64,000 nucleotides of DNA from Candidatus Niyogibacteria bacterium (lineage in GTDB: Bacteria; Patescibacteriota; Minisyncoccia; HO2-45-28). The stretch is from positions 587,538 through 651,537 of the forward strand of contig CP066691.1 in assembly GCA_016432485.1 (NCBI GenBank), read 5' to 3'. The notes under the pieces are model-generated. The model did no database searches. It was not told the DNA's origin and worked only from the letters and a program-made list of their open reading frames with translations. How positions within the stretch are numbered: position 1 is the first letter of the stretch; every line of letters starts with the position of its first letter. The translations under genes and the position numbers were made by a program. Positions 1 to 64,000 of the stretch are shown piece by piece.

Positions 1-519
1 GATCCGAGCGAGCAGGTCTTTGGCGTCAAATTCTTCGGCCGCGGCAATAGTTGTCGAATACCCGAGGGTGTTGAGGATTCGATTTGCAAGGTCGGCACTT
101 CGGATTGCTGTATTTTCGCGGCAGCAGGCTCAGACGGCTTCACGTGCGAAAAGTTCAGCGGCAGCACGGCTGAAATGTTGCTCAATCGGCACTTCAAGGG
201 CACTATGCGTGCTTCACGAGTTGGCAACTGTGCTCTCGTCGGTCGTGAGGAAGACGACACGCCGAAAGATCCCATGACTCCGTCGATGGATCTCGACACC
301 AAACCAGGAGAAAAGGTGCTTTTCGATAAGCCCAACTCTGGCTATGAGCACGATAGCGCAACTGCCAGGAAGCATCTGAATATCGGTGATACATACACAG
401 TCGAACGTGTCGAGGTCGCAGACTGGTCAAGCGAAGTGTTTCTCAAGGAAGTGCCGGACGTCGGCTTCAATACTACGCATTTCCAGAATGTCCACGAGGC
501 GGCTGCTTCAACAACGTAG
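1..519 (+). CDS. hypothetical protein, 5'-truncated at window edge (Cys-rich)
   Basis: Frame 1 is open from nt 1 to the stop at 517-519. No motif recognised. Segment is GC-rich. A hairpin plus T-run follows. Confidence 0.35.
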   Translation, partial: DPSEQVFGVKFFGRGNSCRIPEGVEDSICKVGTSDCCIFAAAGSDGFTCEKFSGSTAEMLLNRHFKGTMRASRVGNCALVGREEDDTPKDPMTPSMDLDTKPGEKVLFDKPNSGYEHDSATARKHLNIGDTYTVERVEVADWSSEVFLKEVPDVGFNTTHFQNVHEAAASTT

Positions 520-540
520 ACAAACATGGCATCAACATAG

Positions 541-578
541 TCCTGTCAGGAAAAACCTGACAGGACTTTTTATTTTTA
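541..578 (+). terminator. rho-independent terminator
   Basis: cctgtcagg-aaaaa-cctgacagg hairpin followed by TTTTTATTTTT. Confidence 0.6.
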
Positions 579-770
579 AGGCTTCCACAACATGTTCGAA
601 CCGCTCCAAAAACCGAAAAACTCACTATTTATAATGTAAATCTGAGGCAATGATTCGTAAGTGAAATTCCCTGTATCTTGCTCACGCCAAAATAGCGTAT
701 GTTAGAACCCGCAAAAGTTGTGAAAAGAGAACGGTCTAAGCGTTGCCGAATCGATGAAGTTGAAATTCTG

Positions 771-841
771 TGCGAGCGGCGAGAATCGAACTCGCATCCC
801 CTGCTTGGAAGGCAGGTATTTTGCCACTAAACTACGCTCGC
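771..841 (-). tRNA. tRNA-Gly(TCC)
   Basis: Hand-folded cloverleaf: acceptor GCGAGCG/CGCTCGC, anticodon stem CCTGC/GCAGG with loop CTTCCAA, T-arm GAGTTCGATTCTC. Confidence 0.8.
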
Positions 842-1336
842 AAATATTTTTAAATTTCAAAACTGCGCTCTGTATTCACGGGATCCTCGCAAAACATAAT
901 CGCTCAAACTGCGTTTTCGCTTCTTGTTTTGCGGGAGAAAACTCTTATTCTGCCATTAAACTAATCCCGCTACCTGACAAACAATTTAAATCTTAATAAA
1001 AAATCCTTTGAAATACAAACCGCCCCGCAGTTGCGGGGCGGTTTCAATGACCAAAAGCCAAACTATAAAGGTCAGCTGAATGGCCAGGATGAATTATTGG
1101 TTTTCTCCTTCTGACGGCTGTTGGGCTCCTTCCTCGGCAGGATGAGTTTCCGCGTCGTGCTGTTCCAAGTTATCCACCTCGGTGTTGCATTTTGGACAAT
1201 TCATAAATAAATATAAATGCGTTTAAACTGGCAATCTATAGAACACCGACCTTTGTCTATCTATTATACTACCTATGGCGAAAAAATCAAGGTTGTGTAA
1301 GGACTTGCCCAAAACAGCTAAGTTTTTGTAAAAAAG

Positions 1337-1370
1337 ATTGAGCCCTCGGACTTCTGTCCGAGGGCTCACC
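1337..1370 (-). terminator. terminator of protease gene
   Basis: gagccctcggac-ttct-gtccgagggctc hairpin, followed by a T-run on the minus strand. Confidence 0.5.
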
Positions 1371-1390
1371 GTTTGCCGGGGTGTTTGTGT

Positions 1391-2245
1391 TCATTGCAAC
1401 CGAAAACCTTGCTGGGCCAACCGATTTTTTATTACCTCCATCATGATAACCCAGCCTAGCCTTTGGGCTTTTGTGAACGAACCTTGGGAGAGTCCCACCA
1501 GCTCGTAGTCGCCGTCCCGAATGGCGATGACCGGCGCCCCGCTGTCGCCGGGGTTGAGGCCATTTGAGACCATGAAGGCATTCCGGGCGACAGAGTTCAC
1601 CAGGGAGACGGCCTGTGGCGCCCTCAGCGAACTCACGATTCCCTCACGGACGTTGACCCCGAAATTCATGGGGTTTCCGATGAGATAGACGAAATTCCCC
1701 ACTTGGAGGTCGTCACTGTTCCCGATGCGATACGGGAAAGACTTCAGGCGGAGCTCCGCGGGAATGCGGAAAAGGGCCACGTCCACGTTCTTATCGGCCA
1801 CCAGCCGCTCGAGCGCATAACTCCGGCCCCCGTGCTCCAGGTAGGTCCGCTCGTCCACTTTCGTGGCCCGCAACGCCACCTCGCCTAATGGCGTGGTGAT
1901 GGCCGCGTTCTCGACGGAAACGACATGCTCCACCGTCAGCAGATACTTCCCGAATAGCGCAATGCCTGTTCCCCTCAGGCTCCGATTCAGGACTTTCCCT
2001 TCCTCCCCCCGGAACTTCACCTCTGTGCGGAGAGAATACAGGGACTCGATGATCCGGGTCAGGTTCATACGCCGCGGATTGACCAGGAAGGTATTGTAGT
2101 CATACTGCCCGTCGTGCATGAAGAGCAACGGCGGGGACGAGGTCGGTGTGGTTGTACTCCGGGCGCCTGTGCACCCCGAAATCACCAATAGAGACGCCAA
2201 AACAACCGAAAACCGTTTGTTCATGTTCTTTCTCCCCTTTTTCAA
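1391..2245 (-). CDS. trypsin-like (S1 family) serine protease, predicted lipoprotein
   Basis: N-terminal signal peptide with lipobox LLVISGC. GDSGAPV catalytic-Ser motif. Markedly higher GC than the bulk of the window. Confidence 0.7.
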   Translation of the reverse strand: MKKGRKNMNKRFSVVLASLLVISGCTGARSTTTPTSSPPLLFMHDGQYDYNTFLVNPRRMNLTRIIESLYSLRTEVKFRGEEGKVLNRSLRGTGIALFGKYLLTVEHVVSVENAAITTPLGEVALRATKVDERTYLEHGGRSYALERLVADKNVDVALFRIPAELRLKSFPYRIGNSDDLQVGNFVYLIGNPMNFGVNVREGIVSSLRAPQAVSLVNSVARNAFMVSNGLNPGDSGAPVIAIRDGDYELVGLSQGSFTKAQRLGWVIMMEVIKNRLAQQGFRLQ

Positions 2246-2464
2246 GGAACGGAGGACATCCGTTCGGATTGTGAGATTTGATTCTTTGCTCGCCCCTTAA
2301 CAACCTTTAGGTCTGCTTGGGGTAAACAAAAATCCGGCGCCAACTCAAATTCCCTAGCCCAGGAATAGAGTCGACGCCGGATTTTCCGGTTTGCCCTTTT
2401 CTTTTTAGCTTACGTTTCCATTATACTCCTCCCACAGAAAAAGTCAATAGCGTCTTATGTATAG

Positions 2465-2535
2465 TCGGGGTGCCGAGAATTGAACTCGGTCTACCTGCTC
2501 CCAAAGCAGGTGTACTGCCGGTATACTACACCCCG
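2465..2535 (-). tRNA. tRNA-Pro(TGG)
   Basis: Acceptor CGGGGTG/CACCCCG, anticodon loop TTTGGGA, T-arm GAGTTCAATTCTC. Confidence 0.8.
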
Positions 2536-2552
2536 ATGAATTTTACTGGATA

Positions 2553-3178
2553 TGTTTCACGTTTTACATTTATAAAAGAGGTTAAAGTCCTATGTCATTT
2601 GTAATCCTAATTTTAACCCTTTTAGCCCCAAAATCAAGAAAGACGGCCACGATATTAACTTGCCATTCAATATCATCGTCTATATTTTTTTCTATTAAAT
2701 ATGTCTGGATAGCTCGGGAAAGTCTTTTTAACTTCCAGGGGTGAACATTATCTTCAGGTTCATATTCTTCCCAATCCCGAACCGAGTTCGGAATGGTTTC
2801 ATGTGAAACAGTCTTAACTTCAAAAAAATGAATAATAGAACCTTTTTGGGCTACAATATCTATTTCTCCCCATTTTCTTAAATAATTTCTATCTAAAATC
2901 TTAAATCCGTGTTTCACAAGATGTTTCACACAATATTTTTCTCCAACATCTCCGATTTTTCTTTTTTCAGATGGCATTTTGTTTCACGTTTTACATTTTT
3001 ACTTAGTTTTCTCTAGCGCGATTTATTTATTATTTGCTCGCGCAAATACATTGTCAAGAAAAGGATGCTTTGTTTCACGTTTTACACTATTGGACATTAT
3101 AATAATATCAGACACATCAGTTTTAAATTATGTCCGTTATATATTTATGCAAATAAAAAATGTAAAACGTGAAACAAA
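2553..3178. repeat. four copies of a 17-nt motif TGTTTCACGTTTTACA (3 direct, 1 inverted) flanking yraN
   Basis: Copies at 2553-2570, 2979-3000, 3070-3087 and 3161-3178 (the last inverted). Copy 2 lies immediately upstream of the yraN ATG. Copies 3 and 4 form an inverted pair that encloses a second inverted repeat, ggacattat...attatgtcc. Confidence 0.8.
2582..2977 (-). CDS. yraN: YraN/UPF0102 family predicted endonuclease
   Basis: 131 aa; GEIDIVA...FFEVK core typical of the UPF0102 PD-(D/E)xK-like family. Confidence 0.6.
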   Translation of the reverse strand: MPSEKRKIGDVGEKYCVKHLVKHGFKILDRNYLRKWGEIDIVAQKGSIIHFFEVKTVSHETIPNSVRDWEEYEPEDNVHPWKLKRLSRAIQTYLIEKNIDDDIEWQVNIVAVFLDFGAKRVKIRITNDIGL

Positions 3179-3212
3179 TTTTGTTTTTAACAAGATATGT
3201 AAGTTACGAATG

Positions 3213-3283
3213 TGGACCTGAGGGAAATCGAATCCCTGTCTCCGCAATGCGAATGCGGTGTATTACCACTATACTACAGGCCC
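3213..3283 (-). tRNA. tRNA-Ala(CGC)
   Basis: Acceptor GGGCCTG with G3:U70, anticodon stem CCGCA/TGCGG with loop TTCGCAT, T-arm GGGATTCGATTTCCC. Confidence 0.8.
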
Positions 3284-3361
3284 AAAAATCTCGAAGAAAA
3301 ACGGATTTCTATGAGATGGACAAAATTAACTCTAACAAATTTTTGGATAAAATAAAATCGC

Positions 3362-4237
3362 CTAAACTAGGCGATTCCATTTTTTCTCTTTTTGCCGGTG
3401 TTTTACGGCTAGCGTCGGAAACCACGGATAAGCGATAAAAACCGAACCAAAACTGTGAGCAGAGGCGCCGATTTCTTCATTTTTTATTATATCTTCATAA
3501 TCCCAGACAGGCACGATGATCGGAGTATTACAGTAATTCATCAGTTTTTTCGCCATATCCTCATAAAACCATCTGACGATTTTTCCGGAAACCCCTCCGC
3601 CGCCGTATTTTTTAAAATAACCGGAGCCATCGGGAAAAATTAAATTCCAAGGCACCGTGTTGAAAGAAATCGCGGCAACATATCTTTCTGCCTCGCGAGC
3701 AATTCGGCAAAAATTTTGGGCATAAGAGAGTTTGAGTATAATAGGGTGGCGGCAATTTTCGTAAAGCCGGCGGCAAGAGTCAATGGTTGATTCGGCATTT
3801 TCAGTCATTTCTTCTTCGGTGTTGGGACAGCTGGCATTAAGCTCCACCGCGGTCAGGGGGAGGGAATTAAACTCGCGCGTTATAGATGATAATTCAACGC
3901 CATATGAAGCAATTGAGAAAACGACGTCTCGATTAAAATCAATTTTTGCTAAATATTTTGTTTTCCATCCTAAAAAGCCCGGGTTCGGCAGGCCAAGACA
4001 ATTTACAAAACCAACCAGCTCGCCATTTTCATAAATCGGCCTTACTTTAAACCATGGTATTCTGCCGTTTCCTTGGCGTTCGTCCGGCGTTATTGTTTTT
4101 AAAACGACGCAAAAAAGAGACGGATCAAAATATTTCTTCGGCAGGCATTTTTCCCAAGGCCATCCGAGGCCGTCAAAGCCTAGAGAGCCGGAAGAGGCAA
4201 AAAATTCAAATTTTTTATTCCCGAATTTTATAGCCAA
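3362..4237 (-). CDS. dihydroorotate dehydrogenase-like TIM-barrel flavoprotein (class 1 DHOD family)
   Basis: NASCPNT active-site Cys motif, FNTVP motif, GGGGVSG near the C-terminus. Confidence 0.55.
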   Translation of the reverse strand: MAIKFGNKKFEFFASSGSLGFDGLGWPWEKCLPKKYFDPSLFCVVLKTITPDERQGNGRIPWFKVRPIYENGELVGFVNCLGLPNPGFLGWKTKYLAKIDFNRDVVFSIASYGVELSSITREFNSLPLTAVELNASCPNTEEEMTENAESTIDSCRRLYENCRHPIILKLSYAQNFCRIAREAERYVAAISFNTVPWNLIFPDGSGYFKKYGGGGVSGKIVRWFYEDMAKKLMNYCNTPIIVPVWDYEDIIKNEEIGASAHSFGSVFIAYPWFPTLAVKHRQKEKKWNRLV

Positions 4238-4374
4238 ATTTCGTCTCCGCTTTTAAGAAGATCTCTGATATTTATTTATATCAGAAAACGAAATTTTAGC
4301 AAACGCTTTTTAAAAAATGTTTGTGAGAAATTATCTGGTATTTCTCTTTCCAAAATTTGAAATGTCTAACTTGG

Positions 4375-4441
4375 TCGGGATGCTGGGAATCGAACCCAGT
4401 CTTTGCCTCCTTCGGAGCCACGGACTTCCGCAGGAAGTCCG
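4375..4441 (-). pseudogene. tRNA-Pro(CGG) 3'-half remnant (32-nt exact copy) plus a 9-bp hairpin
   Basis: tcgggatgctgggaatcgaacccagtctttgc is identical to 4472-4503 of the intact tRNA. No D-arm or 5' acceptor strand could be found. The hairpin cggacttcc-gca-ggaagtccg lies at 4421-4441. Confidence 0.55.
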
Positions 4442-4471
4442 GAAATTTTTATTGTTGTTTTACGAATCCTG

Positions 4472-4542
4472 TCGGGATGCTGGGAATCGAACCCAGTCTT
4501 TGCGCACCCGAAGCGCACGTACTGCCGGTATACTACATCCCG
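4472..4542 (-). tRNA. tRNA-Pro(CGG)
   Basis: 71-nt cloverleaf; anticodon stem TGCGC/GCGCA with loop TTCGGGT. Confidence 0.8.
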
Positions 4543-4561
4543 CTTTCGCCTTGCTGCAGAT

Positions 4562-6022
4562 TTATTTCACATAATACCTTTGTTTAATTTTACCGACCTC
4601 CTCTTCTTCCAGGCCGATTTTTTTATGTTTGGCTGACTCGCGTAATTTCCCTAATTCTTTCTCCGACACGGCGCAGAGTTTTTTGATTCGGCCTTCGAGG
4701 TAATCTTTGCTGTTTAATTTCGGGTCGTCAAGCACTTCTTCAAGCAAAACATCAAGTATCGCGCCTATTTTAGGACCGGGCTCAAATGCGCAAATCCGCA
4801 TAATGTCGTCGCCTTTGATTTTGAGCATTTTAACCGAGATCGGGTCGCGCTGGACCTTGTCAACCATAAACTGGAAGTGGCGCAGTTTGTAGGGCTCGGC
4901 TTTGGGCACGCCCGACCCCACGCGGTCGCAAATCCGGACTTTAATTAAATCATTCATATCTTCAGCGCCAACTCTCGCTACAAGCCGCCTGACCGAGGAC
5001 TCCGTAACCTCGCCGACATTGTAATAAAAAAGGTGATAGCGCACCAGTTTGGTTACTTTATCAATAAATTTTTTGGGAAAGCGCAGGCGCGACAAAATCG
5101 CGGCAGTCATTTTCGCGCCCACAATTTCATGATTATAAAAAGTTGAATCCTTGCCGTCGCCATGCTTGGTGCGCGGCTTGCCGACATCGTGAAGGAGCGC
5201 TGACATTCTGATATCAAGCGGCCATTTTTCTTTAACCGCTCGGTCAAGCGAGCGCAAATTATGCTCCCAAACGGTGTAAATGTGATGTTTATTTTGAGTA
5301 ACATTCCAGCCCTCTTCAAGTTCGGGCATAACGAATTTCAAAATGCCGAGTTCCCGCATAGCTTCCAAACCTCGCGAGGCATTATCCGATTCAATCGTTT
5401 TTATGAGTTCGTCGCGAATCCGTTCTTTGGATATGAATTCCAGAAGCCCGCGCTTTTCGCGAAGCGCTTCCAGCGTTTTATCTTCAATTGAAAAACCGAG
5501 TTCGGCTTCAAAACGCAGAGCCCGCATAATGCGCAAAGCGTCTTCTCCAAATCTTTCTTCCGGATTGCCGACCGCGCGAATAATTTTATTTTTCAAATCT
5601 TTCTCTCCGCCGAAATGGTCTATCAGTTCTTGGTCTTTAGTTTTTAGTTTCAATGCCAGCGCGTTTATAGTAAAATCCCTGCGCTTCAAATCGTCTTCAA
5701 GTTTGTCGGTGAACTTAACCGCGTCGGGATGGCGTTTGTCGGTGTACTTTTCTTCAATACGATACGGAGTTATTTCAACTACCGCAAGCGTTGGGTCGTC
5801 AGAGCCGGTCTTGACCCCGACTGTTCCGAAATCGTTTTCATAAAAACTATCGGCAGGGAAAATTTTTTGAATTTCTTCCGGCTTGGCGTTTGTGGTTATG
5901 TCCCAATCCTTTGGCGCTCGTCCCAACAGCAAATCTCTTACGCATCCGCCGACCAAATACGCCTCGTATCCGGCGCCCGTAAGCGCCTCGTAAACCTCTT
6001 TAATTTCTTTCGGGATTTTCAT
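4562..6022 (-). CDS. cca: CCA-adding tRNA nucleotidyltransferase with HD domain
   Basis: N-terminal GGCVRDLLLG pol-beta nucleotidyltransferase motif; HD motif LLHDVGKP. Confidence 0.85.
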   Translation of the reverse strand: MKIPKEIKEVYEALTGAGYEAYLVGGCVRDLLLGRAPKDWDITTNAKPEEIQKIFPADSFYENDFGTVGVKTGSDDPTLAVVEITPYRIEEKYTDKRHPDAVKFTDKLEDDLKRRDFTINALALKLKTKDQELIDHFGGEKDLKNKIIRAVGNPEERFGEDALRIMRALRFEAELGFSIEDKTLEALREKRGLLEFISKERIRDELIKTIESDNASRGLEAMRELGILKFVMPELEEGWNVTQNKHHIYTVWEHNLRSLDRAVKEKWPLDIRMSALLHDVGKPRTKHGDGKDSTFYNHEIVGAKMTAAILSRLRFPKKFIDKVTKLVRYHLFYYNVGEVTESSVRRLVARVGAEDMNDLIKVRICDRVGSGVPKAEPYKLRHFQFMVDKVQRDPISVKMLKIKGDDIMRICAFEPGPKIGAILDVLLEEVLDDPKLNSKDYLEGRIKKLCAVSEKELGKLRESAKHKKIGLEEEEVGKIKQRYYVK

Positions 6023-6053
6023 TTATTATCTGTAATAATTTATATTACAAGCG

Positions 6054-6815
6054 CTATTTGATTTTTCTTGCGGCAAAAATAATCGTGGCCGGGATTTTTT
6101 TAGCAAGCATCAGCCATTCGTTGTAATACTTCGTTGAACGAACGGCCGGCTTTGGTTCAAGCATTTTTTCTATAAAAAATTCGTTTTTTGCAAGCGCGTT
6201 GATTATACGTCCCACGGTTCTATGATAAATATAAAACGGAGCTTCTTTTTTTCCGCCGGACATAGTGAAATGAACTTTTCTCTCGGTAATATAATCCAAA
6301 GATTTGTCGCTGCGCTTTTCGCCATCCGAACGCGTCCCCGACCAGACAGGATGATTCAGGCTGAAAATGAATTTTCCGTCCTTTTTTAAAAATCGGCGAA
6401 CCTCGGCGAATAAACGGTTTAAGTCCTTGATATACTGAAACGCGTAATTGGAAACGACTAAATCAAAAGTATTTTTGGGAAAGTCTTTTGTATTTATCTT
6501 ATTTAAATCCTTTTTCAAAAAATTTGCCTTCAGACGCGCTTTTTTCATTCTGTTTTCAGCCAATTCAAGCTGTTTTTCTGAAAAGTCCGCCGCTGTAACT
6601 TTAGCGCCTTGTTTTGCCAGCCACCAAACATCCGGCCCGGAACCGCATCCCAAAACCAAGACCCTCTTGTTTCTTAACGGCGGGAGTAACTTCGCGTCTT
6701 TTTCCCAAGGGCCATAGGGACCCCAAATCAAACCGCGCTTAAAAAGCGGCTCCCATTCTTCAAAAAATGTTTTCGCCGCGGCATCCCAGCTTTTTTCTAA
6801 AATAATTTTAGCCAC
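6054..6815 (-). CDS. class I SAM-dependent methyltransferase
   Basis: VLVLGCGSGPD motif I; downstream D/E and acidic motif. Confidence 0.75.
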   Translation of the reverse strand: MAKIILEKSWDAAAKTFFEEWEPLFKRGLIWGPYGPWEKDAKLLPPLRNKRVLVLGCGSGPDVWWLAKQGAKVTAADFSEKQLELAENRMKKARLKANFLKKDLNKINTKDFPKNTFDLVVSNYAFQYIKDLNRLFAEVRRFLKKDGKFIFSLNHPVWSGTRSDGEKRSDKSLDYITERKVHFTMSGGKKEAPFYIYHRTVGRIINALAKNEFFIEKMLEPKPAVRSTKYYNEWLMLAKKIPATIIFAARKIK

Positions 6816-6852
6816 TGATTAATTATACTCTTTTTATGCCATTCGTTTTTCT

Positions 6853-6881
6853 TGACAAAATTATTATTTGGGTGTATAATA
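6853..6881 (+). promoter_or_regulatory. consensus sigma70-type promoter (TTGACA-17 bp-TATAAT)
   Basis: ttgacaaaattattatttgggtgtataat matches both consensus hexamers exactly with a 17-bp spacer. Confidence 0.55.
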
Positions 6882-6906
6882 GAAGATGGTAGAATAAACA
6901 AACGAA

Positions 6907-6944
6907 GAAAAAAGCCGTCGCGCGGAGCGCGGCGGCTTTTTTCT
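6907..6944 (+). terminator. GC hairpin + T-run about 30 nt downstream of the consensus promoter (candidate short RNA or leader)
   Basis: gccgtcgcgcggagcgcggcggc followed by ttttttc. There is no upstream plus-strand gene to terminate. Confidence 0.4.
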
Positions 6945-6983
6945 TTGGTTTCCATCGTTTTTATGGGACAATGGCTGTATTAC

Positions 6984-7056
6984 GCGCCCGTAGCTCAACG
7001 GATAGAGCGCCTGGCTTCGGACCAGGAGGTTGTGGGTTCGAATCCTGCCGGGCGCG
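6984..7056 (+). tRNA. tRNA-Arg(TCG)
   Basis: Acceptor GCGCCCG/CGGGCGC, D-arm TAGCTCAACGGATAGAGC, anticodon loop CTTCGGA, T-loop TTCGAAT. Confidence 0.85.
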
Positions 7057-7307
7057 CCGAAGCGACAGCGAGGCGCGAACGGAGCGAACAAACTGCTTTG
7101 TTCGCGTCAGGATGAGAAGGATTTTCTGATGTCTCTTGACCAGAAAATCCAGGCCCGAAGGGGAATCCTGCCGGGCGCGCCGAAGCGACAGCGAGGCGCG
7201 AACGGAGCGAACAAACTGCTTTGTTCGCGTCAGGATGAGAAGGATTTTCTGATGTTTCTTGACCAGAAAATCCAGGCCCGAAGGGGAATCCTGCCGGGCG
7301 CGCCGAA
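7040..7307. repeat. 123-bp tandem repeat, 2.2 copies, each starting with the last 19 nt of tRNA-Arg(TCG)
   Basis: gaatcctgccgggcgcgcc occurs at 7040, 7163 and 7286. The units differ by a single mismatch. Each unit carries the hairpin gcgaacaaa-ctgc-tttgttcgc. Confidence 0.85.
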
Positions 7308-7391
7308 TCTAGATAAACTACGCGTGTATTGAAAAAATACTGCTTGTGTGTTTATATCGGTTTAGATGGAAATAAGCCAGGAGGGACGACG

Positions 7392-8237
7392 ATGGAGTTG
7401 TTTCTTGACACCTGTGAAATTGAAGAGATAAGAAGGGCGGTCGCGACAGGACATATTTCGGGAGTCACCACGAATCCAACGCTTGCCAAAAAAGCGAACA
7501 GACCGGATTACAAAACGCTCATTCAGGAAATTCGCGATGTTTTTGCCGCAAATAATCTGCCGGCGGCTATAAGCGCCCAGGTAACCGAGAATCAGCCTCC
7601 TGAAATAATGTATAAAGAAGGCATGGATTTTTGGATGATGGATGCTCGAAGAATAGTTGTCCAGGTTCCCGCAACCAGAATCGGCCATAAAGCTATGGAA
7701 AGATTAAAACGGCCCGCGGATCTTGAAGTCAGAACTAACGTCACCCTAATTTTTGATCCGTGGCAGGCGCGCCAAGCAATGCTGGCGAGAGCGGATTTTA
7801 TAAGTCTTTTTCTGGGGAGCAAAGAAAAAGAGGCCATAGATCAATACGTGGCGGATAGAATGTTACAAAAATACGGCAGCACAAACCTCGATTGGCAGGT
7901 TTTTAACAAAAAAATTGCAGAAGAAAATGAAAGATTTTATGAAGAAGAGATCGTGAGAACAGGAACGCCGGAGGATTTTATCTGCAAAACACTCGCTTTG
8001 ATAACACAGATAAGAGACGTGGGCCGTTTCGCGACAAAAATTGTGGCGGCCAGCATAAGAGAAATGAGACACGTAGAAATCGCGAAGTGCCATGGGGCGG
8101 ATATAGCAGCGGTGCCTCCTGAAATTTTTTGGGAATTATACGCGGAAGGATTTAAACTTCTTGATAAAGACGACCTCGGTCTTACTCTTAAAGGAGTTGA
8201 AAGATTTTTGGAAGACAGGAAATTTTTAATCTCGTAA
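7392..8237 (+). CDS. transaldolase / fructose-6-phosphate aldolase family protein
   Basis: MELFLDTCEIEEIRRA...GVTTNPTL N-terminal signature. GGAGGG Shine-Dalgarno 7 nt upstream. The ORF track starts 63 nt earlier. Confidence 0.7.
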   Translation: MELFLDTCEIEEIRRAVATGHISGVTTNPTLAKKANRPDYKTLIQEIRDVFAANNLPAAISAQVTENQPPEIMYKEGMDFWMMDARRIVVQVPATRIGHKAMERLKRPADLEVRTNVTLIFDPWQARQAMLARADFISLFLGSKEKEAIDQYVADRMLQKYGSTNLDWQVFNKKIAEENERFYEEEIVRTGTPEDFICKTLALITQIRDVGRFATKIVAASIREMRHVEIAKCHGADIAAVPPEIFWELYAEGFKLLDKDDLGLTLKGVERFLEDRKFLIS

Positions 8238-8275
8238 TCTTTCGCGCAGCTTGGCGGTCCGACCGCCAAGTTTTT

Positions 8276-9187
8276 TTATTTTCTCTTGCGCGCGTGAAAT
8301 GTTTTATGGATTTCGCTAAGCTGGCGGTTAGTGATGTGAGTATAAATTTGCGTGGTTGAAATGTTGGAATGCCCCAGCATTATCTGGACCGAACGCAAAT
8401 CCGCGCCGTTTGTCAGAAGATCGGTGGCAAAACAATGGCGCAAAGTGTGCGGAGTAACTTTTTTGGAAATGCCGGATTTGAGCGCGTGATATTTTATAAT
8501 TCTTTCTACCGAACGCGGAGTGAGGCGGGAATAGCTTATAGCTTTTAGCTTGTGGCTTTTAGTTCTTGGGAGGCGAACAAAAAGGGCCTCTTCAATGTCG
8601 GGCCGTTTATTCAGCCAATTTTCAACGGCTGACTTCGCGTCATCGGACAAAAAAACCAGGCGCACTTTTTCTCCCTTGCCTCTTACGCTGAACTCCCCCT
8701 TTTTCAAATTGACAGAATCGCGATTAAGCGAGCAAAGTTCGGACACACGAAGTCCCGTTGAAAATAAAAGCTCCAGAATCGCGCGGTCCCGCAAGCCCTT
8801 GGCGCCGTCTCCGGACGGAGAGACGATTAAACGCTCCAATTCGTCTTCCGATATTAAATCAATTTCGCGCTCCCCTGTTTTAGCCAATTCTATTTTCTCG
8901 GCAGCTAAACTCGCGATTTCGCGCCTGGCCAGATATTTTAAAAAACCGCGTAGCGCGATTAAATAATAATTTTGGGTCTTTTTCTTTAGATTTTTGCGAT
9001 TGAGCCACAGCCGGAAATCGCGTACAGCGTCATCAGTAATGTCGGCGGGTGCTGCGATTTTGGCAAAATCAAAAAAGGCGGCAAGATACCTGTCGTAATT
9101 ATCAAGGGTCTTCAGGCCTCGGCCTTTTTCAATTTCCAGATATTCCAAGTACTGCCTTAAAAAATCATTTTTATCCGAATGTCGCAC
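8276..9187 (-). CDS. tyrosine site-specific recombinase, XerC/XerD family
   Basis: HTLRHCFATDLL...GHSNISTTQIYTH catalytic box with R-H-R-Y residues. Confidence 0.85.
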   Translation of the reverse strand: MRHSDKNDFLRQYLEYLEIEKGRGLKTLDNYDRYLAAFFDFAKIAAPADITDDAVRDFRLWLNRKNLKKKTQNYYLIALRGFLKYLARREIASLAAEKIELAKTGEREIDLISEDELERLIVSPSGDGAKGLRDRAILELLFSTGLRVSELCSLNRDSVNLKKGEFSVRGKGEKVRLVFLSDDAKSAVENWLNKRPDIEEALFVRLPRTKSHKLKAISYSRLTPRSVERIIKYHALKSGISKKVTPHTLRHCFATDLLTNGADLRSVQIMLGHSNISTTQIYTHITNRQLSEIHKTFHARKRK

Positions 9188-9284
9188 AATTTATAATAAC
9201 ACGATTTCTCTTACAAAAACCTGTATTTAAATAAAAAAACGGCTCGAGCAGGGCTCGGCCGTTTTCGTAAGCAACGACTTGTCT

Positions 9285-9560
9285 TTAAAGTGCGAGGTTT
9301 CCAATGCGCTTGGAGGCAAGAGAAAGAATCTCTCCAAGCGAATTGACGCCAACATTTGGGAGAAGATTGCTTGCGAGAAGAAGCTTTGATGCCACTCGAA
9401 CCAAGTTATCATTCGAGATATCATGCCGCTGATCTTCAAGCAGCTTCAGCGCCGCTCCAATCTTCTCGCGCGATTCGATATGGTTAGGCAAGAGTATCGC
9501 GCTTTCTAAAATCCCGCATAATTTTCCGATTTGAAATGCCCTTTCCAGCATCTTTTCCAT
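9285..9560 (-). CDS. small hypothetical helical protein (paralog of 9830-10171)
   Basis: GGAAGGAGG ribosome-binding site (RBS) upstream; N-terminus similar to the neighbouring ORF (AFQIGKLCGILESAILL vs AFRVGEVCGLLKAAILL). Confidence 0.45.
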   Translation of the reverse strand: MEKMLERAFQIGKLCGILESAILLPNHIESREKIGAALKLLEDQRHDISNDNLVRVASKLLLASNLLPNVGVNSLGEILSLASKRIGNLAL

Positions 9561-9829
9561 CGCTTCCTCCTTCCGTTACTTAATTGAATCGTGTCCCTTT
9601 ATTTTCATGTTATATTCTCCGCCCACGCCTATAAGGTTTCGACCCTTTTAACCCAGATTGACTTACTCTCCTACTCTACACTTCTATTATGGCCGATGAG
9701 GCCCAGATGTCAACGCCTAACTTTCGTCCTGAGAACAGAGCGAAAACCAGGCAAAACTCCCTATTCAAGATCTGCCATCTAGTTCCCGGCTATCTCCCGT
9801 CAACCCCGTCGGGTAAATGACGCTTTTTA

Positions 9830-10171
9830 TTACTGGGTCCCCAATCGTGAAATGTGATCGGCGGCGGAAGCGATAATAGTCGAGACATTAGTGCTGGGAA
9901 ACGAGGATCTATATGAGCTAGAGAGCCCCAATCTATTTATGCCATGAGCCGTGAGTTCACTTATTGCGTCCAGAAGCTTTGATTGTGCACAGGCATTGAT
10001 TTTGTTTAAGTCGGTTCGGCTCCTGATGTAATCTTGCTGCAAATTCTCAGATACAATTCCAAACATCGTCAGCGCTTCTCTAACCCGTTGGTGCGGTCGG
10101 CCCTCGGGGTCAAGCAACAAGATCGCGGCCTTTAAAAGTCCGCATACTTCCCCGACTCTAAATGCTAACAT
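9830..10171 (-). CDS. small hypothetical helical protein (paralog of 9285-9560)
   Basis: Same strand and N-terminal similarity to the upstream paralog; slightly GC-rich islet. Confidence 0.45.
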   Translation of the reverse strand: MLAFRVGEVCGLLKAAILLLDPEGRPHQRVREALTMFGIVSENLQQDYIRSRTDLNKINACAQSKLLDAISELTAHGINRLGLSSSYRSSFPSTNVSTIIASAADHISRLGTQ

Positions 10172-10317
10172 TACCGTTTCCTTTCTAGCCGTTCGGCTGT
10201 TAGGATTTGTTGCCCGTACTCTTTCGCTATTTTATACGATTAAGTATTTTTTGTCAACCCCATGTAATGGTTCAATAGCTTATTTTCTTTTTCAAAATTA
10301 AAAGCTATATTTTAAAC

Positions 10318-10914
10318 ATGAGAAGATACGAATCAGCGCCGCCGATGGGGGGAGGAAGAATAAATGAGATTTTTCTTGTTGGCCGGCCGGAGTGGGAAAA
10401 AGGAATCCCTCCGGAAGTGAAAAAAGCTCTTGATACTAGAAGTCAGGAACGAACCGGATGTCTTTTTGATTATGTTGAAAAATATTTTGACGGCGACCCG
10501 ACAAATCCGAAAAGAAAGTTTTTGAGGGATTTGCGCGAAAAAATTGCATCGGAGCTCGGATTTATAAAACCAGACGACCAGAAACGGCTTAAGGTTTTTC
10601 CGGTCGTGGGAACGGAGCTAGACAGACGCGGGGCGGATTTTTTCTTTTCAATACATATTCCGGGAGCGGAAAAGGCGGCTAGAATAGTAGGCGATGTTAC
10701 GAACGCGCCGGAACACGAAAAATTAAAAAGGGGCGAAGGACTAATGGAAAAAGTTACAATTTATGGCGACATTGCTGACGCGGAAATAGAAGGGGAAGAA
10801 GAATACCAAAAAACTTTGCAAAAGTACGCCCGCGAGTTTGCGGAAATGGCTAGAGAAAAATCCGCCCAATCCGCCAGCCAGCGGACCGAAGCATCGACAG
10901 AAAAAGCCGCGTGA
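10318..10914 (+). CDS. hypothetical protein
   Basis: 198-aa ORF; no recognised motif. Confidence 0.45.
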   Translation: MRRYESAPPMGGGRINEIFLVGRPEWEKGIPPEVKKALDTRSQERTGCLFDYVEKYFDGDPTNPKRKFLRDLREKIASELGFIKPDDQKRLKVFPVVGTELDRRGADFFFSIHIPGAEKAARIVGDVTNAPEHEKLKRGEGLMEKVTIYGDIADAEIEGEEEYQKTLQKYAREFAEMAREKSAQSASQRTEASTEKAA

Positions 10915-11046
10915 TTAACGAGCATTCTTTGAACATAAGAAACTGACTGTCAGCAGTGTGTTGTGGATAACCTTGACTTTCATTTCTGTGGGGTGTATAC
11001 TGAAAACATCATTCAGAAAAGCCACGCGAAAGCGGGGCTTTTCTAT

Positions 11047-11661
11047 TTATGTGGTGGGCAATTCTTTTTTTATGGCGTGTTTTATATCTAAAAGAGAGGT
11101 ATAAAAAACTCTTTTTGTATCTACGGCTATAAGATTGCGAAGTTTTGTCGAAAATCTAGAAATCGTTATCCCAGCTTTTGAGTCTTTGCCGGAATAAGAA
11201 AAAATATAAACCCTTTCAACGCCTTTTTCCAAAGCCTTAATTATTAAGTATTCAAAATCGCCATCGCCAGTAAACAGCATCAGCTCAACCCCAGGAGCAG
11301 ATTTTTCAATTGCGTCTATTGACAACTCAACGTCGCAATTCGACTTTTTCTTGTACCCCATATCAACAATAAATACGTTTTCTTCTTTACAGCGCACGCA
11401 GCGTTTAGATATCTTTTTGTCCTTATTTTTATAAGCAAAAATCGGCTTACTTTTTACTGTGTACCCATCATTTTTTAAGGACTCAAATTCGTTGGCGGTT
11501 TCAACATCCCCATTGTCAATTCCTGTGTAAAAAGAAACTTCCGAACACGACCTCTTGTTCATTAAATAGTCGGCAAGCCTTCTCCAATTAATTGAAAAAC
11601 CAAGCATTTGCTCAGCGGAATTTTCTGTATTTAATACATCTATAAAAGCGTATCGCTTCAT
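11047..11661 (-). CDS. NYN/LabA-like (PIN-fold) domain protein with Zn-ribbon insert
   Basis: YAFIDVLN ... LFTGDGDFEYLI core typical of NYN domains; CVRCKEEN insert. Confidence 0.55.
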   Translation of the reverse strand: MKRYAFIDVLNTENSAEQMLGFSINWRRLADYLMNKRSCSEVSFYTGIDNGDVETANEFESLKNDGYTVKSKPIFAYKNKDKKISKRCVRCKEENVFIVDMGYKKKSNCDVELSIDAIEKSAPGVELMLFTGDGDFEYLIIKALEKGVERVYIFSYSGKDSKAGITISRFSTKLRNLIAVDTKRVFYTSLLDIKHAIKKELPTT

Positions 11662-11864
11662 TCCAAAAATTTATCATATTTTTTAACACCTTTCAATTTT
11701 TTTTATTTAAAACACAAATTTTATATCAGGGCGTTGCAAAGCTATTGAACCATTACGCGCCTATTGACAGATTGGATTTCGGGTGCTACAATTGAAGAGT
11801 AATAATGGCTGGGGCGGGATTGGCCCGTCCTAGACATGCACCTTAAATCCCCCGACGAGGAGGA

Positions 11865-12302
11865 ATGATGATGAAGGGGACAATCGTGGTGGAACAGTTC
11901 GAAAATCCGTTTTGCAACTGCAAGCAGTATCACCTCACGGAGGAGATTTCTGCACTTCCAAGACCCAGCGCTTTCTACCGGCCGATCGGCAGGCCAGAAT
12001 GTGTCGAGCACCTGAGCGCTCTGGGCACGACAGGAGCTCTGATCGTCAGGCAGATCATGGAAATTCCCGGCGTTACGGAGGTTTCTGTTGATCAGTACAG
12101 CGTCACGGTTCACATCGGCAGGGCGTTCCTGTGGGGCTCTGATGGCGTGGGGTATTCGGCGAGCGGCATCCACGCCCGCATTCTGAATATCCTCTGTGCC
12201 CAGGTCTTCGGGTGCCTCGACTGGCTCACCGCCAAATATCCCGATGTGGATATTGTTGACGGAAACAAAGCTCTCCATCGGCTCGAGGGGGTGGAGCGCT
12301 AG
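11865..12302 (+). CDS. hypothetical protein, possibly Nfu/NifU-N-like fold; GC-rich
   Basis: Strong RBS (GAGGAGG), followed by a perfect terminator. GC is about 57% against about 43% in the flanks. The antisense ORF 11742-12323 is judged spurious. Confidence 0.4.
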   Translation: MMMKGTIVVEQFENPFCNCKQYHLTEEISALPRPSAFYRPIGRPECVEHLSALGTTGALIVRQIMEIPGVTEVSVDQYSVTVHIGRAFLWGSDGVGYSASGIHARILNILCAQVFGCLDWLTAKYPDVDIVDGNKALHRLEGVER

Positions 12303-12334
12303 TCGAAGGACTAACCACATCAAGCAGCAAGAAA

Positions 12335-12366
12335 AGACACCTCAAGGAAGAGGTGTCTTTTTCGTT
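12335..12366. terminator. bidirectional rho-independent terminator
   Basis: aagacacctc-aaggaag-aggtgtctt with T-runs on both strands. Confidence 0.6.
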
Positions 12367-12387
12367 TCACTTTGCTGAATAAATAAC

Positions 12388-14421
12388 TTAAACAAATAGC
12401 GGAGCGAGTACCAGTGTCAGCGTGGCAAGAAGTTTTATTAAAACATGAAGCGAGGGACCGGCCGTATCTTTAAACGGGTCGCCGACGGTGTCGCCGGTTA
12501 CCGCGGCCTTATGCGGGTCCGAACCCTTGCCGCCCATATTGCCTTCTTCAATCCATTTTTTAGCGTTATCCCACGCGCCTCCGCTATTATTCATAACGGT
12601 TGCGAGTAAAACCCCGGCAATAGTTCCAATCATCAAAAGTCCTGCTTCGGCTTCGGCTCTTAACAAAAGTCCGACCGCAACCGGACCGACAATGGCAAGA
12701 ACTCCGGGCAAAATCATTTCTTTCAAAGCGCCTCTGGTTGTTATGTCAACCGCTTTTGAGTAATCCGGTTTTTCGGTTCCGGCCATAATTCCGGGTCTTT
12801 CGCGAAACTGCCTGCGGACTTCGTTAATAATATAGTAGGCGGAGCGGCCGACGGCGCGGATGGCCAAAGCCGAAAAAAGAAAAACAATCATAGCGCCGAG
12901 CATCCCGCCGACAAACACCTCAACTTTAGCCAAATCTACGACGGTTAAATGCACCTCTTCAAGATATGCCGAAAAAAGCAAAAACGCCGCAAGCGCCGCC
13001 GAGCCGATAGCATAGCCCTTGGTCAGGGCCTTGGTGGTGTTTCCGGCAGAATCCAATTTATCCATCACGTCGCGATATTCTTCCGACTCTCCGGACATCT
13101 CAACAATGCCCGCGCCGTTATCGGTAATGGGGCCGAAAACATCCATAGCCAAAATGTAGGCGGCAGTGGCAAGCATGCCCATTGTGGCCACGGCCGTTCC
13201 AAAAAGTCCTCCGCCGGGAATTCCCGAAAGTTTTCCGAAATAAAATGAAGCAAGGAGAGCCGCGCTTATAGCCAGCACCGTCAAAGCCGTTGATTCAAGG
13301 CCGACGGAAAATCCGGAAATAATATTTGTCGCGGGCCCCGTTTCAGATGATTGAGCGATGGAGCGAACCGGCCTGTGGCGCGAATCGGTATAATATTGAG
13401 TGATGTAAACGAAAACCAAACTGGTCAGCATGCCGACGAGCCCTGCGGCAAAAAACCACATATTGCCCAGCAGATATTTAGTGGTGAAGAAAAAAGCGAT
13501 TACGGCAAGTCCCAGGGTCAAATAATATCCTCGGTTTAATGCCGCCATAGGGTTTTCATTTTCTCGGGCGCGAACGGCAAAAAGTCCGATTATACTCGCG
13601 ACCAGTCCCAAAGCCCGCAAAACCAGAGGAAACATTATTCCGCCGATGCCGAAAAAAGGAAAGAGCGCGGCGCCCAAAATCATGGCGCCTATGTTTTCGG
13701 CCGCGGTTGATTCAAAGAGGTCCGCTCCGCGCCCCGCGCAATCGCCGACATTATCGCCGACAAGATCGGCTATAACCGCCGGATTTCTGGGGTCGTCTTC
13801 GGGAATACCCTGTTCAACTTTTCCGACAAGATCGGCTCCGACATCCGCGGCTTTGGTGTAAATCCCGCCGCCCAGCTGCGCGAAAAGCGCGACTAAAGAC
13901 GCGCCAAAACCATAGCCGACTATGAGCGTGGGAATTTTTACGACATCGTAGCCGAGAAATTTATAAAAAAGAAACAATCCCGAAATTCCAAAAAGCGAAA
14001 GAGCCACGACTATAATTCCGGTTATGGCCCCCCCGCGAAAAGCCACTTGCATAGCCGAATTAAAACCGCTTTTGGAAGCCGCGGCCGAACGAAGATTGGC
14101 CGTAGTGGACATTTTCATCCCCACAATGCCCGCGATAGCCGACGAAAGCGCGCCTAAAATAAAAGCGAAGGCGGTCTGCCACCCAAGCTCCGGATCGCCC
14201 GTGAAAGTGTAGACCAAAAAAAGAGCCAGAGCCAATAAAAGAGAAATCCAGCCGATGGTTTTATATTGCCTTTTGATAAAGGCGTTCGCGCCCTCCTTTA
14301 TGGCCGAAGCCACCTCGCGCATTTTGTCCGTGCCCAGCGGCTGTTTTTTTATCCACGAAACAAGCCACCAGACAAAAAAGAGCGATACAAACGCCACTAT
14401 AATAGGAAAGGATTCAAGCAT
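12388..14421 (-). CDS. hppA: membrane-bound H+-translocating pyrophosphatase
   Basis: GDNVGDCAGRGADLFES and multiple other V-PPase signature segments; 677 aa polytopic. Confidence 0.9.
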   Translation of the reverse strand: MLESFPIIVAFVSLFFVWWLVSWIKKQPLGTDKMREVASAIKEGANAFIKRQYKTIGWISLLLALALFLVYTFTGDPELGWQTAFAFILGALSSAIAGIVGMKMSTTANLRSAAASKSGFNSAMQVAFRGGAITGIIVVALSLFGISGLFLFYKFLGYDVVKIPTLIVGYGFGASLVALFAQLGGGIYTKAADVGADLVGKVEQGIPEDDPRNPAVIADLVGDNVGDCAGRGADLFESTAAENIGAMILGAALFPFFGIGGIMFPLVLRALGLVASIIGLFAVRARENENPMAALNRGYYLTLGLAVIAFFFTTKYLLGNMWFFAAGLVGMLTSLVFVYITQYYTDSRHRPVRSIAQSSETGPATNIISGFSVGLESTALTVLAISAALLASFYFGKLSGIPGGGLFGTAVATMGMLATAAYILAMDVFGPITDNGAGIVEMSGESEEYRDVMDKLDSAGNTTKALTKGYAIGSAALAAFLLFSAYLEEVHLTVVDLAKVEVFVGGMLGAMIVFLFSALAIRAVGRSAYYIINEVRRQFRERPGIMAGTEKPDYSKAVDITTRGALKEMILPGVLAIVGPVAVGLLLRAEAEAGLLMIGTIAGVLLATVMNNSGGAWDNAKKWIEEGNMGGKGSDPHKAAVTGDTVGDPFKDTAGPSLHVLIKLLATLTLVLAPLFV

Positions 14422-14503
14422 ATGCTTTAAAATTTTAAATTAAGCTGATAAACCGATAATTTATAAATAAAAGCATAAACAAAAAATTCGGCATCGGCAA
14501 GGC

Positions 14504-15748
14504 CTATTCGCCTTTTTCAATATTTTCTCCCGAAACTTCCCCTTCTTCCGAGGCCTGGGCTACGGATTCGCCTGCTCGCGACTGAATGTCTATTTTCCAT
14601 CCGGTAAGCCGCGCCGCGAGCCGCACATTCTGCCCCCCCCGGCCGATTGCCAGCGACAGCTGGTCTTCGTCCACAATAACCTTCGCGGTTCGGCTTCTTT
14701 TCTGTATTTCAACGTCAAGAATTTTAGCAGGCGACAGCGCGTTTTCCACAAAATCTTGCGGTTCATCCGACCATTCTATAATGTCTATTTTTTCCCCGCC
14801 GAGCTCCGCTATAACAGTTGAAACCCGGACTCCTTTTTGGCCCACGGCCGAACCGACCGGGTCAATCCCTTCGGCTGAAGAAGCCACAGCGATTTTTGAC
14901 CTTGCCCCGGGCTCTCGGGCAACGCTTTTTATTTCAACAGTGCCCGAAGCCATTTCCGGAACTTCCATTTCAAAAAGTTTTACCAGAAATTGCGGGTGAG
15001 TGCGCGAAAGATACAGGTTCGTTCCGCGCGGAGTTTTTTCCACCAGATACAAAAGCGCTTTTATTCTTTCTCCTATCCGGTAGCGTTCGCCTCTGATTTG
15101 TTCTTCAGAAGGCAGAATGGCCGTAATTCTTCCGAGGTCCATAAAAACATTACGGCCCTCTATTCTCTGAACTATGCCGGATATAATTCCGCCCTCCTTC
15201 TTTTTAAATTCGTCGTAGACCGACTCGCGTTCAGCTTCGCGTATTCGCTGGATTATGACTTGCTTGGCGGTCTGGGCCGCAATCCGTCCGTAATCGTCTT
15301 TGGCTTCAAGGACGAAAGTCAATTCTTCTCCGGCCTTCACGCCCTTTTTTATCTTCTTGGCTTCGTCAATCATCATATGTCGTTCGGGATTAAAACGGAC
15401 TTTATGTTCTTCAGTCGGAGTTTCTTCTTCGGGTTCCTGGGGTTCAAAAGACCGTCGGATTTCCGGGACCTTTTGGTTTTCCGGTTCGGCTGTTTCAGCC
15501 GTTTCCTCGTCAGACTCCTCTGGTTTGAGCATTGATTCATCAACGACTATTTTTACCTGCCAGAAATCGGAGCGGCCGCTTGCCGGGTCAAATTTGGCCC
15601 GTATAATCTGCCCCCTTTTTCCGTAGTCTTTTTTGTAGGCCGCCGCCAAAGCCAGCTCTATTGTTTCCAATATTTTTTCTTTGGGTATGCCGCGCTCGAT
15701 TTCAAGTTGTTCAAGCGCCGATTGAAATGTTTTTGTGTCTGATATCAT
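14504..15748 (-). CDS. nusA: transcription termination/antitermination factor NusA
   Basis: S1 domain plus KH domains (GRGGQNVRLAARLTGWKIDI). Confidence 0.85.
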   Translation of the reverse strand: MISDTKTFQSALEQLEIERGIPKEKILETIELALAAAYKKDYGKRGQIIRAKFDPASGRSDFWQVKIVVDESMLKPEESDEETAETAEPENQKVPEIRRSFEPQEPEEETPTEEHKVRFNPERHMMIDEAKKIKKGVKAGEELTFVLEAKDDYGRIAAQTAKQVIIQRIREAERESVYDEFKKKEGGIISGIVQRIEGRNVFMDLGRITAILPSEEQIRGERYRIGERIKALLYLVEKTPRGTNLYLSRTHPQFLVKLFEMEVPEMASGTVEIKSVAREPGARSKIAVASSAEGIDPVGSAVGQKGVRVSTVIAELGGEKIDIIEWSDEPQDFVENALSPAKILDVEIQKRSRTAKVIVDEDQLSLAIGRGGQNVRLAARLTGWKIDIQSRAGESVAQASEEGEVSGENIEKGE

Positions 15749-15867
15749 ATTTTATCCTCTATTTAGTAAAGATGCCCGCCGGAGGCGGACAATAAAGGGT
15801 ATTCATATAATAATTCCTGCGTTATTTCGTGTCAAGTCCGGCTGTTTTTGTGTTAATATAATAATAT

Positions 15868-16812
15868 ATGGGAGAGGCGCGGATTTTGGATTCGCTTAAT
15901 ATAAAAAAAAGATGCGGGGCGGTCGGTGTCGGATTTTGGCAATGCCCGCATTTTCTTTTTCCGGTTACCGGGCTGATTATAATTATTTCCATAATCGTCA
16001 CCTATTTGGTCGCCAGCCGCGTTACCGAGCCGGAGATTGCCGCTTTGATAGTGCTCGCGGTGACAGCTTTTCTTTTTATAGTCGGCCACACCATTGTCAG
16101 GTCTTTTGAAAATATTGTTGAGGCCTCGCGACTTAAATCGGAATTCGTAAGCATAATTTCGCATGAATTGCGTTCTCCTTTGTCAGCAGTCAAATGGAGC
16201 CTGGATCTTTTGAAGTCCGATAATACCCGCATGAAGGCCTCGGATTCGGCCGAGTCCGTTATATCTTCAATTGGCGAACAAAATGAAAAGATGATACGCA
16301 TCGTCAACGGTCTTCTGGAAGTTGAGCGAATTGAAGAAAAAAAGATGAGTCTTGCGCCGGAGAAGATTTTTTTAAAAGAGCTCACTGAAAAAATAATCGG
16401 GGATTTGTCTTTAGTCGCGCGGGACTTGAATGTTAAAGCGGATCTGGAAACAAAAACAGACGCTCCGGTTTTTGCCGACCCTCAAAAAATCAGCTTCGTG
16501 ATTTTCAGCATTTTAGAAAACGCGCTGCGTTACAGCCCCGCGGGCAGCTCGGTAAAAATAGAAATTTATGAAAAATCGGGCAGTATTTTTTGGAGCGCGG
16601 CCAATACCGGAGCCGGTATCCCGAAAGAGGACCGGCAAAAGATATTTGAAAAGTTTTTCCGTTCGCGCGACGTCTATCGGTACCGTTCCGGCGGACTGGG
16701 CATCGGCCTTTTTTTGTCCAAAGCTTTCGTAGAGGCCTCCGGAGGCAAAATAGGTTTTTTGTCCGAAGAAAATAAGGGCAGTGTTTTTTGGTTTTCCTTG
16801 CCGCGAGTTTGA
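15868..16812 (+). CDS. two-component sensor histidine kinase
   Basis: N-terminal transmembrane (TM) helices, H-box ISHELRSPL, HATPase N/G boxes. Confidence 0.8.
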   Translation: MGEARILDSLNIKKRCGAVGVGFWQCPHFLFPVTGLIIIISIIVTYLVASRVTEPEIAALIVLAVTAFLFIVGHTIVRSFENIVEASRLKSEFVSIISHELRSPLSAVKWSLDLLKSDNTRMKASDSAESVISSIGEQNEKMIRIVNGLLEVERIEEKKMSLAPEKIFLKELTEKIIGDLSLVARDLNVKADLETKTDAPVFADPQKISFVIFSILENALRYSPAGSSVKIEIYEKSGSIFWSAANTGAGIPKEDRQKIFEKFFRSRDVYRYRSGGLGIGLFLSKAFVEASGGKIGFLSEENKGSVFWFSLPRV

Positions 16813-16851
16813 AAACAAAAGAGAACAGAGATTATAATATAAATAATAATT

Positions 16852-17238
16852 ATGGCCAAACAAAAAATAGCAATACTGGAAGATGACCCGATTTTAGTTA
16901 AAAGCTTGTCTCAAACTTTGATTGCCGCGGGCTATGAAATTTTTTCGTCTTTAGACGGCGAAACGGGCCTTGAGATTATTAAGAAGCAAAAGCCGGATTT
17001 GGTATTATTGGACATTATTTTGCCCAGAAAAAGCGGTTTTGAGGTTATGGAGAATTTAGCCCTAGATCCGGAGCTTAGGCGGATTCCGGTAATGGTTTTG
17101 ACGAATCTGGAATCAAGTCAGGATATAAACCGCATGACCGAGCTCGGCGTCAAATCTTTTTTGGTTAAGACCAATTATTCGCTTGACGAAGTCGCCGCTA
17201 AAATAAAGGAAACTTTAAATAAACTCGGCAATAAATGA
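16852..17238 (+). CDS. single-domain response regulator (CheY-like receiver)
   Basis: DD...D phospho-acceptor pattern (LLDIILP), receiver length. Confidence 0.75.
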   Translation: MAKQKIAILEDDPILVKSLSQTLIAAGYEIFSSLDGETGLEIIKKQKPDLVLLDIILPRKSGFEVMENLALDPELRRIPVMVLTNLESSQDINRMTELGVKSFLVKTNYSLDEVAAKIKETLNKLGNK

Positions 17239-18986
17239 AAATAGATCCGGAACGCTTAAAACTTTTTATTCTTGATTCGGAACTTATCTCAAAAGACGAT
17301 TTTGAACGGGCTCAGAAAAAGGCGACCGATTCCGGAAAAGACATCGCCGATGTTTTGGTTGAGTCGGGAAAAATTTCCGATGACGACCTGCGTCGGCTCC
17401 ACGCTTATATTTTAGGAGTGCCGTTCGTTAATTTGGAGCAGGAAAAAATAGACCCGCGCGTTTTGGGAATCATACCCGAACCGATAGCCCGCAGCCATAA
17501 TATCGTGGCTTATCGCCTGGAGGGGGGCAATTTGGAAGTGGCGATGCTGGACCCTCAAGATTTGGCGGCCATTGATTTCATAAAGAAAAAAGCAAATCTT
17601 AAAATAAAGCCGCGTCTGACCAGCCAATCTTCCATGACCAATGTTTTGCGGCAATACCAAAAAAGTCTCGCGGCTGAATTCGGCGAGATAATAAAAAAAG
17701 AAGCCGGAGAAATTAAGCAGGTACTTGAGGTGGGAGTAAAAGACGCGAGCGGGGAAGACCTGAAAAAGGCGGCTGAAGAGCTGCCGATAATCCGTATTGT
17801 GGATACGCTTTTGCGTCACGCTATAGTCCAGCATGCTTCAGATATACATATAGAGCCCCTGGAAAAAGAACTTTTGATGCGTTATCGCATTGACGGAATT
17901 CTGCGGGACGCCATGGTTTTGCCTAAGCAGGTCGCCACGGGCATAATCGCCCGCGTGAAAGTTTTAGCCAATCTCAAGCTTGATGAGCATCGTTTGCCGC
18001 AAGACGGAAGATTTATGATTGAAACGGATGAAGAAAAGGTTTCTTTTAGGGTTTCAGTCCTTCCGGTTTTTGACGGCGAAAAAGCGGTTTTGCGGCTCTT
18101 ACCCGAAAACAAGCACGGTTTCACTTTAGAACAGCTCGGTTTTCGCGGCGAAGGCCTTGAGCGCATTGAACGCGCCATAAGAAAACCAACCGGAATGATT
18201 CTGGCTACCGGCCCGACCGGTTCCGGCAAGACCACGACCTTGTACACGGTTCTTGAAATACTCAACACGCCCGCGGTTAACATTTCAACCGTGGAAGACC
18301 CGATTGAATACAGGATTCCCAGAATAAACCAATCTCAAGTCCGTCCGGATATCGGATTTTCATTTGCGAACGGCTTGCGTTCTCTTTTGCGCCAGGATCC
18401 GGACATACTGATGGTCGGTGAAATAAGAGACAACGAAACGGCCTCTCTTGCCGTAAACGCGTCTTTGACGGGGCATCTGGTTCTTTCAACTCTGCATACC
18501 AATTCGGCAGCCGGCGCCTTGCCGCGTTTGCTTGAAATGAAAGTTGAACCGTTTCTTATATCTTCAACCGTAAATGTCATTATCGCTCAAAGATTAGTTC
18601 GAAGACTTTGCGAAAGAAACAAATCTTACAATATTACGGAAAGCGAAGTGCGAAGTTTCGGCCAGGGAGTTGACCCCGATAAATTAATTGAACTTTTAAG
18701 AAAGGAAAAGATAATTAAACCCAAAGACGGCTGGAAGGATATAAAATTTTACCGGCCCGCGCCGACTGCCGACTGTCCCGACGGCTATAAAGACCGTATC
18801 GGTATTCATGAAGTGCTGGAAATGTCGGAAACCATAAAAGAAATGACCGTGAGGCAGGCGACTTCTGACGAAATTGCCAAACAAGCGCGCCTGGAAGGCA
18901 TGGTAACCATGTTTGAAGACGGCATCATTAAAGCCGCCCAAGGGATTACTTCTTTGGAAGAAATAATGAGAGTGACCAGCGAATAA
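17235..18986 (+). CDS. pilB: type IV pilus / T2SS assembly ATPase PilB/GspE
   Basis: T2SSE_N domain, Walker A GPTGSGKTTT, Asp and His boxes. Confidence 0.9.
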   Translation: MKIDPERLKLFILDSELISKDDFERAQKKATDSGKDIADVLVESGKISDDDLRRLHAYILGVPFVNLEQEKIDPRVLGIIPEPIARSHNIVAYRLEGGNLEVAMLDPQDLAAIDFIKKKANLKIKPRLTSQSSMTNVLRQYQKSLAAEFGEIIKKEAGEIKQVLEVGVKDASGEDLKKAAEELPIIRIVDTLLRHAIVQHASDIHIEPLEKELLMRYRIDGILRDAMVLPKQVATGIIARVKVLANLKLDEHRLPQDGRFMIETDEEKVSFRVSVLPVFDGEKAVLRLLPENKHGFTLEQLGFRGEGLERIERAIRKPTGMILATGPTGSGKTTTLYTVLEILNTPAVNISTVEDPIEYRIPRINQSQVRPDIGFSFANGLRSLLRQDPDILMVGEIRDNETASLAVNASLTGHLVLSTLHTNSAAGALPRLLEMKVEPFLISSTVNVIIAQRLVRRLCERNKSYNITESEVRSFGQGVDPDKLIELLRKEKIIKPKDGWKDIKFYRPAPTADCPDGYKDRIGIHEVLEMSETIKEMTVRQATSDEIAKQARLEGMVTMFEDGIIKAAQGITSLEEIMRVTSE

Positions 18987-18993
18987 AATAATC

Positions 18994-20205
18994 GTGGCCG
19001 TTTTTTCATTCAAAGCCAAAAATCTTGCGGGCCAAGTCATTGAAGGCCGCAGAGAAGCCGCGGATCGTTTTGATTTGGCGAATGCCCTGAGAAAAGAAGG
19101 CTATTTTTTAATCAGCCGCAAAGAGGAAAAAGCCGAGTCGTCCTTTTTAAAGTTATCTTCAATATTCGGGCGAGTATCAATACAGGAAAAAATGGTTTTT
19201 GCCAGAAATCTGGCAGTTATGGTGGGCGCCGGAGTTTCCATGATCAGGGGGTTGGACGTGCTTTCGCGTCAAAGCGACAACAAAAACTGGAAAAAGACTC
19301 TTGAAAATATGGGGCAGATTATCAAGCAGGGGAGCTCTTTGAGTCAATCTATGGAAAATTATCCGGGCGTTTTTTCGCCGCTCTTTCGTTCAATGGTTAA
19401 ATCGGGCGAGGCTTCCGGAAAACTGGAGGAGGCACTGCGTCTGGTGGCCAATCAGCTCGAGCGGGAGTATGAACTGAAAAGAAAAGTGCGCGGAGCTCTT
19501 GTTTATCCGGCAGTAATAATTATAGCCATGGTGATAATAGGGATTTTGATGATGGTCTATGTTGTGCCGACGCTGGTCTCCACTTTTGAAGAATTGGGTG
19601 TTGAATTGCCCGCAACCACTTCCATTATTATAGGCATCAGCGGATTTTTGACCGGACACTGGTTTTTATCATCGGTTTTAGGCGTCGTGATCGCCGCGAT
19701 TTTTTTGCTTTTGACGCGCAGCGCTCCGGGAAAAAAATTTCTATCCGCGTTTTTTTTGAAGCTCCCCGTAATTTCGGGGATAGTAAAAAAAGTTAACGCG
19801 GCTAGGGTCAGCCGGACTCTGTCGTCCTTAATCAGTTCGGGCGTTGAAATAGTTGAGGCTCTGCAGGTCACCGAAGACGTAGTCCAGAATCCCAGATTTA
19901 AAAAAGTGCTTAATTCAGCCAGAGGCGAAATACAGAAAGGCAATCCGGTGTCGCGCGTATTTATTGAAAATGATGATTTGTTTCCGCTTTTGGTCGGCGA
20001 AATGATGGCGGTGGGCGAAGAAACCGGAAAATTTTCAGACATGCTTTTGCGCGTAGCCTCTTTTTATGAAGAAAGCGTGGCCGAGTCCACCAAGGCGCTG
20101 TCGACCGTAATAGAGCCGGTTTTGATGATTATTATCGGAGTTTTTGTCGGTTTTTTCGCCGTTTCAATGATACAGCCGCTTTATTCAATATCCGGCGGAC
20201 TGTAA
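18994..20205 (+). CDS. pilC: type IV pilus platform protein PilC/GspF
   Basis: 403 aa, two GspF repeats, three TM segments. Confidence 0.85.
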   Translation: MAVFSFKAKNLAGQVIEGRREAADRFDLANALRKEGYFLISRKEEKAESSFLKLSSIFGRVSIQEKMVFARNLAVMVGAGVSMIRGLDVLSRQSDNKNWKKTLENMGQIIKQGSSLSQSMENYPGVFSPLFRSMVKSGEASGKLEEALRLVANQLEREYELKRKVRGALVYPAVIIIAMVIIGILMMVYVVPTLVSTFEELGVELPATTSIIIGISGFLTGHWFLSSVLGVVIAAIFLLLTRSAPGKKFLSAFFLKLPVISGIVKKVNAARVSRTLSSLISSGVEIVEALQVTEDVVQNPRFKKVLNSARGEIQKGNPVSRVFIENDDLFPLLVGEMMAVGEETGKFSDMLLRVASFYEESVAESTKALSTVIEPVLMIIIGVFVGFFAVSMIQPLYSISGGL

Positions 20206-20223
20206 TCGGAATAAAAAATAAAT

Positions 20224-20673
20224 ATGACGCAAAAAGGGCTGACCTTGCTGGAAATTTTAATCACAATCGCGGTTTTGATTATCCTTTCGGTAATTATTCT
20301 TGGGGCTTTAAATGAGTTTCGCGATTCACGGGCTTTATCCGGAGCCCGCGAAGAAATTATCGGAGCTTTGCGCGAGGCTCGTTCCAGAACTCTGGCTTCC
20401 GAAAATGAAAATCAATTCGGAGTCCATTTTGAAACTTCGCGGATTATTGTTTTTGTCGGCCCCGATTTTATTCCGGACGACCCGAAAAACGAAATTCGCG
20501 CCATATCTTTGCGGACGGAGATTTTTAATATAAATTTTTCAGGTTCGGACACTGTTTTTAAACGTCTGACCGGTGAGTCCGACCCGGAGGGCAATGTTTC
20601 GGTCAGATTGAAAAAAGATCCGTCAGAATTATTTACGGTTTATCTAAATTCCAGCGGTTTGGTCCATGATTGA
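20224..20673 (+). CDS. prepilin-type pilin/pseudopilin
   Basis: KG-LTLLEILITIAVLIIL class III signal peptide. Confidence 0.7.
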   Translation: MTQKGLTLLEILITIAVLIILSVIILGALNEFRDSRALSGAREEIIGALREARSRTLASENENQFGVHFETSRIIVFVGPDFIPDDPKNEIRAISLRTEIFNINFSGSDTVFKRLTGESDPEGNVSVRLKKDPSELFTVYLNSSGLVHD

Positions 20674-21184
20674 CGATTTTTATAAATGTTTCAGGCAAAC
20701 GCCGACGAACCAAAAACCGCCATACACGGTTGCGGGATTCGGTTTACTGGAAGCGGTTGTCGCGGTATCGCTTGTTGCCGTTTCGCTTTTTTCTTTGGTC
20801 GCGGTCGGGCAGATCGCTTTTAAATCGGCTACAGAGAGTCTGGACGGCATTGAGGCGGCTTATCTTGCCGAAGAAGGCGTTGAAGTTTTGCGTTTAATGC
20901 GCGACGATAATTGGTCAAATATTTCAGCTCTTGCGCCGGACCAGACTTATCAGCCGGTTTTTTCCGCGGGCTCTTGGTCTGCCACTACGGCTCCCCAGCT
21001 TATTGACGGAAAATTCTCCCGGACCTTTGTTTTGCGCCGAGTTTATCGAGACGCCGGCGACAACATAGCCGTTTCCGGGACGCTGGACACCGATGCCGTT
21101 AAAGCCGAGCTTAATCTTGACTGGAGTCAGAATGAAAATATCGGATTAACAAGTTATGTCGTTAATTTATTTCGTGATGAATAA
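20666..21184 (+). CDS. prepilin-type minor pilin
   Basis: AG-FGLLEAVVAV prepilin motif. Confidence 0.6.
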   Translation: MIDDFYKCFRQTPTNQKPPYTVAGFGLLEAVVAVSLVAVSLFSLVAVGQIAFKSATESLDGIEAAYLAEEGVEVLRLMRDDNWSNISALAPDQTYQPVFSAGSWSATTAPQLIDGKFSRTFVLRRVYRDAGDNIAVSGTLDTDAVKAELNLDWSQNENIGLTSYVVNLFRDE

Positions 21185-21689
21185 AAAAAGCGGAGTAAGT
21201 TTAATAGAGACCGTTATATATGTGGCAATTCTTGCGGTCTTGATTGTGTTTACGGTTAATACGATTTTAACTATGTCTTCGGTCTATGCCAGGGCGCGGC
21301 TTATCAGAAGAGTTGCTTTTGACAGCGAAACCGCGCTTGAGCGCGTAACGCGCGAAATCAGACTGGCATCAAGCGTGGATGACGGCGCGAGTTCGTTTGA
21401 CGTTAATCCCTCGCGCGTTGTTTTAAATACGATAAAAAGTTTTGAAGATCCGACTCCGGAAATAAAAGAGTTTTATCTGTCGGGCTCCCGTCTGGCGTTT
21501 CGCGAAGGAGCCGGAGCCGAAAAATTTTTGACATCCGATGATACCGACGTTTCTTCTTTTGTCGTTAATAAAATTCAGACGCAGCATTCGCAGGCTTTAA
21601 AAATAACTTTGATTATAGAGGCTTCCGGAGGTAAAAATCAGATTTCGCGTAATTTTTATCAGACCGCGATTTTAAAAGGAGGATACTGA
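21156..21689 (+). CDS. prepilin-type minor pilin
   Basis: SG-VSLIETVIYVAIL prepilin motif. Confidence 0.6.
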   Translation: MSLIYFVMNKKSGVSLIETVIYVAILAVLIVFTVNTILTMSSVYARARLIRRVAFDSETALERVTREIRLASSVDDGASSFDVNPSRVVLNTIKSFEDPTPEIKEFYLSGSRLAFREGAGAEKFLTSDDTDVSSFVVNKIQTQHSQALKITLIIEASGGKNQISRNFYQTAILKGGY

Positions 21690-21690
21690 A

Positions 21691-22941
21691 ATGAAATTTT
21701 CAAATCAAATAAGAAATAATTCGGGGCAAGCGGCGCTCACGGCAGTTATCTTTTTCTTATTCATTTCGCTCGCGCTTGCCGGAGCATTTGCCGGTTCGGC
21801 TTTGTCTGAACTTAAGAGCGTTAAGAATCTTAAAAATTCCAGGCAGAGCTACGTTTATGCCGAGGGTGTTCTTGAGGACGCCGCGTATCGCTTGATTTCG
21901 GGTAAGAATATGCCGAATCAAGTTGTTTATTCTGAAGGCGATCTTACGGCCACGACCAGCGTAAATGATGTTTTAGATTCTAAAGAAATTGAAACCTTGG
22001 GCGAAAAGAATAATATTTTTAGGAAAATAAAAACCGCTCTAAGTCTTGGGACCGGAATTTCTTTTTATTACGGCGTACAGGTGGGGGAGGGAGGAGTTGT
22101 AATTGGCAATGATTCGGTTGTGGTCGGCAATGTTTTTTCAAATGGCGATATAATCGGTAACGGCAAAGACAAAACCACTATCACTGGCACGGCTAAATCC
22201 GCCGGCGCGCATTTAGTGAAAGACATACGCATTGAAGAAGATGCCTGGGGGTATGATTTTGACAACTGCATAGTGGTGGGCATAGCACATTATGCCGGCA
22301 GTTTTTCCGCTAACTGTTCAGCCGCCTCCACGGAAATTCTTGCCTTGCCTCTTGAACCGGAGCAATTCCCGATTCCGGAAAGCTTAATTGACAGCTGGAA
22401 AGCAGATGCCGAGGCCGGCGGCGTCATAAGCGGGTTTTCCGTGGGTAACAACAGTTCCGAGACCCTGGGTCCTAAAAAAATATCCGGGGACCTTACGTTG
22501 GGGAACAGCGCCACTCTCATTCTTACGGGCACTATCTGGGTGACCGGCACGATTAATTTCGGTAACAACCCCATACTTAAGCTTGATGCTTCCTACGGCC
22601 AGCTTTCCGGGGTTTTGGTTGTTGACGGTTCGGTGGATTTTGGAAATCAGGCAGCGGTGTTCGAGGGGTCGGGTGAAGAAGGGAGCTATTTGATGCTCCT
22701 CTCAACTTTCGGACCCGAGGACGCCATTAAACTTGGCAACAAAGCAGAGGGAGCAATTTTTTACGCTCCTAACGGCATTATCAACGCCGGGAATAATTTG
22801 AATTTGAAAGAAGCGACGGGATATGGATTGAAAGTTGGCAATGGCACCACCATTACTTACGAGTCTGGCTTTGCCGATCTTAATTTTTCTTCCGGCCCAT
22901 CCGGCGGCTATGAAATAGAGTCTTGGCGGGAAACGCAGTAA
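21691..22941 (+). CDS. PilX-like N-terminal domain protein with Gly-rich repeat region (possible pilus tip/adhesin)
   Basis: MKFSNQIRNNSGQAALTAVIFFLF N-terminus; repetitive G-N-x-V segments. Confidence 0.5.
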   Translation: MKFSNQIRNNSGQAALTAVIFFLFISLALAGAFAGSALSELKSVKNLKNSRQSYVYAEGVLEDAAYRLISGKNMPNQVVYSEGDLTATTSVNDVLDSKEIETLGEKNNIFRKIKTALSLGTGISFYYGVQVGEGGVVIGNDSVVVGNVFSNGDIIGNGKDKTTITGTAKSAGAHLVKDIRIEEDAWGYDFDNCIVVGIAHYAGSFSANCSAASTEILALPLEPEQFPIPESLIDSWKADAEAGGVISGFSVGNNSSETLGPKKISGDLTLGNSATLILTGTIWVTGTINFGNNPILKLDASYGQLSGVLVVDGSVDFGNQAAVFEGSGEEGSYLMLLSTFGPEDAIKLGNKAEGAIFYAPNGIINAGNNLNLKEATGYGLKVGNGTTITYESGFADLNFSSGPSGGYEIESWRETQ

Positions 22942-22983
22942 TATAATTTCTAATTCACCTGGTTTCTAATTAAAAATTAGTCA

Positions 22984-24117
22984 TTGTATTATAAATATAT
23001 GTTGCATCTATCCAAATTTTTTCCGCCGCCGTCCTATCTTGATTTTCCGATTACGGGATTGGATATTTCGGATCGCTCAATAAAATATGTTGAGCTCAAA
23101 AAAAACGGAGCGGGGCTACGTTTAAAAAGGGCCGGCAAAAGGAATTTGCCTTCGGGTTTGATTTTGGCCGGAGAAATAAAAAAACCTGATGAGCTTGCGG
23201 CAAATTTGGCGGAATTTTTAAAACCCTTGGGGGTTGACCATGTAGTCGCGGCTCTGCCGGAAGAAAGGGCTTATATCAGCGTTATGTCTTTGCCGAAAAT
23301 GGAAAAAAATCAGATTCGGGAAGCCGTGGAATCGGGTTTGCCTGAAAAAATTCCGTTGCCTGCCGGCGAGTCTGTTTTTGATTTTGAATTTTTGAAACCC
23401 GCGGCCGCTGCCGTTGACGGCGTAAAGATAAATGATAACCAAGTTCCGCATCAAGACGTCGTAGTCTACGCTTTTTCCAAAACGATGGTTCAAAGTTACT
23501 TGGATGTTTATCTTAGCGCCGGCCTGTATCCGGTTTCTTTTGCGATGGAGACCGCGGCTTTGAGCCGGGCCTTGATGCCGGAGAGTCATGAGAATCCGCC
23601 GACCATGATAGTTGATTTTGGCAAAACCCGGACTACTTTTGTCATAATCGCCGGCGGATTGGTGCGTTTCAGTTCAACTGTTAATGTTGCCGGCGAATCT
23701 CTGGATCAGGCCATTGCCAAATCTCTGAATATTCCGGTAAACGCCGCCGAAAAAACCAAGAAAGAAAACGGAATGTCGCGAGCTTCCGAGAACCGCGCTG
23801 TTTTTGAATCCATACTGCCGGTGATTGCGGCGGTTTCCGATGAAATAGAGCGGCATATTTTATTTTGGAACACTCACGCCGAACATGTGCACCAATCTGA
23901 ACCGCAGATATCAAAAGTTATTCTTTCAGGGGGGGATTCCAATCTAATCGGTTTTAGCGAGTATCTGGCGGCCAAACTCGGGCTGTCGGTTGAGCTTGGA
24001 AATCCGTGGGTTAATGTCGCTCCCTTTGAAAAATATATACCGGAGATAACTTTTAACGAATCTCTGGCTCTGGGTTCGGCGATAGGTCTTGGTTTAATGG
24101 CGTTGGATACAAATTAA
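22984..24117 (+). CDS. pilM: type IV pilus assembly protein PilM (actin-like ATPase fold)
   Basis: ITGLDISDRSIKYVEL start; length and position upstream of pilN/pilO. Confidence 0.75.
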   Translation: MYYKYMLHLSKFFPPPSYLDFPITGLDISDRSIKYVELKKNGAGLRLKRAGKRNLPSGLILAGEIKKPDELAANLAEFLKPLGVDHVVAALPEERAYISVMSLPKMEKNQIREAVESGLPEKIPLPAGESVFDFEFLKPAAAAVDGVKINDNQVPHQDVVVYAFSKTMVQSYLDVYLSAGLYPVSFAMETAALSRALMPESHENPPTMIVDFGKTRTTFVIIAGGLVRFSSTVNVAGESLDQAIAKSLNIPVNAAEKTKKENGMSRASENRAVFESILPVIAAVSDEIERHILFWNTHAEHVHQSEPQISKVILSGGDSNLIGFSEYLAAKLGLSVELGNPWVNVAPFEKYIPEITFNESLALGSAIGLGLMALDTN

Positions 24118-24118
24118 A

Positions 24119-24676
24119 ATGAGCATAAATTTATTGCCCGAAGATTATCAAAACGAGGTTAGAAATGAGCGAATCAGACGTTTGGCGGTTACGATTGGCG
24201 TTTTCGTATTTTTAACCGTGGCCGTGAATATAATTTTACTTTCGCCTTTGTGGTTTTTATTTAATGCCCGGGAAGCGGAACTAACGCGGGAGCTTGATGC
24301 TGTCAAACGCGGCCCCGCTTTTTTACGCGCGACCGATATTGAGTCTGAAATAAGGGTTTTAAACGCCGAGATAGCGGTTTTTAATTCCGGGGAAAAGAAA
24401 TTATTTGAGATATCTCCCGCGATAAAATCAATTTTGAGCCGCAGGCCTTCCGGCATTGGAATATCCGGCATATCTTTTTATTCCGCGGGCCAAAAAGGAC
24501 AGGGGTTAACTCAAATTTCAATATCGGGGGTTGCCAAAAATCGGGAACTGCTTTTGAATTTCGCCAAATCCAACGAGACTAATGAGTTTTTCAAAAAAGT
24601 GAATTCACCCATATCAAATCTTCTGAAAGAAAATAATTTTGATTATTCTTTGGTTTTTGATTTAGATTATGAATAA
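24119..24676 (+). CDS. pilN: PilN-like pilus assembly protein
   Basis: INLLPEDY start followed by a single TM helix. Confidence 0.6.
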   Translation: MSINLLPEDYQNEVRNERIRRLAVTIGVFVFLTVAVNIILLSPLWFLFNAREAELTRELDAVKRGPAFLRATDIESEIRVLNAEIAVFNSGEKKLFEISPAIKSILSRRPSGIGISGISFYSAGQKGQGLTQISISGVAKNRELLLNFAKSNETNEFFKKVNSPISNLLKENNFDYSLVFDLDYE

Positions 24677-25181
24677 GGGAGCGCTAAAAACAATAATTAT
24701 TCTTTTTCTTCTGAACGCGCTGGCAATTTTCGGCTGGTGGTTGTTTTATCGCCGGCTGGATGACGCTGGTGGACGTATCGGAGTTTTGCGGGAAGAAATT
24801 TTTGCGGCCGACGCCAAACAGAAAAACATTAAACTGCTGGAAGAAACACTTCAGTCTATCGGCGACGACAGGTCTAAAATAGAGGATGTTTTTGTTGATG
24901 AGAAAAGCGTTGTCGGGTTTATAGAGAATTTGGAGAAGGTGGCTGCTGATGCCGGAGCGTCTTTGGAAATATCTTCGGTTTCGCTCCAAGCAAAAGTTGA
25001 GGATGGCGGTCCGAGTTTTAATTTAAACCTTGAGGGCAGTTTCGGCCGCCTTTTGAAGTTTTTGACCTTGCTTGAGAACATAAATTATCAGGTGAAAATA
25101 GGAACTGCGCGTTTCAGCGTTTTAAATTCCGGAATCTGGGACTTGCAGGTTAAATTAAATCTTTTAAGTTATAAATTTTAA
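24669..25181 (+). CDS. pilO: PilO-like pilus assembly protein
   Basis: N-terminal TM plus coiled coil; operon position. Confidence 0.55.
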   Translation: MNKGALKTIIILFLLNALAIFGWWLFYRRLDDAGGRIGVLREEIFAADAKQKNIKLLEETLQSIGDDRSKIEDVFVDEKSVVGFIENLEKVAADAGASLEISSVSLQAKVEDGGPSFNLNLEGSFGRLLKFLTLLENINYQVKIGTARFSVLNSGIWDLQVKLNLLSYKF

Positions 25182-25187
25182 ACTATT

Positions 25188-25514
25188 ATGGAATCCGATT
25201 TTTTTAAAATTAATTTATCTGATTTTGGAAGGGGGTCGGGGAGACGGATTTTGGACGCGTTTGCGGCTCCGGCCAGAAAATACTGGGGATGGTTTTTGTT
25301 TTCAGCCTCGATTTTATTTTTAGCGTCAATAATTTTCAGTATTTTTATGTTTTTGTCTTTAAGCGCCGAGCGCGCGTCCGATGTAATTGTTTCGGATAAA
25401 TTTTCCGAAATTAATTTATCCGGTTTTGAAGAAGCAGTAGAAGCGATGCGGGATAGGGAGTCCGATTTTAATAAAGCTTTTAGCGAACCATTGTTTGGCG
25501 ATCCGTCATTGTAA
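25188..25514 (+). CDS. small membrane protein, end of pilus operon
   Basis: One TM segment; no motif. Confidence 0.35.
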   Translation: MESDFFKINLSDFGRGSGRRILDAFAAPARKYWGWFLFSASILFLASIIFSIFMFLSLSAERASDVIVSDKFSEINLSGFEEAVEAMRDRESDFNKAFSEPLFGDPSL

Positions 25515-25578
25515 TAGGAACCATCGTTGTAAAGTTTGTTTTTTCGTAGTATAAATTATTGAGTTGTTTTAAAAATCA

Positions 25579-25650
25579 GCCCCCGTAGTTCAACGGACAG
25601 AACGAAGGACTTCTAATCCTTAGATCGAGGTTCGATTCCTCGCGGGGGCA
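25579..25650 (+). tRNA. tRNA-Arg(TCT), CCA encoded
   Basis: Acceptor GCCCCCG/CGGGGGC, anticodon loop CTTCTAA, then CCA. Confidence 0.85.
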
Positions 25651-25818
25651 CCAGTGAGGAAATTGCAAGTTTGATAAAAAAAAGAAAAATTGGAAATTGT
25701 TAGCGGTGCGGCTCCGCAAGCGGATTGTCTATCGGTAAAATAGAGAGCCGATTGGGTATATCGCGAAGCCGAAGGGTTGTTGATAAAGCTTTTAAATTAA
25801 AGTAATAATATGAGTTAT

Positions 25819-25892
25819 GGGCTCGTAGCTCAGTTGGTTAGAGCGTTCGCTTGACATGCGAAAGGTCTCCAGTTCAAGTCTGGACGAGCCCA
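25819..25892 (+). tRNA. tRNA-Val(GAC)
   Basis: GGGCTCGTAGCTCAGTTGG..., anticodon loop TTGACAT, T-loop TTCAAGT. Confidence 0.85.
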
Positions 25893-25920
25893 CAAAAGGT
25901 TTGTGTTATGATATATTCAT

Positions 25921-26550
25921 ATGGCAAAAATAATTTTAAAAACAATTTTGTGGGGAGTGGCCTCGTGGGTGGCATTAAGCGTTATTCTGTTTTTTGGCGT
26001 CGGTTTTTATGAAAGTTTTGTAGCTAAAAACGCGGAAGTTGAGCTATCCTCATCCTTAATTACCGGTTTGAGATATATTGTTTTGTTTTTGGCTCTGGGA
26101 GTCGCGTCAGCCGTCTTTCTTTATGAAGACAAAAAACAAAAACCCTTTAAGCATATAGTGGCTGAACCTGAAAAAGATGAAAAAGTCCACGGAATTATTT
26201 GGTCTGAAAGCAAGCCGACCGAAGTTTCTAAAAAACCATCTGATTTTCCCAAGCCCTTTGAAGTTCAAAAGCCCCCGATAAAGCCGACCATTCAATCTCC
26301 GCCGGTTTCCGCTTCGTCTCAGCCGCCGCTCCCGCCAGCGCCCTCTATTCCATCTCCGCCAAAACCTCCGCTTGCGTCTTCGTTCACCCAGCGAGGCGCG
26401 CCGATTTCACAATCCGTGCCTCTAACTCCGCCTCCACATCCGCCTCCGCCTCCGCCTCCGCCTTTGTCTCCGTCGTCTCCGCTTCCCTCGGCATATAAAC
26501 CTTTGGATTCAGAACAAAACAAAAAACAGCCGCCGTGGAGCCGGACATAA
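25921..26550 (+). CDS. membrane protein with Pro-rich C-terminal region
   Basis: Two TM helices, then a PPxP-rich region. The underlying CCTCCG microsatellite overlaps the rluA start in another frame. Confidence 0.45.
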   Translation: MAKIILKTILWGVASWVALSVILFFGVGFYESFVAKNAEVELSSSLITGLRYIVLFLALGVASAVFLYEDKKQKPFKHIVAEPEKDEKVHGIIWSESKPTEVSKKPSDFPKPFEVQKPPIKPTIQSPPVSASSQPPLPPAPSIPSPPKPPLASSFTQRGAPISQSVPLTPPPHPPPPPPPPLSPSSPLPSAYKPLDSEQNKKQPPWSRT

Positions 26551-27269
26551 TATACGAAGATAAAAATTTTCTGGCCGTTAATAAGCCGTATGGTATTGTA
26601 GTCCATCCGGATGAGAGGCATCGCGACGGAACTCTGGCGCAAAGCATTGTCCAAAAATATCCTGAAATCAAAAACGTGGGAGACCGTTCGGCAAGATCGT
26701 GGCAGGAAAGGCCCGGAATCGTACATCGTTTGGATAAAGACACTTCGGGGCTCTTGCTTGTCGCCAAAAATCAGCCGGCTTTTGATTTTCTGAAAAATTC
26801 TTTTCAAAAACGCCTTATTAAAAAAACTTATTTGGTTTTGGTGATGGGGGAGCTCAAGAAAAAAGACGGCCGGATAGACCTTCCGATCGCCAGAAGCAGA
26901 AAAAGCCCGATGCGGCGCGTCGCGGGCCGCGGTTTGGCCGGCAAGGAACGCGAAGCCGCTACCGAATACAGGGTCACTAAAAGTTTTAACGATTTTACTC
27001 TTTTGGAGGCCAGACCCTTAACCGGGCGTACTCATCAGATTCGGGCGCATTTCGCCGCTATCGGCCATCCCGTGGTTTGCGATAAAATTTACGGAGGGAA
27101 AAAACCGGTTTGTCCTGCCGGACTCACCCGTCAATTCCTGCACGCGTGGCGTCTGGAATTCGTTTCTCCAACCGGAGCAAAGCTTATGCTTGAAGCGGAT
27201 TTGCCGGAGGATTTGGATGGGGTTTTAAGATTTCTAGACACACAAATTAACAAAACCTTACGGCCGTAA
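26535..27269 (+). CDS. RluA-family pseudouridine synthase
   Basis: NKPYGIVVHP...HRLDKDTSGLLL catalytic-Asp motif. Confidence 0.8.
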   Translation: MEPDIIYEDKNFLAVNKPYGIVVHPDERHRDGTLAQSIVQKYPEIKNVGDRSARSWQERPGIVHRLDKDTSGLLLVAKNQPAFDFLKNSFQKRLIKKTYLVLVMGELKKKDGRIDLPIARSRKSPMRRVAGRGLAGKEREAATEYRVTKSFNDFTLLEARPLTGRTHQIRAHFAAIGHPVVCDKIYGGKKPVCPAGLTRQFLHAWRLEFVSPTGAKLMLEADLPEDLDGVLRFLDTQINKTLRP

Positions 27270-27355
27270 GGTTTTGTTAATTTGTGTTTACATAATATAC
27301 ATGAAGTTGTTACTAATTGCGGTATAAAATAAAATCTGATAGCATTTTTGGTATA

Positions 27356-27426
27356 GCGGGTGTAGTTTAATGGCAGAACATCTGGTTGCCAATCAGATAG
27401 CGGGAGTTCGATTCTCCCCACCCGCA
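27356..27426 (+). tRNA. tRNA-Gly(GCC)
   Basis: Acceptor GCGGGTG/CACCCGC, anticodon loop TTGCCAA, T-arm GGGAGTTCGATTCTCCC. Confidence 0.8.
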
Positions 27427-27680
27427 CAGAATTTCAGTTTGAACGCTTCATCGGCGCTTTTGCCGTTTCTGGATCATTACTTTTGCGGGTTATAACATGC
27501 GCTATTTGGGCGTGAGTAAGATACAGGGAATTTTAGTTGTAATTTTCCAGTTGAGATTCGCATTGTAAATGCGAAGTTTTTTATTTTTCGGAGAGATTCG
27601 AACCGAATAGAAAACCTTTACTTTTTGTAGCCCCCATAGTATATATGTACTAGAACTCAAATCCTCAGGAGGGAAAAGAG

Positions 27681-28757
27681 ATGATTAAAATAGTCTTGTC
27701 GACGCTGTTCGCAGCGTGCTTCTTGGCATCATTTTCTTTGACAGCTCAAGCAGCTCAAGATGGCCGCACCTGTTATTTCGGAAACACCGTTTCCGAACTC
27801 TTACACGGAGACACGTATATCGGGAACTATCCCATTGGACGTGACGCTTCCGGTTCGTTCCAAACCACAGAGCCGAGCATGAGGGAAATTGCTGCGTATC
27901 TCAGTACTCTGCAGTTACCCTCTGCGATAACTAGAGCTCATATTGTATTGCGTAAATCGCTGATCCGATATGAGCCGTTCCATACACTTCATCACGGAAA
28001 ACCGTGGTATGATGGCTCGGGCAATCTCGTCAACTCCAGTGGCGACGAAAACCTTCTCCAAAACTGGAATAAGGACACGTATCGCGCCGTACGCATAAAG
28101 ATGCTCGATTTTGAAGAGGAGCATATGTGGGGGCCTTACGTTCTTTACGAGAACGAGGAAAAGGGCAAGGGTGTCGTTGATGCTGAGATTGTTTTGCTCG
28201 ACAAAAACGATTGCTATCTCAGTAACTTGGAGATGAGCTTCTACCGATTGCCCAAAGAAGGTTCACCGATCAACCTTGATAACATTGACGGTGGCAACGA
28301 ATATTGGGAGGTTGCACTATTTTCCGATGGAGTCGATCCTTACGTGCGACTAGACGGTGGAACTGCCCCGCTTTATCCGGAACGAAAAAAAGATCTGCGA
28401 TTTGAGTGGGACAAAATCAACGGGCAAAAGTTTACATCGGGTCATGCAAACAATACTTCTGCACATCACAGTGTACTGGCGGACGAAAAAAAGATCGTCT
28501 ATAACACTACCGTTGTGTACCCTCACTTGAAGGGTCCGCGTGTTTCCGTCATCAATGACGACAAGAAGGGTGGATATCATCTCGTTGTGGAACTGCCGAA
28601 ATATTTTCAGGGACGATTTATCCCCGCATTTGTAGGAATCACGTTCTCCGGCAATACAGCCACGGTTCATATGGTCCGTGGGACACAACAACAAACGTTT
28701 ACGGTTCCAATCACCGATAATCCGCTACCGACTTCGGTGGATTGGGACAAAAACTAG
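27681..28757 (+). CDS. secreted hypothetical protein
   Basis: Signal peptide ending AQA-AQDG; AGGAGGG RBS; GC slightly raised; no motif. Confidence 0.5.
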   Translation: MIKIVLSTLFAACFLASFSLTAQAAQDGRTCYFGNTVSELLHGDTYIGNYPIGRDASGSFQTTEPSMREIAAYLSTLQLPSAITRAHIVLRKSLIRYEPFHTLHHGKPWYDGSGNLVNSSGDENLLQNWNKDTYRAVRIKMLDFEEEHMWGPYVLYENEEKGKGVVDAEIVLLDKNDCYLSNLEMSFYRLPKEGSPINLDNIDGGNEYWEVALFSDGVDPYVRLDGGTAPLYPERKKDLRFEWDKINGQKFTSGHANNTSAHHSVLADEKKIVYNTTVVYPHLKGPRVSVINDDKKGGYHLVVELPKYFQGRFIPAFVGITFSGNTATVHMVRGTQQQTFTVPITDNPLPTSVDWDKN

Positions 28758-28769
28758 GTTATTCGAACA

Positions 28770-28800
28770 GCCGAGGCGTAGACATCCTCGGCTTTTTCTT
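28770..28800 (+). terminator. rho-independent terminator
   Basis: gccgagg-cgtagacat-cctcggc followed by TTTTTCTTTTTT. Confidence 0.6.
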
Positions 28801-28876
28801 TTTTAAAATATAAATCTTACTCGATATATGTTATGCACGTTGTGTATGTTGCCGGAAAGGGTATACCGAAATGCAC

Positions 28877-29233
28877 TGTCTAGCAGAGGTTCTAACATTG
28901 GATGGGATTTTACCGAAGTTTTGCGAAAAGTACTCCTAAACCGTGTCTTAGTGTCATCTGGAGTGTAAAATCAGACAAATGATAATAGGATATTAAGCAT
29001 AAACGGCTCTGTTAGAGCTTGGAGAGAGGTTCTAACCTGTTCTCCTAAAGTGCACTTTATGAGACTTTTCGTACTCTTGCGCCTCAATCGCCGTTTCTAC
29101 TTCAGAAATCTTGCGGGTTCTAACATCGCTTTATTGCCCGTATAGGGAAAGAGAATTTTTTATTGCTGGATAATAAAATCTTCTGAAAAAGAAACGGTTT
29201 TTTAATAGTTAGGAACGGGTTCTAATGAAATGT
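28877..29233. repeat. array of four (A/C)GGGTTCTAA(C/T) motif copies in a 540-bp intergenic region
   Basis: Copies at about 28877, 29024, 29113 and 29214, plus a related inverted gctctgttagagc at about 29008. Confidence 0.6.
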
Positions 29234-29299
29234 TGCAAAGAGCGCAGAGATGTGTTACTTCTGATTTAGATTGATTTTGTAAACTGATAAGGAGATTAA

Positions 29300-29983
29300 G
29301 TGATGGACGGCGTGACATTTCGTACAAAATACGATATCCGTGCCCACACAATCGAATTTACCGAACATTACGTTGCTCTTTACAAATTTGGTGTAAATCC
29401 AATTCCAGAAAACTGGAACAGAAGCGAAGCGGATGTCGCGATACGCTATTTTTTGGATCTCGAACTTAATCCCAGCGATTTCAACGATAATGATGTAATT
29501 GATATTGGATGCGGTCCAGGGTTCTTCAAGAAAACTATCTTGCGAATTGGCTCTCCAAAAACGTATATTAATCTGGATATCAATCCCTTTTTAGAAAATC
29601 TCGATATTATAGCTGATGCGGCGCGTATGCCGTTTAAGGACAATAGTTTTGACTTGGTCCTTTCTTTTGGTTCAATTGCTGGCGTACGTTGGAATGATTT
29701 TCAGACACGCAGTTATCTTTGCGTAAACCCTCTCGATTCCCTCTGGGAAGTCGCGCGAATACTTCGAAGCGGCGGAGTTGCAAAAATTGGACCCATTTCG
29801 TTGCTTCGTTCTTGTTGGAAAAACGAAAATGATGGTGTTAAGTATGAATCCGTGAGGCATGAATTTTTTAATTTCGCTACGTTATTGAAAGAAAAGTTCC
29901 CTTGCTTAGAAATTGAATTTTACAGGATTATTGATAGTGGAACCGGCCGGTTTGATGAATGGATGACGTTTCGGAAACAATAA
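29300..29983 (+). CDS. class I SAM-dependent methyltransferase
   Basis: IDIGCGPG motif I, DAARMPFKDNSFDLVL motif; AAGGAG RBS. Confidence 0.7.
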   Translation: MMDGVTFRTKYDIRAHTIEFTEHYVALYKFGVNPIPENWNRSEADVAIRYFLDLELNPSDFNDNDVIDIGCGPGFFKKTILRIGSPKTYINLDINPFLENLDIIADAARMPFKDNSFDLVLSFGSIAGVRWNDFQTRSYLCVNPLDSLWEVARILRSGGVAKIGPISLLRSCWKNENDGVKYESVRHEFFNFATLLKEKFPCLEIEFYRIIDSGTGRFDEWMTFRKQ

Positions 29984-30257
29984 AAACCAATATTGACCAC
30001 ATAGGAATTAAGTTTCCATGTGGTTTTTGTTTTTCTATCAGTATCTGGCAACTTTCTAGAGCGCGACTAGCGCCTTCAGAGAGGTTCTCCTTCTTCGCTA
30101 AAGCTTCGAAGGACGCAGTAACACTTGCCCGCCGTAGCCTTGGCGAAGGCGGGTCGTCTATAAAGTGCACCACTTCGCCCACTCCGCGCGCAGCGCTTAA
30201 ATGAAAATCTACGGCGCAAGTGTGGTAATGAAAACATTGCTGTGTTATACAAATTAA

Positions 30258-31361
30258 ATGGTAATACTGGGCATTGAAACATCTTGCGATGAAACCGGCG
30301 CCGCGCTGGTTGAGGCGAGCGGGGGTTTAAAAAACACCCGTTTTCGCGTTTTGAAAAATCTGGTCGCTTCGCAAATAAAAATCCACGCGCCTTACGGCGG
30401 CGTCGTTCCCAATTTAGCCAGGCGCGAACACGAAAAAAATTTACCAATTTTATTTAGACAAATTTTTGGAAATTCCAAATCACAAATTACAAAACATAAA
30501 CAAATTCCAAATTCCCAATTTCACATTTCAAACTTTGACGCCATCGCCGTTACGACCGGACCGGGGCTTGAACCGTGCTTGTGGCGGGGGATTACTTTTG
30601 CGCAAGAGCTTGCAGAAAAACATAATAAGCCGATTATCGCTATGAACCATATGGAGGGGCACATTGCCTCCGTTTTACTGCCGCAAAATGGAGGGATTTC
30701 TAAATCCGAATTTCTAATTTCTAAACAAATTGAATTTCCTGCTTTAGCTCTTTTGGTTTCCGGAGGGCACACCGAATTGGTCTTAATAAAAAATTGGCTG
30801 AATTACAAAATCATCGGCGAAACTTTGGATGATGCCGTTGGCGAGGCTTTTGATAAAGTCGCGCGCCTGCTTGGCCTTCCCTACCCCGGAGGCCCGGCTT
30901 TATCCGCTTTAGCCGACAAAAAAACTAAACACTCGGTGTCTAGTAAAATTAGTTTGCCGAGGCCGATGATAAACTCAAAAGACCTGAATTTCAGTTTTTC
31001 GGGGCTCAAAACCGCGGTTTTATACGCGCTTCGTGATAATCCGAAAACAAATAAAGCCGCCCTGGCTAAAGAATTCCAAAACGCCGCAGTTGATGTCTTG
31101 GTTTCAAAAACCATGCAAGCGGTAGAAATTCATAAGCCAAAAACTTTAATCGTTGCCGGCGGAGTCGCTGCCAATAAACATCTGCAAAAAGCAATCAAAA
31201 GGGCTATGGAAAAACTCTCTAGCTCCCAGACCCTATTCCCCAGCCCCCAATTTGTTGGTGATAACGCCGCAATGATTGCGGCCGCCGGATATTTCCATGC
31301 GTTTAAGAAAAATTTTACGAAGCCCTCAAAACTGAAGGCTGCGGGCCGCCTGCGCCTTTAG
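30258..31361 (+). CDS. tsaD: tRNA N6-threonylcarbamoyladenosine synthase TsaD/Kae1
   Basis: ILGIETSCDETGAALV start, HxEGH metal site. Contains a low-complexity insertion encoded by a CAAAT-rich tract at 30478-30545. Confidence 0.85.
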   Translation: MVILGIETSCDETGAALVEASGGLKNTRFRVLKNLVASQIKIHAPYGGVVPNLARREHEKNLPILFRQIFGNSKSQITKHKQIPNSQFHISNFDAIAVTTGPGLEPCLWRGITFAQELAEKHNKPIIAMNHMEGHIASVLLPQNGGISKSEFLISKQIEFPALALLVSGGHTELVLIKNWLNYKIIGETLDDAVGEAFDKVARLLGLPYPGGPALSALADKKTKHSVSSKISLPRPMINSKDLNFSFSGLKTAVLYALRDNPKTNKAALAKEFQNAAVDVLVSKTMQAVEIHKPKTLIVAGGVAANKHLQKAIKRAMEKLSSSQTLFPSPQFVGDNAAMIAAAGYFHAFKKNFTKPSKLKAAGRLRL

Positions 31362-31393
31362 TTTCAGAGAAATAAATAATAAAATAGATTCAT

Positions 31394-33625
31394 ATGGCGT
31401 TGGATTTTTCAAAACCCTATAACCCCAAGGGCGTGGAGGAAAGAGTTTATAAACGCTGGGAAGACAGCGGTTATTTTAATCCGGATAAACTTCCCCCTCG
31501 ACTACGTTCGGGACAAGCCGGGAAAAGAACAAAAACTTTTTCTATTAGTATGGCGCCGCCGAATATCACTGGCTCGCTTCATATGGGGCACGCTCTTGAG
31601 TACGCGTTGTCGGACATTTTGGTTCGTTTTAAACGAATGTCGGCCCATAAAACCCTTTGGCTTCCTGGCGTAGACCACGCCGGAATTGCTGCTCAAAATG
31701 TCGTTGAAAAAGATTTGAAAAAAAGGGGATTGACCCGTCATCAGCTTGGCCGAGAAGAATTTTTAAAACAAATATGGCAGTGGAAAGAAAAATACGGTCA
31801 CATAATCATTGGCCAGCTTAAAAGTCTGGGGGTTTCGGCTGATTGGTCGCGGCTTCGTTTTACCATGGATGAAGAATATCAAGCGGCAGTGGCTGAGGCC
31901 TTCATCCGCTATTTTAAAAAAGATTGGATTTATCGAGGCGAACGCGTCATAAATTGGTGTCCAAAGTGCCAAACCAGCCTTTCTGATTTGGAACTAGAAT
32001 ATGAAGAAGAAAAAGGAAATTTGTGGTTTATAAAATACCCGCTAATAAATCTAAATGATAAAATTTCAATTTCAAATTATATCGTTGTTGCAACTACCCG
32101 GCCGGAAACAATGCTCGGCGATTCGGCCGTGGCGGTTAATCCCAGGGATGCGAGGTATAAAAGCATTATCGGACAAAAAGTTTTACTGCCTATCAAAAAC
32201 AGAGAGATTCCCGTGATTAGCGACAAGCGAATTGAGCAGGATTTCGGCACGGGTGCCGTAAAAATAACGCCGGCTCACGATCTTTTGGACGCTGAGATTG
32301 GCCGAGACCATAAATTGCCTGTTTATAAAGTTATAGGCGAGGACGGCAAGATGACTTTTGAAGCCGGTTCAATTTGTTCCGGATTGAAAACAGATGAATG
32401 TCGGCAAAAAGTTGTTGACACGCTTGAACATGAAAGTTTGATTGAAAAAATAGAAGAGTTTGCGCACAACATAGCCCGGTGTTATCGCTGCCGAAGCGTT
32501 ATTGAGCCGATGCCCTCAATGCAGTGGTTTTTGAAAATGGGTGGCTTGGCCAAACTCGCGCGCTTAGCGGTAAAAAGCGGCCAAGTAAAATTTTATCCGA
32601 AAAGATTTGAAAAAACCTATTTTGACTGGCTAAAAAATATTAGGGATTGGACCATATCGCGCCAAATCTGGTGGGGGCACCGCCTGCCCGTTTGGGAACA
32701 CGACAAGATATGCGTTCCAAAACCGGGGAGTGAAAAAGATATTGAGAAATGCGTTGAATTTGTGATTGCCAAAAAAGAGCCGAAATGCCAATACTGCGAT
32801 GCCGGCTATAAGCAGGTTGCTGACGTGCTTGATACTTGGTTTTCTTCGGCCCTTTGGCCCTTCGCGACTCTGGGCTGGCCCAAGCCGACAAAAGATTTAA
32901 AAACGTTTTATCCGACAGACGCTTTAACAAATGATCGCGGCATTATTAATCTTTGGGACGCGCGTATGATTTTTTCCGGCCTGGAATTCATGAAAAAATC
33001 CCCGTTTCGAGACCTTGTGATTCACGCTACGGTTTTGACTAAAGAAGGCAAACGTATGTCGAAATCCTTGGGCACCGGTATTGACCCGATAAATTTGATT
33101 GAACAATACGGCGCCGATGCCGTGCGTTTCGCTTTAGTCTGGCAGGCTATGGGCGGGCAGGACATTCGCTGGTCCGAAGAAGCGCTGGTTGCCGGAAAAA
33201 AATTTTTGAATAAAATATGGAACGCGACCCGCTTCGTTCTGGAACGAAGCGGGTCGCCCGGTCGGATGACCGGACAAACTTCGCGAATAACATCCAAAAC
33301 CGACGCCGACAAAAAAATTCTCACATCTCTAAAAAAAATAACCGCGAACACATCTAAAAAAATAGATAAATACGAATTCGGTTCAGCCCTTCACGACATT
33401 TACGAATTTTTTTGGCACGATTTCTGCGATATATATCTTGAAGCGTCTAAAAAACAAATGGACGACACAATCCCTCAAGATAACACGGCGCGTATTTTAA
33501 GTTATGTTCTTGAAACTTCTTTAAAGCTCTTGCATCCGTTTCTGCCTTACATAACCGAAGAGATATGGTCGGCTCCGCAATTTAAGAAAAAAGACCTTTT
33601 AATGGTTGAAGCATGGCCCAGGTAA
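31394..33625 (+). CDS. valS: valine--tRNA ligase (short form)
   Basis: PPNITGSLHMGHA and KMSKSLGTG class-I motifs; 743 aa. Confidence 0.8.
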   Translation: MALDFSKPYNPKGVEERVYKRWEDSGYFNPDKLPPRLRSGQAGKRTKTFSISMAPPNITGSLHMGHALEYALSDILVRFKRMSAHKTLWLPGVDHAGIAAQNVVEKDLKKRGLTRHQLGREEFLKQIWQWKEKYGHIIIGQLKSLGVSADWSRLRFTMDEEYQAAVAEAFIRYFKKDWIYRGERVINWCPKCQTSLSDLELEYEEEKGNLWFIKYPLINLNDKISISNYIVVATTRPETMLGDSAVAVNPRDARYKSIIGQKVLLPIKNREIPVISDKRIEQDFGTGAVKITPAHDLLDAEIGRDHKLPVYKVIGEDGKMTFEAGSICSGLKTDECRQKVVDTLEHESLIEKIEEFAHNIARCYRCRSVIEPMPSMQWFLKMGGLAKLARLAVKSGQVKFYPKRFEKTYFDWLKNIRDWTISRQIWWGHRLPVWEHDKICVPKPGSEKDIEKCVEFVIAKKEPKCQYCDAGYKQVADVLDTWFSSALWPFATLGWPKPTKDLKTFYPTDALTNDRGIINLWDARMIFSGLEFMKKSPFRDLVIHATVLTKEGKRMSKSLGTGIDPINLIEQYGADAVRFALVWQAMGGQDIRWSEEALVAGKKFLNKIWNATRFVLERSGSPGRMTGQTSRITSKTDADKKILTSLKKITANTSKKIDKYEFGSALHDIYEFFWHDFCDIYLEASKKQMDDTIPQDNTARILSYVLETSLKLLHPFLPYITEEIWSAPQFKKKDLLMVEAWPR

Positions 33626-34326
33626 TTGCTAATCCTTTAGCCGGTTTATCGGCCGCGGTGGGCGGTTTGGTCACTTCTTTGATTTGGCTTTGGTTTTGGC
33701 TGCGTGAAGACCCTCATCCCGAACCGAGGAAAGCAATTTTTTTAGCCTTTGGCGCCGGAGCCGCGGCGGTTTTTGCCGCCCTGCTTTTGGAAGAATTAAG
33801 TTATTATTGGGGTTTGGATTTGGGATTATGGCCGATCGGCAAGCCGTCTTTGAAGCTTTTTTTGGTTTGGGCGGCCATCGAAGAACTGCTTAAATATTCC
33901 GCGGCTTACTGGGCGGCTTTGCGTAAAGATGTTTTTGATGAGCCGGTTGACGCGCCCATTTATCTTATCACCGCCGCTTTAGGATTCGCGGCTCTTGAGA
34001 ATATTTTGATGCTTTTCGGAATTTTTCGGGGCGAAATCGCAAGCGGTTTGGCTGCAGCCCACCTTCGTTTTGTTGGAGCAACGCTTTTGCATGTTTTGGC
34101 TTCCTCCATCGTCGGTTTATCCATTGCTTACGATTTTTTCCACAAGCATCATAGGTGGCGAAACGCTCTTGGCGGTCTGGTTTTGGCCACTTTGTTGCAC
34201 GCCGTCTTTAATTTTTTTATACTGAAAGGAGGAGCTGAAGGAATGATTTATGTTTTTTCAGTGGTATGGCTCGGAATAATAATTTTGATATTGTCTTTCG
34301 AGAAAGTTAAAAAAGAAAGACCCTGA
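33613..34326 (+). CDS. PrsW-like intramembrane protease family membrane protein
   Basis: Polytopic; EELLK and FAALEN motifs. Confidence 0.55.
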   Translation: MAQVIANPLAGLSAAVGGLVTSLIWLWFWLREDPHPEPRKAIFLAFGAGAAAVFAALLLEELSYYWGLDLGLWPIGKPSLKLFLVWAAIEELLKYSAAYWAALRKDVFDEPVDAPIYLITAALGFAALENILMLFGIFRGEIASGLAAAHLRFVGATLLHVLASSIVGLSIAYDFFHKHHRWRNALGGLVLATLLHAVFNFFILKGGAEGMIYVFSVVWLGIIILILSFEKVKKERP

Positions 34327-34355
34327 TTTATTAAATAAACCAAAGAAAACACAAT

Positions 34356-34811
34356 ATGCCAAAAGACAGGCGATCGTTTTTAGAAAGACTGACCGGCTCT
34401 TTGCCGGCCTCGGAGGAGGAAAAGACTTTTCATTTTAAGGGTGAGGGCGGCGAGAAAGCTCCGTTGCCACAGGCAAACGATGAGGGCCAGCTTTTGGTTG
34501 ATGTTTATCAAACGCCCGAAGACGTGGTGATACAGTCGGTTGTTTCCGGTGTTAAGCCCGATGAACTGGACGTCGCCATCACTCAAGAGATGGTTACTAT
34601 CCGCGGCAAGCGCGAAAAAAGCCATCATGTTTCTGACGACAATTATTTTTATCAGGAACTTTATTGGGGATCGTTCAGTCGTTCAATTCTTTTGCCGCAG
34701 GAAGTTGACGTTGAAGCGTCGGAAGCGACTCTCAAAAACGGCTTGCTTACGGTAAGATTGCCGAAACTGGATAAAGCCAAAATTCAGAAATTAAAAATAA
34801 AACAGGAGTAA
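34356..34811 (+). CDS. Hsp20/alpha-crystallin small heat shock protein
   Basis: Alpha-crystallin domain: LTVRLPK C-terminal region, GLLTV motif. Confidence 0.8.
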   Translation: MPKDRRSFLERLTGSLPASEEEKTFHFKGEGGEKAPLPQANDEGQLLVDVYQTPEDVVIQSVVSGVKPDELDVAITQEMVTIRGKREKSHHVSDDNYFYQELYWGSFSRSILLPQEVDVEASEATLKNGLLTVRLPKLDKAKIQKLKIKQE

Positions 34812-34912
34812 AAACACACCATAACAAAAAATTTAAGACCAGCAACAATTGCAATCGTCGGTTTGATTTTCTTTCCCCCAATCGAAACCGCCAATTCGTT
34901 TTTGCCCCCAAA

Positions 34913-34955
34913 ATGCCGTACAAAATAATCGCCGAGCGAAGCGAGGCGAACCGAA
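34913..34955. repeat. about 45-nt element GCCGAGCGAAGCGAGGCG...TTGCAAA(T/A)TCC adjacent to tRNA-Phe (second copy at 42541-42586 adjacent to tRNA-Ser)
   Basis: The two elements, 7.6 kb apart and both just 3' of minus-strand tRNAs, share an 18-nt motif GCCGAGCGAAGCGAGGCG (within a 20-nt match) plus a second short block. Confidence 0.6.
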
Positions 34956-34978
34956 ATCGCTTGCAAATTCCTTACTGA

Positions 34979-35051
34979 TGCCTGGGGAGGGAATCGAACC
35001 CCCGACGCCTGCCTCTTCAGGGCAGCGCTCTAACCACTGAGCTACCCAGGC
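34979..35051 (-). tRNA. tRNA-Phe(GAA)
   Basis: GCCTGGGTAGCTCAGTGGTTAGAGC..., anticodon loop CTGAAGA. Confidence 0.85.
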
Positions 35052-35724
35052 TTCTTGGTTTTTGCAGATATCTTAAACCAAAAAATTTGTCTTTTTCCAG
35101 AGCACTTTTGATTTTATAGTATTTTCTGTTTAAAAACAAGACATCTTTAGAACGATACATTACAAAGAAAAGTTTTTTAGAATCTCCCTTTGTGTATTCT
35201 AAATTCATGACCCCTTTTCCTTTGTGAAAAAAACCGCTTACACCATAAAACCTTACCAGACTGTCTTTAAGCCATTCTAAAAATGGTAAACTCGCAGAAG
35301 CAAAGGACAATCTAAATCCAAAACTATTTGGCCATCTTTTATCCCAAAATGTATAAAATGAACCGTCTCCATCAAACAATCCTCTGACAAAGTCGGCGAA
35401 GAATTTTTTGGGCACGTTAACTTTTTTAATAGATTTTGATTTTGTCTGTGTAAGACCGATTTCATTTAAAAATTTATAAAACACTATATCACCAAAAGTT
35501 ATCTGAAAATACCTTTTTTCGGAAACACCCCCGCGCCCACCTTTTCCTATTTTGTTTTTGATGTTGAGTGCTATTTTAAATTTTTCTACCAATTCTTTAT
35601 CTGCCGATTTTAAAAATATGTGTCTTTTATCACGAGACAAACACCCATCGGAGGTTATAACACCAATTGCATATGCAAAGTTTGACGACCATTCTATTTT
35701 TACTTTTTGCTGTGGCAGACCCAC
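35017..35724 (-). CDS. LAGLIDADG-family homing endonuclease (two-motif, monomeric type), free-standing
   Basis: Motifs AIGVITSDGCLS and VRGLFDGDGSF. The 3' end overlaps the 5' half of tRNA-Phe by about 35 nt. Confidence 0.75.
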   Translation of the reverse strand: MGLPQQKVKIEWSSNFAYAIGVITSDGCLSRDKRHIFLKSADKELVEKFKIALNIKNKIGKGGRGGVSEKRYFQITFGDIVFYKFLNEIGLTQTKSKSIKKVNVPKKFFADFVRGLFDGDGSFYTFWDKRWPNSFGFRLSFASASLPFLEWLKDSLVRFYGVSGFFHKGKGVMNLEYTKGDSKKLFFVMYRSKDVLFLNRKYYKIKSALEKDKFFGLRYLQKPRSLGSSVVRALP

Positions 35725-35807
35725 TAAATCAATTTTACTATATTTTTAAGTTTACTACCACCGAGCTAAAATAAAAAGAAAACCCCGCTGATAGCGAGGT
35801 CTGTTTT

Positions 35808-36038
35808 TTATTTACGCAGTAAGAACAAAAAGGTTAGGGCGGAGGAAAGCGCTAGAACAAAAAATGTCAACTCCCACACTTTATTGACCGAAAAAATATG
35901 AAAAGAATAAAAGAGTGCCCCAAAGACAACCGTAAGCTTGCCGGCCCAAAAAAGCATTGCTCGTTCCTCCATCATAAAAGAATATCCAAGGTTATTATGC
36001 GTTAAGAGGCGGACAAGTTGCAAACCCGTCCTATGCAA
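35808..36038 (-). CDS. small membrane protein (hypothetical)
   Basis: Two TM helices; weak support. Confidence 0.3.
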   Translation of the reverse strand: MHRTGLQLVRLLTHNNLGYSFMMEERAMLFWAGKLTVVFGALFYSFHIFSVNKVWELTFFVLALSSALTFLFLLRK

Positions 36039-36070
36039 TTTATAATTGTAGTGGTTTTTGATAATGAACT

Positions 36071-37396
36071 TTGAACAGAGCCGGAGGAATCAGCGTGCCC
36101 CGCAAAAAACATCAGCCCAAATTGTCCGCTTTAGACCCCGATAGTTTAATGACGAGTTATGATTTTCTGCCCGAATTATCAGAGGGCGCCGTAAAACCGC
36201 CCGTTTTTCTCACTTCAACATTTGCTTTCAAAGGCGCGGGAGAACTAGCTGCTTTAATTCAAACCGCCCATGACAATCGTGGCGGAAAATCCAACGAAGC
36301 ATTGCCGTTAATTTACAGCCGTATTAATCATCCGAACGCCGAGATATTTGAAAAACGTTTTTCTTTATGGAACGGCTCGGAAGAGGCGGCGGTTTTTGCC
36401 AGCGGTATGGCCGCTATCGCTACCACCTCTTTTGCTTTTTTGCGTCCGGGAGATATTTTACTGCACAGTTCTCCTTTATACGGCGGCACAGAGGATTTTT
36501 TTGCGCGGGAGTTAAGAACTTTTGGCATTAAGACTGCGTCCTTTTCGGCGGAAAGCGATTATTCTGAAATAAAAAAAATCGCAAAAAGAGCTTGTCGTCG
36601 CGGGCCCTTGAGAATGATTTTCGTTGAAGCCGCGGCTAATCCCACCAATGTTCTGGCAGACATTGAGGCCTGCGCGGAAATCGCCGAAGAATTTTCTTCC
36701 GGAAAGCGAAAAGCTATCACCGTCGTTGATAACACCTTTCTCGGTCCGCTTTGGCTCAATCCCTTCAAACACGGCGCCGACTTGGCCTTATACTCGGCTA
36801 CTAAATATATTGGCGGGCACAGCGATCTTCTGGCTGGTGTTGTTGAAGGAAAAGCCAAAATGATTTCGCGGTTAAAGAGCGCGCGTACGCGTTTCGGCAA
36901 CATTGCCGGAGCGTTTACTTGCTGGCTTTTGACCAGAAGCTTGGAAACATTGAAATTACGAATGACCGCGCAGGTGAAAAACGCAAGGCGCGTTGCCGAT
37001 TTCTTGCGCGATGACCGGAGAGTGGAAAAAGTTTACTATCCGGAATTTTTTGAAGAAGACAGTAATCAAAACAGGCTCTATGAAAAACAGTGTTCGGCGC
37101 CAGGCGCAGTGGTTTCTTTTGATATCAAGGGCGGTCGAAAAACGGCCTTTAGATTTCTTGACGCCCTCAAGTTCTTTAAGTTGGCCGTAAGTCTGGGCAG
37201 TACCGAGCCGCTGGCCGAACATCCGGCCACGACAACACACTATGGTATTCCTCGCGAAAAAAGAATCCGCCTGGGAATTACTGATAAAATGATCCGTTTG
37301 TCCATTGGTCTCGGTTCTCCGTATGATTATATTTTTGATTTAAAACAAGCGTTAGACGAAGCGGTTCGCGATCGCCGCGCGCGACAGCTTCGTTGA
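36071..37396 (+). CDS. Cys/Met-metabolism PLP-dependent enzyme (cystathionine gamma-synthase / O-acetylhomoserine sulfhydrylase family)
   Basis: YSATKYIGGHSD PLP-lysine motif. Confidence 0.8.
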   Translation: MNRAGGISVPRKKHQPKLSALDPDSLMTSYDFLPELSEGAVKPPVFLTSTFAFKGAGELAALIQTAHDNRGGKSNEALPLIYSRINHPNAEIFEKRFSLWNGSEEAAVFASGMAAIATTSFAFLRPGDILLHSSPLYGGTEDFFARELRTFGIKTASFSAESDYSEIKKIAKRACRRGPLRMIFVEAAANPTNVLADIEACAEIAEEFSSGKRKAITVVDNTFLGPLWLNPFKHGADLALYSATKYIGGHSDLLAGVVEGKAKMISRLKSARTRFGNIAGAFTCWLLTRSLETLKLRMTAQVKNARRVADFLRDDRRVEKVYYPEFFEEDSNQNRLYEKQCSAPGAVVSFDIKGGRKTAFRFLDALKFFKLAVSLGSTEPLAEHPATTTHYGIPREKRIRLGITDKMIRLSIGLGSPYDYIFDLKQALDEAVRDRRARQLR

Positions 37397-37408
37397 AGAG
37401 CTTTAAAA

Positions 37409-37440
37409 AGCCCGTTCAGGGAAAATGAACGGGCTTTTGC
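37409..37440 (+). terminator. rho-independent terminator
   Basis: aagcccgttca-gggaaaa-tgaacgggctt then TTTG. Confidence 0.6.
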
Positions 37441-37460
37441 GATGGAATTTTTTATCTTGG

Positions 37461-37532
37461 TGGGCGACGTAGGGATTGAACCTACAGCCTTCTCGGTGTA
37501 AACGAGACGCTCTGCCATTGAGCTAGTCGCCC
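37461..37532 (-). tRNA. tRNA-Val(TAC)
   Basis: Anticodon stem TCTCG/CGAGA with loop TTTACAC; T-arm GTAGGTTCAATCCCTAC. Confidence 0.8.
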
Positions 37533-37547
37533 ATTATTTTTTTAAAG

Positions 37548-37631
37548 TGGGCGGGGGGAGATTTGAACTCCCATGATCTTGCGATCGCTGGCTCCTAAAG
37601 CCAGTGCGTCTGCCGGTTCCGCCACCCGCCC
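37548..37631 (-). tRNA. tRNA-Leu(TAG)
   Basis: Long variable arm, anticodon loop TTTAGGA, acceptor GGGCGGG/CCCGCCC. Confidence 0.8.
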
Positions 37632-37676
37632 GAAACTAAAAAAATTTTACCGCACTTCAGCATTTCATTCCATGTG

Positions 37677-37767
37677 CCCGGGGTGGGAGTTCTCCTTGTT
37701 CGCCCCGCAACAGCGGAAGTCGGAGCCGCGGCTGCCACAGGCAGCCGTTCAAATCCCACCCCGCGCC
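37677..37767. other. GC-rich structured element between two tRNA-Leu genes (9-bp closing stem ggggtggga/tcccacccc, internal hairpins, TTCAAATCC T-loop-like box); not a foldable tRNA
   Basis: About 65% GC against AT-rich surroundings. Sub-hairpins ctgcc-aca-ggcag and palindromic gccgcggc. No D-arm or anticodon arm could be folded. Confidence 0.35.
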
Positions 37768-37785
37768 ATTTCGCTTCGCTTCATG

Positions 37786-37868
37786 TGCCGAGAGTGGGAT
37801 TCGGACCCACATGCCCTTTCGGGCACATCATTTTAAGTGATGCGCGTATACCATTCCGCCACCTCGGC
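37786..37868 (-). tRNA. tRNA-Leu(TAA)
   Basis: GCCGAGGTGGCGGAATGGTA..., anticodon loop CTTAAAA, long variable arm. Confidence 0.8.
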
Positions 37869-38387
37869 TTATTTCTTAAGTCGTCTTCGTCCTCTGTACG
37901 ACGATTTAAGACTATGACAATTAGGACACAATATTTCTAGATTCTCTATTCTGTTATCGTGCCGGTTGCCATTAATATGGTGTAGTTCTAAGGGCAGATA
38001 TCCGTCTATGGTTTTTCTTGCCCATTTACACCTTTCGCAGTGTTTAGGTTTAAGGTTTGCTGAAAAAAGACGGTTTTTTAATTTATAACTTTGAAAATAA
38101 CTTTCTGCAATAAGGATTTTTTCAAGAGGGATTATGGGTTTTCCAATACCTCGCAACCCCGCATTCCACCCTCGTCCTTTGAAATGGCTGACGTCAAGAT
38201 TCAGTTCTCTTATATACTTTTTTAGTTGGTCGTAATTTCCGCCGGCTTCACGAAGCTCCAGTTTGGTCAAAACTTGTCTGTAGCTGAATGAATTTTTGAC
38301 AGACCTCTTTAGCTGATCTGTCGTCCATTTTCTTTTCCTACTCATATATATAATTGATATTTTATCACGAAATGGAAAACGCATCAA
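37869..38387 (-). CDS. HNH endonuclease
   Basis: C-terminal ELHHINGNRHDNRIENLEILCPNCH HNH/His-Me finger motif with paired Cys pairs. The stop codon is directly adjacent to the tRNA-Leu(TAA) 5' end. Start may be at 38345. Confidence 0.75.
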   Translation of the reverse strand: MMRFPFRDKISIIYMSRKRKWTTDQLKRSVKNSFSYRQVLTKLELREAGGNYDQLKKYIRELNLDVSHFKGRGWNAGLRGIGKPIIPLEKILIAESYFQSYKLKNRLFSANLKPKHCERCKWARKTIDGYLPLELHHINGNRHDNRIENLEILCPNCHSLKSSYRGRRRLKK

Positions 38388-38583
38388 TACTTAAGTACTT
38401 ACGCGTCTACCATTATAGTTACATATGAAATTTAAAAAGAACTTGGAGTATATTTACAACAAAGCTCGAACTCATTTTATCAAAAATTTTCAGAAAAAAC
38501 AACGCCCCGTCGCCCACCAATTCGTCGGTCAAAAATCGGAAAGTCTAATTGTGGAGGCCCGGGCGGGAATCGTCCAGCCCTTT

Positions 38584-38658
38584 TGGAGGCGCGAGAGGGA
38601 TTCGAACCCTCGCATAGCGGTTTTGCAGACCGCCGCGTTACCTCTTCGCCATCGCGCC
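38584..38658 (-). tRNA. tRNA-Cys(GCA), CCA encoded
   Basis: GGCGCGATGGCGAAGAGG..., anticodon loop CTGCAAA, U73, then CCA. Confidence 0.8.
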
Positions 38659-38779
38659 GTCAAAAGGGCTGGATTGCAGATCCTTGCCTTTCCGGGGAAC
38701 TCTTTAATATCATTTATTATTGTATGAGTTCCCGTCAAAAGCTATTTAAACGCTTTTGACCCTCTTGGTTACCAGGCCG

Positions 38780-39133
38780 TCATTTTTCTTTTTTTAAAAT
38801 TTCCTCCACTTTCAGCCGCGCTTTTTCGCCCTTGTCTATTTTAAACTCGAAAACAGGCATATACTTGATTTTAAAATGCTCTTTCATATATTTATAGAGT
38901 TCTTTTTTGGAATTTTCAAGAGATCTCATGATTTCTTTTTCTCCGCCCTCCGGCCAGACGCTTATAAAAATTTTCGCCTCTTTAAATCCGGGGGTTATTT
39001 CAATTCTTGTCGCCGTAACCAAGACCCCGACGGCATCAATTTCCCGCTTAATAAAGTCCGCCGCGAGTTTTAAAATGAGCGAATGCGCGCGCCCGGCGCG
39101 CTTGCTCACCCCGTTAGAAAGTTCTTTGCTCAT
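38780..39133 (-). CDS. rbfA: ribosome-binding factor A
   Basis: KH-like RbfA core (RAHSLILKLAADFIKREI...ISVWPEGG); located upstream of infB. Confidence 0.75.
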   Translation of the reverse strand: MSKELSNGVSKRAGRAHSLILKLAADFIKREIDAVGVLVTATRIEITPGFKEAKIFISVWPEGGEKEIMRSLENSKKELYKYMKEHFKIKYMPVFEFKIDKGEKARLKVEEILKKEK

Positions 39134-39195
39134 GTCATCACATTAACAAATTTTTTGTTTTTAGACGTAATTAGCCGTCTTTCTAACGGGGCAGG

Positions 39196-40725
39196 TCATA
39201 TTTCCGGTTTTATTTTTTCTTCCTCAATGACTTCAATTTCGTCGCCTTCGGCCAAGGCTATTTTGGATAAAACTCTCATACCGAATTCTTTGCCCTCCTC
39301 TATTTGCACAGCGCGGATTTTATTTTGTTCCAGTCCCTGTACTCGGCCTTCACCCAAGTAGTTTGCGCGCCTTTTTATCCGGAATCTTTTGTTGACGGCG
39401 ACAAATCCCGAAGTAACCCGTCCGCCAGCGATTTGGTCTTTGGCGTTTTGCTTGAAGATTCTTAGTATTTTAGCCCGCCCCAGTTCTTTTTCCACGATTT
39501 CTTCCGGCAATTTATTTTTTATCTCTTCTTTGAGCCATTCGGTTATTTCGTAGACTATCTCAAAAGTTTTCAGCGCGACACCCGTTCTTTCGGCAATTTC
39601 GGAGGCAGTTTTTTCCGCTTTTACGCGAAAACCGACGACTATTGAATTTGACGATCCGGAGGCCAGATTTATGTCGTCTTCGGTTACGGGGCCGACGCGC
39701 GAGCGAAGTATTTTTATTTTCAATTTCTCCGATTCAAGTTTTTTGATTTCATTTTCTACGGCTTCGGCTGAACCGGAGGTGTCCGCTTTGATTATTATCG
39801 ATATTTCGGATATTTTTTTATTTTCTTCCGGCGCGGCCGCGGATGCCTTGGATTTGGAGTTTTTTTGGTTTTCTCCGGCAAGCGCTTCAGCTTCTTTTTT
39901 GGAATCAACGGTTATGAATTTTAGACCGACTTCCGGCGCCGAATTAAAACCGACCACGCGCACCGGTTGTCCAAACGAAGCTTCTTTGATGGAGTGACCG
40001 GCAAAGTCTTCAAAAATTCTTACCGGCGCGAAAGACGTGCCGCTTATGACGAATTCGCCTTGGCGCAAAACTCCGTCCAGGATTATTAAAGTGGCGGCAT
40101 TTCCGCGTTTGGGATCAAGGCGGCTTTCAATTACGAGGCCCGAAGCTTTGGCAAGGGGATCGGCTTTTAAATCTTCAAGGTCGCTTGCTATCAGCGCCAC
40201 CTCCAGAAGATCGCTGATGCCTTCGCCGGTTTTGGCCGATATCGGCACCAGCGGAATTTTTCCGCCCCATTCTTCAATAAGCACGTTGTTTTCAGCCAGG
40301 TCCTTTTTAGTTTTTTCGGCATTGACCTCGGGCTTGTCCATTTTATTCAGCGCTATTACGAAAGGTATGTCCGCGGAGTTTATGGCTTCTAGTGCTTCAA
40401 GGGTTTGCGGTTTTATGCCGTCATCCGCCGCGATAACTAAAATCGCGAGGTCCGCGACTTTTGCTCCGCGGGAGCGCATTTTTGAAAATGCTTCATGTCC
40501 GGGAGTGTCAATGAAAGTTATTTTTCTGGTTTCGCCTTCGTTGGTGCTTACGGTCGCTTCGTAGGCACCGATATGCTGGGTTATGCCGCCGGATTCGTGT
40601 TCGGCGACATTTGTTTTTCGTATATGGTCAAGAAGCGTGGTTTTTCCATGGTCAATATGGCCCATTATTACCACAATAGGGTTTCGTTCGGCTAATTTTT
40701 GATTTTGTTTGTCTGCTTCTTTCAT
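39196..40725 (-). CDS. infB: translation initiation factor IF-2 (short form)
   Basis: G-domain GHIDHGKTTLLD, DTPGHEAF, NKMD; IF2 C-terminal domains. Confidence 0.9.
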   Translation of the reverse strand: MKEADKQNQKLAERNPIVVIMGHIDHGKTTLLDHIRKTNVAEHESGGITQHIGAYEATVSTNEGETRKITFIDTPGHEAFSKMRSRGAKVADLAILVIAADDGIKPQTLEALEAINSADIPFVIALNKMDKPEVNAEKTKKDLAENNVLIEEWGGKIPLVPISAKTGEGISDLLEVALIASDLEDLKADPLAKASGLVIESRLDPKRGNAATLIILDGVLRQGEFVISGTSFAPVRIFEDFAGHSIKEASFGQPVRVVGFNSAPEVGLKFITVDSKKEAEALAGENQKNSKSKASAAAPEENKKISEISIIIKADTSGSAEAVENEIKKLESEKLKIKILRSRVGPVTEDDINLASGSSNSIVVGFRVKAEKTASEIAERTGVALKTFEIVYEITEWLKEEIKNKLPEEIVEKELGRAKILRIFKQNAKDQIAGGRVTSGFVAVNKRFRIKRRANYLGEGRVQGLEQNKIRAVQIEEGKEFGMRVLSKIALAEGDEIEVIEEEKIKPEI

Positions 40726-40772
40726 ATTTTATTTTTAAGGCCTCGGGAATCATACTATTTTTTCCGCCTCCG

Positions 40773-41240
40773 TTACGCGTATCTGTTTACTGCTTTTTCA
40801 ATTGCTTCTTTTTCTTCGTCCGACAGTTTATGAGGCGATTTGCCGTGTTCTATCGGTTTGGCATAGACCCGGCTTTGTTCCCGGCCATAAAGTCCCGAAA
40901 CCACGAAACCGCTCATTTTTTCGTCAAGAACCGCGATTGCGAAACTTTGTTCGCCTCCGACTCCGGAATACGGATTGAAGCGTACTATTCCCAAGTGCTG
41001 CGCAGAGCGGTTTAGCCGGCGTTCCACATGCCCCAAAAAATCATCAATTTCTTTTTCTTTTTCAGAGAAATATTTTAATTCTTTCTGAATTTCGGCAAGA
41101 ACATTTTGCAGATTTTCGGCTCTGCTCCCTCGAAAAAGTTTTTTGAGCCGTAATTCAAGAAAAATTATCCAGACAACACTGAAAACGGCCGCGATCAGCG
41201 CGGTTATCACAAACCACTCTGTTTGCTCGCCAAAAATCAT
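40773..41240 (-). CDS. N-terminally membrane-anchored hypothetical protein
   Basis: Single TM helix then coiled-coil region; no motif. Confidence 0.45.
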   Translation of the reverse strand: MIFGEQTEWFVITALIAAVFSVVWIIFLELRLKKLFRGSRAENLQNVLAEIQKELKYFSEKEKEIDDFLGHVERRLNRSAQHLGIVRFNPYSGVGGEQSFAIAVLDEKMSGFVVSGLYGREQSRVYAKPIEHGKSPHKLSDEEKEAIEKAVNRYA

Positions 41241-41435
41241 GTTTATAAGAATAACCTAAAATCATAAAAAAATAAAGCCGCTGCTGGACATTCGGGTTAA
41301 ACGCCCATGATATGCAAGCAGTATCCTCCTTCGCCAAGGCTACGGAGGACGCCATAAGGCTTTTTGGGGGTCTTTTCCACTACTCGTTTTGAGGGGACTC
41401 GGTCGGAGGTTTGTTTATGATATGATTGTTTTGCT

Positions 41436-41503
41436 GGGCCCGGAGTGGTTCGGGAGCTCGTTCGTCAACGAGAGTCTCCGGGGTTCAATTCCCCGCGGGT
41501 CCA
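41436..41503 (+). other. non-canonical tRNA-like element (acceptor + T-arm intact; shortened D-arm; GTC-containing 6-nt loop)
   Basis: gggcccg...cgggtcc acceptor pairing including one G-U; T-arm cggggttcaattccccg. It cannot be folded into a standard cloverleaf. Confidence 0.3.
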
Positions 41504-41530
41504 GCCCATAGAGATTATCCACAAGAGATG

Positions 41531-41558
41531 TTGACAAATAATATGTATTTGCTATACT
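41531..41558 (+). promoter_or_regulatory. near-consensus promoter TTGACA-16 bp-TATACT
   Basis: ttgacaaataatatgtatttgctatact. Confidence 0.5.
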
Positions 41559-41606
41559 GGAATTAGTTGACGAACGAGTATCACCGAATTACTTCGAGAT
41601 TCGCCA

Positions 41607-41632
41607 AAGCCCGCGTTTACGCGGGTTTTTGG
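41607..41632 (+). terminator. rho-independent terminator about 50 nt downstream of the promoter (candidate about 70-nt sRNA)
   Basis: aagcccgcg-ttta-cgcgggttttt. A second perfect hairpin aattcccgtga-atta-tcacgggaatt lies at 41637-41665. Confidence 0.5.
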
Positions 41633-41822
41633 TTTGTCAAAATTCCCGTGAATTATCACGGGAATTTTCGGGGGAATTTTTTGAGGCAGTATAATATGGC
41701 AAAATGTGCGGCTCCGCCGCGAATATTGACAATTTCCCTCCTTCAGTAAACTTTCGGCGGGCAAGCAAGTTTTTCTTTGGAGGAATAAAAAGAATGCTGG
41801 TTTTTCAGGAAAACCAGCAAAC

Positions 41823-42443
41823 CTATTGCGTGTCGAACCAAACGCGCAAGCTGTAGAAACCATATGGACTTCCGGCGAGCTTGCCAACTCGAAAGACAAT
41901 GAAGTGCAGATGGTCTCTGTCTGTCCATCCCGTTTTCCCAACTCGAGCTATCACTTGTCCTTTCTCAATACGATCACCGACCATGAGGCCAGTTTCTCGG
42001 AACGAGTTCGGAGCAAGATGGCAATACTGTGAGTGTTCACCATTGTCGTGTCGAATTGTGAGGTAATTTAATTTGTCCCTGAACTGCTCCGTTGGTCCCC
42101 ACTCGGTAAAGCTGTCAACCACTTCAACGATTTGTCCTGATTCTGCTGCCAGGACTTCTGTGTCGTCGGGCACTAGAAAATCGATCGCCCACTTGAATGG
42201 ACCGATATGTGAGTTAGGACTTTTGGCGGCAACGAATTGTCCGACACGATAAAGCTGATCTTCCGGGATCCCTTTTGCAAGATTGGAAGCATCCGCGGAA
42301 AAATCTTTGTCGGTTGGAAGAGGGAAACGATAAGCCTTTTCTGTTTCTCCCTGATCCCACATTGGGTTATCAGCCAAACCACGAAGCTCATCCATGTCGA
42401 GCACCTCGCGTTTATATGGTTTTGTTGAAGGAACGCTGTTCAT
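41823..42443 (-). CDS. M23/LytM-family peptidase domain protein
   Basis: HxxxD ... GDRIEKGQVIARVGKTGWTDRDHLHF M23 signature; GC-rich; no obvious signal peptide. Confidence 0.65.
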   Translation of the reverse strand: MNSVPSTKPYKREVLDMDELRGLADNPMWDQGETEKAYRFPLPTDKDFSADASNLAKGIPEDQLYRVGQFVAAKSPNSHIGPFKWAIDFLVPDDTEVLAAESGQIVEVVDSFTEWGPTEQFRDKLNYLTIRHDNGEHSQYCHLAPNSFRETGLMVGDRIEKGQVIARVGKTGWTDRDHLHFIVFRVGKLAGSPYGFYSLRVWFDTQ

Positions 42444-42590
42444 AAGAAAACATAAATTTGCATTGAAATCAAATATGAAAAAATTTCTTTTGCCCTTATT
42501 GATAAACGCATTTCTTTTTCGCCAAAAATCCCATACAAATTAGCCGCCGAGCGAAGCGAGGCGGACAATTCGCGTTTGCAAAATCCTTTC

Positions 42591-42680
42591 TGGCGGCGGG
42601 AGAGGGATTCGAACCCCCGATACCCTTTCGGGTATACCGCATTTCGAGTGCGGCCCGTTCGTCCGCTCCGGCATCCCGCC
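42591..42680 (-). tRNA. tRNA-Ser(CGA), CCA encoded
   Basis: Long variable arm, anticodon stem CCGCA/TGCGG with loop CTCGAAA, ...GCCGCCA 3' end. Confidence 0.8.
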
Positions 42681-42977
42681 AGATTTTTTACGGGGCGAGC
42701 CAGCGCTTTAGACAGCTCAGCCAACCCACCTCAATATTGGTCATATTGAGTTTAGCAGAAGAAATTGATATTCCAAAAAAGTTTATTTAGGCGCCCTAAG
42801 CCCCCAAATGCCCAAAATGAGCGAAGCCGCTATGGCTATTCCTATTATATAATCGGGCTTGACGGCGTCGCGCGCTAAAATAGTGTAAGCGGCCATCAGC
42901 CAGATAATAACTATTGTAATTGCGAGCCACGGGTACTTCATACCAATTTTTTTAAATTTTTATGAATAATATGGGAT

Positions 42978-44531
42978 TCATGCTTCTCTTATTTCATTAT
43001 ACAACTCTGGATATTTTTCGGCTAGCGCCGTGATTATCCCCATTAATTTTTCTCTGGCCGCGTACTGCTTCTCTTCAATCCTGGCCGATACTTCCCCCCC
43101 TTTTTCCGGCGCCTCCTCGGCAATGTGCAAACTGGCTAAAGTTTCCAATTCCTTTGTCTCCTCTTGATGCGCCGGAGTTTTAACCTTAATATCTTCAACG
43201 GAATGATGCCTGAAAAATAATCTGGCGGCCTCTACCATATTAAAATTAACATCCAGTTTTAGACAGACCATATCCACGATAACCAGACCCCGCAAAAAAG
43301 CAATGACATCCGAAGGAAACTTGAGCCGGTATTTTTCTATGGTCTTGGCGATTCTTAAAAACGCGCGGGCTGAACTTCTTTCGCTGATATCCGCTTCCTT
43401 GTTGCCGGTAAAAAAATTCCAGTCCTTGAGAATCGGCGCCACATCTTCTGTCAGGTGGCGCGTAATAAAGTCCAGGGTTGCTTCGTAAATTTTTTGGATT
43501 TTGGAATCGCTTTCTATCAATTCTCCGTATTCTTTGACAAGTCGCTTGTCTAAAAATTCAACAAGACCTTCAGCGCTTTCGCGAAAATCCATCTCCGTTG
43601 CTCCTTTGATGAAACGTAGTAGCCCAAAATTATCGTATAGAGACCGCCCGATTATTCCGAAATCAATGTAGCCGATTCGGCTTCCGGGAAAAATAAGGAG
43701 GTTGGCCGGATGAGGGTCGGCATGGAAAAATCCGTCTATGAAATATTGCCTCATCAGGTCGTGTATGAAAGAATTGGCCGCGTCCAGCAGGTTTATTTTT
43801 CGTTCATCCAGTATTTTTTTAAGGTCTTCCGGCCTGGTCTCCAGATAAACCATTATCCTTTTGGCCTGGCTCCCATCAAGAAATTCCTGCACTAAGACCT
43901 TTTTAGTCGTAAAGTCCGGATATATTTTAGGGATAACCACATTTTCAAGATTATGCCTTTTTGCGTGCTCATAAAGAATTTTATTGTTTTGGGCTTCTTT
44001 GGAGTAATCAAGTTCGTCGGAGAGCCACTCTTTCAGCTGGATTAAAATTTCTTTGGAAGAGACCGATTTTAAAATCCCCCAGAAATCTATAAAGAAAAAG
44101 GCCAATTTTAAAAAGAGCAGGTCGGCTTTAATGTATTTATCGCTTTCGGGCTTCTGTATTTTGACCACTATATTTTCTCCGTTCAAGACCCCTTTATATA
44201 CTTGGGCGAAAGAGGCCGAGCCAATCGGTCTTCTTTCAATTCGTTCAAAGACCTCTTCCAATTTTTTTCCGGCTTCTTTTTCAAAAACATCAAACATTCT
44301 TTCATCCGAAACCGGCTTTACATTGTCTAAAATATCCATTAATCCCCGGGCGTAATTTATTGGCAGAATATCAAAACGCATCGCCAGAATCTGGCCGAGT
44401 TTTATGTAAACCCCGCCCAATTCTTCAAGAATCAGACGCAAGCGGGTCGGGCCGTCCGCGCGCTTCAAAAAATATTTAATTAAGACCGCCGGCAAAGAAA
44501 AAAGGCGCCCTATAAAAACCAAAAAAATCAT
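42978..44531 (-). CDS. ABC1/UbiB-family atypical protein kinase
   Basis: ADPHPANLLI catalytic-loop motif; N-terminal glycine-rich region. Confidence 0.75.
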   Translation of the reverse strand: MIFLVFIGRLFSLPAVLIKYFLKRADGPTRLRLILEELGGVYIKLGQILAMRFDILPINYARGLMDILDNVKPVSDERMFDVFEKEAGKKLEEVFERIERRPIGSASFAQVYKGVLNGENIVVKIQKPESDKYIKADLLFLKLAFFFIDFWGILKSVSSKEILIQLKEWLSDELDYSKEAQNNKILYEHAKRHNLENVVIPKIYPDFTTKKVLVQEFLDGSQAKRIMVYLETRPEDLKKILDERKINLLDAANSFIHDLMRQYFIDGFFHADPHPANLLIFPGSRIGYIDFGIIGRSLYDNFGLLRFIKGATEMDFRESAEGLVEFLDKRLVKEYGELIESDSKIQKIYEATLDFITRHLTEDVAPILKDWNFFTGNKEADISERSSARAFLRIAKTIEKYRLKFPSDVIAFLRGLVIVDMVCLKLDVNFNMVEAARLFFRHHSVEDIKVKTPAHQEETKELETLASLHIAEEAPEKGGEVSARIEEKQYAAREKLMGIITALAEKYPELYNEIREA

Positions 44532-44778
44532 AATAATTCAGGCGGCGCTTTTAAAGCCGATCATAGCCAACACTATGGTCGTGACGGTGCCGGCTAAATA
44601 CAGATTGGTGGGATCCAGGCGGCTGTCGTTAGATAGAACAACGGCAATCGCCACCCATATCCCCACAATCGTGACTAATGTCCAGGGATAACGCATAAAT
44701 ACATATTACCAATTGACTTTTGCCTTTTCAATGCTAGATTTGGAAAGGGAAAAGAAACTTGAAAAGAAGGAGAGAAAG

Positions 44779-46125
44779 ATGGCTGAAAATGGAAATCCGA
44801 TTCGGTATACGCCGGAAAAAATTATTGAGATATCTAAGCAAACTATTGCGCCCACAACTCAAAATTTTTCGTTCGTGCCCGGCATAACGCCGCTGGGAAC
44901 GCCTCCTTGTTGGATTATGGGCGAAGACGGCAATTTATATTTTGACGCTAATTCCGGCCCCGGCGTTTTCAGTATCGGCCACAGGCGTCTTGAAATTGAG
45001 CGGGTCAAAGCCGATGTTCGTTTCGGATTCGGAGCAAACGAATATCCGAATTACGAATCGGTGAAATTAGCCGAAAGGCTGATTGCTCTTTCTCCGGGCG
45101 GTTTTGATAAAAAGATTTTCTTCTGCTCTTCCGGCACTGAATCGGTTGAGGCCGCGATTCGCGCCGCCCAGATCTATCGCCGGACTCCGATAATGATGGC
45201 TTTTGAGAAGGCCTTTCACGGCCGCACCTACGGGGCTAGGACTTTGACGAGCCGAAAACATGTCACTAAATTTTCTTATCCGGCGTTTCCGGTGATTCAT
45301 CTGCCATTTCCGGAGGCAGAGACGGAAATGGGTAATCCGCTTACTTTTATGAAACATGTAAAAAGGCAGCTTGCGACCGTAAATCTGAATGAGGTGGCCG
45401 CGCTTTTTTGGGAGCCCGTTCAGGGAGAAGGCGGAATCCGCTTTACGAGTCGCGACGCCTTCGAGGCCTTGATGGAAGAAATTATTGTTCCGAACAATAT
45501 TTTGCTGGTGGATGACGAAGTGCAGACCTTCAGCCGCACCGGAAAATGGTTTGCCGCGGAACATTTTGGCGTTAATCCCGATATCATTTGTATGGCTAAG
45601 GCCTTGGGCAGCGGGGCGAAAATAGGCGTTACGATAATGCGGGCCGATGTCTGTTGGCCCGAAGGCGGACTTTATTCAAATACCTGGGGCGGAGATGCTT
45701 TTAGCAGCGCCTGCGCTCTTAAGACACTGGATATTATGGAAGAAGAAAACCTTATTTCTAAGGCCGAGCGCCTTGGCGATCTTTTTCTCAAAGAGCTTGC
45801 TGAAGCGATATCTGAGACGGGAGGCGAAAAAAGTTTTAAACAAAAATTGGTGTATTTTCACGGAAAGCTGATTGGTATTGTGTCCAAGGGTATGGGGCTT
45901 ATGAGAAAAATTGAATTTATAGGGAGGGAAGATGATGGACCCGCGACAGAATTTCGCCAATTATTTATAGAAGAGACCCTCAATCGCCGAATTCTTTTAA
46001 TGCCTTGCGGCGATTCGGCCGTACGCGTTATGCCGCCGCTGGTTGTTTCCGAAAATGAAATAAAGTGGCTGGCCAAAGAGTTGGTTAATTCTATTGTTTC
46101 GGCGTTGGAAAGGTTTAAAGATTAA
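44779..46125 (+). CDS. class-III PLP aminotransferase
   Basis: LLVDDEVQT...MAKALGSG PLP-Lys region. AAGGAGAG RBS before MAENG; the ORF track starts 66 nt earlier. Confidence 0.75.
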   Translation: MAENGNPIRYTPEKIIEISKQTIAPTTQNFSFVPGITPLGTPPCWIMGEDGNLYFDANSGPGVFSIGHRRLEIERVKADVRFGFGANEYPNYESVKLAERLIALSPGGFDKKIFFCSSGTESVEAAIRAAQIYRRTPIMMAFEKAFHGRTYGARTLTSRKHVTKFSYPAFPVIHLPFPEAETEMGNPLTFMKHVKRQLATVNLNEVAALFWEPVQGEGGIRFTSRDAFEALMEEIIVPNNILLVDDEVQTFSRTGKWFAAEHFGVNPDIICMAKALGSGAKIGVTIMRADVCWPEGGLYSNTWGGDAFSSACALKTLDIMEEENLISKAERLGDLFLKELAEAISETGGEKSFKQKLVYFHGKLIGIVSKGMGLMRKIEFIGREDDGPATEFRQLFIEETLNRRILLMPCGDSAVRVMPPLVVSENEIKWLAKELVNSIVSALERFKD

Positions 46126-46130
46126 GCTTC

Positions 46131-46163
46131 CGACTTGTCCGCCCGTGGCGGACAAGTTTTTTA
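46131..46163 (+). terminator. rho-independent terminator
   Basis: cttgtccgcc-cgtg-gcggacaag then TTTTTTATTT. Confidence 0.6.
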
Positions 46164-46188
46164 TTTAAAATCGGGTTATAATATTAAA

Positions 46189-46908
46189 ATGGCGGAAATA
46201 AAAACGAGAACTTCCGAATTAAAGCACCAAAAAATGGGAACATATCTCAAAGATATGGTCTACGGCGCGAATGACGGATTGGTCACGACTTTCGCCGTCA
46301 TTGCCGGTGTTGCCGGAGCGGCGCTTGACCCTATAATCATTGTTTTTCTGGGTTTGGCCAATCTTTTTGCCGATGGGTTTTCAATGGCCGCTTCAAGTTT
46401 TCTGGCGGCGCGTTCCGAAAGCGATGTTTTTAAACGCGAAAAAGAAGTTGAACACTGGGAAGTTGCCCATCAGCCGCATTTTGAAAAAAATGAAATAAAA
46501 GAAATACTCGCGAAACATGGTTACTCGGGCGCGGATTTGGAAGAGATGACGAACCTGGTGGTGAAAAATAAAAAGTTCTGGATTGATTTAATGATGCATG
46601 AAGAATTGGGCCTAGTTCCCGTGGACAGGGCCCGCCCGTTAAAGGGAGCGAGCGTGACTTTCGCGGCTTTTGTCATTACCGGATTTATGCCAGTCGCGCC
46701 CTTCTTTTTTGTTCAAGCCGATAAAAAGGCCTTCTGGATTTCTTCGGTTGTCGCCGGTTTGATGTTTTTTTTGGTCGGAGCTTTGCGAACCATTTTCACC
46801 AAACGTTTTTGGGTTTGGTCGGGAATAGAAATGTTTTTTGTCGGCGGTTTTGCCGCCTCAATTTCCTACGGAGTAGGATTTTTAATCAGAGCCGCGATTG
46901 GATATTAA
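46189..46908 (+). CDS. VIT1/CCC1-family iron/manganese transporter
   Basis: VYGANDGLVTTFAVIAGVAGA signature. Start placed after the terminator; the track ORF begins at 46135. Confidence 0.7.
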   Translation: MAEIKTRTSELKHQKMGTYLKDMVYGANDGLVTTFAVIAGVAGAALDPIIIVFLGLANLFADGFSMAASSFLAARSESDVFKREKEVEHWEVAHQPHFEKNEIKEILAKHGYSGADLEEMTNLVVKNKKFWIDLMMHEELGLVPVDRARPLKGASVTFAAFVITGFMPVAPFFFVQADKKAFWISSVVAGLMFFLVGALRTIFTKRFWVWSGIEMFFVGGFAASISYGVGFLIRAAIGY

Positions 46909-46931
46909 ACCCACCCCTCCACAAGTCGGTT

Positions 46932-48005
46932 TTATCTATGCAGTAAAAATTCCTCCAGCACTATTTTTGTCCGCAATTTTTTTCCGTTTCTTAAGACCTC
47001 CACATCAATTTTATCTCCTATTTTGCAGGAAGCGATCAAATCCTCAAGCGTTTCTTCCTCGGTTATATTTTTCTTATTAAAAGCGAGAATTACGTCATAT
47101 TCCTGAAGTCCCGCTTTTTCCGCGGCGCTTCCCGGAACTACTGCCGTATCTCCGGGCATTCCTTCGTTCATAATCAGAGCGCCATGGTCAATCGGCAAAT
47201 TGAATTTTTCCTGCAAAGATTTATTTAAAATCATATATCTTACTCCGAAAAAAGGTCTGCGTATGTGTCCGTATTTTTTAATTTCTTCAAGGTCTTTTTC
47301 CGCCTGATCTATGGGGATGGCAAAACCTATATTTTGCGCGCCGAATACCACTGCCGAATTTATGCCTATCGCGCGCCCTTCAATATCCACAAGCGGCCCG
47401 CCTGAATTTCCCGGGTTAATAGCCGCGTCCGTTTGAATCAACCCGCGAAGGCGCTGCTGATGCCCCAAAGGGTCGGTTATCGCGGTTATCAAGCGCGAGA
47501 GTCCCGAAACCACGCCGGTTGAAACCGAATTTTGAAATTCTCCCAAAGCGTTGCCGATAGCCACGACCGTCTGGCCCAATTCTATATTTTTTGCCGTACC
47601 AAGCTCTACTGCCGGAAGCTCTTTGCCGCCGGAATCAATTTTTAAAATAGCCACGTCATTTATCGGATCGCGCGCGAGTATTTTGGTTTCGTGTTTTTTG
47701 CCGTCATAAGTGATAACGCTGTAATCCGCTTTTGGATCGGCAATAACATGTTTATTGGTTAAAATAAGTCCGTTTTTAGTGATTAAAAATCCCGAACCTC
47801 CGCCGACTTTGATGCGGCCGTGTTCGTCGCGAGGAGCTTGGCGCAATTTTGATTCCAAAAAGGCCTGTTCCCGCGGATCCAGGTTGTAAAATTCCTCGGG
47901 CAAATCCGCGGCAATTTCTTTGAGATCCTTAGCCACGATAACGCTTACGACGGCCGGCATCACTTTTTTAACTGCTGTTATAATTTGTTTTTGGTAGTCT
48001 ATCAT
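46932..48005 (-). CDS. HtrA/DegP-family serine protease with PDZ domain
   Basis: H...D...GNSGGPLVD catalytic triad pattern; C-terminal PDZ. Confidence 0.8.
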   Translation of the reverse strand: MIDYQKQIITAVKKVMPAVVSVIVAKDLKEIAADLPEEFYNLDPREQAFLESKLRQAPRDEHGRIKVGGGSGFLITKNGLILTNKHVIADPKADYSVITYDGKKHETKILARDPINDVAILKIDSGGKELPAVELGTAKNIELGQTVVAIGNALGEFQNSVSTGVVSGLSRLITAITDPLGHQQRLRGLIQTDAAINPGNSGGPLVDIEGRAIGINSAVVFGAQNIGFAIPIDQAEKDLEEIKKYGHIRRPFFGVRYMILNKSLQEKFNLPIDHGALIMNEGMPGDTAVVPGSAAEKAGLQEYDVILAFNKKNITEEETLEDLIASCKIGDKIDVEVLRNGKKLRTKIVLEEFLLHR

Positions 48006-48070
48006 GATATTCAGTATACCTTTTTTAAAAATAAAAAAAATCCCCCGCGATGAGGGGATTGGGGACGGCT

Positions 48071-48478
48071 TTACTGCGGGGACAAGGGGCGTGATTCTAA
48101 AAATTCCCTTTTGGTATTATAAAAACAAGGAGAGATTTCCCTCAACGCCTCCCAAAATTTTATTTTCAGGTGATTTCGCGCCGCCAACACAATGTCTGAC
48201 TCTGGAGAAGGCGCTTCACCGAGAGCGGCGTAAAAACGACATTTGACGTCAAGCAAGGCATTGTCAATTTGATTTTCAATACCGCGCAAAATGGATATAA
48301 TTTTTTCTTTTTCCTCCTGTGTCAACGGCGTCTTCGAATAAAGGATCATTTTTAAACGCTCATCTTGTTTTCTAATGGCCTCGAGATTCGGTTCGATAAC
48401 CTCATGTACAACATTTCTGCTTATGCCGGCTAGCCGATGTAAAACGTCAACAAAACTCACCAACCCTTCTCGCGCCAA
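48071..48478 (-). CDS. hypothetical helical protein
   Basis: 135 aa; no motif. Confidence 0.4.
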   Translation of the reverse strand: MAREGLVSFVDVLHRLAGISRNVVHEVIEPNLEAIRKQDERLKMILYSKTPLTQEEKEKIISILRGIENQIDNALLDVKCRFYAALGEAPSPESDIVLAARNHLKIKFWEALREISPCFYNTKREFLESRPLSPQ

Positions 48479-48565
48479 TGCCTTGCCTCCTTAGCTAGTT
48501 GTCAAAGCGGACTATTTTTCCTACTCTATTAGATAGATTACGGACTTAATAAGTTTTGTCAACAC

Positions 48566-48637
48566 GCCCCTGTCGTTCAATGGATAGGACGAAGGTTTCC
48601 TAAACCTTAAATCCAAGTTCGATTCTTGGCAGGGGCA
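48566..48637 (+). tRNA. tRNA-Arg(CCT)
   Basis: GCCCCTGTCGTTCAATGGATAGGAC..., anticodon loop TTCCTAA. Confidence 0.85.
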
Positions 48638-48641
48638 CTAT

Positions 48642-49190
48642 ATGGTGTTTTTCACAGGAAAAGGCGATGACGGAAAAACAGGCCGCTTCGGATGCGACCA
48701 GAGGATTTCAAAAAGCTCGGCTATTGCCGAAGCGCTAGGATGCGTGGATGAAATAAATTCTTTTTTGGGCGTTTGCAAAGTGAAAGCGGACGGTTTTGAT
48801 GTGGCGGGCAGAGAAATTCGCGGCCTGATTTCAGACATTCAAAACGACCTTTTCGTGATTCAGGCGGAGCTTGGCGGATATTCCAAATTAAAAATCGGGG
48901 AAGAGAAAGTTAAAAAACTTGAAGAATATGTAAATTGGATTGAGCGCGAGCTTCCGCCGATAAAAACATTTTTTGTCGCTGGAGGAACGGAATTGTCGGC
49001 TCTTTTTGATTACGCCCGCGCCGTCGTAAGGCGCGCCGAACGCAGGGCAGTGCTTGTTTCCGAACAGTCGCCGGAAGATTTTAATCCAAATATTTTGGCT
49101 TATCTCAACCGTCTTTCAAGTATTCTTTACGCCTTGGCGCGTTTTGCTAATTTTAAGGCGGGCGTCCCCGAAGAACCGCCTAGGTATTAA
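48642..49190 (+). CDS. PduO-type ATP:cob(I)alamin adenosyltransferase
   Basis: FTGKGDDGKTGRFGCDQRISK...AEALGCVDEINSFLG N-terminal signature. Confidence 0.75.
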   Translation: MVFFTGKGDDGKTGRFGCDQRISKSSAIAEALGCVDEINSFLGVCKVKADGFDVAGREIRGLISDIQNDLFVIQAELGGYSKLKIGEEKVKKLEEYVNWIERELPPIKTFFVAGGTELSALFDYARAVVRRAERRAVLVSEQSPEDFNPNILAYLNRLSSILYALARFANFKAGVPEEPPRY

Positions 49191-49231
49191 GATTGAAATT
49201 TAGTTTTTCGGAATCTATAATTTTAGTTTAA

Positions 49232-49303
49232 GGGCCTGTAGCTTAGAGGAAAAGCGTGTGCATGGCATGCACAAGACCGCGGGTTCGAGTCCCGCCAGGT
49301 CCA
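49232..49303 (+). tRNA. tRNA-Ala(GGC)
   Basis: GGGCCTGTAGCTTAG..., G3:U70, anticodon loop ATGGCAT. Confidence 0.8.
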
Positions 49304-49351
49304 CAACACGTTATGTAATATAAAAAGCTCCACTGGAGTGGAGCATTAGGA

Positions 49352-49555
49352 TTATGTGCTCGCTATGAGCTCCCCATCAACTTTAACAATAGCTCTCTCG
49401 TCCCATTCATAGTTAATTCCTGGATGCCCATCAATCTCAACCGAAAGCGTATGGTCATTATCAAACGTGAACACGATTATTCTCTCTTTTGGAAAAATTG
49501 AGTAGTGCCGGAGTTCATTCTCCTTAAAAACCTTACGAATCTCGTCCAGATTCAT
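49352..49555 (-). CDS. small hypothetical protein
   Basis: 67 aa; preceded by a hairpin terminator at 49322-49347. Confidence 0.35.
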   Translation of the reverse strand: MNLDEIRKVFKENELRHYSIFPKERIIVFTFDNDHTLSVEIDGHPGINYEWDERAIVKVDGELIAST

Positions 49556-49832
49556 GGCCTCTTACCTCCCTTCTGTAGCAGTTCGTTCTATAATTTACAC
49601 TATTGTAGTTCAGGTTGTTTTGCAAGAGGTTGCCAATTCAGCATTTCGTTTGTAATCTGGTTCCAATTAGTACGGACGTAGTCCACTGTATGATACTTCG
49701 AGTCGGAGAATTGCTGATTTATCCCGTTAATTTTGCAAAGCAAAATTTTTACGGGGCCAAAATCGGATAGGCCGCGAATACGCCACCCGCATGGCGTATT
49801 GGGAAAGCTTTGGCCTACAGGCAATAGCTCGT

Positions 49833-49870
49833 CCCCACACCCACACCTACGCATAGGTGTGGGTGTGGGG
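49833..49870. repeat. perfect 38-nt palindrome (17-bp stem, 4-nt loop), CA/CCC-rich
   Basis: ccccacacccacaccta-cgca-taggtgtgggtgtgggg, with no T-run. A second hairpin aatacgcca-cccgc-tggcgtatt lies at 49777-49800. Confidence 0.8.
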
Positions 49871-49919
49871 GCTCGCCTAACTTTGGACTTTTGTTGAGGC
49901 AATTGATATAGTAACAGCA

Positions 49920-51041
49920 ATGAGATTTGCGCCTAAAAAAATTACACTATTGATTGCGGGGATGGTGTTTACCGCCGGACTTGCGGCGAGTTTTGTCGTC
50001 CCTGCCTTCGCCGGTGATCCGGTTGGAGGGCTTGATATAACTATTGAACAGATTCCCGGAGGGCTGGTTTCTACCAAAAATTATAGTTCTTCATTGTCAA
50101 ATAAATCAGCGGGACTAATAAGAATGGAAGTCGGGGATGTGCTTTTACGCTATGGCGTTGGCGGCGCGGATATCAACAAAGTAACAGACGCACTTGAAGG
50201 CAAGGGTGTTTACGAAGCTGAACTCAAATCATTTCTAATCGCGATCGGAGTCAATGAAAAAGGCGTTCAGGAAGTCATTGCCAAACTTGACGAGCTTGGT
50301 GCCGCGTCAAACGCGGCTCCTGCCGCGTCAAACGCGGTTGAGACCGGAGCTGATTCTACTGAAAAAGAATCTGCGGGAGACGGTAACGCGCACGGCTTTC
50401 CCGATCGCAGAGCTGATTCTCCCAAAAAAGAATTTACTTCAGGAGCGGTTTTTGCTCCGGCCGCGAGGGAAACTCCGCAACCCGCGACAGTAAACCCAGA
50501 ACTTCATAGGCCGCCCACATCGCTAAAAGAACTGGACACTAGCGAAAACGCGAAGGTACTTCGCGATAATTTCCGAGAAAATGTAAGAACACTGTTTAAA
50601 GACGACGGGACTCCGTTGCGCCGCATTGCCGTCGCCCACGGCAAAGGACTGCGCATGCTCAACCGTTTTCGCTCGGCAATGGCTCGGTTTGACCATATTT
50701 TAGGCCGGCTGGAATCGCGGATTGAAAAAATGAGAATTGAAATTGAGGCTGAAGAGCGCGCGGCGACGGGCAACACAAAGAGCAAATTTCCGCCAGAGAA
50801 CGATGCCTCTCTTATTGAAAGAGCCAAAAATATGCAAGTTGAAAACGAGGCAAAGATGGAAGAACTTAAAGCAAAATACGAATCATTGCTTCTCGGTGAA
50901 AACGCGGGAGGAATCGCAAAAGAAGCCCGCGCCATAGCCGCGGAGCTTAAAGCAGACATAGAAAACCTCCGCGCCATAATTATTGAGATATATACATTTG
51001 CCGATGATTACAATAGTTCCAGATCAAATACCAGCATATAA
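49920..51041 (+). CDS. secreted hypothetical protein
   Basis: Signal peptide ...VPAFA-GDP; C-terminal half charged and coiled-coil-like. Confidence 0.5.
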   Translation: MRFAPKKITLLIAGMVFTAGLAASFVVPAFAGDPVGGLDITIEQIPGGLVSTKNYSSSLSNKSAGLIRMEVGDVLLRYGVGGADINKVTDALEGKGVYEAELKSFLIAIGVNEKGVQEVIAKLDELGAASNAAPAASNAVETGADSTEKESAGDGNAHGFPDRRADSPKKEFTSGAVFAPAARETPQPATVNPELHRPPTSLKELDTSENAKVLRDNFRENVRTLFKDDGTPLRRIAVAHGKGLRMLNRFRSAMARFDHILGRLESRIEKMRIEIEAEERAATGNTKSKFPPENDASLIERAKNMQVENEAKMEELKAKYESLLLGENAGGIAKEARAIAAELKADIENLRAIIIEIYTFADDYNSSRSNTSI

Positions 51042-51043
51042 TC

Positions 51044-51382
51044 ATGACTACGAATAAAAACAAACTCATCATCGCAATCATTGTTCTCGCTGTTGTCGCG
51101 GGAGGAGTATTATTTTTCTTGAATCGCGGCCCCTCGTATCAAAAAGAATCCGTTACGGTTGAACAGGATTTAACTCCGATTGAATTGACTCAAGAAGAAC
51201 AGCGGGCGCTTCAGGCCGAGGGGCTCGTTATGCCGTCCGGGGACGACGCAGCTGCGAAAAAATTGCAAACCGTGCGAACTTCCGACGAACTCGGCGCCAT
51301 TGGGGCTGACCTCAACGAAACAGACCTATCAGAACTTGACGCTGAACTTGATGCGATTGAGAGCGACCTTTCGGGATTATAA
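51044..51382 (+). CDS. membrane-anchored acidic hypothetical protein
   Basis: N-terminal TM; acidic C-terminus. Confidence 0.4.
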   Translation: MTTNKNKLIIAIIVLAVVAGGVLFFLNRGPSYQKESVTVEQDLTPIELTQEEQRALQAEGLVMPSGDDAAAKKLQTVRTSDELGAIGADLNETDLSELDAELDAIESDLSGL

Positions 51383-51398
51383 CCGCAGTCCTTTTTAT

Positions 51399-51436
51399 TT
51401 TAAAAAATAAAAAAGAGCCGAAGAAATAGTTGCCCA
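51399..51436. terminator. bidirectional terminator
   Basis: aagagccgaa-gaaatagttgcccat-tcggctctt flanked by A/T runs. Confidence 0.55.
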
Positions 51437-51464
51437 TTCGGCTCTTTTCGCGCGGCTTAACCCT

Positions 51465-52025
51465 TCACTCGCGCGGCATGACATACATCCCGCGAATTAA
51501 CTTGCTGTTGGGATATTTTTTAATAAGTTCTTTTAAATAGCGTTTATCTCCGCTGTTCCAAGCGTAAAGATAATAAAGCGCGAACGCCGCTGTCGGTTCG
51601 TTAAGGTCCTCTCTGGATGTCGGGTCTGATATTTTGCCGTTCGGGTGATTCACGACTATATCCTTAAGCCAATGATTGGCTTTTTTCCTGCTGTTTTTAT
51701 CAAATTTTATGCCTGGAAAAAGTTCCTCTTCTCCCCGAGTCGCTCTGGATAGCTTATAAAACTCGGCGATGCGCAGTTTGGCGTCATCCACCAGATGGCT
51801 TTTAGGGTATTTTTTTATAAAGGCCTTATAATTCTTTATAATCCGCGGGTAGATGACCTCTATTTTTACTTTAAGGTCATCGCTTGAATAAAGTTGCTGA
51901 AAAATACCCAGATATTCGTTGAGCTCATCGGCAAACGCTATAAGCTTCGCGTTTGCCAATCCCGAACCCGCGAAAAAACAAAAAACAAGGATAAAAAAAT
52001 GAAGGAGCGTTTTTCGGATTGTCAT
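51465..52025 (-). CDS. secreted hypothetical protein
   Basis: Start placed at the internal Met (MTIRKTLLHFFILVF... signal peptide). The 5' extension in the track overlaps the DUF192 gene. Confidence 0.45.
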   Translation of the reverse strand: MTIRKTLLHFFILVFCFFAGSGLANAKLIAFADELNEYLGIFQQLYSSDDLKVKIEVIYPRIIKNYKAFIKKYPKSHLVDDAKLRIAEFYKLSRATRGEEELFPGIKFDKNSRKKANHWLKDIVVNHPNGKISDPTSREDLNEPTAAFALYYLYAWNSGDKRYLKELIKKYPNSKLIRGMYVMPRE

Positions 52026-52121
52026 TGCCCGCGGCCCCATCCCTTTAATTCCTTTTCCGATCTCCAACTTCAGAATAGCGCATGATGTCCAATTCCGCCA
52101 ATTGCCATTAATATAATAGTT

Positions 52122-52562
52122 ATGGGCCCGATAAGATTCAGAATCTTTTTTCTTTTGGTCGCGGCCGCGGTTAGCGGCGGATTTTTTTATTTTTACGCGC
52201 CGCCGTCTCCAGTATCGGATGTTTACGTCTCCGGCCAAAAAATCGCGGTTGAACTGGCTAATACTCCGGCCAAAAGGATACAAGGCCTTTCCGGCAGAAA
52301 CGCGCTCGGGCAAAACGAGGGAATGTTTTTTGTTTTTGAAAAACCGGATTACTACGCTTTCTGGATGCGCGATATGAATTTTAAAATAGATATTATCTGG
52401 ATTGATGAGAATAAAAAAATCGTTGATATCGTGAAAAACGCCGCGCCGGAATCATATCCTGAAAAATTTTCTCCGCAAAGCCCCGCACAGTATGTTCTGG
52501 AAGTAAACGCCGGCCTTGTCGATGAACATAAAATAAATATCGGCGATCGGGTTGAGTTTTAA
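52122..52562 (+). CDS. DUF192-family protein
   Basis: GLSGR...GMFFVF...FWMRDM...IDIIWID pattern typical of DUF192/COG1430. Confidence 0.6.
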   Translation: MGPIRFRIFFLLVAAAVSGGFFYFYAPPSPVSDVYVSGQKIAVELANTPAKRIQGLSGRNALGQNEGMFFVFEKPDYYAFWMRDMNFKIDIIWIDENKKIVDIVKNAAPESYPEKFSPQSPAQYVLEVNAGLVDEHKINIGDRVEF

Positions 52563-52638
52563 GTTAATTGGGCAAGCAAATGGGGGAAATTTATATCTAT
52601 TTTTGCCTCTTTACATCCTAAAATATAATTGTTAATAT

Positions 52639-52869
52639 TTGGTTATGAAATACTTAAATTTTTCTGTGATTATTGAAGAAGACAAGGATGGTTTTTTTGC
52701 TTTTTGTCCGGAACTTCGGGGGTGCTACACGCAAGGAAATACTTACGAGGAAGCGCTAAAAAACATAAAAGACGCCATAAAACTCCACCTTGCCGACATA
52801 GAGAAAAACAGGGAAAAACTGGAACGACCCAAATCCATTAGTTTGGCAACTGTTGAGGTAGCTGTTTAA
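52639..52869 (+). CDS. hicB: HicB-family antitoxin
   Basis: YSVIIEEDKDGFFAFCPELRGCYTQGNTYEEALKN (UPF0150 fold); directly upstream of hicA. Confidence 0.7.
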   Translation: MVMKYLNFSVIIEEDKDGFFAFCPELRGCYTQGNTYEEALKNIKDAIKLHLADIEKNREKLERPKSISLATVEVAV

Positions 52870-52876
52870 TTTTATT

Positions 52877-53104
52877 GTGTCTAGCGGGCTTCCGAGGACA
52901 AGAGCCAAGGATATAATCCGAGTTTTAGAAAAAATCGGATTTAGTTTTGCGCGTCAAAGCGGAAGTCATAAAATTTATAAAAATACCGAAAACAAACGAG
53001 TAACCGTGCCGTTTCACAACAACACTATTTTACATCCAAAAGTTTTAAAAAGTATCTTAAAAGACGCCGATATTGATGCCGAACAGTTGAAAAAACTGCT
53101 TTAG
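52877..53104 (+). CDS. hicA: HicA-family mRNA interferase toxin
   Basis: KDIIRVLEKIGF...RQSGSHKIY motif; 75 aa. Confidence 0.7.
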   Translation: MSSGLPRTRAKDIIRVLEKIGFSFARQSGSHKIYKNTENKRVTVPFHNNTILHPKVLKSILKDADIDAEQLKKLL

Positions 53105-53113
53105 TTTTGTTTA

Positions 53114-53136
53114 GGGGCCTAGAGGGATTTGAACCC
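53114..53136 (-). repeat. partial copy (20 of 21 nt) of the 3' end of tRNA-His (T-arm + acceptor strand)
   Basis: ggggcctagagggatttgaaccc versus gggtgcctagagggattcgaaccc at 58251-58273. No 5' tRNA half is present. Confidence 0.6.
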
Positions 53137-53236
53137 GCAACCTATTTTGCCACATGGAAACGCTCTGCCGTCGCTCTTTTTATTTCTTCATTGACCGTTC
53201 ATAGGTTGGGGTATAGCGTTAAATTAGAGATGGTCT

Positions 53237-53638
53237 TTGTATGAGAATGCCTCGGAGAACGACATGAAACAGTGGCATCCCGAAGCTGCGTGGCGTCTTT
53301 TGCCTGAAGAAAACCACGCGCTTCAATGCGCGTTTGAAACGGCATGGGACGCGGCCCTGCTTGAAGTAAAAGATTTCGCCGCATCTCATCGAGATATTGA
53401 AGTCCTTATGATTACATTTAAAAGTTGCGTTCCGGGGGTCATTTTGCCGGCGGCCGATGATTTTGAAATATTCAAACGGGTTATTGAATACGAGCTGGAT
53501 CGCTTAAATAATATTGATGAGCTCGGATCTACGGGATGCGGCAGCGACGATTGTTCGGCAGCGCGGCATCGCAAGGCGCTTAAGTCATTTTTAAAAAATA
53601 AGCTCGGCGTCAATTACAGACCCGCCGCCGATACTTAG
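53237..53638 (+). CDS. hypothetical protein (GC-rich)
   Basis: 133 aa; followed by a hairpin terminator at about 53655-53690. Confidence 0.4.
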   Translation: MYENASENDMKQWHPEAAWRLLPEENHALQCAFETAWDAALLEVKDFAASHRDIEVLMITFKSCVPGVILPAADDFEIFKRVIEYELDRLNNIDELGSTGCGSDDCSAARHRKALKSFLKNKLGVNYRPAADT

Positions 53639-53689
53639 AGTTTCAACTCAATAAAAAAGTGCGCGACCTATGTCCGCGCGCCTTTTTTA

Positions 53690-54076
53690 TTATTTTCTTT
53701 CTTTATAAGAAAATAAAAGATAATACATTGAAAGGAAAACAAGGTTAAAAAGCATACAATTGTAAGTGAGGGTTTCAGAAAAAGGAAGATATTGATTTAA
53801 AAACGCGGCGGCGAAAACGGCGGTATGGACAAAAAAGGCGGATTTAAAAACAGGTTGACTATAAGACGTGGCCGCGTAGGCAAAAAGCGCGAGCGTAAAT
53901 ATGACCCATGCCGGATGCGCGAATGACTGCCAATTTATGATATTCGGCCCGTCGACGGCCAGATATTTCAGGCCGTCAAACGCTATGACGATGCCGAAGA
54001 TGGATGCGTATAAAATAAGTTTTCGTTTCATATTAAGAAGGTTCCGACTTTTTTTAGTTAATGGGTCGGCAAACAA
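53690..54076 (-). CDS. polytopic membrane protein (hypothetical)
   Basis: Four predicted TM helices. Confidence 0.4.
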   Translation of the reverse strand: MFADPLTKKSRNLLNMKRKLILYASIFGIVIAFDGLKYLAVDGPNIINWQSFAHPAWVIFTLALFAYAATSYSQPVFKSAFFVHTAVFAAAFLNQYLPFSETLTYNCMLFNLVFLSMYYLLFSYKERK

Positions 54077-54096
54077 AGCCGCGCGGTCGAAGGATT

Positions 54097-54324
54097 TTAT
54101 AGCAGTTTTATAAATTCAGGCACAGAGAAGCCGATCTGTTTTATTATTGATTTAAGCGTTTTTGGCGTAAGTTCTTTTCTGTGGAACGGAATCGTTACTC
54201 TTAGTTTGCTTTTTGCCAGATGGCGCAGCTGAATGTGGCTTCCGCTTTGATGAAATTCATAAAAACCGGCTCGTTTGAGAGCTTTGATAACCAATGCGGA
54301 TGGGATGCGCGGTAATTTTGGCAA
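54097..54324 (-). CDS. hicA: HicA-family toxin (second copy)
   Basis: ALKRAGFYEFHQSGSHIQL motif. Confidence 0.65.
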   Translation of the reverse strand: MPKLPRIPSALVIKALKRAGFYEFHQSGSHIQLRHLAKSKLRVTIPFHRKELTPKTLKSIIKQIGFSVPEFIKLL

Positions 54325-54329
54325 ACGAT

Positions 54330-54566
54330 TTAAATGCTAGCTGTAACTTTCTCTCTTCGTCTGGTGTTGCCAATAAAAAAGGCCTCGTCTTTGAGAACGG
54401 CCTCCAAATAACATTTTATGGCATCTTGCGCCATTTCTCGAGCTTCTTTTAAATTATTTCCTTCTGTCACTAAACCCGGGAGTTTGGGAACTGTAACCGT
54501 ATATCCCGCGCCATTTGGCTCAAAAACAACTTCGTATTGTAATATATTTTCCTTACGTTTTTTCAT
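54330..54566 (-). CDS. hicB: HicB-family antitoxin (second copy)
   Basis: YEVVFEPNGAGYTVTVPKLPGLVTEGNNLKEAREMAQDAI. Confidence 0.65.
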   Translation of the reverse strand: MKKRKENILQYEVVFEPNGAGYTVTVPKLPGLVTEGNNLKEAREMAQDAIKCYLEAVLKDEAFFIGNTRRREKVTASI

Positions 54567-54767
54567 ATAGAAATATTATAACGCCATATTGCCAAAAATC
54601 AAATTTAACCCGGGTCAGCAAACAAGGCCGCGTCGCGTCAAACGCGATAGCGATTTGACGCGGTGGAATTAGTTCGAACCTGTTTTACGGTTGCCGTATG
54701 ATATTTCGGGTTGGCTTTGATTGCTGTTGCAAAAATCACCCCCACCCTGTAAAATCAACCCATAATC

Positions 54768-55313
54768 ATGGAATATTATATCCTTTTTCAAGGGCGCATT
54801 GATAAAGACGCGTCCTTGGCATTGATAAATGCGCTACTGGAGGCCAACGGAAAAAAAGAGGCCGAACATATAACCATGCTTTTTTCTTCAGTAGGAGGCT
54901 TTATTTACTATGGATTTAATATCGCTACCGTCATCAAAAATCTTGAAAAACCAATAAGAATTCATGCCACAAACGAAATAAGTTCAATAGCTAATGTTGT
55001 TTATTTGTCGGCAAAAGAAAGATCAGCCGAATCTTATGCCAAATTCTTTTTGCACGGAGCTTCAGTTGAGGGTAATCTTAGTTTAAACCTTGAAGATTTG
55101 AATGAACAAGTTTCGTCTATACAAGTCCAAAATGATAGACTGGCTAGGTTTATTTTTGAAACCACTGGAACTTCGATTGAAGAAATAAATCAAATGATGA
55201 AAGGCCGCAGATCTTTGTCGTCCGAGGAAGCTTTCAAGTATAATATTGTTCTTGAAGTAAAAGAGGAGCAGATACCAGTTGGCGCTTTAAGAAAAGATGT
55301 TATTTTCGTATAA
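54768..55313 (+). CDS. ClpP-like (S14 fold) serine peptidase, stand-alone
   Basis: MLFSSVGG...SSIANVVY...FFLHGAS aligns with the ClpP SPGG / GxAASM / MIHQP blocks. No clpX or clpA is nearby. Confidence 0.5.
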   Translation: MEYYILFQGRIDKDASLALINALLEANGKKEAEHITMLFSSVGGFIYYGFNIATVIKNLEKPIRIHATNEISSIANVVYLSAKERSAESYAKFFLHGASVEGNLSLNLEDLNEQVSSIQVQNDRLARFIFETTGTSIEEINQMMKGRRSLSSEEAFKYNIVLEVKEEQIPVGALRKDVIFV

Positions 55314-55320
55314 TTAAAAT

Positions 55321-55548
55321 ATGCTAAAAGAAAGTCTTAAAAATAAGATTAAAGAAATACTTGAAAAAATGGGTTGTGTTGATATTCAATTCTCAAATGG
55401 CACAGAAAATGAGGCCGCTGTTAGATTTAATTGCGAGATTTTGATAAGTTTTAAGACCGACCTGGAGGATTGGATATATTCAGGTATTCAACGTAACGAT
55501 CTTGGGGAACAAAAGTACAAGATTGGGTTTAAACGTAAGAGCAACTAG
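55321..55548 (+). CDS. small hypothetical protein
   Basis: 75 aa. Confidence 0.3.
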   Translation: MLKESLKNKIKEILEKMGCVDIQFSNGTENEAAVRFNCEILISFKTDLEDWIYSGIQRNDLGEQKYKIGFKRKSN

Positions 55549-55594
55549 GTTTTTAGGGTTATAAATCTTGAACCCCGTTTTTAAAAACGACTCT

Positions 55595-55807
55595 TCACTT
55601 ATCTAAATAACGATCTAGTTTTTTATATGATTTACTTATTAAACGAGAAATTTTATATATGACAAAAAGAGCAAAAAACCCAATAATGATTAGTAAGAAC
55701 CACCCACTAATGTCTAATAATTCCCGACCAAGGCCAGTTGTGGGTTTTAGATGATCTGGAGTTTCAACCGGTATTCCTCGTGAAAAATCAAATTCTTTTG
55801 GCGGCAT
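55595..55807 (-). CDS. small membrane protein
   Basis: 70 aa; one TM. Confidence 0.35.
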   Translation of the reverse strand: MPPKEFDFSRGIPVETPDHLKPTTGLGRELLDISGWFLLIIIGFFALFVIYKISRLISKSYKKLDRYLDK

Positions 55808-55846
55808 ATTATTAATTATAATGGATATTGTAAGTATTTGATACCG

Positions 55847-56296
55847 TTAAAATGTTCTATTTTTACAATGTCTCCAATCGTCCTCCATGATCGGATCTCC
55901 AACGCTAGCCCATCTATTAATGCAATCTACAAAATCTTCTAGTTTTGTTTTCGTATCTTCTGCAAATTCTTTTGCGTCTTCAAGCTGGCCTTGTAATGTA
56001 GATACGGCCCACTCTAAATCACTAATCTGACTTTCTAAATCATTAACTCTCCCCTCCAGTTCAGAATAACTTTGCCCATAAGTAGTTGGAGTTATTACCG
56101 TTTGTTTTTTAACTCCGCTTTCTTTTACGGAATGAATTTGCTCTAAATCAAACAGTGTTTCGCGTGGAGCCAAAGAAGAAGCGGTGTTATCATTTGGTTT
56201 TTCATTAAACACTGTAATATAAACCGCGGAGACCAATATGGATGTGAATAGTATTATCAGTAATGTTTTTATGCTGTAATTTTTCATGTCTTTCAA
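55847..56296 (-). CDS. membrane-anchored coiled-coil protein
   Basis: N-terminal TM; LESQISDLEWAVSTLQGQLEDAKE heptad region. Confidence 0.4.
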   Translation of the reverse strand: MKDMKNYSIKTLLIILFTSILVSAVYITVFNEKPNDNTASSLAPRETLFDLEQIHSVKESGVKKQTVITPTTYGQSYSELEGRVNDLESQISDLEWAVSTLQGQLEDAKEFAEDTKTKLEDFVDCINRWASVGDPIMEDDWRHCKNRTF

Positions 56297-56328
56297 CCAC
56301 TGAAGCTAATTTTGTTTGAGCCGGTTTT

Positions 56329-56517
56329 TCATAAAAACTTTTGGCGATTTTCGCCGTGTTCTTTGCCAAGATTATAAGCCAAAACAGCGGCGTAGATAAT
56401 ACCATAGAAAATATGGAAAGTTTGACCAAAGTCTACACTATCCATAGCCGCATCAATAAACGCCAATGCCAGGGGAGAAATTATATATAAAAATAAGAGT
56501 ATATTTTTTATTTTCAT
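56329..56517 (-). CDS. small membrane protein
   Basis: 62 aa; two TM. Confidence 0.3.
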   Translation of the reverse strand: MKIKNILLFLYIISPLALAFIDAAMDSVDFGQTFHIFYGIIYAAVLAYNLGKEHGENRQKFL

Positions 56518-56521
56518 ATTA

Positions 56522-56764
56522 TTATAAGGGGTTGTTGAATGTATCCCGATTAAGTTTTTGGAAGTTTTTTATTTCTCTTTCCCCAATATATTTACTAAAA
56601 CTATTTCTAAAATTATCCCCAAACCATTCAAGAGTGTCCTGTTGTGCTCTCAACCTTTTTAATTGATACTCTCTATAATTTATAAACATAAAACCAGCCA
56701 CAAAAATAGTAGCTATTATTAGGATCAACAATCTAAACCAATTTTCTTTTAACCAGTTTTTCAT
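56522..56764 (-). CDS. small membrane protein, MxxNWLKxNWF family (paralog 1)
   Basis: MKNWLKENWFRLLILII... N-terminus shared with 57014-57238. Confidence 0.45.
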   Translation of the reverse strand: MKNWLKENWFRLLILIIATIFVAGFMFINYREYQLKRLRAQQDTLEWFGDNFRNSFSKYIGEREIKNFQKLNRDTFNNPL

Positions 56765-56785
56765 GAATTTGTTTATACTATCAAA

Positions 56786-57010
56786 CTATAAATTAAACTT
56801 TCTCACGATTCTACGCCAAATAAATGAAACAATAATAGATAAACCGAGGGCAATTATAAAAGACTCATCTTCGGACAAATTCCGGCTACTGTCTGACCAA
56901 ATAAATATCACAGTAAAAAGTGATACGAAAATGAACGCCCTCTTTAAAAACGGCTTCAACAATACTAGTCGCCGCAGAGTTGGAAAATCGATTTTAAGCC
57001 AATCCTTCAT
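56786..57010 (-). CDS. small membrane protein (paralog 2, diverged)
   Basis: MKDWLKIDFP... ; two TM. Confidence 0.35.
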   Translation of the reverse strand: MKDWLKIDFPTLRRLVLLKPFLKRAFIFVSLFTVIFIWSDSSRNLSEDESFIIALGLSIIVSFIWRRIVRKFNL

Positions 57011-57013
57011 AAT

Positions 57014-57238
57014 TTATAATCCTTTTTCTCTTAAACAGAATTTGTAAAAAAAGTCGTAAACCCTATCTTGATCCTCAGACGCCTTTTTGGTTTTTTCGAT
57101 GGACTCTGTGTTACACTCTTTTACAATTTTGTTTGGCCTCCATTCATACCAATAAAAATAACTTGCAGAGATTACGACCATCAAGACAATCACCCCAACC
57201 TTAAACCAATTTTGTTTGAGCCAATTCATGGTCGACAT
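57014..57238 (-). CDS. small membrane protein, MxxNWLKxNWF family (paralog 3)
   Basis: MSTMNWLKQNWFKVGVIVLMVV... Confidence 0.45.
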   Translation of the reverse strand: MSTMNWLKQNWFKVGVIVLMVVISASYFYWYEWRPNKIVKECNTESIEKTKKASEDQDRVYDFFYKFCLREKGL

Positions 57239-57241
57239 GAT

Positions 57242-57436
57242 TTAACGATAACTCCTATATTTTTTAGCGTGAAAGTGGTGTTGGCCATATTTAAACCCCC
57301 ACTTCGGGCAATTTGTCCTACAAGTGTGGCCGCCTTTTCTGTCTGTTCTACCGGGGTGTGCCAACGCCTCAAATGGCGCAGAGAATACAAGCGCCGTGAA
57401 AGCAGTAAAAATAACTACTAAAATAAAATTCTTCAT
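57242..57436 (-). CDS. small secreted cationic His/Cys-containing peptide
   Basis: Signal peptide ...FEALA-HPG; mature about 42 aa rich in H, K, R and C. Confidence 0.4.
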   Translation of the reverse strand: MKNFILVVIFTAFTALVFSAPFEALAHPGRTDRKGGHTCRTNCPKWGFKYGQHHFHAKKYRSYR

Positions 57437-57444
57437 TTCGAGGT

Positions 57445-57696
57445 TTAGTACCTAAATCTGTATGATTTATATGGATCAGAGTATCCCTTTTTGCCCGTGT
57501 ACGGATTGTAATTACCGCGCGTGCTGTAGTTATCAAATCTAGTGCTATTGGGACTTGAGCGGTAATGGGGTAGGACATATGTGCCAGTGCGAGGTTTTAC
57601 ATACCCCCTCACTCTTACAGCTGCGTATGCGGAACCAGCGAAGACGAACAGACCAAAAATTATCAAAATCGCTGCTAAAAATTTAAAGTTTTTCAT
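57445..57696 (-). CDS. small secreted cationic Tyr/Arg-rich peptide
   Basis: Signal peptide ...GSAYA-AVR; mature about 57 aa rich in Y, R, K and P. Confidence 0.4.
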   Translation of the reverse strand: MKNFKFLAAILIIFGLFVFAGSAYAAVRVRGYVKPRTGTYVLPHYRSSPNSTRFDNYSTRGNYNPYTGKKGYSDPYKSYRFRY

Positions 57697-57764
57697 AATG
57701 TTTTAATTATACCATATCTAATAGAAATTGCAAGTGGGCGGGCAAATGGAGGAAGTTCGCGCCT

Positions 57765-58190
57765 TTACTTTTGGAGTTCTTGTTTGCGGCGAGCAAATTC
57801 AATTTGTAGGCGTGTTTTTGTTTTTTCTTCAAGAATGCCGTTTAAATTCCATAGCACCGTCCAGTCATACTTCGCTGAAAGTCGGCGAAAAAGTTCATAT
57901 ACAGCCATTCTTTCTTCAGAAATTATTTTTAAATTCTTGTCTTTTGTTTTGGAGCGCTCTTTTTCAGTGTCAACAGACCTCTCAAGTTCTTTCGCGTTTT
58001 TTTCTTTAGAGAAAGGAAAAAAGTTATGGAGTTCCACAAAAATCTCTTTCGGATATTTTAACAAATCTTCTATAACGGGCAGGTCTTCGGGCTTTATATC
58101 CCTGTCTTCAATAAACCTTTGAAATCTTTTTTCTTCCAAAGGAGAAGGTTCTTGTTGTGGGACCGACGACTCGCTACTTGATTCTTTCAT
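57765..58190 (-). CDS. hypothetical charged protein
   Basis: 141 aa; no motif. Confidence 0.4.
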   Translation of the reverse strand: MKESSSESSVPQQEPSPLEEKRFQRFIEDRDIKPEDLPVIEDLLKYPKEIFVELHNFFPFSKEKNAKELERSVDTEKERSKTKDKNLKIISEERMAVYELFRRLSAKYDWTVLWNLNGILEEKTKTRLQIEFARRKQELQK

Positions 58191-58250
58191 TATATTTTAT
58201 GGATTGATTAAAAATTGATTTGAGATTTTCTTTTAGAAATTCCACTTTGT

Positions 58251-58320
58251 GGGTGCCTAGAGGGATTCGAACCCTCGATAATTCCTCCACAGGGAACCGT
58301 GTTACCGCTACACCATAGGC
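58251..58320 (-). tRNA. tRNA-His(GTG)
   Basis: Extra 5' G (G-1) giving an 8-bp acceptor, anticodon loop CTGTGGA, T-arm GAGGGTTCGAATCCCTC. Confidence 0.8.
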
Positions 58321-58357
58321 ACCATTTTTGCCCGACACTTGGTGTCGGGCATTGGAT

Positions 58358-58660
58358 TTATTCGCGTAAAAGTTCTTGTTGGCCCTCTTTTTCTCCCAAG
58401 ATTTTTCGGCGCATGGCTTCCAGGGCTTCATCAGCGGCTTTTTTTTCGCGCCTGCGATCTTTTGGCGTTATCACTTTTTTTACCCCCTTTACGCCCTGCA
58501 TTTCAAGAATCATTTCTTTATCTTCAGGCGTCAGATTGTATTTTTCTTCGTTCTTTTCAGGCGTTTCTTGCGGCCGAAGGGAAAATTCTTCTTTAGGCAT
58601 GACCCTATAATAACAAAAAAATGCCTTTTGGCAAGAAAAAAGGCCCAAAACGGGCCGCAA
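58358..58660 (-). CDS. small charged hypothetical protein
   Basis: Probably starts at the internal MPKEEF (about 80 aa). Confidence 0.35.
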   Translation of the reverse strand: MRPVLGLFSCQKAFFCYYRVMPKEEFSLRPQETPEKNEEKYNLTPEDKEMILEMQGVKGVKKVITPKDRRREKKAADEALEAMRRKILGEKEGQQELLRE

Positions 58661-58669
58661 ACTATTACG

Positions 58670-59197
58670 CTATTCCGATGGCACGCCGGGCCATTCCTCA
58701 ATTCTAATCACCAGAGATTTTAAAGCTTGAATCAGCCGATCAAATGCCTGCCGCGCTTTTGGATTGTCCGAAAATAGCTTCTTTAATTCTTTGTTGCAAA
58801 ATCTGCGAGTATCTTTTCGAGCATGAACCATAAAAGTGTTGTTGTACAGCGAAGCATAGATTATAGACTCCTGAACATGAATATCGGATAAAGCCTTTGA
58901 CAATTCTTGACTATATGGATAACCTGCCCCCCTATAAAAATCTAATTGTAGGAGAGGCGGCAGATAGCACCCAAACATCTCTTGGAGCGCATAGAAAAGA
59001 GGATGAAAGACAGAATCGCGGCTATCCACAACTATTCTGGCTCGGGTTATTTTTCTGTTAAGAGGAGTATTACGGGCTTCTTCCAGCAGAAGGCGTATTA
59101 ATGCTAGATGCAAAAAATTTGTAAAACAGATTTCGTTCAAACTTTCTTGCCGCATACCGCCGCCTACGGCCATTCCCAACCTAAAAGTGGCGAGCAT
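58670..59197 (-). CDS. hypothetical protein, paralog A
   Basis: Similar to 59320-59811 (LQLDFYRGAGYPYSQELSKAL versus LNELRFSKRGAFPYSRELSETM). Shares an upstream 22-nt motif. Confidence 0.5.
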   Translation of the reverse strand: MLATFRLGMAVGGGMRQESLNEICFTNFLHLALIRLLLEEARNTPLNRKITRARIVVDSRDSVFHPLFYALQEMFGCYLPPLLQLDFYRGAGYPYSQELSKALSDIHVQESIIYASLYNNTFMVHARKDTRRFCNKELKKLFSDNPKARQAFDRLIQALKSLVIRIEEWPGVPSE

Positions 59198-59319
59198 TTT
59201 ATCTCTCCCTCAGGTTATTTGAGGATATTTACAACCCAAAAAGATTGTATCGCTATTCCGCTTTAAATACAAGCGCCCTGTTTTTTACAAGAAAACGGCC
59301 CTGATTGGGCCGCGTCTAT

Positions 59320-59811
59320 CTATATCGGGTAAATTCTTGTTTCTTTTAATGCTTCGCGAAGAAGTTTTTCTTTGAGGAAATCCACAAAGTCGCCGAAGAT
59401 TCGCAAGCGAATTTCATCATTTTTAAAGATCTCGCTCGTCTCTTTAAGCACTTCCTGAACACCATCTTTTTGCGATACTACATCAAAAGAATTTTCCCGC
59501 GTGCCAAAAATCTCTATGAATCTGCTCAGTCTTAAGATAGCCATGGTCTCACTAAGTTCGCGGCTATAAGGAAACGCGCCTCTTTTGGAAAAACGCAGTT
59601 CGTTTAATTCGGGAAGCGTTTGACCAAACCTTTTTTGAGCTTGCAGAAACACCCCGTGAAGCTTATCCGGACTATATTCAAATGTGCATCTAATGCGGCT
59701 GTCACCAAAACTAAGCACAATTGTTTTTAGGGCGAGAGTAAGAATATCCACGAAAATCGTCTTTGAATCGGGGGTGCTTTTCGTTTCCTCGGACACGCAA
59801 TCAACCTCCAA
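59320..59811 (-). CDS. hypothetical protein, paralog B
   Basis: See paralog A; the conserved tattccgctttaaatacaagcg motif lies 35-55 nt upstream of both genes. Confidence 0.5.
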   Translation of the reverse strand: MEVDCVSEETKSTPDSKTIFVDILTLALKTIVLSFGDSRIRCTFEYSPDKLHGVFLQAQKRFGQTLPELNELRFSKRGAFPYSRELSETMAILRLSRFIEIFGTRENSFDVVSQKDGVQEVLKETSEIFKNDEIRLRIFGDFVDFLKEKLLREALKETRIYPI

Positions 59812-59842
59812 GAGATGAACTACATCCTAAAATATTATTATA

Positions 59843-60091
59843 TTATTCCGCTTTAAATACAAGCGTTCCGTCTTTGGTCGGCTGGTCAACTTTTATCGCT
59901 ACTTCCTGACCTTTCTTAGCCGATTTAATCGCTTCGTGCTCAAGTTGCATTGACTCAACGGTCTGTGAAAATTCATTCTCTCCTTTCACGAATTTAACTT
60001 CGTCGCCCGCCTTGAGCGCGCCGTTTAGCTTAACCACGGCCACCATGGCCTTGTCGTAATAATGTATTACTTTGCCTAATGGTTTATTCAT
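59843..60091 (-). CDS. small translation-elongation-factor-like (EF-Tu domain 2-like beta-barrel) protein
   Basis: GKVIHYYDKAMVAVVKL...GDEVKF...SMQLEHEAIKSAKKGQEVAIKV pattern. Confidence 0.5.
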   Translation of the reverse strand: MNKPLGKVIHYYDKAMVAVVKLNGALKAGDEVKFVKGENEFSQTVESMQLEHEAIKSAKKGQEVAIKVDQPTKDGTLVFKAE

Positions 60092-60180
60092 ATTAAAAAA
60101 TGTTTAACCCGACCTTTACCATAATAATTCTATCATATATAATGGGTTCGGTTTTGAAAACTGAAAAAGGAGGAAAATGA

Positions 60181-61380
60181 ATGCGAGATGTTGCGATAAT
60201 TGGCGCGGGAATGACCCCTTGCCGTTCAAGATGGCTTGAAAAAACATTTTGGGAACTTTCCCAAATGGCAGTGGCTGAAGCAGTGCGCGATGCCCATATT
60301 CATATCAAAGAAATTGATGCCGGTGTGGTGGGTATTTACAACGATATTTTTGAGTTCCAGGCTATCCCCGAAAGCGGATTACAGGGGATCATCGGTCTAG
60401 CGAATAAGCCCCTGAAAAGATGCTCAAGTGGGGGCGCTACCGGCGCTTATACCATGCTTGAAGGATATACCTGGGTTGCAAGCGGACTTTATGATTTGGT
60501 TTTGGTTTTGGGAGTTGAGAAAGCGCTTGACTGCTACGATTTTGAAGCCCAAAGCCCGACACCGGCGGTGGTGCAAACCATTAGTTATTCTTGGGATCCC
60601 TGGTTTGAGCGGCCACTTGGCGCGCACGCCTCTTCAAGCTATGCAAAAGTCATTGCCGCTTATATGGACGAACATTCCGGCGACCTTGACCCACTGGCAA
60701 GAGCAAAAATTGTTGAACTTCTTTGCCAGCAAGCGCAAAATAATCCCTACGCCCAGCGTCTGGGTGAAAAGGTAACGGCGGATCAAGTCGTGCGGTCGCG
60801 TTATGTTGTCCATCCAATTCGGGCTCTTGAAACTTGCGTCTACACCGAGGGCGCGTGCGCTTTGGTTTTTGCTTCAGAAGAAATAGCCAAGGACATAGCC
60901 AAACGCAGCGGTCGCGATCCTGTCTGGATTACCGGCGTTGGCGCGGCTAATGAAAACTATTTTGTTGGCAGAGATATAACCCGTTATAAAGTTCTGAACC
61001 GCATTTATTCCGATTATCTTGCAACCAAGAAAGCTCTTGGGATGGCCCGTCTTACCATCAACGATATTCAAGTCATTGAACTGCATGATGCTTTCATCCC
61101 GCAAATGATGATTACGCTTGCTGAAATGGGAGTTGTGCCTTTGGGCCGCGCAGATGATCTGGTTAACGAGGGCATCATAATGCCTGGCGGCCGACTGTTA
61201 GTGAATCCTTCGGGTGGATTGGTTTTCGGCGGACATTTTGTCGGCGGATCAAACATGATGTCAACCTGGAGCGTTATGCGAGAGATGAGAACAAGGAATT
61301 TTGAACACGGCATGATTCATGGAACCGGCGCCAGCCGTTCAATCTACGGCGTGGCTGTTGTCCTTGAAAGGAGGGGTTGA
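60181..61380 (+). CDS. thiolase-superfamily protein (SCP-x / archaeal acetoacetyl-CoA thiolase type)
   Basis: Thiolase N- and C-terminal halves; Cys in RCSSGGATGAYT; C-terminal HGxGA-like region. Confidence 0.7.
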   Translation: MRDVAIIGAGMTPCRSRWLEKTFWELSQMAVAEAVRDAHIHIKEIDAGVVGIYNDIFEFQAIPESGLQGIIGLANKPLKRCSSGGATGAYTMLEGYTWVASGLYDLVLVLGVEKALDCYDFEAQSPTPAVVQTISYSWDPWFERPLGAHASSSYAKVIAAYMDEHSGDLDPLARAKIVELLCQQAQNNPYAQRLGEKVTADQVVRSRYVVHPIRALETCVYTEGACALVFASEEIAKDIAKRSGRDPVWITGVGAANENYFVGRDITRYKVLNRIYSDYLATKKALGMARLTINDIQVIELHDAFIPQMMITLAEMGVVPLGRADDLVNEGIIMPGGRLLVNPSGGLVFGGHFVGGSNMMSTWSVMREMRTRNFEHGMIHGTGASRSIYGVAVVLERRG

Positions 61381-62432
61381 CAATGGCGAAGACGGAAGAA
61401 AAGAAACATATTATTACACCAGAAATGTGGCCGGAAGCTCGAATGGAAACAGTTCAAGGCCAAGACGGCCGGCCGTATCTTGTTCAAAATAATATTATGT
61501 TCACAGGAGTTCGACATTCACGAGGCGAATTTTCACCGTTTTTTATTGATATTCGCGATAAATGCCGAATTTTTGGCCACCGTTGTCCAGAGTGCAGGCA
61601 TATTATTGTTCCGCCTTATCAACAACGCTGTGTTGGCGAGTGTAACTTTGTTCCACTGGTTAAAGAGTATGTCAAGGATATCGGGGTTTTGGTTGCTACT
61701 CCGGTCATAACTGTTTTTCCGCCGGCTCTTTTCAAAGACGCGGTTCCTTTTGGCGAAGGTGATGTTTATCTTGAAACGGTTGACGGCGAATTAACTGACA
61801 CCGCTTTACCTGTTTGTGTTCGGACAACTACCGGCGCAATCCGCCCCGGTATTTACAAAAGGGGTACGCCGGTCAAAATTGTTTTTTGCAATCAACGCGA
61901 GGGCAGCGCGCGAGACATTTTTGTTATCCCCCAATCGGAACTGACACCAGAACAGATAGCCAAAAGTCCTCTTTTTGAACACGAACTTCGTTGGGCAAGT
62001 GTTGCTGAAATTAAAGAGGAAGAAAATCCAGCGATGCGTCAGGTTTTTGAGGAATGTTTTGAACTCTTTTGCCGGTTGAGAGATATGGTATCTCAAAGTC
62101 GGCGAGCGAAAAAAGATCTTGCAAATTGGCATAGAATTGTTCATATCAAAACGAAAGTGGGAACATTTGAATTAAGTTTTTATAATGGCACTTTTGCTCC
62201 CGCAAGAAAACCCGGAGGCAAAGAACCACAGCTTATTATCGTTATTCCGGATCCGAGACAGTTATCATTGTGGCTAAAAGATAGTATGAAAAGACAGAAC
62301 GAACAGCTGGAGAGCCCGGCTCTGACAGACCTTGTGCTTGAGGGCGTGATTATTTTGGATCGGCCGGAGATTGAAACTGTTATTCGGCTTGACCGCATTC
62401 CAAGGTCTTTACGCCGAGACGGAGTTGTCTAA
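61377..62432 (+). CDS. DUF35-like Zn-ribbon/OB-fold protein with a long C-terminal extension
   Basis: CPECRHIIVPP...CVGEC rubredoxin-like Zn ribbon and OB-fold region. Translationally coupled to the thiolase by an ATGA overlap. Confidence 0.5.
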   Translation: MTMAKTEEKKHIITPEMWPEARMETVQGQDGRPYLVQNNIMFTGVRHSRGEFSPFFIDIRDKCRIFGHRCPECRHIIVPPYQQRCVGECNFVPLVKEYVKDIGVLVATPVITVFPPALFKDAVPFGEGDVYLETVDGELTDTALPVCVRTTTGAIRPGIYKRGTPVKIVFCNQREGSARDIFVIPQSELTPEQIAKSPLFEHELRWASVAEIKEEENPAMRQVFEECFELFCRLRDMVSQSRRAKKDLANWHRIVHIKTKVGTFELSFYNGTFAPARKPGGKEPQLIIVIPDPRQLSLWLKDSMKRQNEQLESPALTDLVLEGVIILDRPEIETVIRLDRIPRSLRRDGVV

Positions 62433-62475
62433 AATAAAAAACCGCCGCCACGCAACTGCGTGACGGCTTTTTGTT

Positions 62476-62553
62476 TGGCGGGGCCGGCAGGATTTGAACC
62501 CGCATCTTCGGGATTTGGAGTCCCGCTCTTTTGCTTTAAGATACGACCCCGCC
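62476..62553 (-). tRNA. tRNA-Trp(CCA)
   Basis: Acceptor GGCGGGG/CCCCGCC, anticodon loop CTCCAAA, slightly enlarged D-loop. Confidence 0.75.
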
Positions 62554-62568
62554 CGAATTATTACATGG

Positions 62569-62641
62569 TGGGCCCGCTCCGATTCGAACGGAGGACCAAT
62601 CGGTTATGAGCCGATAGCTCTGCCAATTGAGCTACGGGCCC
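62569..62641 (-). tRNA. tRNA-Met(CAT) elongator-type, CCA encoded (566-568)
   Basis: GGGCCCGTAGCTCAATTGGCAGAGC..., anticodon loop CTCATAA. The anticodon stem lacks the 3 G-C pairs of an initiator tRNA. Confidence 0.75.
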
Positions 62642-62651
62642 CGTTAGTAGA

Positions 62652-62783
62652 TTTTGGCATTGCTTTTGTGTTTACAACAAACGACTGGCTATTTTGCAGT
62701 TATGCGATATTGTCTTGTGTTGAGAAAACACACCAAAAAGCAAAAACACTATGCCAAAATTCACTACGGGGCGGGCCCACCGA
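62652..62783. repeat. imperfect ~30-bp inverted repeats plus an inverted 14-nt copy of the tRNA-Met 3' end
   Basis: ttttggcattgcttttgtgttt pairs with aaacacaccaaaaagcaaaaacactatgccaaaa. ggggcgggcccacc at 62766-62779 matches the tRNA-Met acceptor and T-stem region in the opposite orientation. Confidence 0.5.
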
Positions 62784-62838
62784 AGAAACTCAGGTAACGA
62801 TAAAAGAAGTATACCAAAATAAAGCTAAAAAGTCAAGT

Positions 62839-62921
62839 GTGCGCAGGGGGGGACTTGAACCCCCAAGCCTTACGGCATACGCCCCTCAAGCGTACGAGTT
62901 TACCAGTTTCTCCACCTGCGC
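62839..62921 (-). tRNA. tRNA-Leu(GAG)
   Basis: GCGCAGGTGGAGAAACTGGTAAAC..., long variable arm, anticodon loop TTGAGGG. Confidence 0.8.
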
Positions 62922-62936
62922 TTAGTAGTCGGTTTT

Positions 62937-63386
62937 TTAGACCCCCTCTTTATTTTCTTTTTTCGGCTTTTCTTTTTTTATCACCTCCTCGGCTTCGCTC
63001 GGGGCAAGCATCACTTTTTCAACCTGGATGAGTTTTTTCATTTTCTTGCGTATTTCTCGCGCGGCTTTGTCGCGGATATAGTAAAGTTTAGCGCGTCTGA
63101 CTTTTGAACGGCTTACGATTTCTATTTTTTCTATAGTCGGCGAATATAGCGGAAAAATTCTTTCAACGCCCACGCCGGCTGAAACTTTGCGAATCGTAAA
63201 AGTCGCGCCGGGCTCGCGGCCGTGTTTTCGGGCAATAACCAGACCTTCAAATGCCTGAAGGCGCGATTTATCCCCCTCTTTGACTTTTTGCCATACTTTT
63301 ATAGTGTCGCCGGTGCTGAAGTCTATTTTGGCCCGCGCGCCGATGTCTACCGGCGAAAACTTGATTTTTTCTCTTAATAAAGTCAT
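62937..63386 (-). CDS. rplS: 50S ribosomal protein L19 with Lys-rich C-terminal extension
   Basis: [31 protein letters not shown]...[10 protein letters not shown] core. Confidence 0.85.
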
Positions 63387-63487
63387 AAATTAATTTTTAT
63401 CATGTTTGACGCCCCTCGACAAGCTCGGGGCGCTTTGTTTCGTTGATTTGTAATTTACACTGAGCGAGGCTTTGCCGAGTCGGAGTG

Positions 63488-63559
63488 CGGCCCCAAGGGG
63501 AATCGAACCCCTATTTTCACCTTGAAAGAGTGACGTCCTAGCCGCTAGACGATGGGGCC
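63488..63559 (-). tRNA. tRNA-Glu(TTC)
   Basis: GGCCCCATCGTCTAGCGGCTAGGACG..., anticodon loop CTTTCAA. Confidence 0.8.
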
Positions 63560-63605
63560 TAAACTCTACCCATTTTATCATTTTTTGCGTAGAATTCAAG
63601 CTATT

Positions 63606-64000
63606 ATGCGGCGCGCTTTTCCGGCTCTAATAATTTTTGGTTTTGCTCTGGGCGTGTTTTCCGAGTCATTTTTCGCGTTCGGCTGGCCGTTCGCCCTGCT
63701 TATTATAATAGTAAGCGTTTTTTTATATATATTTTCGCGTTTTAAGGAAGTTGGCGTGTTGGCCGCAATTTCGGTTCTCCTTTTTTCTTTCGGTTTTGGG
63801 ATTTTGCGCTACGAAATTAAAGACAACGCGTCTGTTTCGTCGGAATTGCAGCCAATAGTTGGGCAGAAAGTTTTACTAGAGGGTTTTGTCAGCGATGAGC
63901 CGGATGAGCGCGAAAATTCAACCCGTCTGATTTTAAAAACGAACGACGGAGACAAAATTTTACTGGTTACCAATCGTTATCCCGAATTTTCGTACGGCGA
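63606..64000 (+). CDS. comEC: ComEC/Rec2-family competence protein, N-terminal (DUF4131) part; 3'-truncated by the window edge
   Basis: Frame is open to the end of the window. TM helices followed by ...ILLVTNRYPEFSYGD, typical of the ComEC N-domain. Confidence 0.55.
   Translation, partial: MRRAFPALIIFGFALGVFSESFFAFGWPFALLIIIVSVFLYIFSRFKEVGVLAAISVLLFSFGFGILRYEIKDNASVSSELQPIVGQKVLLEGFVSDEPDERENSTRLILKTNDGDKILLVTNRYPEFSYG

What the first reader, a model, noticed from the sequence alone, without database searches (positions are those of the whole stretch)
37786..38387. HNH endonuclease gene whose stop codon abuts tRNA-Leu(TAA) inside a 4-tRNA cluster
The HNH ORF carries a complete His-Me finger with Cys pairs. 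It ends directly adjacent to the first nucleotide of tRNA-Leu(TAA). This is the second homing-endonuclease-type gene fused to a tRNA locus in this window, and it recalls the homing-endonuclease-rich tRNA region of phage T4. Together with the LAGLIDADG case, it suggests that tRNA genes are homing sites in this lineage.
Basis: partly seen in the sequence, partly recalled or inferred. Interest (0 to 1): 0.6.

Follow-up and report, generated by a model that had tools for sequence, protein, structure and literature searches.

The report
Homing-type HNH nuclease docked on tRNA-Leu
A small HNH nuclease gene sits immediately upstream of the tRNA-Leu(UAA) gene in this Patescibacteria (CPR) genome and in hundreds of others, is absent from the same site in related genomes, and behaves like a free-standing homing endonuclease that uses a cellular tRNA gene as its landing site.

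Summary
On the minus strand, a 158-aa HNH ORF (38345..37869) ends with TAA at 37871-37869. tRNA-Leu(UAA) starts at 37868, so the gap is 0 nt.

The adjacency is not chance. In 78 of 80 related genomes the homologue ends -102 to +36 nt from tRNA-Leu(UAA) on the same strand. The other two abut tRNA-Leu(CAG).

The gene is an insertion. At least 120 metagenome contigs have tRNA-Cys followed by tRNA-Leu(UAA) after 0-29 nt, with no HNH. Sixteen of these share the CPR synteny infB-rbfA-Cys-Leu, and they interleave with occupied genomes on an InfB tree.

The HNH protein averages 66% identity across these genomes, against 43% for the neighbouring InfB.

Occupied sites carry a conserved promoter module: a tRNA-Leu D-arm-like inverted repeat around the -35 box, then an extended -10 box about 7 nt before the ATG.

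Occupied sites also carry a flipped anticodon-stem base pair in the tRNA: C30-G40 in 64/80, against 1/16 of the empty sites (p=3e-8).

Phage relatives (36-51% identity) also lie in tRNA clusters next to tRNA-Leu.

The window's LAGLIDADG gene behaves the same way with tRNA-Phe (6 of 6 genomes).

My best reading is a free-standing homing endonuclease, analogous to T4 SegB and the T5 F-Tfl enzymes but resident in cellular chromosomes. Cleavage and homing themselves are untested.

The parts
38584..38658 (-). tRNA-Cys(GCA), the usual upstream neighbour and left flank of the insertion
   Evidence: ARAGORN and Rfam at 68.8 bits. tRNA-Cys lies upstream of the HNH gene in about 50/80 related loci, mostly 56-150 nt from the start codon.
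38552..38574 (-). Foreign tRNA-Cys 3' fragment (GACGATTCCCGCCCGGGCCTCCA), just downstream of the resident tRNA-Cys
   Evidence: It has 1 mismatch to the tRNA-Cys 3' end of L026 but 11/16 mismatches to the resident tRNA-Cys. Similar fragments occur in 5/51 loci.
38403..38414 (-). Arm 1, AATGGTAGACGC: a tRNA-Leu D-arm-like motif (relic of a tRNA-Leu 5' part) upstream of the -35 box
   Evidence: It is conserved at fixed spacing in most loci. Longer tRNA-Leu 5' fragments sit at this position in L001, L015, L038, L042, L048, L062 and L065. The module HMM hits the window only here.
38382..38387 (-). -35 box, TTGATG
   Evidence: Promoter scan: TTGATG, 17 nt, TAAAAT with an upstream TG, 9/12 matches. 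A conserved TTG occurs at this position in 45 loci.
38371..38382 (-). Arm 2, GCGTTTTCCATT: an inverted copy of arm 1 that fills the -35/-10 spacer (candidate operator)
   Evidence: It lies 19-22 nt from arm 1 and 15-19 nt from the ATG in most loci. The invariant positions GT.T.CC mirror GG.A.AC of arm 1.
38359..38364 (-). Extended -10 box, (TG)A TAAAAT
   Evidence: In other loci TGnTAtAAT lies about 7 nt before the ATG.
37869..38345 (-). HNH endonuclease gene, 158 aa: N-terminal three-helix domain (residues 9-47) plus C-terminal zinc-bound His-Me finger
   Evidence: Pfam HNH_3/HNH. PHROG 10822 at E=2.8e-43. PADLOC 'HEase' at 4.5e-17. AF2 pLDDT 84.6. About 3000 homologues.
37785..37868 (-). tRNA-Leu(UAA), abutted by the HNH stop codon. 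It carries the HNH-linked C30-G40 anticodon-stem pair (CATCA/TGATG)
37458..37784 (-). Rest of the tRNA operon: a 153-nt structured spacer (37632-37784), tRNA-Leu(UAG) at 37547-37631 and tRNA-Val(UAC) at 37458-37532
34979..35724 (-). Sister case: LAGLIDADG endonuclease ORF (35017-35724) whose last 35 nt are the first 35 nt of tRNA-Phe(GAA) (34979-35051)
   Evidence: Homologues overlap or abut tRNA-Phe in L068, L052, L293, L295 and L297.

Best explanation
This is a free-standing homing endonuclease cassette: it lies in no intron and no intein. Its home is the 5' flank of the chromosomal tRNA-Leu(UAA) gene.

The cassette is about 540-600 bp. In order it contains:
- a relic of a tRNA-Leu D-arm (arm 1);
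- a sigma-70-type promoter whose -35/-10 spacer holds an inverted copy of that relic (arm 2);
- an ORF that is leaderless or nearly so, encoding a helical DNA-binding domain and a zinc-bound HNH nuclease;
- with no spacer, the intact tRNA-Leu.

Inferred mechanism:
1. The nuclease nicks or cuts tRNA-Leu genes that lack the cassette. The D-arm and anticodon-stem region is the likely recognition element.
2. The break is repaired from a cassette-bearing copy, using the highly conserved tRNA-Cys and tRNA-Leu genes as homology arms. This copies the cassette into the empty site.
3. Incoming DNA would arrive by uptake or by phage.
4. The D-arm-like inverted repeat around the promoter probably lets the protein repress its own gene.
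5. Because the ORF ends at or inside the tRNA, RNase P maturation of tRNA-Leu cuts the mRNA at or before its stop codon, which would keep expression low.

Shown here: the anatomy, the conserved adjacency, the insertion polymorphism, the linked tRNA base-pair variant and the phage relatives in tRNA clusters.
Inferred only: cleavage, target, homing, autoregulation and the leaderless start.
For: 1. Conserved adjacency. The homologue abuts tRNA-Leu(UAA) in 78/80 genomes, and tRNA-Leu(CAG) in the other 2. These genomes span many CPR classes plus MAGs labelled Elusimicrobia, Omnitrophica and Peregrinibacteria. Twenty-five of 120 database homologues have C-terminal tails that are translated tRNA-Leu.
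2. Insertion polymorphism. At least 120 Cys-Leu(UAA) junctions have a 0-29 nt spacer and no HNH. Sixteen of them show infB-rbfA-Cys-Leu synteny. The empty locus L131 has an InfB 74-76% identical to that of occupied L079, and differs by one clean insertion lying exactly between the two tRNAs.
3. Patchy distribution. Eleven empty sites need 10 state changes on the InfB tree, which equals the random expectation of 10.2.
4. Conservation out of step with the host. HNH pairwise identity is 0.66 and flat, while InfB runs from 0.33 to 0.6. HNH exceeds InfB in 99.9% of pairs. Spearman correlation is 0.13, and nearest neighbours agree in 9/42 cases.
5. Linked tRNA variant. Base pair 30-40 is C-G in 64/80 occupied loci, 1/16 CPR empty sites (p=3e-8) and 3/77 of all empty sites. 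It is the only strongly discriminating column. It holds in 7 of 9 nearest-relative contrasts, with none in the opposite direction.
6. Foreign tRNA-Cys 3' fragments sit at the left junction in 5/51 loci, including the window.
7. The promoter/inverted-repeat module is specific to occupied loci: 46 hits there, 0 in 80 empty sites, and one in the window.
8. Family membership. PHROG 10822 'HNH endonuclease' at E=2.8e-43 and PADLOC 'homing endonuclease'. Phage relatives lie in tRNA clusters beside tRNA-Leu. In E. coli phage mistaenkt the stop codon lies 1 nt before tRNA-Leu.
9. Precedent. T4 SegB and T5 F-TflI/II/IV are homing endonucleases encoded inside phage tRNA clusters, and SegB cuts tRNA genes (PMC2330249).
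Against: - No nuclease assay exists and no cleavage site is known.
- No pair of distant hosts shares a near-identical HNH. The maximum is about 0.79 identity when InfB is below 0.5. Recent cross-lineage transfer is therefore not demonstrated, and the flat 66% could be a saturation plateau of a strongly constrained, vertically inherited gene.
- All 80 copies inspected are intact, whereas selfish endonuclease genes usually leave decayed copies. However, only the best 80 of more than 568 hits were kept.
- tRNA-Leu as a whole is no more uniform among occupied loci than among empty sites (0.685 against 0.703), so long co-conversion tracts are not visible.
- The intact tRNA downstream still contains any target that lies wholly inside the tRNA. 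Self-immunity therefore has to be explained, whether by the 30-40 flip, by nicking only, or by low expression.
- The two arms of the inverted repeat do not co-vary beyond chance (p about 0.07), and no binding data exist.
- Sampling of occupied loci (GTDB genomes) and empty sites (JGI metagenomes) differs.
Confidence: 0.68

Rival explanations
1. Domesticated host gene. Under this reading the HNH protein is an old, vertically inherited CPR protein with a cellular job, such as DNA uptake or scavenging, repair, or control of the tRNA operon. It has been lost repeatedly. Its position next to tRNA-Leu is conserved operon structure, not a homing site.
For: - Conservation is very high and uniform: 66% mean identity, 45 invariant columns, and intact in all 80 loci.
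- Identity rises with host relatedness only for close pairs (InfB above 0.6 gives HNH 0.72-0.87), as expected for vertical descent.
- Synteny infB-rbfA-Cys-HNH-Leu appears in more than half of the loci.
- No near-identical copies occur in distant hosts.
Against: - Empty sites interleave with occupied ones at random on the host tree.
- 15/16 empty sites carry a different tRNA allele (G30-C40). Each loss would therefore need a coupled double substitution.
- The same gene at the same tRNA also appears in MAGs labelled Elusimicrobia and Omnitrophica.
- The closest outgroups are phage homing-type nucleases in tRNA clusters.
- Foreign tRNA-Cys fragments sit at the junction.
- There is no partner gene.
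Confidence: 0.17
2. Retained passenger. Under this reading a phage-derived HNH cassette once landed in front of tRNA-Leu and no longer homes. It persists because its promoter now drives the essential tRNA-Leu and because any deletion risks damaging the tRNA. The ORF is maintained only as the 5' leader.
For: - The cassette separates tRNA-Leu from upstream promoters and supplies its own promoter.
- The ORF abuts or overlaps the tRNA, so sloppy deletions would be lethal.
- Phage relatives exist.
Against: - A mere leader would not keep 65% amino-acid identity, all catalytic and zinc ligands, and an intact N-terminal domain across the superphylum.
- Empty sites show that tRNA-Leu is expressed perfectly well without the cassette.
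Confidence: 0.1
3. Defence nuclease or integrative-element remnant. Under this reading the HNH belongs to an anti-phage system, or to a prophage or island that integrated at a tRNA gene.
For: - Weak HNH-domain matches to ZorE and IscB models.
- tRNA genes are classic integration sites (established knowledge).
Against: - The ZorE match scores 19.6 bits against a cut-off of 600, covers the domain only, and no Zorya partner genes are present.
- No integrase or phage genes are present, and the flanks are infB/rbfA and a PLP enzyme.
- The insertion is about 0.6 kb and lies at the 5' side of the tRNA rather than the 3' side.
Confidence: 0.03

Closest known systems
Phage T4 SegB, a GIY-YIG free-standing homing endonuclease in the T4 tRNA gene cluster (PMC2330249)
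   Same: It is an intergenic nuclease gene inside a tRNA cluster. Related genomes lack it. Its target lies in tRNA genes, in a conserved tRNA motif. It spreads together with flanking tRNA markers. Its expression is thought to be limited by tRNA-type processing of the transcript.
   Different: SegB has a different catalytic fold (GIY-YIG, not HNH). It lives in a phage, not a cellular chromosome. It recognises the T-arm motif of many tRNAs, whereas this family is tied to one tRNA species and abuts its 5' end.
[quoted passage not shown] 2004, as cited in PMC2330249 and PMC5714182)
   Same: They are HNH nucleases whose ORFs lie in a tRNA gene cluster. One CPR homologue (P0120) is labelled 'F-TflIV' by its source.
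   Different: They are phage-borne. No fixed partner tRNA is reported in the texts I could read. I did not test sequence relatedness to the T5 proteins.
PHROG 10822 HNH endonucleases of phage tRNA clusters, for example Escherichia phage mistaenkt (FelixO1-like) gp113 and Synechococcus phage S-CRM01 g201
   Same: They belong to the same protein family (E=2.8e-43, 36-51% identity) and have the same neighbour. In mistaenkt the stop codon lies 1 nt before tRNA-Leu. In S-CRM01 tRNA-Leu ends 69 nt upstream.
   Different: They are annotated only as 'HNH endonuclease'. They sit on either side of tRNA-Leu. They lack the CPR promoter/inverted-repeat module (2 marginal hits) and the C30-G40 linkage.
I-TevI autorepression and T4 MobE (own knowledge; MobE also in PMC2790892)
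   Same: I-TevI binds an operator that resembles its homing site and overlaps its own promoter. This is the model for the D-arm-like inverted repeat here. MobE is a free-standing HNH endonuclease that cuts a conserved neighbouring gene.
   Different: No binding or cleavage data exist for the CPR protein. The targets are protein-coding genes in phage genomes.
Group I introns with HNH endonuclease genes in Patescibacteria tRNA genes (PMC13011429)
   Same: The host phylum is the same, the targets are tRNA genes, and the nuclease is of the HNH type.
   Different: Those genes sit inside introns in the anticodon loop of tRNA-Asn. Here the tRNA is uninterrupted and no intron is detectable. That paper does not describe intergenic nuclease genes next to tRNAs.

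Membership tests
HNH / His-Me finger nuclease superfamily | Beta-beta-alpha-metal fold with a catalytic His, a conserved Asn and a metal-binding His/Asn | tested here: met
   Pfam HNH_3 at 27.9 bits and HNH at 26.4 bits, both above cut-off. H123, N135 and H144 are invariant. The AF2 model has strands at 120-123 and 136-139 and a helix at 141-145.
HNH / His-Me finger nuclease superfamily | Structural zinc site made of two CxxC pairs (present in many HNH subfamilies) | tested here: met
   C103-x2-C106 and C140-x2-C143. C106, C140 and C143 are invariant and C103 is at least 90% conserved.
Free-standing homing endonuclease (T4 Seg/Mob type) | The nuclease gene is intergenic, with no intron or intein | tested here: met
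   It lies between two intact tRNA genes. No group I or II intron model matches 37380-38800. The insertion boundaries are the two tRNA ends.
Free-standing homing endonuclease (T4 Seg/Mob type) | Presence/absence polymorphism at the same locus in related genomes | tested here: met
   Sixteen CPR-synteny empty sites. L131 against L079. Empty and occupied sites interleave on the InfB tree. Strain-level polymorphism could not be tested because the contigs were too short.
Free-standing homing endonuclease (T4 Seg/Mob type) | Site-specific cleavage of the allele that lacks the gene | not testable with these tools
   This needs purified protein and DNA substrates.
Free-standing homing endonuclease (T4 Seg/Mob type) | Gene conversion with co-conversion of flanking markers, or a resistant target variant linked to the gene | tested here: inconclusive
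   In favour: the C30-G40 pair is linked to the gene, and foreign tRNA-Cys fragments occur at the junction. Against: tRNA-Leu as a whole is not more uniform among occupied loci.
Free-standing homing endonuclease (T4 Seg/Mob type) | Gene history not matching host history (horizontal spread) | tested here: inconclusive
   Correlation with InfB is weak (Spearman 0.13) and nearest neighbours agree in 9/42 cases. The gene is present in MAGs labelled as other phyla. However, no near-identical copies occur in distant hosts, and identity may simply be saturated.
PHROG 10822 (phage HNH endonucleases) | Full-length profile match | tested here: met
   E=2.8e-43, with residues 1-155 matching profile positions 2-155 of 245.
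I-HmuI-like intron-encoded HNH endonucleases (HNH_3 + NUMOD + HTH) | N-terminal HNH domain followed by NUMOD helices and a C-terminal HTH, encoded in a group I intron | tested here: not met
   The domain order is reversed: helical domain at residues 9-47, HNH at 100-150. No intron is present. There is no PDB sequence match, and Foldseek finds nothing with E <= 0.001.
Zorya ZorE / RNA-guided IscB | Whole-protein match above the curated cut-off, plus partner genes | tested here: not met
   ZorE scores 19.6 bits against a cut-off of 600. IscB scores 18.6 against 175. Both matches cover the HNH domain only. No partner ORFs are present.
Integrase-mediated island at a tRNA gene | Integrase gene, insertion at the 3' part of the tRNA, direct repeat of the tRNA 3' end | tested here: not met
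   No integrase is present. The insert is 0.5-0.6 kb and lies at the 5' end of the tRNA. The flanks are housekeeping genes.

The most novel reading that the evidence does not exclude
In this reading, a selfish nuclease has become wired into the expression of an essential tRNA, and has shaped that tRNA's sequence, across a whole bacterial superphylum.

- The cassette supplies the promoter, and its mRNA, which is leaderless or nearly so, is the 5' leader of pre-tRNA-Leu(UAA).
- RNase P processing of the tRNA therefore trims the nuclease mRNA at or before its stop codon. Nuclease dosage is thus set by tRNA maturation.
- The D-arm-like inverted repeat is a target mimic that the protein uses to repress itself.
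- The flipped 30-40 base pair is the immunity (or susceptibility) determinant, so the nuclease dictates which tRNA-Leu allele a lineage carries.
- With the LAGLIDADG/tRNA-Phe pair, this would define a general class: chromosomal homing endonucleases docked at the 5' ends of cellular tRNA genes.
Probability: 0.3. Interest if true: 0.8.

Novelty: new variant of a known kind. Interest (0 to 1): 0.66.

Why it matters
Free-standing homing endonucleases are known almost entirely from phages. Here one family, and a second unrelated LAGLIDADG family, occupy fixed sites at cellular tRNA genes in hundreds of Patescibacteria species.

- The finding gives a concrete, testable target: the tRNA-Leu(UAA) gene, base pair 30-40 and the D-arm.
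- It gives a natural marker for DNA exchange between ultra-small bacteria that are hard to culture.
- It offers a possible case of a selfish gene shaping the sequence and transcription of a core translation component.
- It offers compact (158 aa) site-specific nucleases with a conserved natural target, possibly usable as tools in these organisms.
- It complements a recent conclusion, drawn from intron-encoded nucleases alone, that tRNA-linked mobility in Patescibacteria is limited (PMC13011429).

Tried and rejected
1. Known RNA in the 153-nt GC-rich spacer (37632-37784) between the two tRNA-Leu genes. I suspected SRP RNA or another family. Rfam finds nothing, even at E <= 10. The fold z-score is -2.7 on either strand. 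The spacer is found only in same-species contigs. It remains unexplained.
2. Strain-level presence/absence by exact-protein look-up of RbfA and HNH. All contigs are 1-4 kb and break at the tRNA cluster, so the result is uninformative.
3. The inverted repeat as an RNA or DNA hairpin. Within-locus complementarity is not above between-locus complementarity (8.26 against 8.03 Watson-Crick pairs, p about 0.07; with G-U pairs p about 0.19). I therefore treat it as two copies of a sequence motif.
4. The 20-nt loop as a decayed anticodon arm. 'TTAA[AG]' occurs in 9/45 loops against 6.2 expected (p=0.15), so I dropped the idea.
5. A D-loop G/T difference (GGTAGAC against GGTATAC) as the immunity mark. 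It does not separate occupied from empty sites among CPR genomes.
6. Whole tRNA-Leu travelling with the gene. This is not supported.
7. The C30-G40 pair as a family-wide feature. It is not seen in phage tRNA-Leu next to homologues.
8. Solved-structure relatives. No significant sequence hits, and only weak generic HNH fold hits.
9. Defence-system membership and group I intron context. Both rejected.
Full report
**Observation.** All features lie on the minus strand. The mechanical ORF is 37869..38387 (172 aa, TTG start). All homologues begin at 'M(R/K)KRSW', and public gene calls give 158 aa, so the real start is the ATG at 38345. The stop codon TAA occupies 37871-37869. ARAGORN places tRNA-Leu(taa) at 37785-37868 and Rfam scores it at 56.8 bits. 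The gap is therefore exactly 0 nt: the two abut without overlap.

The protein matches Pfam HNH_3 and HNH above their cut-offs. The two CxxC pairs (C103/C106 and C140/C143) and H123, N135 and H144 are invariant or nearly so. An AlphaFold model (pLDDT 84.6) shows an N-terminal three-helix domain (residues 9-47) and a C-terminal beta-beta-alpha finger.

The minus-strand gene order is infB, rbfA, tRNA-Cys, HNH, tRNA-Leu(UAA), a 153-nt spacer, tRNA-Leu(UAG), tRNA-Val, then a terminator. A Cys/Met PLP enzyme converges from the other strand. The organism is a Candidatus Niyogibacteria MAG, judged from the source label of an identical protein.

**Is the adjacency meaningful?** About 3000 database proteins match at roughly 70% identity, from many CPR lineages. 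Many of them have odd C-terminal tails such as ARVAEPGIRAALKML and GGIGIRAALKML. These are translations of a tRNA-Leu(UAA) gene.

A scan of one genome per GTDB species found more than 568 genomes with a relative. In the best 80 loci, 78 have tRNA-Leu(taa) on the same strand, starting -102 to +36 nt from the HNH stop. The gap is 0 in 11 loci, and the ORF runs into the tRNA in about 35. The other two loci abut tRNA-Leu(cag) and have tRNA-Leu(taa) 64-66 nt upstream. tRNA-Cys is the upstream neighbour in about 50 of the 80. The abutment in the window is therefore a family property, not an accident.

**Is it an insertion?** I scanned metagenome contigs for a CPR-type tRNA-Cys anticodon arm followed within 50-80 nt by a tRNA-Leu(UAA) D-arm and anticodon arm. 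At least 120 contigs match. In those read, the two tRNAs are 0-29 nt apart and no HNH relative is present anywhere on the locus.

Sixteen of these loci have the CPR synteny infB-rbfA-tRNA-Cys-tRNA-Leu. Locus L131 is empty, and its InfB is 74-76% identical to that of occupied L079. An alignment shows that L079 differs by a single block of about 540 nt lying exactly between the 3' end of tRNA-Cys and the 5' end of tRNA-Leu.

On an InfB neighbour-joining tree of 42 occupied and 11 empty loci, the empty loci are scattered. They need ten parsimony changes, and label shuffling gives 10.2.

**Conservation.** Among 42 loci that also carry infB, HNH pairwise identity averages 0.66. It stays flat (0.65-0.68) while InfB identity runs from 0.33 to 0.6. 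HNH exceeds InfB in 99.9% of pairs. The Spearman correlation is 0.13, and nearest neighbours agree in 9/42 cases.

This fits horizontal spread. It also fits a strongly constrained protein whose free positions are saturated. No near-identical copies occur in distant hosts, so recent transfer is not proven.

**A tRNA variant linked to the gene.** The tRNA-Leu(UAA) next to the HNH has C30-G40 in the anticodon stem in 64/80 loci. Among CPR-synteny empty sites the figure is 1/16 (Fisher p=3e-8), and among all empty sites 3/77 (p=1.5e-24).

A column-by-column comparison shows this pair is the only strong difference. Pair 27-43 is weakly associated (p=0.005), and the rest of the consensus is identical. 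In nine independent contrasts between an empty site and its nearest occupied relative, seven go in this direction and none in the opposite. The window's tRNA has the linked form (CATCA/TGATG).

Two readings are possible:
- The flip protects the resident tRNA gene from its own nuclease.
- The flip marks susceptible alleles, which have all been invaded already.

Either way it indicates a functional link between the nuclease and this part of the tRNA gene. The one empty site with the linked allele (L138) could be a secondary loss. tRNA-Leu as a whole is not more uniform among occupied loci, so long recent co-conversion tracts are not evident.

**Junction footprints.** In 5 of 51 loci, the spacer after the resident tRNA-Cys holds a second tRNA-Cys 3' fragment. 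In four of these the fragment differs from the resident gene. In the window it lies at 38552-38574, with 1 mismatch to the tRNA-Cys of L026 and 11/16 mismatches to the resident. This is what imprecise recombination with foreign DNA carrying the same Cys-HNH-Leu arrangement would leave.

**Upstream module.** Almost every occupied locus has the same layout before the ATG:
- AATGGTAGACGC (arm 1);
- 19-22 nt containing a TTG (-35 box);
- GCGTcTaCCATT (arm 2, the inverted copy, which fills the -35/-10 spacer);
- TGnTAtAAT;
- about 7 nt, then ATG.

In the window these elements are at 38403-38414, 38382-38387, 38371-38382 and 38359-38364. The simple promoter scan picks up the same boxes.

Arm 1 is a tRNA-Leu D-arm look-alike. 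In seven loci it extends to a full tRNA-Leu 5' fragment, for example GCCCGGGTGGTGAAATTGGTAGACG in L001. The invariant positions of the two arms mirror each other (GG.A.AC and GT.T.CC), but the arms do not co-vary beyond chance. I therefore read them as two protein-binding sites, a candidate auto-operator comparable to the I-TevI operator (own knowledge), rather than as a hairpin.

A profile of the module built without the window hits the window once. It hits 46 occupied loci and none of the 80 empty sites. The short distance from the -10 box to the ATG suggests a leaderless or nearly leaderless mRNA. This is an inference.

**Relatives in phages.** The protein matches PHROG 10822 over its full length (E=2.8e-43), and its best PADLOC match is 'homing endonuclease'. 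In IMG/VR, more than 564 viral contigs encode relatives at 36-51% identity. In the 80 read, most lie in tRNA clusters. About 35 have tRNA-Leu(taa) 16-97 nt upstream, and 11 have it abutting downstream.

In cultured phages the same pattern is visible but not annotated as such. In Escherichia phage mistaenkt (FelixO1-like) the HNH stop lies 1 nt before a tRNA-Leu. In Synechococcus phage S-CRM01 a tRNA-Leu ends 69 nt before the gene. The phage copies lack the CPR module and the 30-40 linkage.

**The LAGLIDADG case.** The ORF 35017-35724 overlaps tRNA-Phe by 35 nt, and its TGA stop is formed by U33 plus G34-A35 of the anticodon loop. Homologues at 56-68% identity occur across CPR, and 54 of 120 end in translated tRNA 5' sequence.

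In all five other genomes checked, the ORF abuts or overlaps tRNA-Phe(GAA): L068 by 32 nt, L052 with a 5-nt gap, and L293, L295 and L297 by 10 nt each. A more distant LAGLIDADG gene sits 64 nt before tRNA-Cys in L053. Two unrelated nuclease families therefore each dock at the 5' end of one particular tRNA gene.

[quoted passage not shown] SegB is a GIY-YIG enzyme in the T4 tRNA cluster. It cuts tRNA genes at the T-arm motif and drives inheritance of its flanks. The T5 enzymes are encoded in the T5 tRNA region (PMC2330249 and PMC5714182).

A 2026 study of Patescibacteria tRNA introns found a few intron-encoded HNH genes in tRNA-Asn. It concluded that mobility is limited, and it does not describe intergenic nuclease genes beside tRNAs (PMC13011429). 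Four other full-text searches found no description of this arrangement.

I place the finding as a new variant of a known kind. The mechanism class, free-standing homing endonuclease in a tRNA cluster, is known. Several aspects appear undescribed in the literature I could search:
- the cellular, superphylum-wide residence;
- the strict pairing with one tRNA;
- the 5' abutment;
- the promoter/D-arm-mimic module;
- the linked tRNA base-pair flip.

**Verdict.** Nuclease activity, the target site, homing, autoregulation and the leaderless start remain inferences. The main rival is an old domesticated gene with repeated loss. It is weakened by the allele linkage, the random scatter of empty sites, the phage outgroups and the junction footprints, but it is not excluded.

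Noticed in passing
window 37632-37784 (minus strand): A 153-nt GC-rich spacer lies between tRNA-Leu(UAA) and tRNA-Leu(UAG). It folds into a three-way junction with a 10-bp closing stem (GGGGUGGGA...UCCCACCCC; -60 kcal/mol, z = -2.7). No Rfam family matches, even at E <= 10. On the plus strand it ends in a tRNA-3'-end-like TTCAAATCCCACCCCGCGCCA. It is found only in same-species contigs (L086-L088).
   Followed up: partly
window 34979-35724 (minus strand); L068, L052, L293, L295, L297: The LAGLIDADG endonuclease ORF overlaps tRNA-Phe(GAA) by 35 nt. Its TGA stop is made of U33 plus G34-A35 of the anticodon loop. The same family abuts or overlaps tRNA-Phe in five other CPR genomes (10-32 nt overlap, or a 5-nt gap). 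54/120 homologues end in translated tRNA sequence.
   Followed up: partly
L053 3152-4577: Two endonuclease genes flank one tRNA. A divergent LAGLIDADG gene (31% identity) ends 64 nt before tRNA-Cys, and this is followed by the HNH gene and tRNA-Leu(UAA).
   Followed up: no
window 38552-38574 (minus strand); L022, L027, L078: Extra tRNA-Cys 3'-end fragments of foreign sequence lie between the resident tRNA-Cys and the HNH cassette. They look like footprints of imprecise recombination with donor DNA.
   Followed up: partly
L081-L088 (contigs with proteins identical to the window's): Every public short-read contig carrying the identical RbfA ends about 47 nt after rbfA, at the start of the tRNA-Cys/HNH region. 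The contigs carrying the identical HNH are only 1.0-1.2 kb. Assemblies of this population break on both sides of the cassette, which could reflect strain heterogeneity there.
   Followed up: no
L223, L262, L283, L244 (viral contigs): In several phage tRNA clusters the HNH homologue sits between two different tRNA-Leu genes, for example Leu(taa) upstream and Leu(caa/tag/cag/aag) downstream. Some phage copies carry premature stops (L255, L258, L270, L284).
   Followed up: no
L138 1765-1945: This is an empty Cys-Leu(UAA) junction (24-nt spacer) whose tRNA-Leu nevertheless has the HNH-linked C30-G40 stem. It could be a secondary loss of the cassette or a still-susceptible site.
   Followed up: no
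window 38425-38727 (plus strand): A 100-aa ORF antisense to tRNA-Cys and the cassette's upstream spacer is called as a gene in public contigs (L086). It is almost certainly spurious.
   Followed up: no

Follow-up and report, generated by a model that had tools for sequence, protein, structure and literature searches.

A probable fossil att scar at tRNA-His within a strain-variable hot spot of Candidatus Niyogibacteria

Does the DNA lying between a tRNA-His gene of Candidatus Niyogibacteria and a nearby copy of that gene's 3' end represent an integrated mobile element? The locus is part of a window of 64,000 nt (GCA_016432485.1, contig CP066691.1, positions 587,538-651,537, forward strand), and all coordinates below are counted from the first letter of this 64-kb stretch. 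A first-pass annotation had suggested that the 5.1-kb segment bracketed by the repeat (the islet) may be one element, either decayed or satellite-type, or a new small mobile island. The analysis presented here indicates that the islet most likely goes back to foreign DNA inserted long ago, whose mobility genes have disappeared and whose content has been rearranged; overall, the locus is best read as a fossil att scar inside a strain-variable hot spot. The features concerned are collected in Table 1.

Table 1. Features of the tRNA-His locus, in window coordinates.
Feature	Position	Strand	Remarks
Motif M, copy 1	52569-52603	+	just past the DUF192 stop codon; left junction (J1) of the outer variable cassette
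Outer variable cassette	52604-53104	+	HicB1 52645-52869, HicA1 52877-53104 (pair 52645-53104); GC 0.365; Pfam
Distal 5'-truncated tRNA-His copy, attR-like scar	53114-53162	-	49 nt, GTG anticodon kept
124-aa ORFan adjoining the fragment	53264-53638	+	98% identical in L142
113-aa membrane protein	53690-54031	-	gene call; 99% identical in L142
Inner toxin-antitoxin pair	54097-54566	-	HicA2 54097-54324, HicB2 54330-54566; Pfam
Strain-specific low-GC block, 3.1 kb	54631-57734		GC 0.355, z = -5.9
Hairpin	54634-54662		left edge of the 3.1-kb block
ClpP-like gene	54768-55313	+	inside the 3.1-kb block
75-aa partner of the ClpP-like gene	55321-55548	+	inside the 3.1-kb block
Array of eight small membrane/secreted proteins	55595-57696	-	inside the 3.1-kb block
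YHYH-domain peptide	57242-57436	-	member of the small-protein array
phrog_29674 protein	57445-57696	-	member of the small-protein array
Promoter-like site	57733-57706	-	right edge of the 3.1-kb block
Motif M, copy 2	57735-57769	+	just past the 141-aa gene stop; right junction (J5) of the 3.1-kb block
141-aa acidic ORFan adjoining the intact tRNA	57765-58190	-	slot of the L050 serine recombinase
Proximal 29-nt core, attL-like site	58246-58274	-	sense GGGTTCGAATCCCTCTAGGCACCCACAAA; three-way alignment, junction sequences
Intact tRNA-His(GTG) gene	58251-58322	-	ARAGORN; Rfam RF00005, 65.2 bits; L142 copy identical
Second strain-variable segment, 5' side of tRNA-His	58657-59843	-	two paralogous ORFs (175 and 163 aa, 27% identical)

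The direct repeat is as first described: 53114-53136 and 58252-58274 are identical at 21 of 23 positions, and the fragment lies in direct orientation on the 3' side of tRNA-His, 5.1 kb away. The 64 kb contain its 20-nt core, GCCTAGAGGGATTYGAACCC, at just these two places (0.02 occurrences expected by chance), and the sole further match there, with three mismatches, is the T-arm of tRNA-Cys. The copy proved to be a real remnant of a tRNA-His 3' part but longer than the 23 nt originally proposed. It is collinear with tRNA positions ~23-71 (37 of 48 aligned positions identical, one 1-nt gap); the anticodon arm (53137-53162) is degenerate, at ~66% similarity, with GTG still present, and weak D-arm similarity possibly continues to ~53175, while support for any extension past the T-arm and acceptor core is modest (p~0.02). 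The 5' acceptor strand and the 5' part of the D-arm are missing, the stems are unpaired, and neither ARAGORN nor Rfam calls the fragment a tRNA.

The identity block has sharp limits and comprises 29 nt, which in the proximal copy cover the T-stem, the acceptor 3' strand, and then 6 nt of trailer. On the 5' side of the core, the fragment-specific arm (CATGTGGCARAATAGGTTGC) is only ~66% similar to the resident tRNA, whereas the fragments of the window and of a sister strain hardly differ there; on the 3' side, shared sequence is limited to AAACAAAA. A core at 93% next to an anticodon arm at 66% fits an att core with a foreign arm better than the uniform decay of a local duplicate. On the other hand, the acceptor 3' strand of the window fragment (TAGGCCC) would mispair at 2:71 when set against GTGCCTA, the 5' acceptor strand of the resident tRNA, so the window copy has either mutated since or was never part of the resident tRNA-His. 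Another tRNA in the window, tRNA-Pro(cgg), has a perfect 33-nt copy of its 3' end 64 nt downstream, likewise with a degenerate 5' extension, and we count this similar scar in support of an att origin.

The sister strain, L142, is 97-99% identical to the window and carries the same fragment at the same place, matching the 29-nt block of tRNA end and trailer at 27 of 29 positions. The idea that the 5.1 kb form one element does not survive this comparison. In L142 the fragment is only ~2.4 kb from tRNA-His: 0.64 kb of unrelated DNA carrying an AAA_18 gene stand in place of the 3.1-kb block, and a 208-nt deletion leaves only 27 codons of HicA2, with HicB2 intact. The core common to both strains consists of the 124-aa gene, the 113-aa gene, the inner HicAB pair, and the 141-aa gene. 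The bracketed DNA is not the only part that varies: the adjoining 0.5 kb beyond the fragment does so too, as do 1.2 kb 5' of the tRNA. In L142, 425 nt of unrelated sequence with one 107-aa ORF occupy the place of the outer HicAB cassette, and 58657-59230 is likewise exchanged for unrelated DNA; 59276-59843 is absent from both L142 and contig L002, via a 22-nt repeat. Strain-variable DNA thus flanks tRNA-His on both sides and occupies all 7.2 kb (52604-59843) from DUF192 to the 82-aa gene.

Divergence between the two strains changes abruptly in or beside both core copies. In the 3' part of the fragment (53112-53130), 7 of 19 positions differ (p=1e-10); there are no differences over 58216-58333, proximal core included, followed by 28% divergence from 58334 onward, just past tRNA-His, and 3.8% at 59844-60180 (p=2e-5). 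The shared islet parts differ at 12 of 1874 positions, and the contrast with the left flank (0.64% versus 1.7%, p=0.004) is modest and comes partly from one cluster of differences. Less favorably for an att boundary, low divergence extends to a point 11 nt 5' of tRNA-His instead of stopping visibly at the core, although mere conservation of the tRNA may account for this. Contigs break at 53239 and 58333, the latter because of a co-occurring L142-like strain.

A second repeat, motif M (~35 nt), is interleaved with the tRNA repeat, each copy being ~465-510 nt from a tRNA-core copy. M occurs exactly twice in the window, both times at a junction of strain-variable DNA. The two window copies agree at 23 of 35 positions, and copy 2 agrees with the first M of L142 at 29 of 35. 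M has no structure and no match at any other locus or in viral contigs. A simple att-scar model does not predict it.

The nearest species-level relative, Cand. Niyogibacteria RIFCSPLOWO2_01_FULL_45_48 (L050/L011; thiolase 86% identical), shares with the window the neighborhood on the other side of tRNA-His (the 82-aa gene, the thiolase, an HMG-CoA-synthase-like gene, and a tRNA cluster). Synteny reaches tRNA-His and stops there. An element of more than 9.3 kb occupies the same 3' side of the same gene in this relative: the tRNA-His 3' end overlaps the end of a large serine recombinase gene, after which come three HTH_17 proteins, a tyrosine recombinase, and an N6-methylase/HsdR-N protein. None of these genes has a homolog in the window islet. 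The attL/attR-like geometry suggested earlier holds; the bounded 29-nt block, the targeting of the same tRNA by the relative's element, and the divergence breakpoints also speak for an insertion. The reported lack of an integrase was likewise borne out, as domain searches revealed no recombinase in any islet ORF and tblastn with the relative's two recombinases gave no match in the islet; the only tyrosine recombinase of the window is of Xer type, 45 kb away. No empty tRNA-His site was found in related genomes: L142, the one close relative, has the fragment and the more distant L050/L011 a different element, and sporadic presence of the islet as a unit is thus not demonstrated. Contigs of the same population contained no circular or alternative junction, and viral, phage, and plasmid collections contained no relative of the islet; in PHROGs, only the ClpP-fold protein and one small secreted protein were matched. 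Nothing speaks positively for a new small mobile island.

The contents of the islet, namely ORFans, toxin-antitoxin genes, and one strongly atypical block, are island-like and are counted in support. The segment as a whole had been called unlike its flanks; this applies to the 3.1-kb block, whose tetranucleotide distance exceeds that of every control window, but not to the remaining islet, which is compositionally normal. Instead of the single HicAB pair first reported there are two, one inside the islet and one ending 10 nt short of the fragment on the outside. Both are type II modules of adjacent genes with HicA_toxin (E 1e-19, 1e-18) and HicB_lk_antitox (E 6e-10, 4e-9) domains, differing from typical modules in the truncation of one toxin in L142; being only 35-40% identical, they are not a recent duplication. 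The ClpP-like protease does not stand alone, as it forms with its conserved 75-aa partner a two-gene pair that lies in housekeeping surroundings in four further CPR genomes, a point against a discrete element. Roughly ten tiny membrane or secreted proteins had been estimated, and nine islet proteins (62-146 aa) carry a signal-peptide-like or transmembrane segment. The 124-aa ORFan has no family match and three matches among 1.84 billion representatives, and the 141-aa ORFan was found only in the window genome and L142 (99%).

We slightly favor the interpretation that the 49-nt copy is an attR-type recombination scar and the DNA in between an eroded, recombinase-less insertion remnant with later additions. 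It is unlikely, but conceivable, that a ~0.55-kb unit consisting of M, one small gene, and tRNA-His was instead duplicated, or received as a second copy from a related strain by homologous recombination, after which the left tRNA decayed; no integrase would be needed, and the islet would be whatever accumulated between two tRNA copies. Such an origin accounts for the interleaving of M and the tRNA core at similar spacing (~465 nt in unit 1 of L142, 511 nt in unit 2), and for strains diverging at the first M and at the fragment core as if M-gene-core units were exchanged whole. However, there is no DNA or protein homology across the units between M and core, tandem duplication should leave adjacent copies rather than copies 1.9-4.6 kb apart, and the fragment is cleanly truncated at its 5' end, like displaced att fragments. 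The uneven similarity of core and anticodon arm is not predicted by uniform decay either, and for the same reason a remnant of a second tRNA gene is disfavored. Chance resemblance could appeal to the conservation of T-arms among tRNAs, exemplified by the tRNA-Cys match, but the similarity extends over the His-specific acceptor strand, the discriminator, and the GTG anticodon loop; the match statistics, the conservation in L142, and the three-way alignment refute it for practical purposes.

Two further readings invoke a discrete element. That the 5.1 kb are a live islet or satellite, mobilized by a helper element or by a recombinase that acts in trans from another part of the 837-kb genome, appears improbable. 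The shared islet DNA is less diverged than either flank, breakpoints fall at or near the core copies, recombinases targeting tRNA-His exist in the lineage, and the two contig breaks suggest co-occurring variants; yet the break at 58333 is explained by the L142-like strain, no excised, empty, or alternative junction was recovered, the islets of the two strains differ inside (3.1 kb versus 0.64 kb, and the 208-nt deletion), the two core copies in the window no longer match fully (21 of 23 positions), and the viral, phage, and plasmid collections hold nothing related. Of the two types of element first envisaged, the eroded remnant is favored, and positive evidence for a satellite is lacking. Similarly improbable is an insertion spanning 52604-57734 with M as att core and the tRNA-His fragment as internal cargo, such as a carried attP. 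Both M copies do coincide with strain-variable junctions, but in the window they match each other at only 23 of 35 positions, the variable DNA sits at both inner ends around a conserved middle rather than forming a single present/absent unit, M is unstructured and unmatched elsewhere, and the tRNA-core geometry and the relative's hot spot would be left unexplained.

Similarities to known tRNA-gene islands (Islander, TIGER, Williams group; PMC9580842) include an intact tRNA at one end and a displaced direct 3' fragment at the other, a short identity block from the T-arm to just beyond the gene end, and toxin-antitoxin and ORFan cargo. Published criteria for tRNA-targeting genomic islands call for a serine or tyrosine integrase inside and a size above 5 kb, and the corresponding software handles tandem arrays of such islands (PMC9580842). 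The window islet differs in having no such integrase and no known empty site, in its borderline size (5.1 kb, and ~2.4 kb in L142), and in its strain-specific mosaic interior. Layers of foreign DNA between att remnants, loss of mobility genes, and internal deletions are also seen in tandem fossil islands. Tandem or degenerate fossil islands occur at tRNA and tmRNA sites. The outer HicAB cassette with the first M could accordingly be the stump of an older element and the islet a newer one, but the locus has a single tRNA fragment, and none marks where such an older element would have ended. Phage satellites and small integrative mobilizable elements are likewise small and next to tRNAs; they bring an integrase of their own, usually together with genes for replication or interference, and the islet has none of these.

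If the att-scar interpretation is correct, foreign DNA would have been inserted by site-specific recombination at the T-loop/3'-end region of tRNA-His, the scar presumably being made by an integrase and the degenerate anticodon-arm part probably coming from the attP arm of the incoming element. The remnant would then have lost its recombinase, so that the islet would not be autonomously mobile, and the 3.1-kb low-GC block would have come in by exchange at junctions that have nothing to do with the tRNA repeat. The HicAB modules may help to retain the islet. An eroded islet of this kind is an ordinary type of feature and its interest is modest; for Candidatus Niyogibacteria, it suggests that tRNA-His is a hot spot for such insertions.

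A direct repeat of the tRNA-His 3' end, proposed in the first-pass annotation, was confirmed. The two copies are identical at 21 of 23 positions, and a search for the 21-nt repeat within the window located its core in two places only (two occurrences of the 20-nt core vs 0.02 expected); the next best match to the 20-nt core in the window is the T-arm of tRNA-Cys, with three mismatches. The intact target tRNA (called by ARAGORN and scoring 65 bits with Rfam) lies at one boundary of the islet, and the displaced fragment lies at the other, in direct orientation and on the tRNA 3' side, as had been claimed; these are two of the features by which genomic islands are recognized. The copy is longer than the 23 nt initially described. 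The fragment is collinear with tRNA-His positions ~23-71 (37 of 48 aligned positions identical, one gap) and retains GTG in its anticodon loop, ATGTGGC, the extension past the core having modest support (p~0.02). Its stems are degenerate. Being truncated, collinear, and GTG-bearing, the fragment is thus a 5'-truncated tRNA-His remnant. A cryptic functional tRNA was rejected, since the anticodon stem is unpaired, the 5' acceptor strand is missing, and neither ARAGORN nor Rfam calls a tRNA there.

The whole locus is included in an 8.1-kb contig of a sister strain (L142, GCA_964574495.1, 97-99% identical), which was reached through a 97%-identical DUF192 protein. In a three-way alignment of tRNA-His and the two fragments, identity extends over a 29-nt block, GGGTTCGAATCCCTCTAGGCACCCACAAA, from the T-stem through 6 nt beyond the tRNA-His gene end. 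The L142 fragment is identical to this block at 27 of 29 positions; the window fragment has decayed further, through two substitutions and small indels. 5' of the block, the fragments of the two strains agree and match the resident tRNA-His at only ~66%; 3' of it, both have AAACAAAA and then enter different cassettes. An att core joined to an attP arm would be expected to give such a pattern, an identity block with sharp bounds next to a 5' arm of more foreign sequence. As a further tRNA scar, TTCGAACC at 54670 was set aside: the sequence on either side of it does not match, and the occurrence was treated as chance.

Features of the tRNA-His locus and of other tRNA-end copies, with the state of each segment in the sister strain L142
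Feature	Position (strand)	Sister strain L142
tRNA-Gly(tcc)	770-841	
Match to the tRNA-Gly(gcc) 5' end	948-970 (-)	
Copy of the tRNA-Pro 3' part	4374-4406 (-)	
tRNA-Pro(cgg)	4471-4542	
Xer-type tyrosine recombinase	8276-9187	
tRNA-Gly(gcc)	27356-27427	
Left flank	to 52603	shared, 97.5% identical
Motif M, first copy	52569-52603	
Outer cassette (outer HicAB)	52604-53104	unrelated 425 nt with 107-aa ORF instead
Outer HicAB pair (HicAB-1)	52645-53104	
Segment with fragment, 124-aa and 113-aa genes	53105-54037	shared, 98.4% identical
tRNA-His fragment	53114-53162	
Direct repeat of tRNA-His 3' end	53114-53136	
Segment in HicA2 region	54038-54245	deleted; HicA2 reduced to 27 codons
Inner HicAB pair (HicAB-2)	54097-54566	
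HicB2 segment	54246-54630	shared, 99.7% identical
3.1-kb block	54631-57734	0.64 kb with AAA_18 gene instead
Hairpin	54634-54662	
ClpP-fold protein gene	54768-55313	
ClpP-fold gene and partner	54768-55548	
Segment with 141-aa gene and tRNA-His	57735-58333	nearly identical
Motif M, second copy	57735-57769	
tRNA-His(GTG)	58251-58322 (-)	
Right side	58334 onward	sharp divergence
Segment in right side	58657-59230	unrelated DNA in its place
Two paralogous ORFs	58657-59843	
Segment in right side	59276-59843	absent (likewise from contig L002)
Thiolase	60181-61380	unrelated 453-aa thiolase (L142 6308-7669)

The DNA between the fragment and tRNA-His amounts to 5.1 kb in the window and ~2.4 kb in L142, and strain-variable DNA is found outside this bracket as well, on both sides. 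Since both strains carry the fragment, it is older than their split. Shared islet DNA differs between the strains at 12 of 1874 positions (0.64%), and no differences were seen in 58216-58333, which comprises the proximal core, tRNA-His, and 11 nt of leader. In the left flank, 29 of 1718 positions differ (1.7%, p=0.004, partly from one cluster of differences); divergence is 3.8% in 59844-60180 (p=2e-5) and 28% in 58341-58656, and 7 of 19 positions differ in the 3' part of the fragment (53112-53130; p=1e-10). This partition implies separate histories for the bracketed DNA and its surroundings. One divergence breakpoint is inside the distal core, and the other is compatible with the proximal core or a position just 5' of tRNA-His.

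Several other differences were observed on the 5' side of tRNA-His. The two paralogous ORFs there (175 and 163 aa) are 27% identical, and the loss of the second segment in L002, a contig compared with the window, and in L142 (at 5950-5994) occurred via a 22-nt repeat, TATTCCGCTTTAAATACAAGCG, as a separate strain-level indel. The thiolase of the window is 81-86% identical at the protein level to thiolases of dozens of Acidobacteriota/Terriglobia MAGs and a few CPR genomes; the switch to the L142 gene falls exactly at the start codon. From these comparisons, the thiolase looks like a case of xenologous gene replacement between close strains combined with cross-phylum transfer.

The single HicAB pair ascribed to the islet was recovered by Pfam, and a second pair lies immediately outside the fragment; in both, genes for a HicA toxin and a HicB antitoxin are adjacent and score above the Pfam cutoffs, as expected of type II toxin-antitoxin systems. 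The "about 10" tiny membrane or secreted proteins amount to nine proteins of 62-146 aa with a hydrophobic N-terminal or transmembrane segment. A YHYH domain is present in one of the nine, and one of the nine belongs to phage family phrog_29674, its relatives on prophage-type contigs being ~50% identical. The proteins of 141 and 124 aa are ORFans. Atypical composition is restricted to the 3.1-kb block, whose GC content is 0.355 (z = -5.9) and whose tetranucleotide distance exceeds that of every control window. At the left edge of this strain-specific block, between the divergent HicB2 and ClpP-like genes, there is a strong hairpin (9-10 bp stem, -14.7 kcal/mol, z = -3.9), which may be an operator or a recombination-related structure.

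The reported lack of an integrase was borne out: domain searches revealed no recombinase domain in any islet ORF, and tblastn with two recombinases of the nearest species-level relative as queries gave no match in 52.6-58.3 kb. The only tyrosine recombinase in the window was rejected as the missing integrase, being Xer-type and 45 kb away. A defence-system reading of the islet was also dropped, since PADLOC matches were at noise level only. Cargo searches against phage and plasmid families, suggested in the first-pass annotation, argue against viral origin. Only the 83-aa secreted protein has relatives among viral contigs (~50% identical, on prophage-type contigs), and none were found there for the ClpP-like, 141-aa, and 124-aa proteins; motif M (a second direct repeat, described below), the tRNA-His core, and the fragment arm have no exact match in viral contigs, and blastn of the islet against deposited phages and plasmids gave no match.

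The "stand-alone ClpP-like protease" has a ClpP fold but is not stand-alone among its relatives. The Pfam CLP_protease domain scores 65 bits against a cutoff of 20.2; despite this, ClpP membership fails by curated family cutoffs, every NCBIfam ClpP model being far below its threshold (best, 59 bits vs 228). The Ser and His residues align with the ClpP motifs of PDB chain 4jcq_A, and no acidic residue is aligned at the DTDR motif, the third triad position; our placement of the triad within this alignment relies on the commonly described ClpP motifs. Among PDB entries, 9uxt_A, a "Clp protease" of 183 residues, matches best (E 2e-8). A phage ClpP-related head-maturation protease was rejected: NF045542 reaches 41 bits where 120 are required, PHROG head-protease matches are partial, and small membrane proteins, not capsid or portal genes, adjoin the gene. 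Homologs (54-73% identical) are always followed by a gene for a 72-82-aa partner, and the two form a conserved pair in CPR genomes, present also in the window. In four other genomes these homologs neighbour MraY, FtsW, and MurG (L139), SecA and NUDIX (L140), RecA and FtsK (L149), or HrcA, GrpE, DnaK, and DnaJ (L150), with no tRNA-His or recombinase nearby. The ClpP-like cargo is not typical of mobile elements, its homologs lying in housekeeping neighbourhoods, and for annotation the gene is no evidence of phage.

The closest species-level relative reached, Cand. Niyogibacteria RIFCSPLOWO2_01_FULL_45_48 (L011/L050), shares the right flank of the window (82-aa gene, thiolase, HMG-CoA-synthase-like gene, tRNA cluster, and ribosomal protein L19). 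Synteny extends to tRNA-His, with no match beyond. There, the tRNA-His 3' end overlaps the end of a gene for a 539-aa large serine recombinase (Resolvase, Recombinase, and Zn_ribbon_recom domains), followed by three HTH_17 proteins, a tyrosine recombinase, and an N6-methylase/HsdR-N fusion. The recombinase genes at this position imply that tRNA-His is a real integration site in the lineage. No partial tRNA-His copy was found in the relative within the 9.3 kb examined. Segment 713-9318 of L050 is in itself a well-preserved CPR integrative element with both serine and tyrosine recombinases.

The predicted empty site was not encountered. Neither of the two informative relatives has an empty tRNA-His site, L142 carrying the fragment with a shorter islet and L050 a different element. 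Six exact-protein look-ups (thiolase, ClpP-like, DUF192, 175-aa, 124-aa, and 80-aa proteins) led only to contigs sharing 99.97-100% identity with the window, with no empty site and no alternative (attP/attB-type) junction; all same-population contigs are in the occupied form. Contig L006 ends exactly at 58333, which implies that an L142-like strain co-occurs in the same sample. Contigs L006 and L008, from two samples, start at 53239, and L130 ends at 53268, an overlap of exactly 30 nt (k-1). The break at 53239-53268 is not accounted for by L142 differences, the nearest of which are at 53147 and 53301, and suggests a third, unseen islet variant in the population.

As a control, the ends of all 21 tRNAs of the window were scanned against it; for a genome with a largest contig of 837 kb, 21 tRNAs in 64 kb are very densely packed. 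The tRNA-Pro gene has a perfect 33-nt direct repeat of its 3' part 64 nt downstream (GCAAAGACTGGGTTCGATTCCCAGCATCCCGAC, variable loop to 3' end), preceded by a degenerate 5' extension that weakly resembles a D-arm and by a 9-bp hairpin; no tRNA is called there. The repeat has the look of a further scar of att type, the copies having hardly any DNA left between them. A second stray copy, GCGGGATTAGTTTAATGGCAGAA, matches the 5' end of tRNA-Gly(gcc) at 21 of 23 positions and lies ~107 nt upstream of tRNA-Gly(tcc); neither ARAGORN nor Rfam finds a tRNA at this position, which is possibly a 5' tRNA fragment or a decayed gene. The tRNA-Pro and tRNA-Gly copies imply that stray tRNA-end copies recur in this genome, consistent with past recombination at tRNAs and later erosion.

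A further feature of the islet is the slot flanked by the tRNA-His core and motif M. M, a direct repeat of ~35 nt beginning TGGGCRRGCAAATGRRGGAARTT, occurs only twice: one copy coincides exactly with the left junction of the outer cassette, the other with the junction on the right of the 3.1-kb block. Copies of M and of the core alternate at a similar distance (~465-510 nt), and the two units share no wider homology. This implies three unrelated inserts in the M-to-core slot: HicAB-1 in the window, the 107-aa gene in L142, and, next to the intact tRNA-His, the 141-aa gene. In both strains, breakpoints in sequence history lie within M and within the core. M has no match at other loci and is unique to the lineage.

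An integron-like cassette array was rejected for these slots, as no integrase is nearby and as attC hairpins would be expected, while M does not fold significantly (z -0.5 to +1.5). We consider it quite improbable that M and the core are the limits of an exchangeable ~0.45-kb slot, used by a cassette-exchange or integrase-in-trans system at CPR tRNA-His; were this so, the integrase-less islet would still be moving between co-occurring strains. One reading that covers all observations is a two-layer array, in which the islet would be a newer element, the outer cassette with the first M copy would be the stump of an older, related element, and M would be a conserved feature ~470 nt from the att core of the element family. 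Its main rival is a duplication of the locus. Identities of 93% in the core and 66% in the arm would not be expected from uniform decay of a local duplicate. Further tRNA-His fragments, which would mark a tandem array, were sought in the window at up to 8 mismatches in 27 nt, and none were found.

The 5.1-kb islet is neither a discrete nor a demonstrably mobile element, contrary to the initial proposal: its interior is mosaic, variability extends beyond the bracket, and no integrase, empty site, or excision junction was found. Operational criteria for genomic islands include a serine or tyrosine integrase inside and a size >5 kb (PMC9580842). Compared with Islander/TIGER-type tRNA islands, the islet fails on the integrase, and its size straddles the ~5 kb minimum (PMC9580842), at 5.1 kb in the window and ~2.4 kb in L142. 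It is a degenerate tRNA-linked islet, a known kind of feature. The best reading of the fragment, and a somewhat probable one, is a fossil att scar left at tRNA-His, a hot spot across the lineage.

CPR/Patescibacteria have small genomes, and base-resolution maps of the sites where mobile elements integrate into them are few. In Candidatus Niyogibacteria, tRNA-His is an insertion hot spot, where integrase-less scars persist, as they probably do at tRNA-Pro. For annotation, the geometry of a tRNA fragment alone overstates the discreteness of such an "element". Between two co-occurring, ~98%-identical strains, kilobase-scale cassette swaps alter the sets of small surface or secreted proteins and toxin-antitoxin systems, a variation that could matter for episymbiotic lifestyle and phage resistance.

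Follow-up and report, generated by a model that had tools for sequence, protein, structure and literature searches.

The 22-nt motif shared by two tandem paralogs in Candidatus Niyogibacteria is the coding end of the upstream gene and probably a promoter

Two adjacent genes of a Candidatus Niyogibacteria genome (Patescibacteria/CPR) encode related proteins and are each preceded by the same 22-nt word, and the locus raises the question of what this word is and how the pair behind it came about. The window analyzed here is a stretch of 64,000 nt of the 836,981-bp MAG contig CP066691.1 (assembly GCA_016432485.1, positions 587,538 to 651,537). All features of the locus lie on its minus strand and, in the order of transcription, an 82-aa β-barrel gene is followed by paralog A, a hairpin with a T-run, paralog B, a second hairpin with a T-run, an 80-aa gene and tRNA-His (Table 1). 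A preliminary description had reported two similar ORFs of 163-175 aa, with no recognizable domain, between tRNA-His and a small EF-Tu-domain-2-like protein. Homology of the two was borne out by BLASTP (26% identity over 145 aa, E = 8e-13), and neither A nor B had a family match in Pfam, NCBIfam or PHROGs; word-indexed homology searches with A and B returned the proteins themselves alone. Concerning the flanks, tRNA-His and the barrel gene do enclose the pair, but the 80-aa gene between B and tRNA-His had been overlooked. This small-protein gene is an older resident of the interval between the barrel gene and tRNA-His. The terminator hairpin after each paralog had also been missed.

Table 1. 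Features of the locus between the barrel gene and tRNA-His, in the order of transcription (positions in the window).
Feature	Position	Strand	Basis or remark
82-aa β-barrel gene (EF-Tu domain 2 / Peptidase_U32_C-like)	59843..60091	-	Pfam match; 3' end is motif copy 1
Motif copy 1, codons (T)LVFKAE and TAA stop of the barrel gene	59844..59865	-	Sequence read, exact match
Putative promoter of A: -35 TTGTAT (59862-59857), 17-nt spacer, -10 AATAAT (59839-59834)	59834..59862	-	Pattern match
Paralog A, 158 aa from GTG 59796	59320..59796	-	ORF list, GGAGG before GTG, NCBI call
Intrinsic terminator of A: GCGGCCC-AATCA-GGGCCGT, then TTTCTTG	59295..59313	-	Terminator/fold analysis
Post-terminator remnant TTTTCTTGTAAAAAACAGGG, related by homology to the -35 promoter region that precedes the next gene at other alleles	59276..59294	-	Alignment
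Motif copy 2, non-coding relic of the barrel gene 3' end, reads ALVFKAE then TAG	59254..59275	-	Sequence read
45-nt block 100% identical to L086, holds the putative promoter of B	59231..59275	-	Comparison with L086
Putative promoter of B: -35 TTGTAT, -10 TACAAT	59272-59267, 59249-59244	-	Pattern match
Paralog B, 175 aa, GGGAGA 6 nt before ATG	58670..59197	-	ORF list, BLASTP against A
Third, partial motif copy CGGAATAGCG, overlapping the stop codon of B	58668..58677	-	10-mer repeat
Intrinsic terminator of B: GGCCCGTTTTGGGCC, then TTTTTTC	58642..58656	-	L086 similarity resumes here
80-aa charged small-protein gene	58358..58600	-	Between B and tRNA-His
Promoter-like site of the 80-aa gene: TTGCCA-16-TATTAT	58634-58607	-	Pattern
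tRNA-His(GTG)	58251..58322	-	Widespread downstream partner of the barrel gene in the Patescibacteria loci sampled

For A, the mechanically called ORF (59320-59811) opens with a TTG at 59811 and gives 163 aa, while the real start is likely the GTG after the GGAGG, as in the NCBI call. Since each paralog has its own intrinsic terminator as well as a promoter-like site, each forms a promoter-gene-terminator unit, and the window would hold two autonomous cassettes of this kind.

The motif itself, TATTCCGCTTTAAATACAAGCG, is found exactly twice in the window, even with three mismatches allowed, and had 0 matches in 100 shuffles, so that its presence upstream of each ORF, as first described, stands. 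The start of A is 33 nt (if TTG) or 47 nt (if GTG) downstream of its end, and that of B 56 nt. The motif is the 3' end of the conserved 82-aa barrel gene, namely its last seven codons and stop. Specifically, the coding strand of copy 1 reads ...ACG CTT GTA TTT AAA GCG GAA TAA (T-L-V-F-K-A-E-stop), and copy 2 reads GCG CTT GTA TTT AAA GCG GAA TAG in non-coding DNA behind the terminator of A; the latter is a duplicated relic of the barrel gene end, placed before B. The barrel protein matches Peptidase_U32_C (PF16325, E = 2.8e-7, 31 bits against a cut-off of 28.2) and PF14578 (26.4 bits against 23.8), as well as GTP_EFTU_D4 and GTP_EFTU_D2. Its 223 homologues show it to be widespread and conserved across Patescibacteria, and its C-terminus is conserved as G(T/A)LV(F/Y)KAE. 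As copy 1 encodes precisely this C-terminus, it is native coding sequence. The identity of the two copies is then largely a matter of common descent from a conserved gene end plus coding constraint, and no operator is needed to account for it. Of the shared promoter or operator originally suggested, the promoter is thus the better-supported part, and the motif is not an independent regulatory word, copy 1 being coding and copy 2 a relic. The preliminary description had also made its reading depend on conservation of the motif in orthologous loci, where it is indeed retained (22/22 in L086, 21/22 in L095). An exact-motif scan of metagenomes gave a single, unrelated chance match (L091). Finally, the 10-mer of the partial copy at the end of B recurs in the window only at 59251-59260 (0.18 matches expected) and is a possible relic of a further module. 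That copy 1 consists of the last seven codons and stop of the 82-aa gene had gone unnoticed in the earlier account.

Judged by its sequence, the 3' end of the barrel gene together with the nucleotides after it probably contains a sigma-70-type promoter, and a shared promoter is the best-supported function of the motif. Both copies read TTGTAT-N17-(A/T)A(T/C)AAT, with AATAAT for A and TACAAT for B and L086, and a pattern search with TTGTAT-N17-WAYAAT found only these two sites in the window. When the two sites were aligned with those of L086, L095, L105, L087, L089 and L007, TTGT(A/C/T)T followed after 17 nt by TAnAnT just past the stop was present in 8/8 sequences from 7 loci, and this -35/-10 geometry is kept while the spacer and the downstream genes vary. 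The comparison of the window with L095 showed 2/40 differences in the last 40 nt of the barrel gene against 35/179 further upstream (p ~0.009, post hoc test), and the stretch of 100% identity shared by the window and L086 covers the region between the -35 and a point shortly after the predicted start site, where similarity ends. Additionally, several tRNA genes in the window are preceded by similar TTGnnn-N16/17-TAnnnT sites. B lies behind the terminator of A and hence needs a promoter of its own; for A, read-through of transcription from the promoter of the barrel gene itself could suffice. The -35 TTGTAT matches TTGACA at 3/6 positions, which is below the threshold of the consensus scanner, and the sites were consequently unreported by it. 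The TTGT(A/C/T)T element sits in the Leu-Val-Phe/Tyr codons of the barrel gene, and these codons alone can explain its conservation; the -10-like hexamer, located in AT-rich sequence, would be the sole independent evidence for the putative promoter.

Comparison with related loci showed how the surroundings of this gene end vary. Five Logan contigs from other samples represent the same strain, being 100% identical with the same A+B layout and without structural variants. The close relative L086 (GCA_964574495.1) has a 98% identical barrel protein and a 96% identical barrel DNA region, although it is a co-assembled MAG and a mosaic in comparison with the window, the identity of its thiolase being only 25%. 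In L086, the barrel gene ends in TAG and continues directly into the window's post-copy-2 sequence, with 100% identity over 45 nt. The 590-bp A unit is missing from it, which is exactly the segment between the repeats, and 507 nt without DNA similarity stand in place of B, before similarity resumes exactly at the terminator of B (90% over 952 nt). The replaced stretch encodes a third family member, C, with one frameshift; the identity of C is 39% to A and 27% to B. Further alleles were identified in L095, where the barrel gene is followed by D (46% identical to A), a terminator, a small protein and tRNA-His, and in L105, where it is followed by E (38% identical to A), a terminator and tRNA-His. 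In L087 and L089, only the small protein lies between the barrel gene and tRNA-His; at several other Patescibacteria loci tRNA-His comes directly after the barrel gene, and others have tRNA-Gln or tRNA-Lys. As the gene content between barrel gene and tRNA-His differs among loci, this slot is variable. The family occupies it in one clade, with members in four related lineages, and two copies are present only in this strain; at 80 other barrel-gene loci there is neither a family member nor a repeat of the locus's own gene end.

Concerning the origin of the pair, a neighbor-joining tree placed A, C, D, E and P0124 in one clade with B outside. B is 21-30% identical to all family members compared, which together with its position in the tree excludes a recent duplication of A. 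Behind the terminator of A comes TTTTCTTGTAAAAAAC, a sequence whose homologous counterpart at the other alleles is the -35 region in the promoter of the next gene; it then passes into the barrel relic, with the junction at ~59276-59285. In L086, moreover, the promoter-proximal sequence of B is natively attached to the barrel gene. The tree, the junction and this attachment favor the stacking of two slot alleles, or an older duplication followed by allele replacement, and A and B resemble stacked alleles of this slot, which evolves fast. As a mechanism, a promoter in the barrel 3' end, with its -35 in the Leu-Val-Phe codons and its -10 17 nt further on, past the stop, would drive whatever gene lies downstream. 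A second and very different downstream allele would have been added in tandem, bringing or keeping the gene-end fragment because that fragment serves as its promoter, either through unequal or illegitimate recombination between two slot alleles or through an older duplication with allele replacement. The 22/22 identity may then reflect the shared descent of a conserved gene end, coding constraint on copy 1 and promoter constraint on copy 2. Taken as a whole, from the gene-end promoter to the added divergent allele and the two resulting cassettes, we consider this the probable explanation of the locus. In the 12 nt preceding the relic, only ~8/12 positions agree with the barrel gene, so that where the copied piece starts on the left, and with it how old the event is, is ambiguous.

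An old tandem duplication in place, after which the 22-mer was kept by purifying selection on a promoter or operator and the rest diverged to saturation, would also fit several features of the two units: they are 76% identical over 50 nt around the motif, the upstream flanks share an AAAnACnG similarity, the downstream flanks align through the -10, and both have the promoter-gene-hairpin layout. Such a history appears unlikely to us, since B is no closer to A than to other members and lies outside the barrel-linked clade, and since the sequence downstream of the B-type promoter is attached to the barrel gene in L086, which marks it as an allele of the barrel-adjacent position. Furthermore, 0/22 changes beside ~35-45% divergence in both flanks could be maintained only if every base, those of the spacer too, were constrained. 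The identity extends across the spacer, where no constraint would come from an ordinary promoter, and could be taken to indicate an operator, in which a transcription factor (perhaps the paralogs themselves) recognizes the inverted repeat CGCTT-N7-AAGCG for co- or autoregulation of A and B. The motif does contain this 5-bp inverted repeat with its 7-nt spacer, GCTT-N7-AAGC is also present in L087 and L089, and the proteins have a predicted winged-helix-like core. However, the palindrome follows from the codons Ala/Thr-Leu ... Lys-Ala and is absent in L105 (CTCTTGTCTATAAAACAG). A search for winged-helix transcription factors (MarR/PadR type) gave significant matches for 0/37 members, and MarR_2 (one member of 37, E = 0.019) was the only match to any family of DNA-binding transcription factors. 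Alleles that are just 24-46% identical would have to recognize one invariant site, and FPYSxEL, the segment of highest conservation, is the same throughout the family whatever the host, which would be unusual for a recognition helix that sets specificity. We therefore regard an operator as quite improbable.

Integrative elements typically target gene 3' ends next to tRNA genes. The target here, a conserved gene 3' end beside a tRNA gene, is of this kind, and the 22-mers could accordingly be attL/attR-like repeats left by site-specific integration of a 590-bp cassette into the barrel gene end; they are exact direct repeats 590 bp apart around a one-gene unit, L086 resembles a precise empty site with its junction at the repeat, and a third partial repeat follows B. 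Nevertheless, the Pfam-annotated genes of the flanking ~6 kb on each side include no integrase or recombinase, the insert holds only paralog A and its terminator, with no element-encoded integrase or excisionase, and there is no attC-like long imperfect palindrome. Each unit has its own promoter-like site and terminator, the repeat is present in none of the 80 other barrel loci, and RecA-type recombination between the repeats accounts for the L086 state equally well, while the chromosomal post-terminator sequence after A fits unequal recombination and not the insertion of a circular cassette. Site-specific integration is accordingly very unlikely. Even less credible is an action of the motif as an RNA hairpin (CGCUU-7-AAGCG), be it as a stabilizer or terminator of the barrel mRNA or as an attenuator of the downstream gene. 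A small hairpin did appear in the MFE folds of both contexts, but its stem comprises just 5 pairs and lacks a U-tract, shuffled sequence folds as well as the copy-1 context does (z = -0.43), and the significance of the copy-2 context is due to the true terminator next to it; the Rfam search found only tRNA-His, and the RNA-element reading was rejected on the grounds of the weak stem, the copy-1 fold and the Rfam result.

The proposed stacking of two slot alleles behind a putative gene-end promoter leaves aside what the encoded proteins do. An exhaustive profile search of 1.84 billion proteins yielded 55 family representatives, 18 of them at E <=1e-10; most have 137-169 aa and one, P0130, is a fused, two-domain double. 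Their alignment gave the core LH..F..L...(Y/F)...LP.L..LHF...GAFPYS.EL..A...L..SG.I....P....F......D(S/T). H47, FPYS and D111 make up a cluster of conserved residues. The AF2 model of A (pLDDT 92.4, pTM 0.86) showed only weak winged-helix-like matches and no close match in the PDB, and the proteins are predicted to be cytoplasmic, ~140-175 aa long, with a winged-helix-like core. Searches of A, B, C and 37 family members against Pfam, NCBIfam, PHROGs and PADLOC gave only scattered, chance-level matches. No match was obtained in PDB sequence searches with family profiles, no relatives in JGI metagenome and IMG/VR scans with family alignments, and the family was not found by tblastn against plasmids and phages. 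It is a rare family, absent from every library searched, and it evolves unusually fast between near-identical strains.

An association with defense, toxin-antitoxin or mobile elements, which the preliminary description had proposed to look for by a context survey, was not seen in the window, and the lead that did emerge comes from three distant homologues. In P0125, P0132 and P0139, the gene directly precedes one for a 514-526-aa HD + HD_assoc_2 protein, the two genes overlapping by 8 nt or lying 3 and 12 nt apart. These HD proteins are SAMHD1-like by sequence (E ~1e-17) and have weak matches to the PADLOC dGTPase model. Outside the barrel-linked lineage, an HD gene was directly downstream in 3/7 contexts examined (those named are P0125, P0129, P0132, P0133, P0139 and P0142, the context of P0130 being left out). 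The Patescibacteria-type contexts of the family are solitary, two of them near nucleotide-metabolism genes; no HD gene is present in the window, and none is adjacent in the related loci of the Niyogibacteria type examined. Type II toxin-antitoxin pairing is not what the window shows, each paralog being monocistronic with its own terminator. A literature search on PF19276 and HD_assoc_2 found nothing. Fast evolution, variable copy number and the three homologues directly upstream of SAMHD1-like HD genes make a binding or regulatory partner role our best guess for the family. Going further, the family might be the variable partner (a sensor, inhibitor or immunity-like subunit) of an undescribed two-gene system with a SAMHD1-like dNTP phosphohydrolase at its core, the stand-alone copies of Niyogibacteria-type CPR bacteria might mark a conflict slot (for instance with phage or host) that is hypervariable also in copy number, and A and B might heterodimerize, as suggested by the fused two-domain homologue P0130; this extended proposal is speculative and rather doubtful.

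The original observation is thus real but largely explained by a duplicated cassette whose "motif" is the coding end of the upstream gene. For annotation, the lesson is that a motif upstream of tandem paralogs can be the preceding gene's coding end plus its relic. The locus also offers an example, from a reduced CPR genome, of how a putative gene-end promoter would allow the gene behind it to be stacked or exchanged as a self-contained cassette. What remains of interest is the rare, fast-evolving and unannotated family, together with the SAMHD1-like link in three homologues. The pairing of a small protein with a SAMHD1-like HD protein in three members outside CPR is absent from PADLOC and from the protein-family libraries searched, and it provides a testable lead, although its link to function is thin.

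Among known systems, bacterial SAMHD1/dGTPase defense enzymes resemble the HD proteins encoded after P0125, P0132 and P0139, whereas the window has no HD gene. Defense systems of the dGTPase type, which deplete dNTPs, are described as single-gene systems (bioRxiv 10.1101/2021.04.26.441389; PMC13519002). A small partner protein is not mentioned in a paper on dGTPase defense. The C-terminal, DarT-binding domain of DarG (PDB 7yk3_D) was also considered; there is no macrodomain here and no DarT neighbor, and a relation to DarG was rejected, as it came from one weak profile match in 1/37 members and PDB sequence searches gave no DarG match. Integron cassettes and att-flanked islets share one-gene units, direct repeats and presence or absence with a precise junction. 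They differ in that the present locus has neither an integrase (~6 kb on each side) nor attC, its units are not promoterless, and its repeat is the coding end of a host gene; an integron was rejected because there is no IntI-type recombinase nearby, the stem has 5 bp against an attC of ~60-140 nt, and promoter-like sites are present. An ordinary tandem duplication (segmental, or by unequal crossing-over) with an internal promoter in the end of the upstream gene is alike in having its unit boundaries inside that gene, a gene-end relic before the second copy, and a promoter and terminator kept with each copy. A simple and recent event of this type differs from what is seen here, as A and B are as distant as any two members (24-26% identical) and a close relative carries another allele on the same promoter block. 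In the orphan-module arrays of cdiA/rhs loci, divergent modules are stacked downstream, each after a short fragment of the conserved upstream gene. The present locus has no toxin domain, immunity pairing or large upstream gene and no sign of switching, and its fragment of ~22-32 nt contains a stop codon, so that recombination would make no new protein tip. It nonetheless shares with these arrays the stacking of divergent modules, a gene fragment before the module, strong allelic diversity between strains and conserved flanks.

The synteny between the gene for the barrel small protein (82 aa, EF-Tu domain 2/Peptidase_U32_C-like) and a tRNA gene is conserved among the Patescibacteria loci sampled, where tRNA-His(GTG) very often lies 10-100 nt after the barrel gene. 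Barrel-gene-to-tRNA loci are L007, L009, L011, L045, L063, L064, L087, L089 and L105. In Levybacteria-type loci the barrel gene is followed by tRNA-Gln, and other loci have tRNA-Lys. In the barrel gene of locus L057, the stop codon is spanned by a 15-nt tandem duplication (two copies of ATCTACAAAGCTTAA). The 64-kb window bears 21 tRNA genes, many of them standing singly amid protein-coding genes, as would fit a CPR genome of small size.

Several lineages encode a Lys/Glu-rich, highly charged protein of 80-95 aa between the barrel gene and tRNA-His, with 47-58% identity between lineages and no match to a database family. In the window, a perfect hairpin with a 10-bp stem (TGCCCGACAC-TTG-GTGTCGGGCA) lies 6 nt upstream of tRNA-His, with the small-protein gene on its other side. 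The scanner called it a terminator on the plus strand only; it may mark a site of processing or terminate transcription in both directions.

Comparison with the close relative L086 (GCA_964574495.1) revealed a second strain-variable block. In the window this block is approximately 3.1 kb long and made up of small ORFs, two of which encode Tyr/Arg/Lys-rich peptides resembling signal peptides. In its place L086 has approximately 640 nt with an AAA_18/CPT-like gene of 166 aa. The window and L086, elsewhere 90-100% identical, share only 25% identity in the thiolase-like gene that is transcribed divergently from the barrel gene. This indicates that the genome is mosaic or that the co-assembly is chimeric. 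A few kb downstream, a HicB-like antitoxin gene is present in L086 and in contig L001 (same strain as the window), and there is another one on L095.

Coordinates of the features described, by locus
Feature	Locus	Position	Remark
HicB-like antitoxin gene	window	~54246-54630	placed by window-L086 alignment
HicB-like antitoxin gene	L086	4335-4571	
HicB-like antitoxin gene	L001	11231-11467	
HicB-like antitoxin gene	L095	2023-2247	
Second variable block	window	54630-57735	
Second variable block	L086	3628-4270	
Signal-peptide-like peptides	window	57242-57696	
Hairpin	window	58329-58351	
Charged small-protein gene	window	58358-58600	(-)
Charged small-protein gene	L087	5293-5544	
Charged small-protein gene	L089	2638-2922	
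Charged small-protein gene	L095	801-1046	
Thiolase-like gene	window	60181-61380	
Thiolase-like gene	L086	451-1812	
Tandem duplication, barrel gene	L057	~5231-5266	
Solitary family member and neighbours	L096	918-5148	dCTP deaminase x2, dUTPase, NUDIX
Solitary family member and neighbour	L103	603-1172	thymidine kinase

Concerning other members of the family of tandem paralogs, the representative P0130 (306 aa, on a Logan contig of 3889 bp) has two family domains fused in one protein, seen as two matched stretches, which hints that tandem pairs and dimers are recurrent in the family. Solitary Patescibacteria-type members were found near nucleotide-metabolism genes in L096 and L103. These neighbors echo the linkage of other family members to SAMHD1-like HD genes, though the resemblance may be coincidental.
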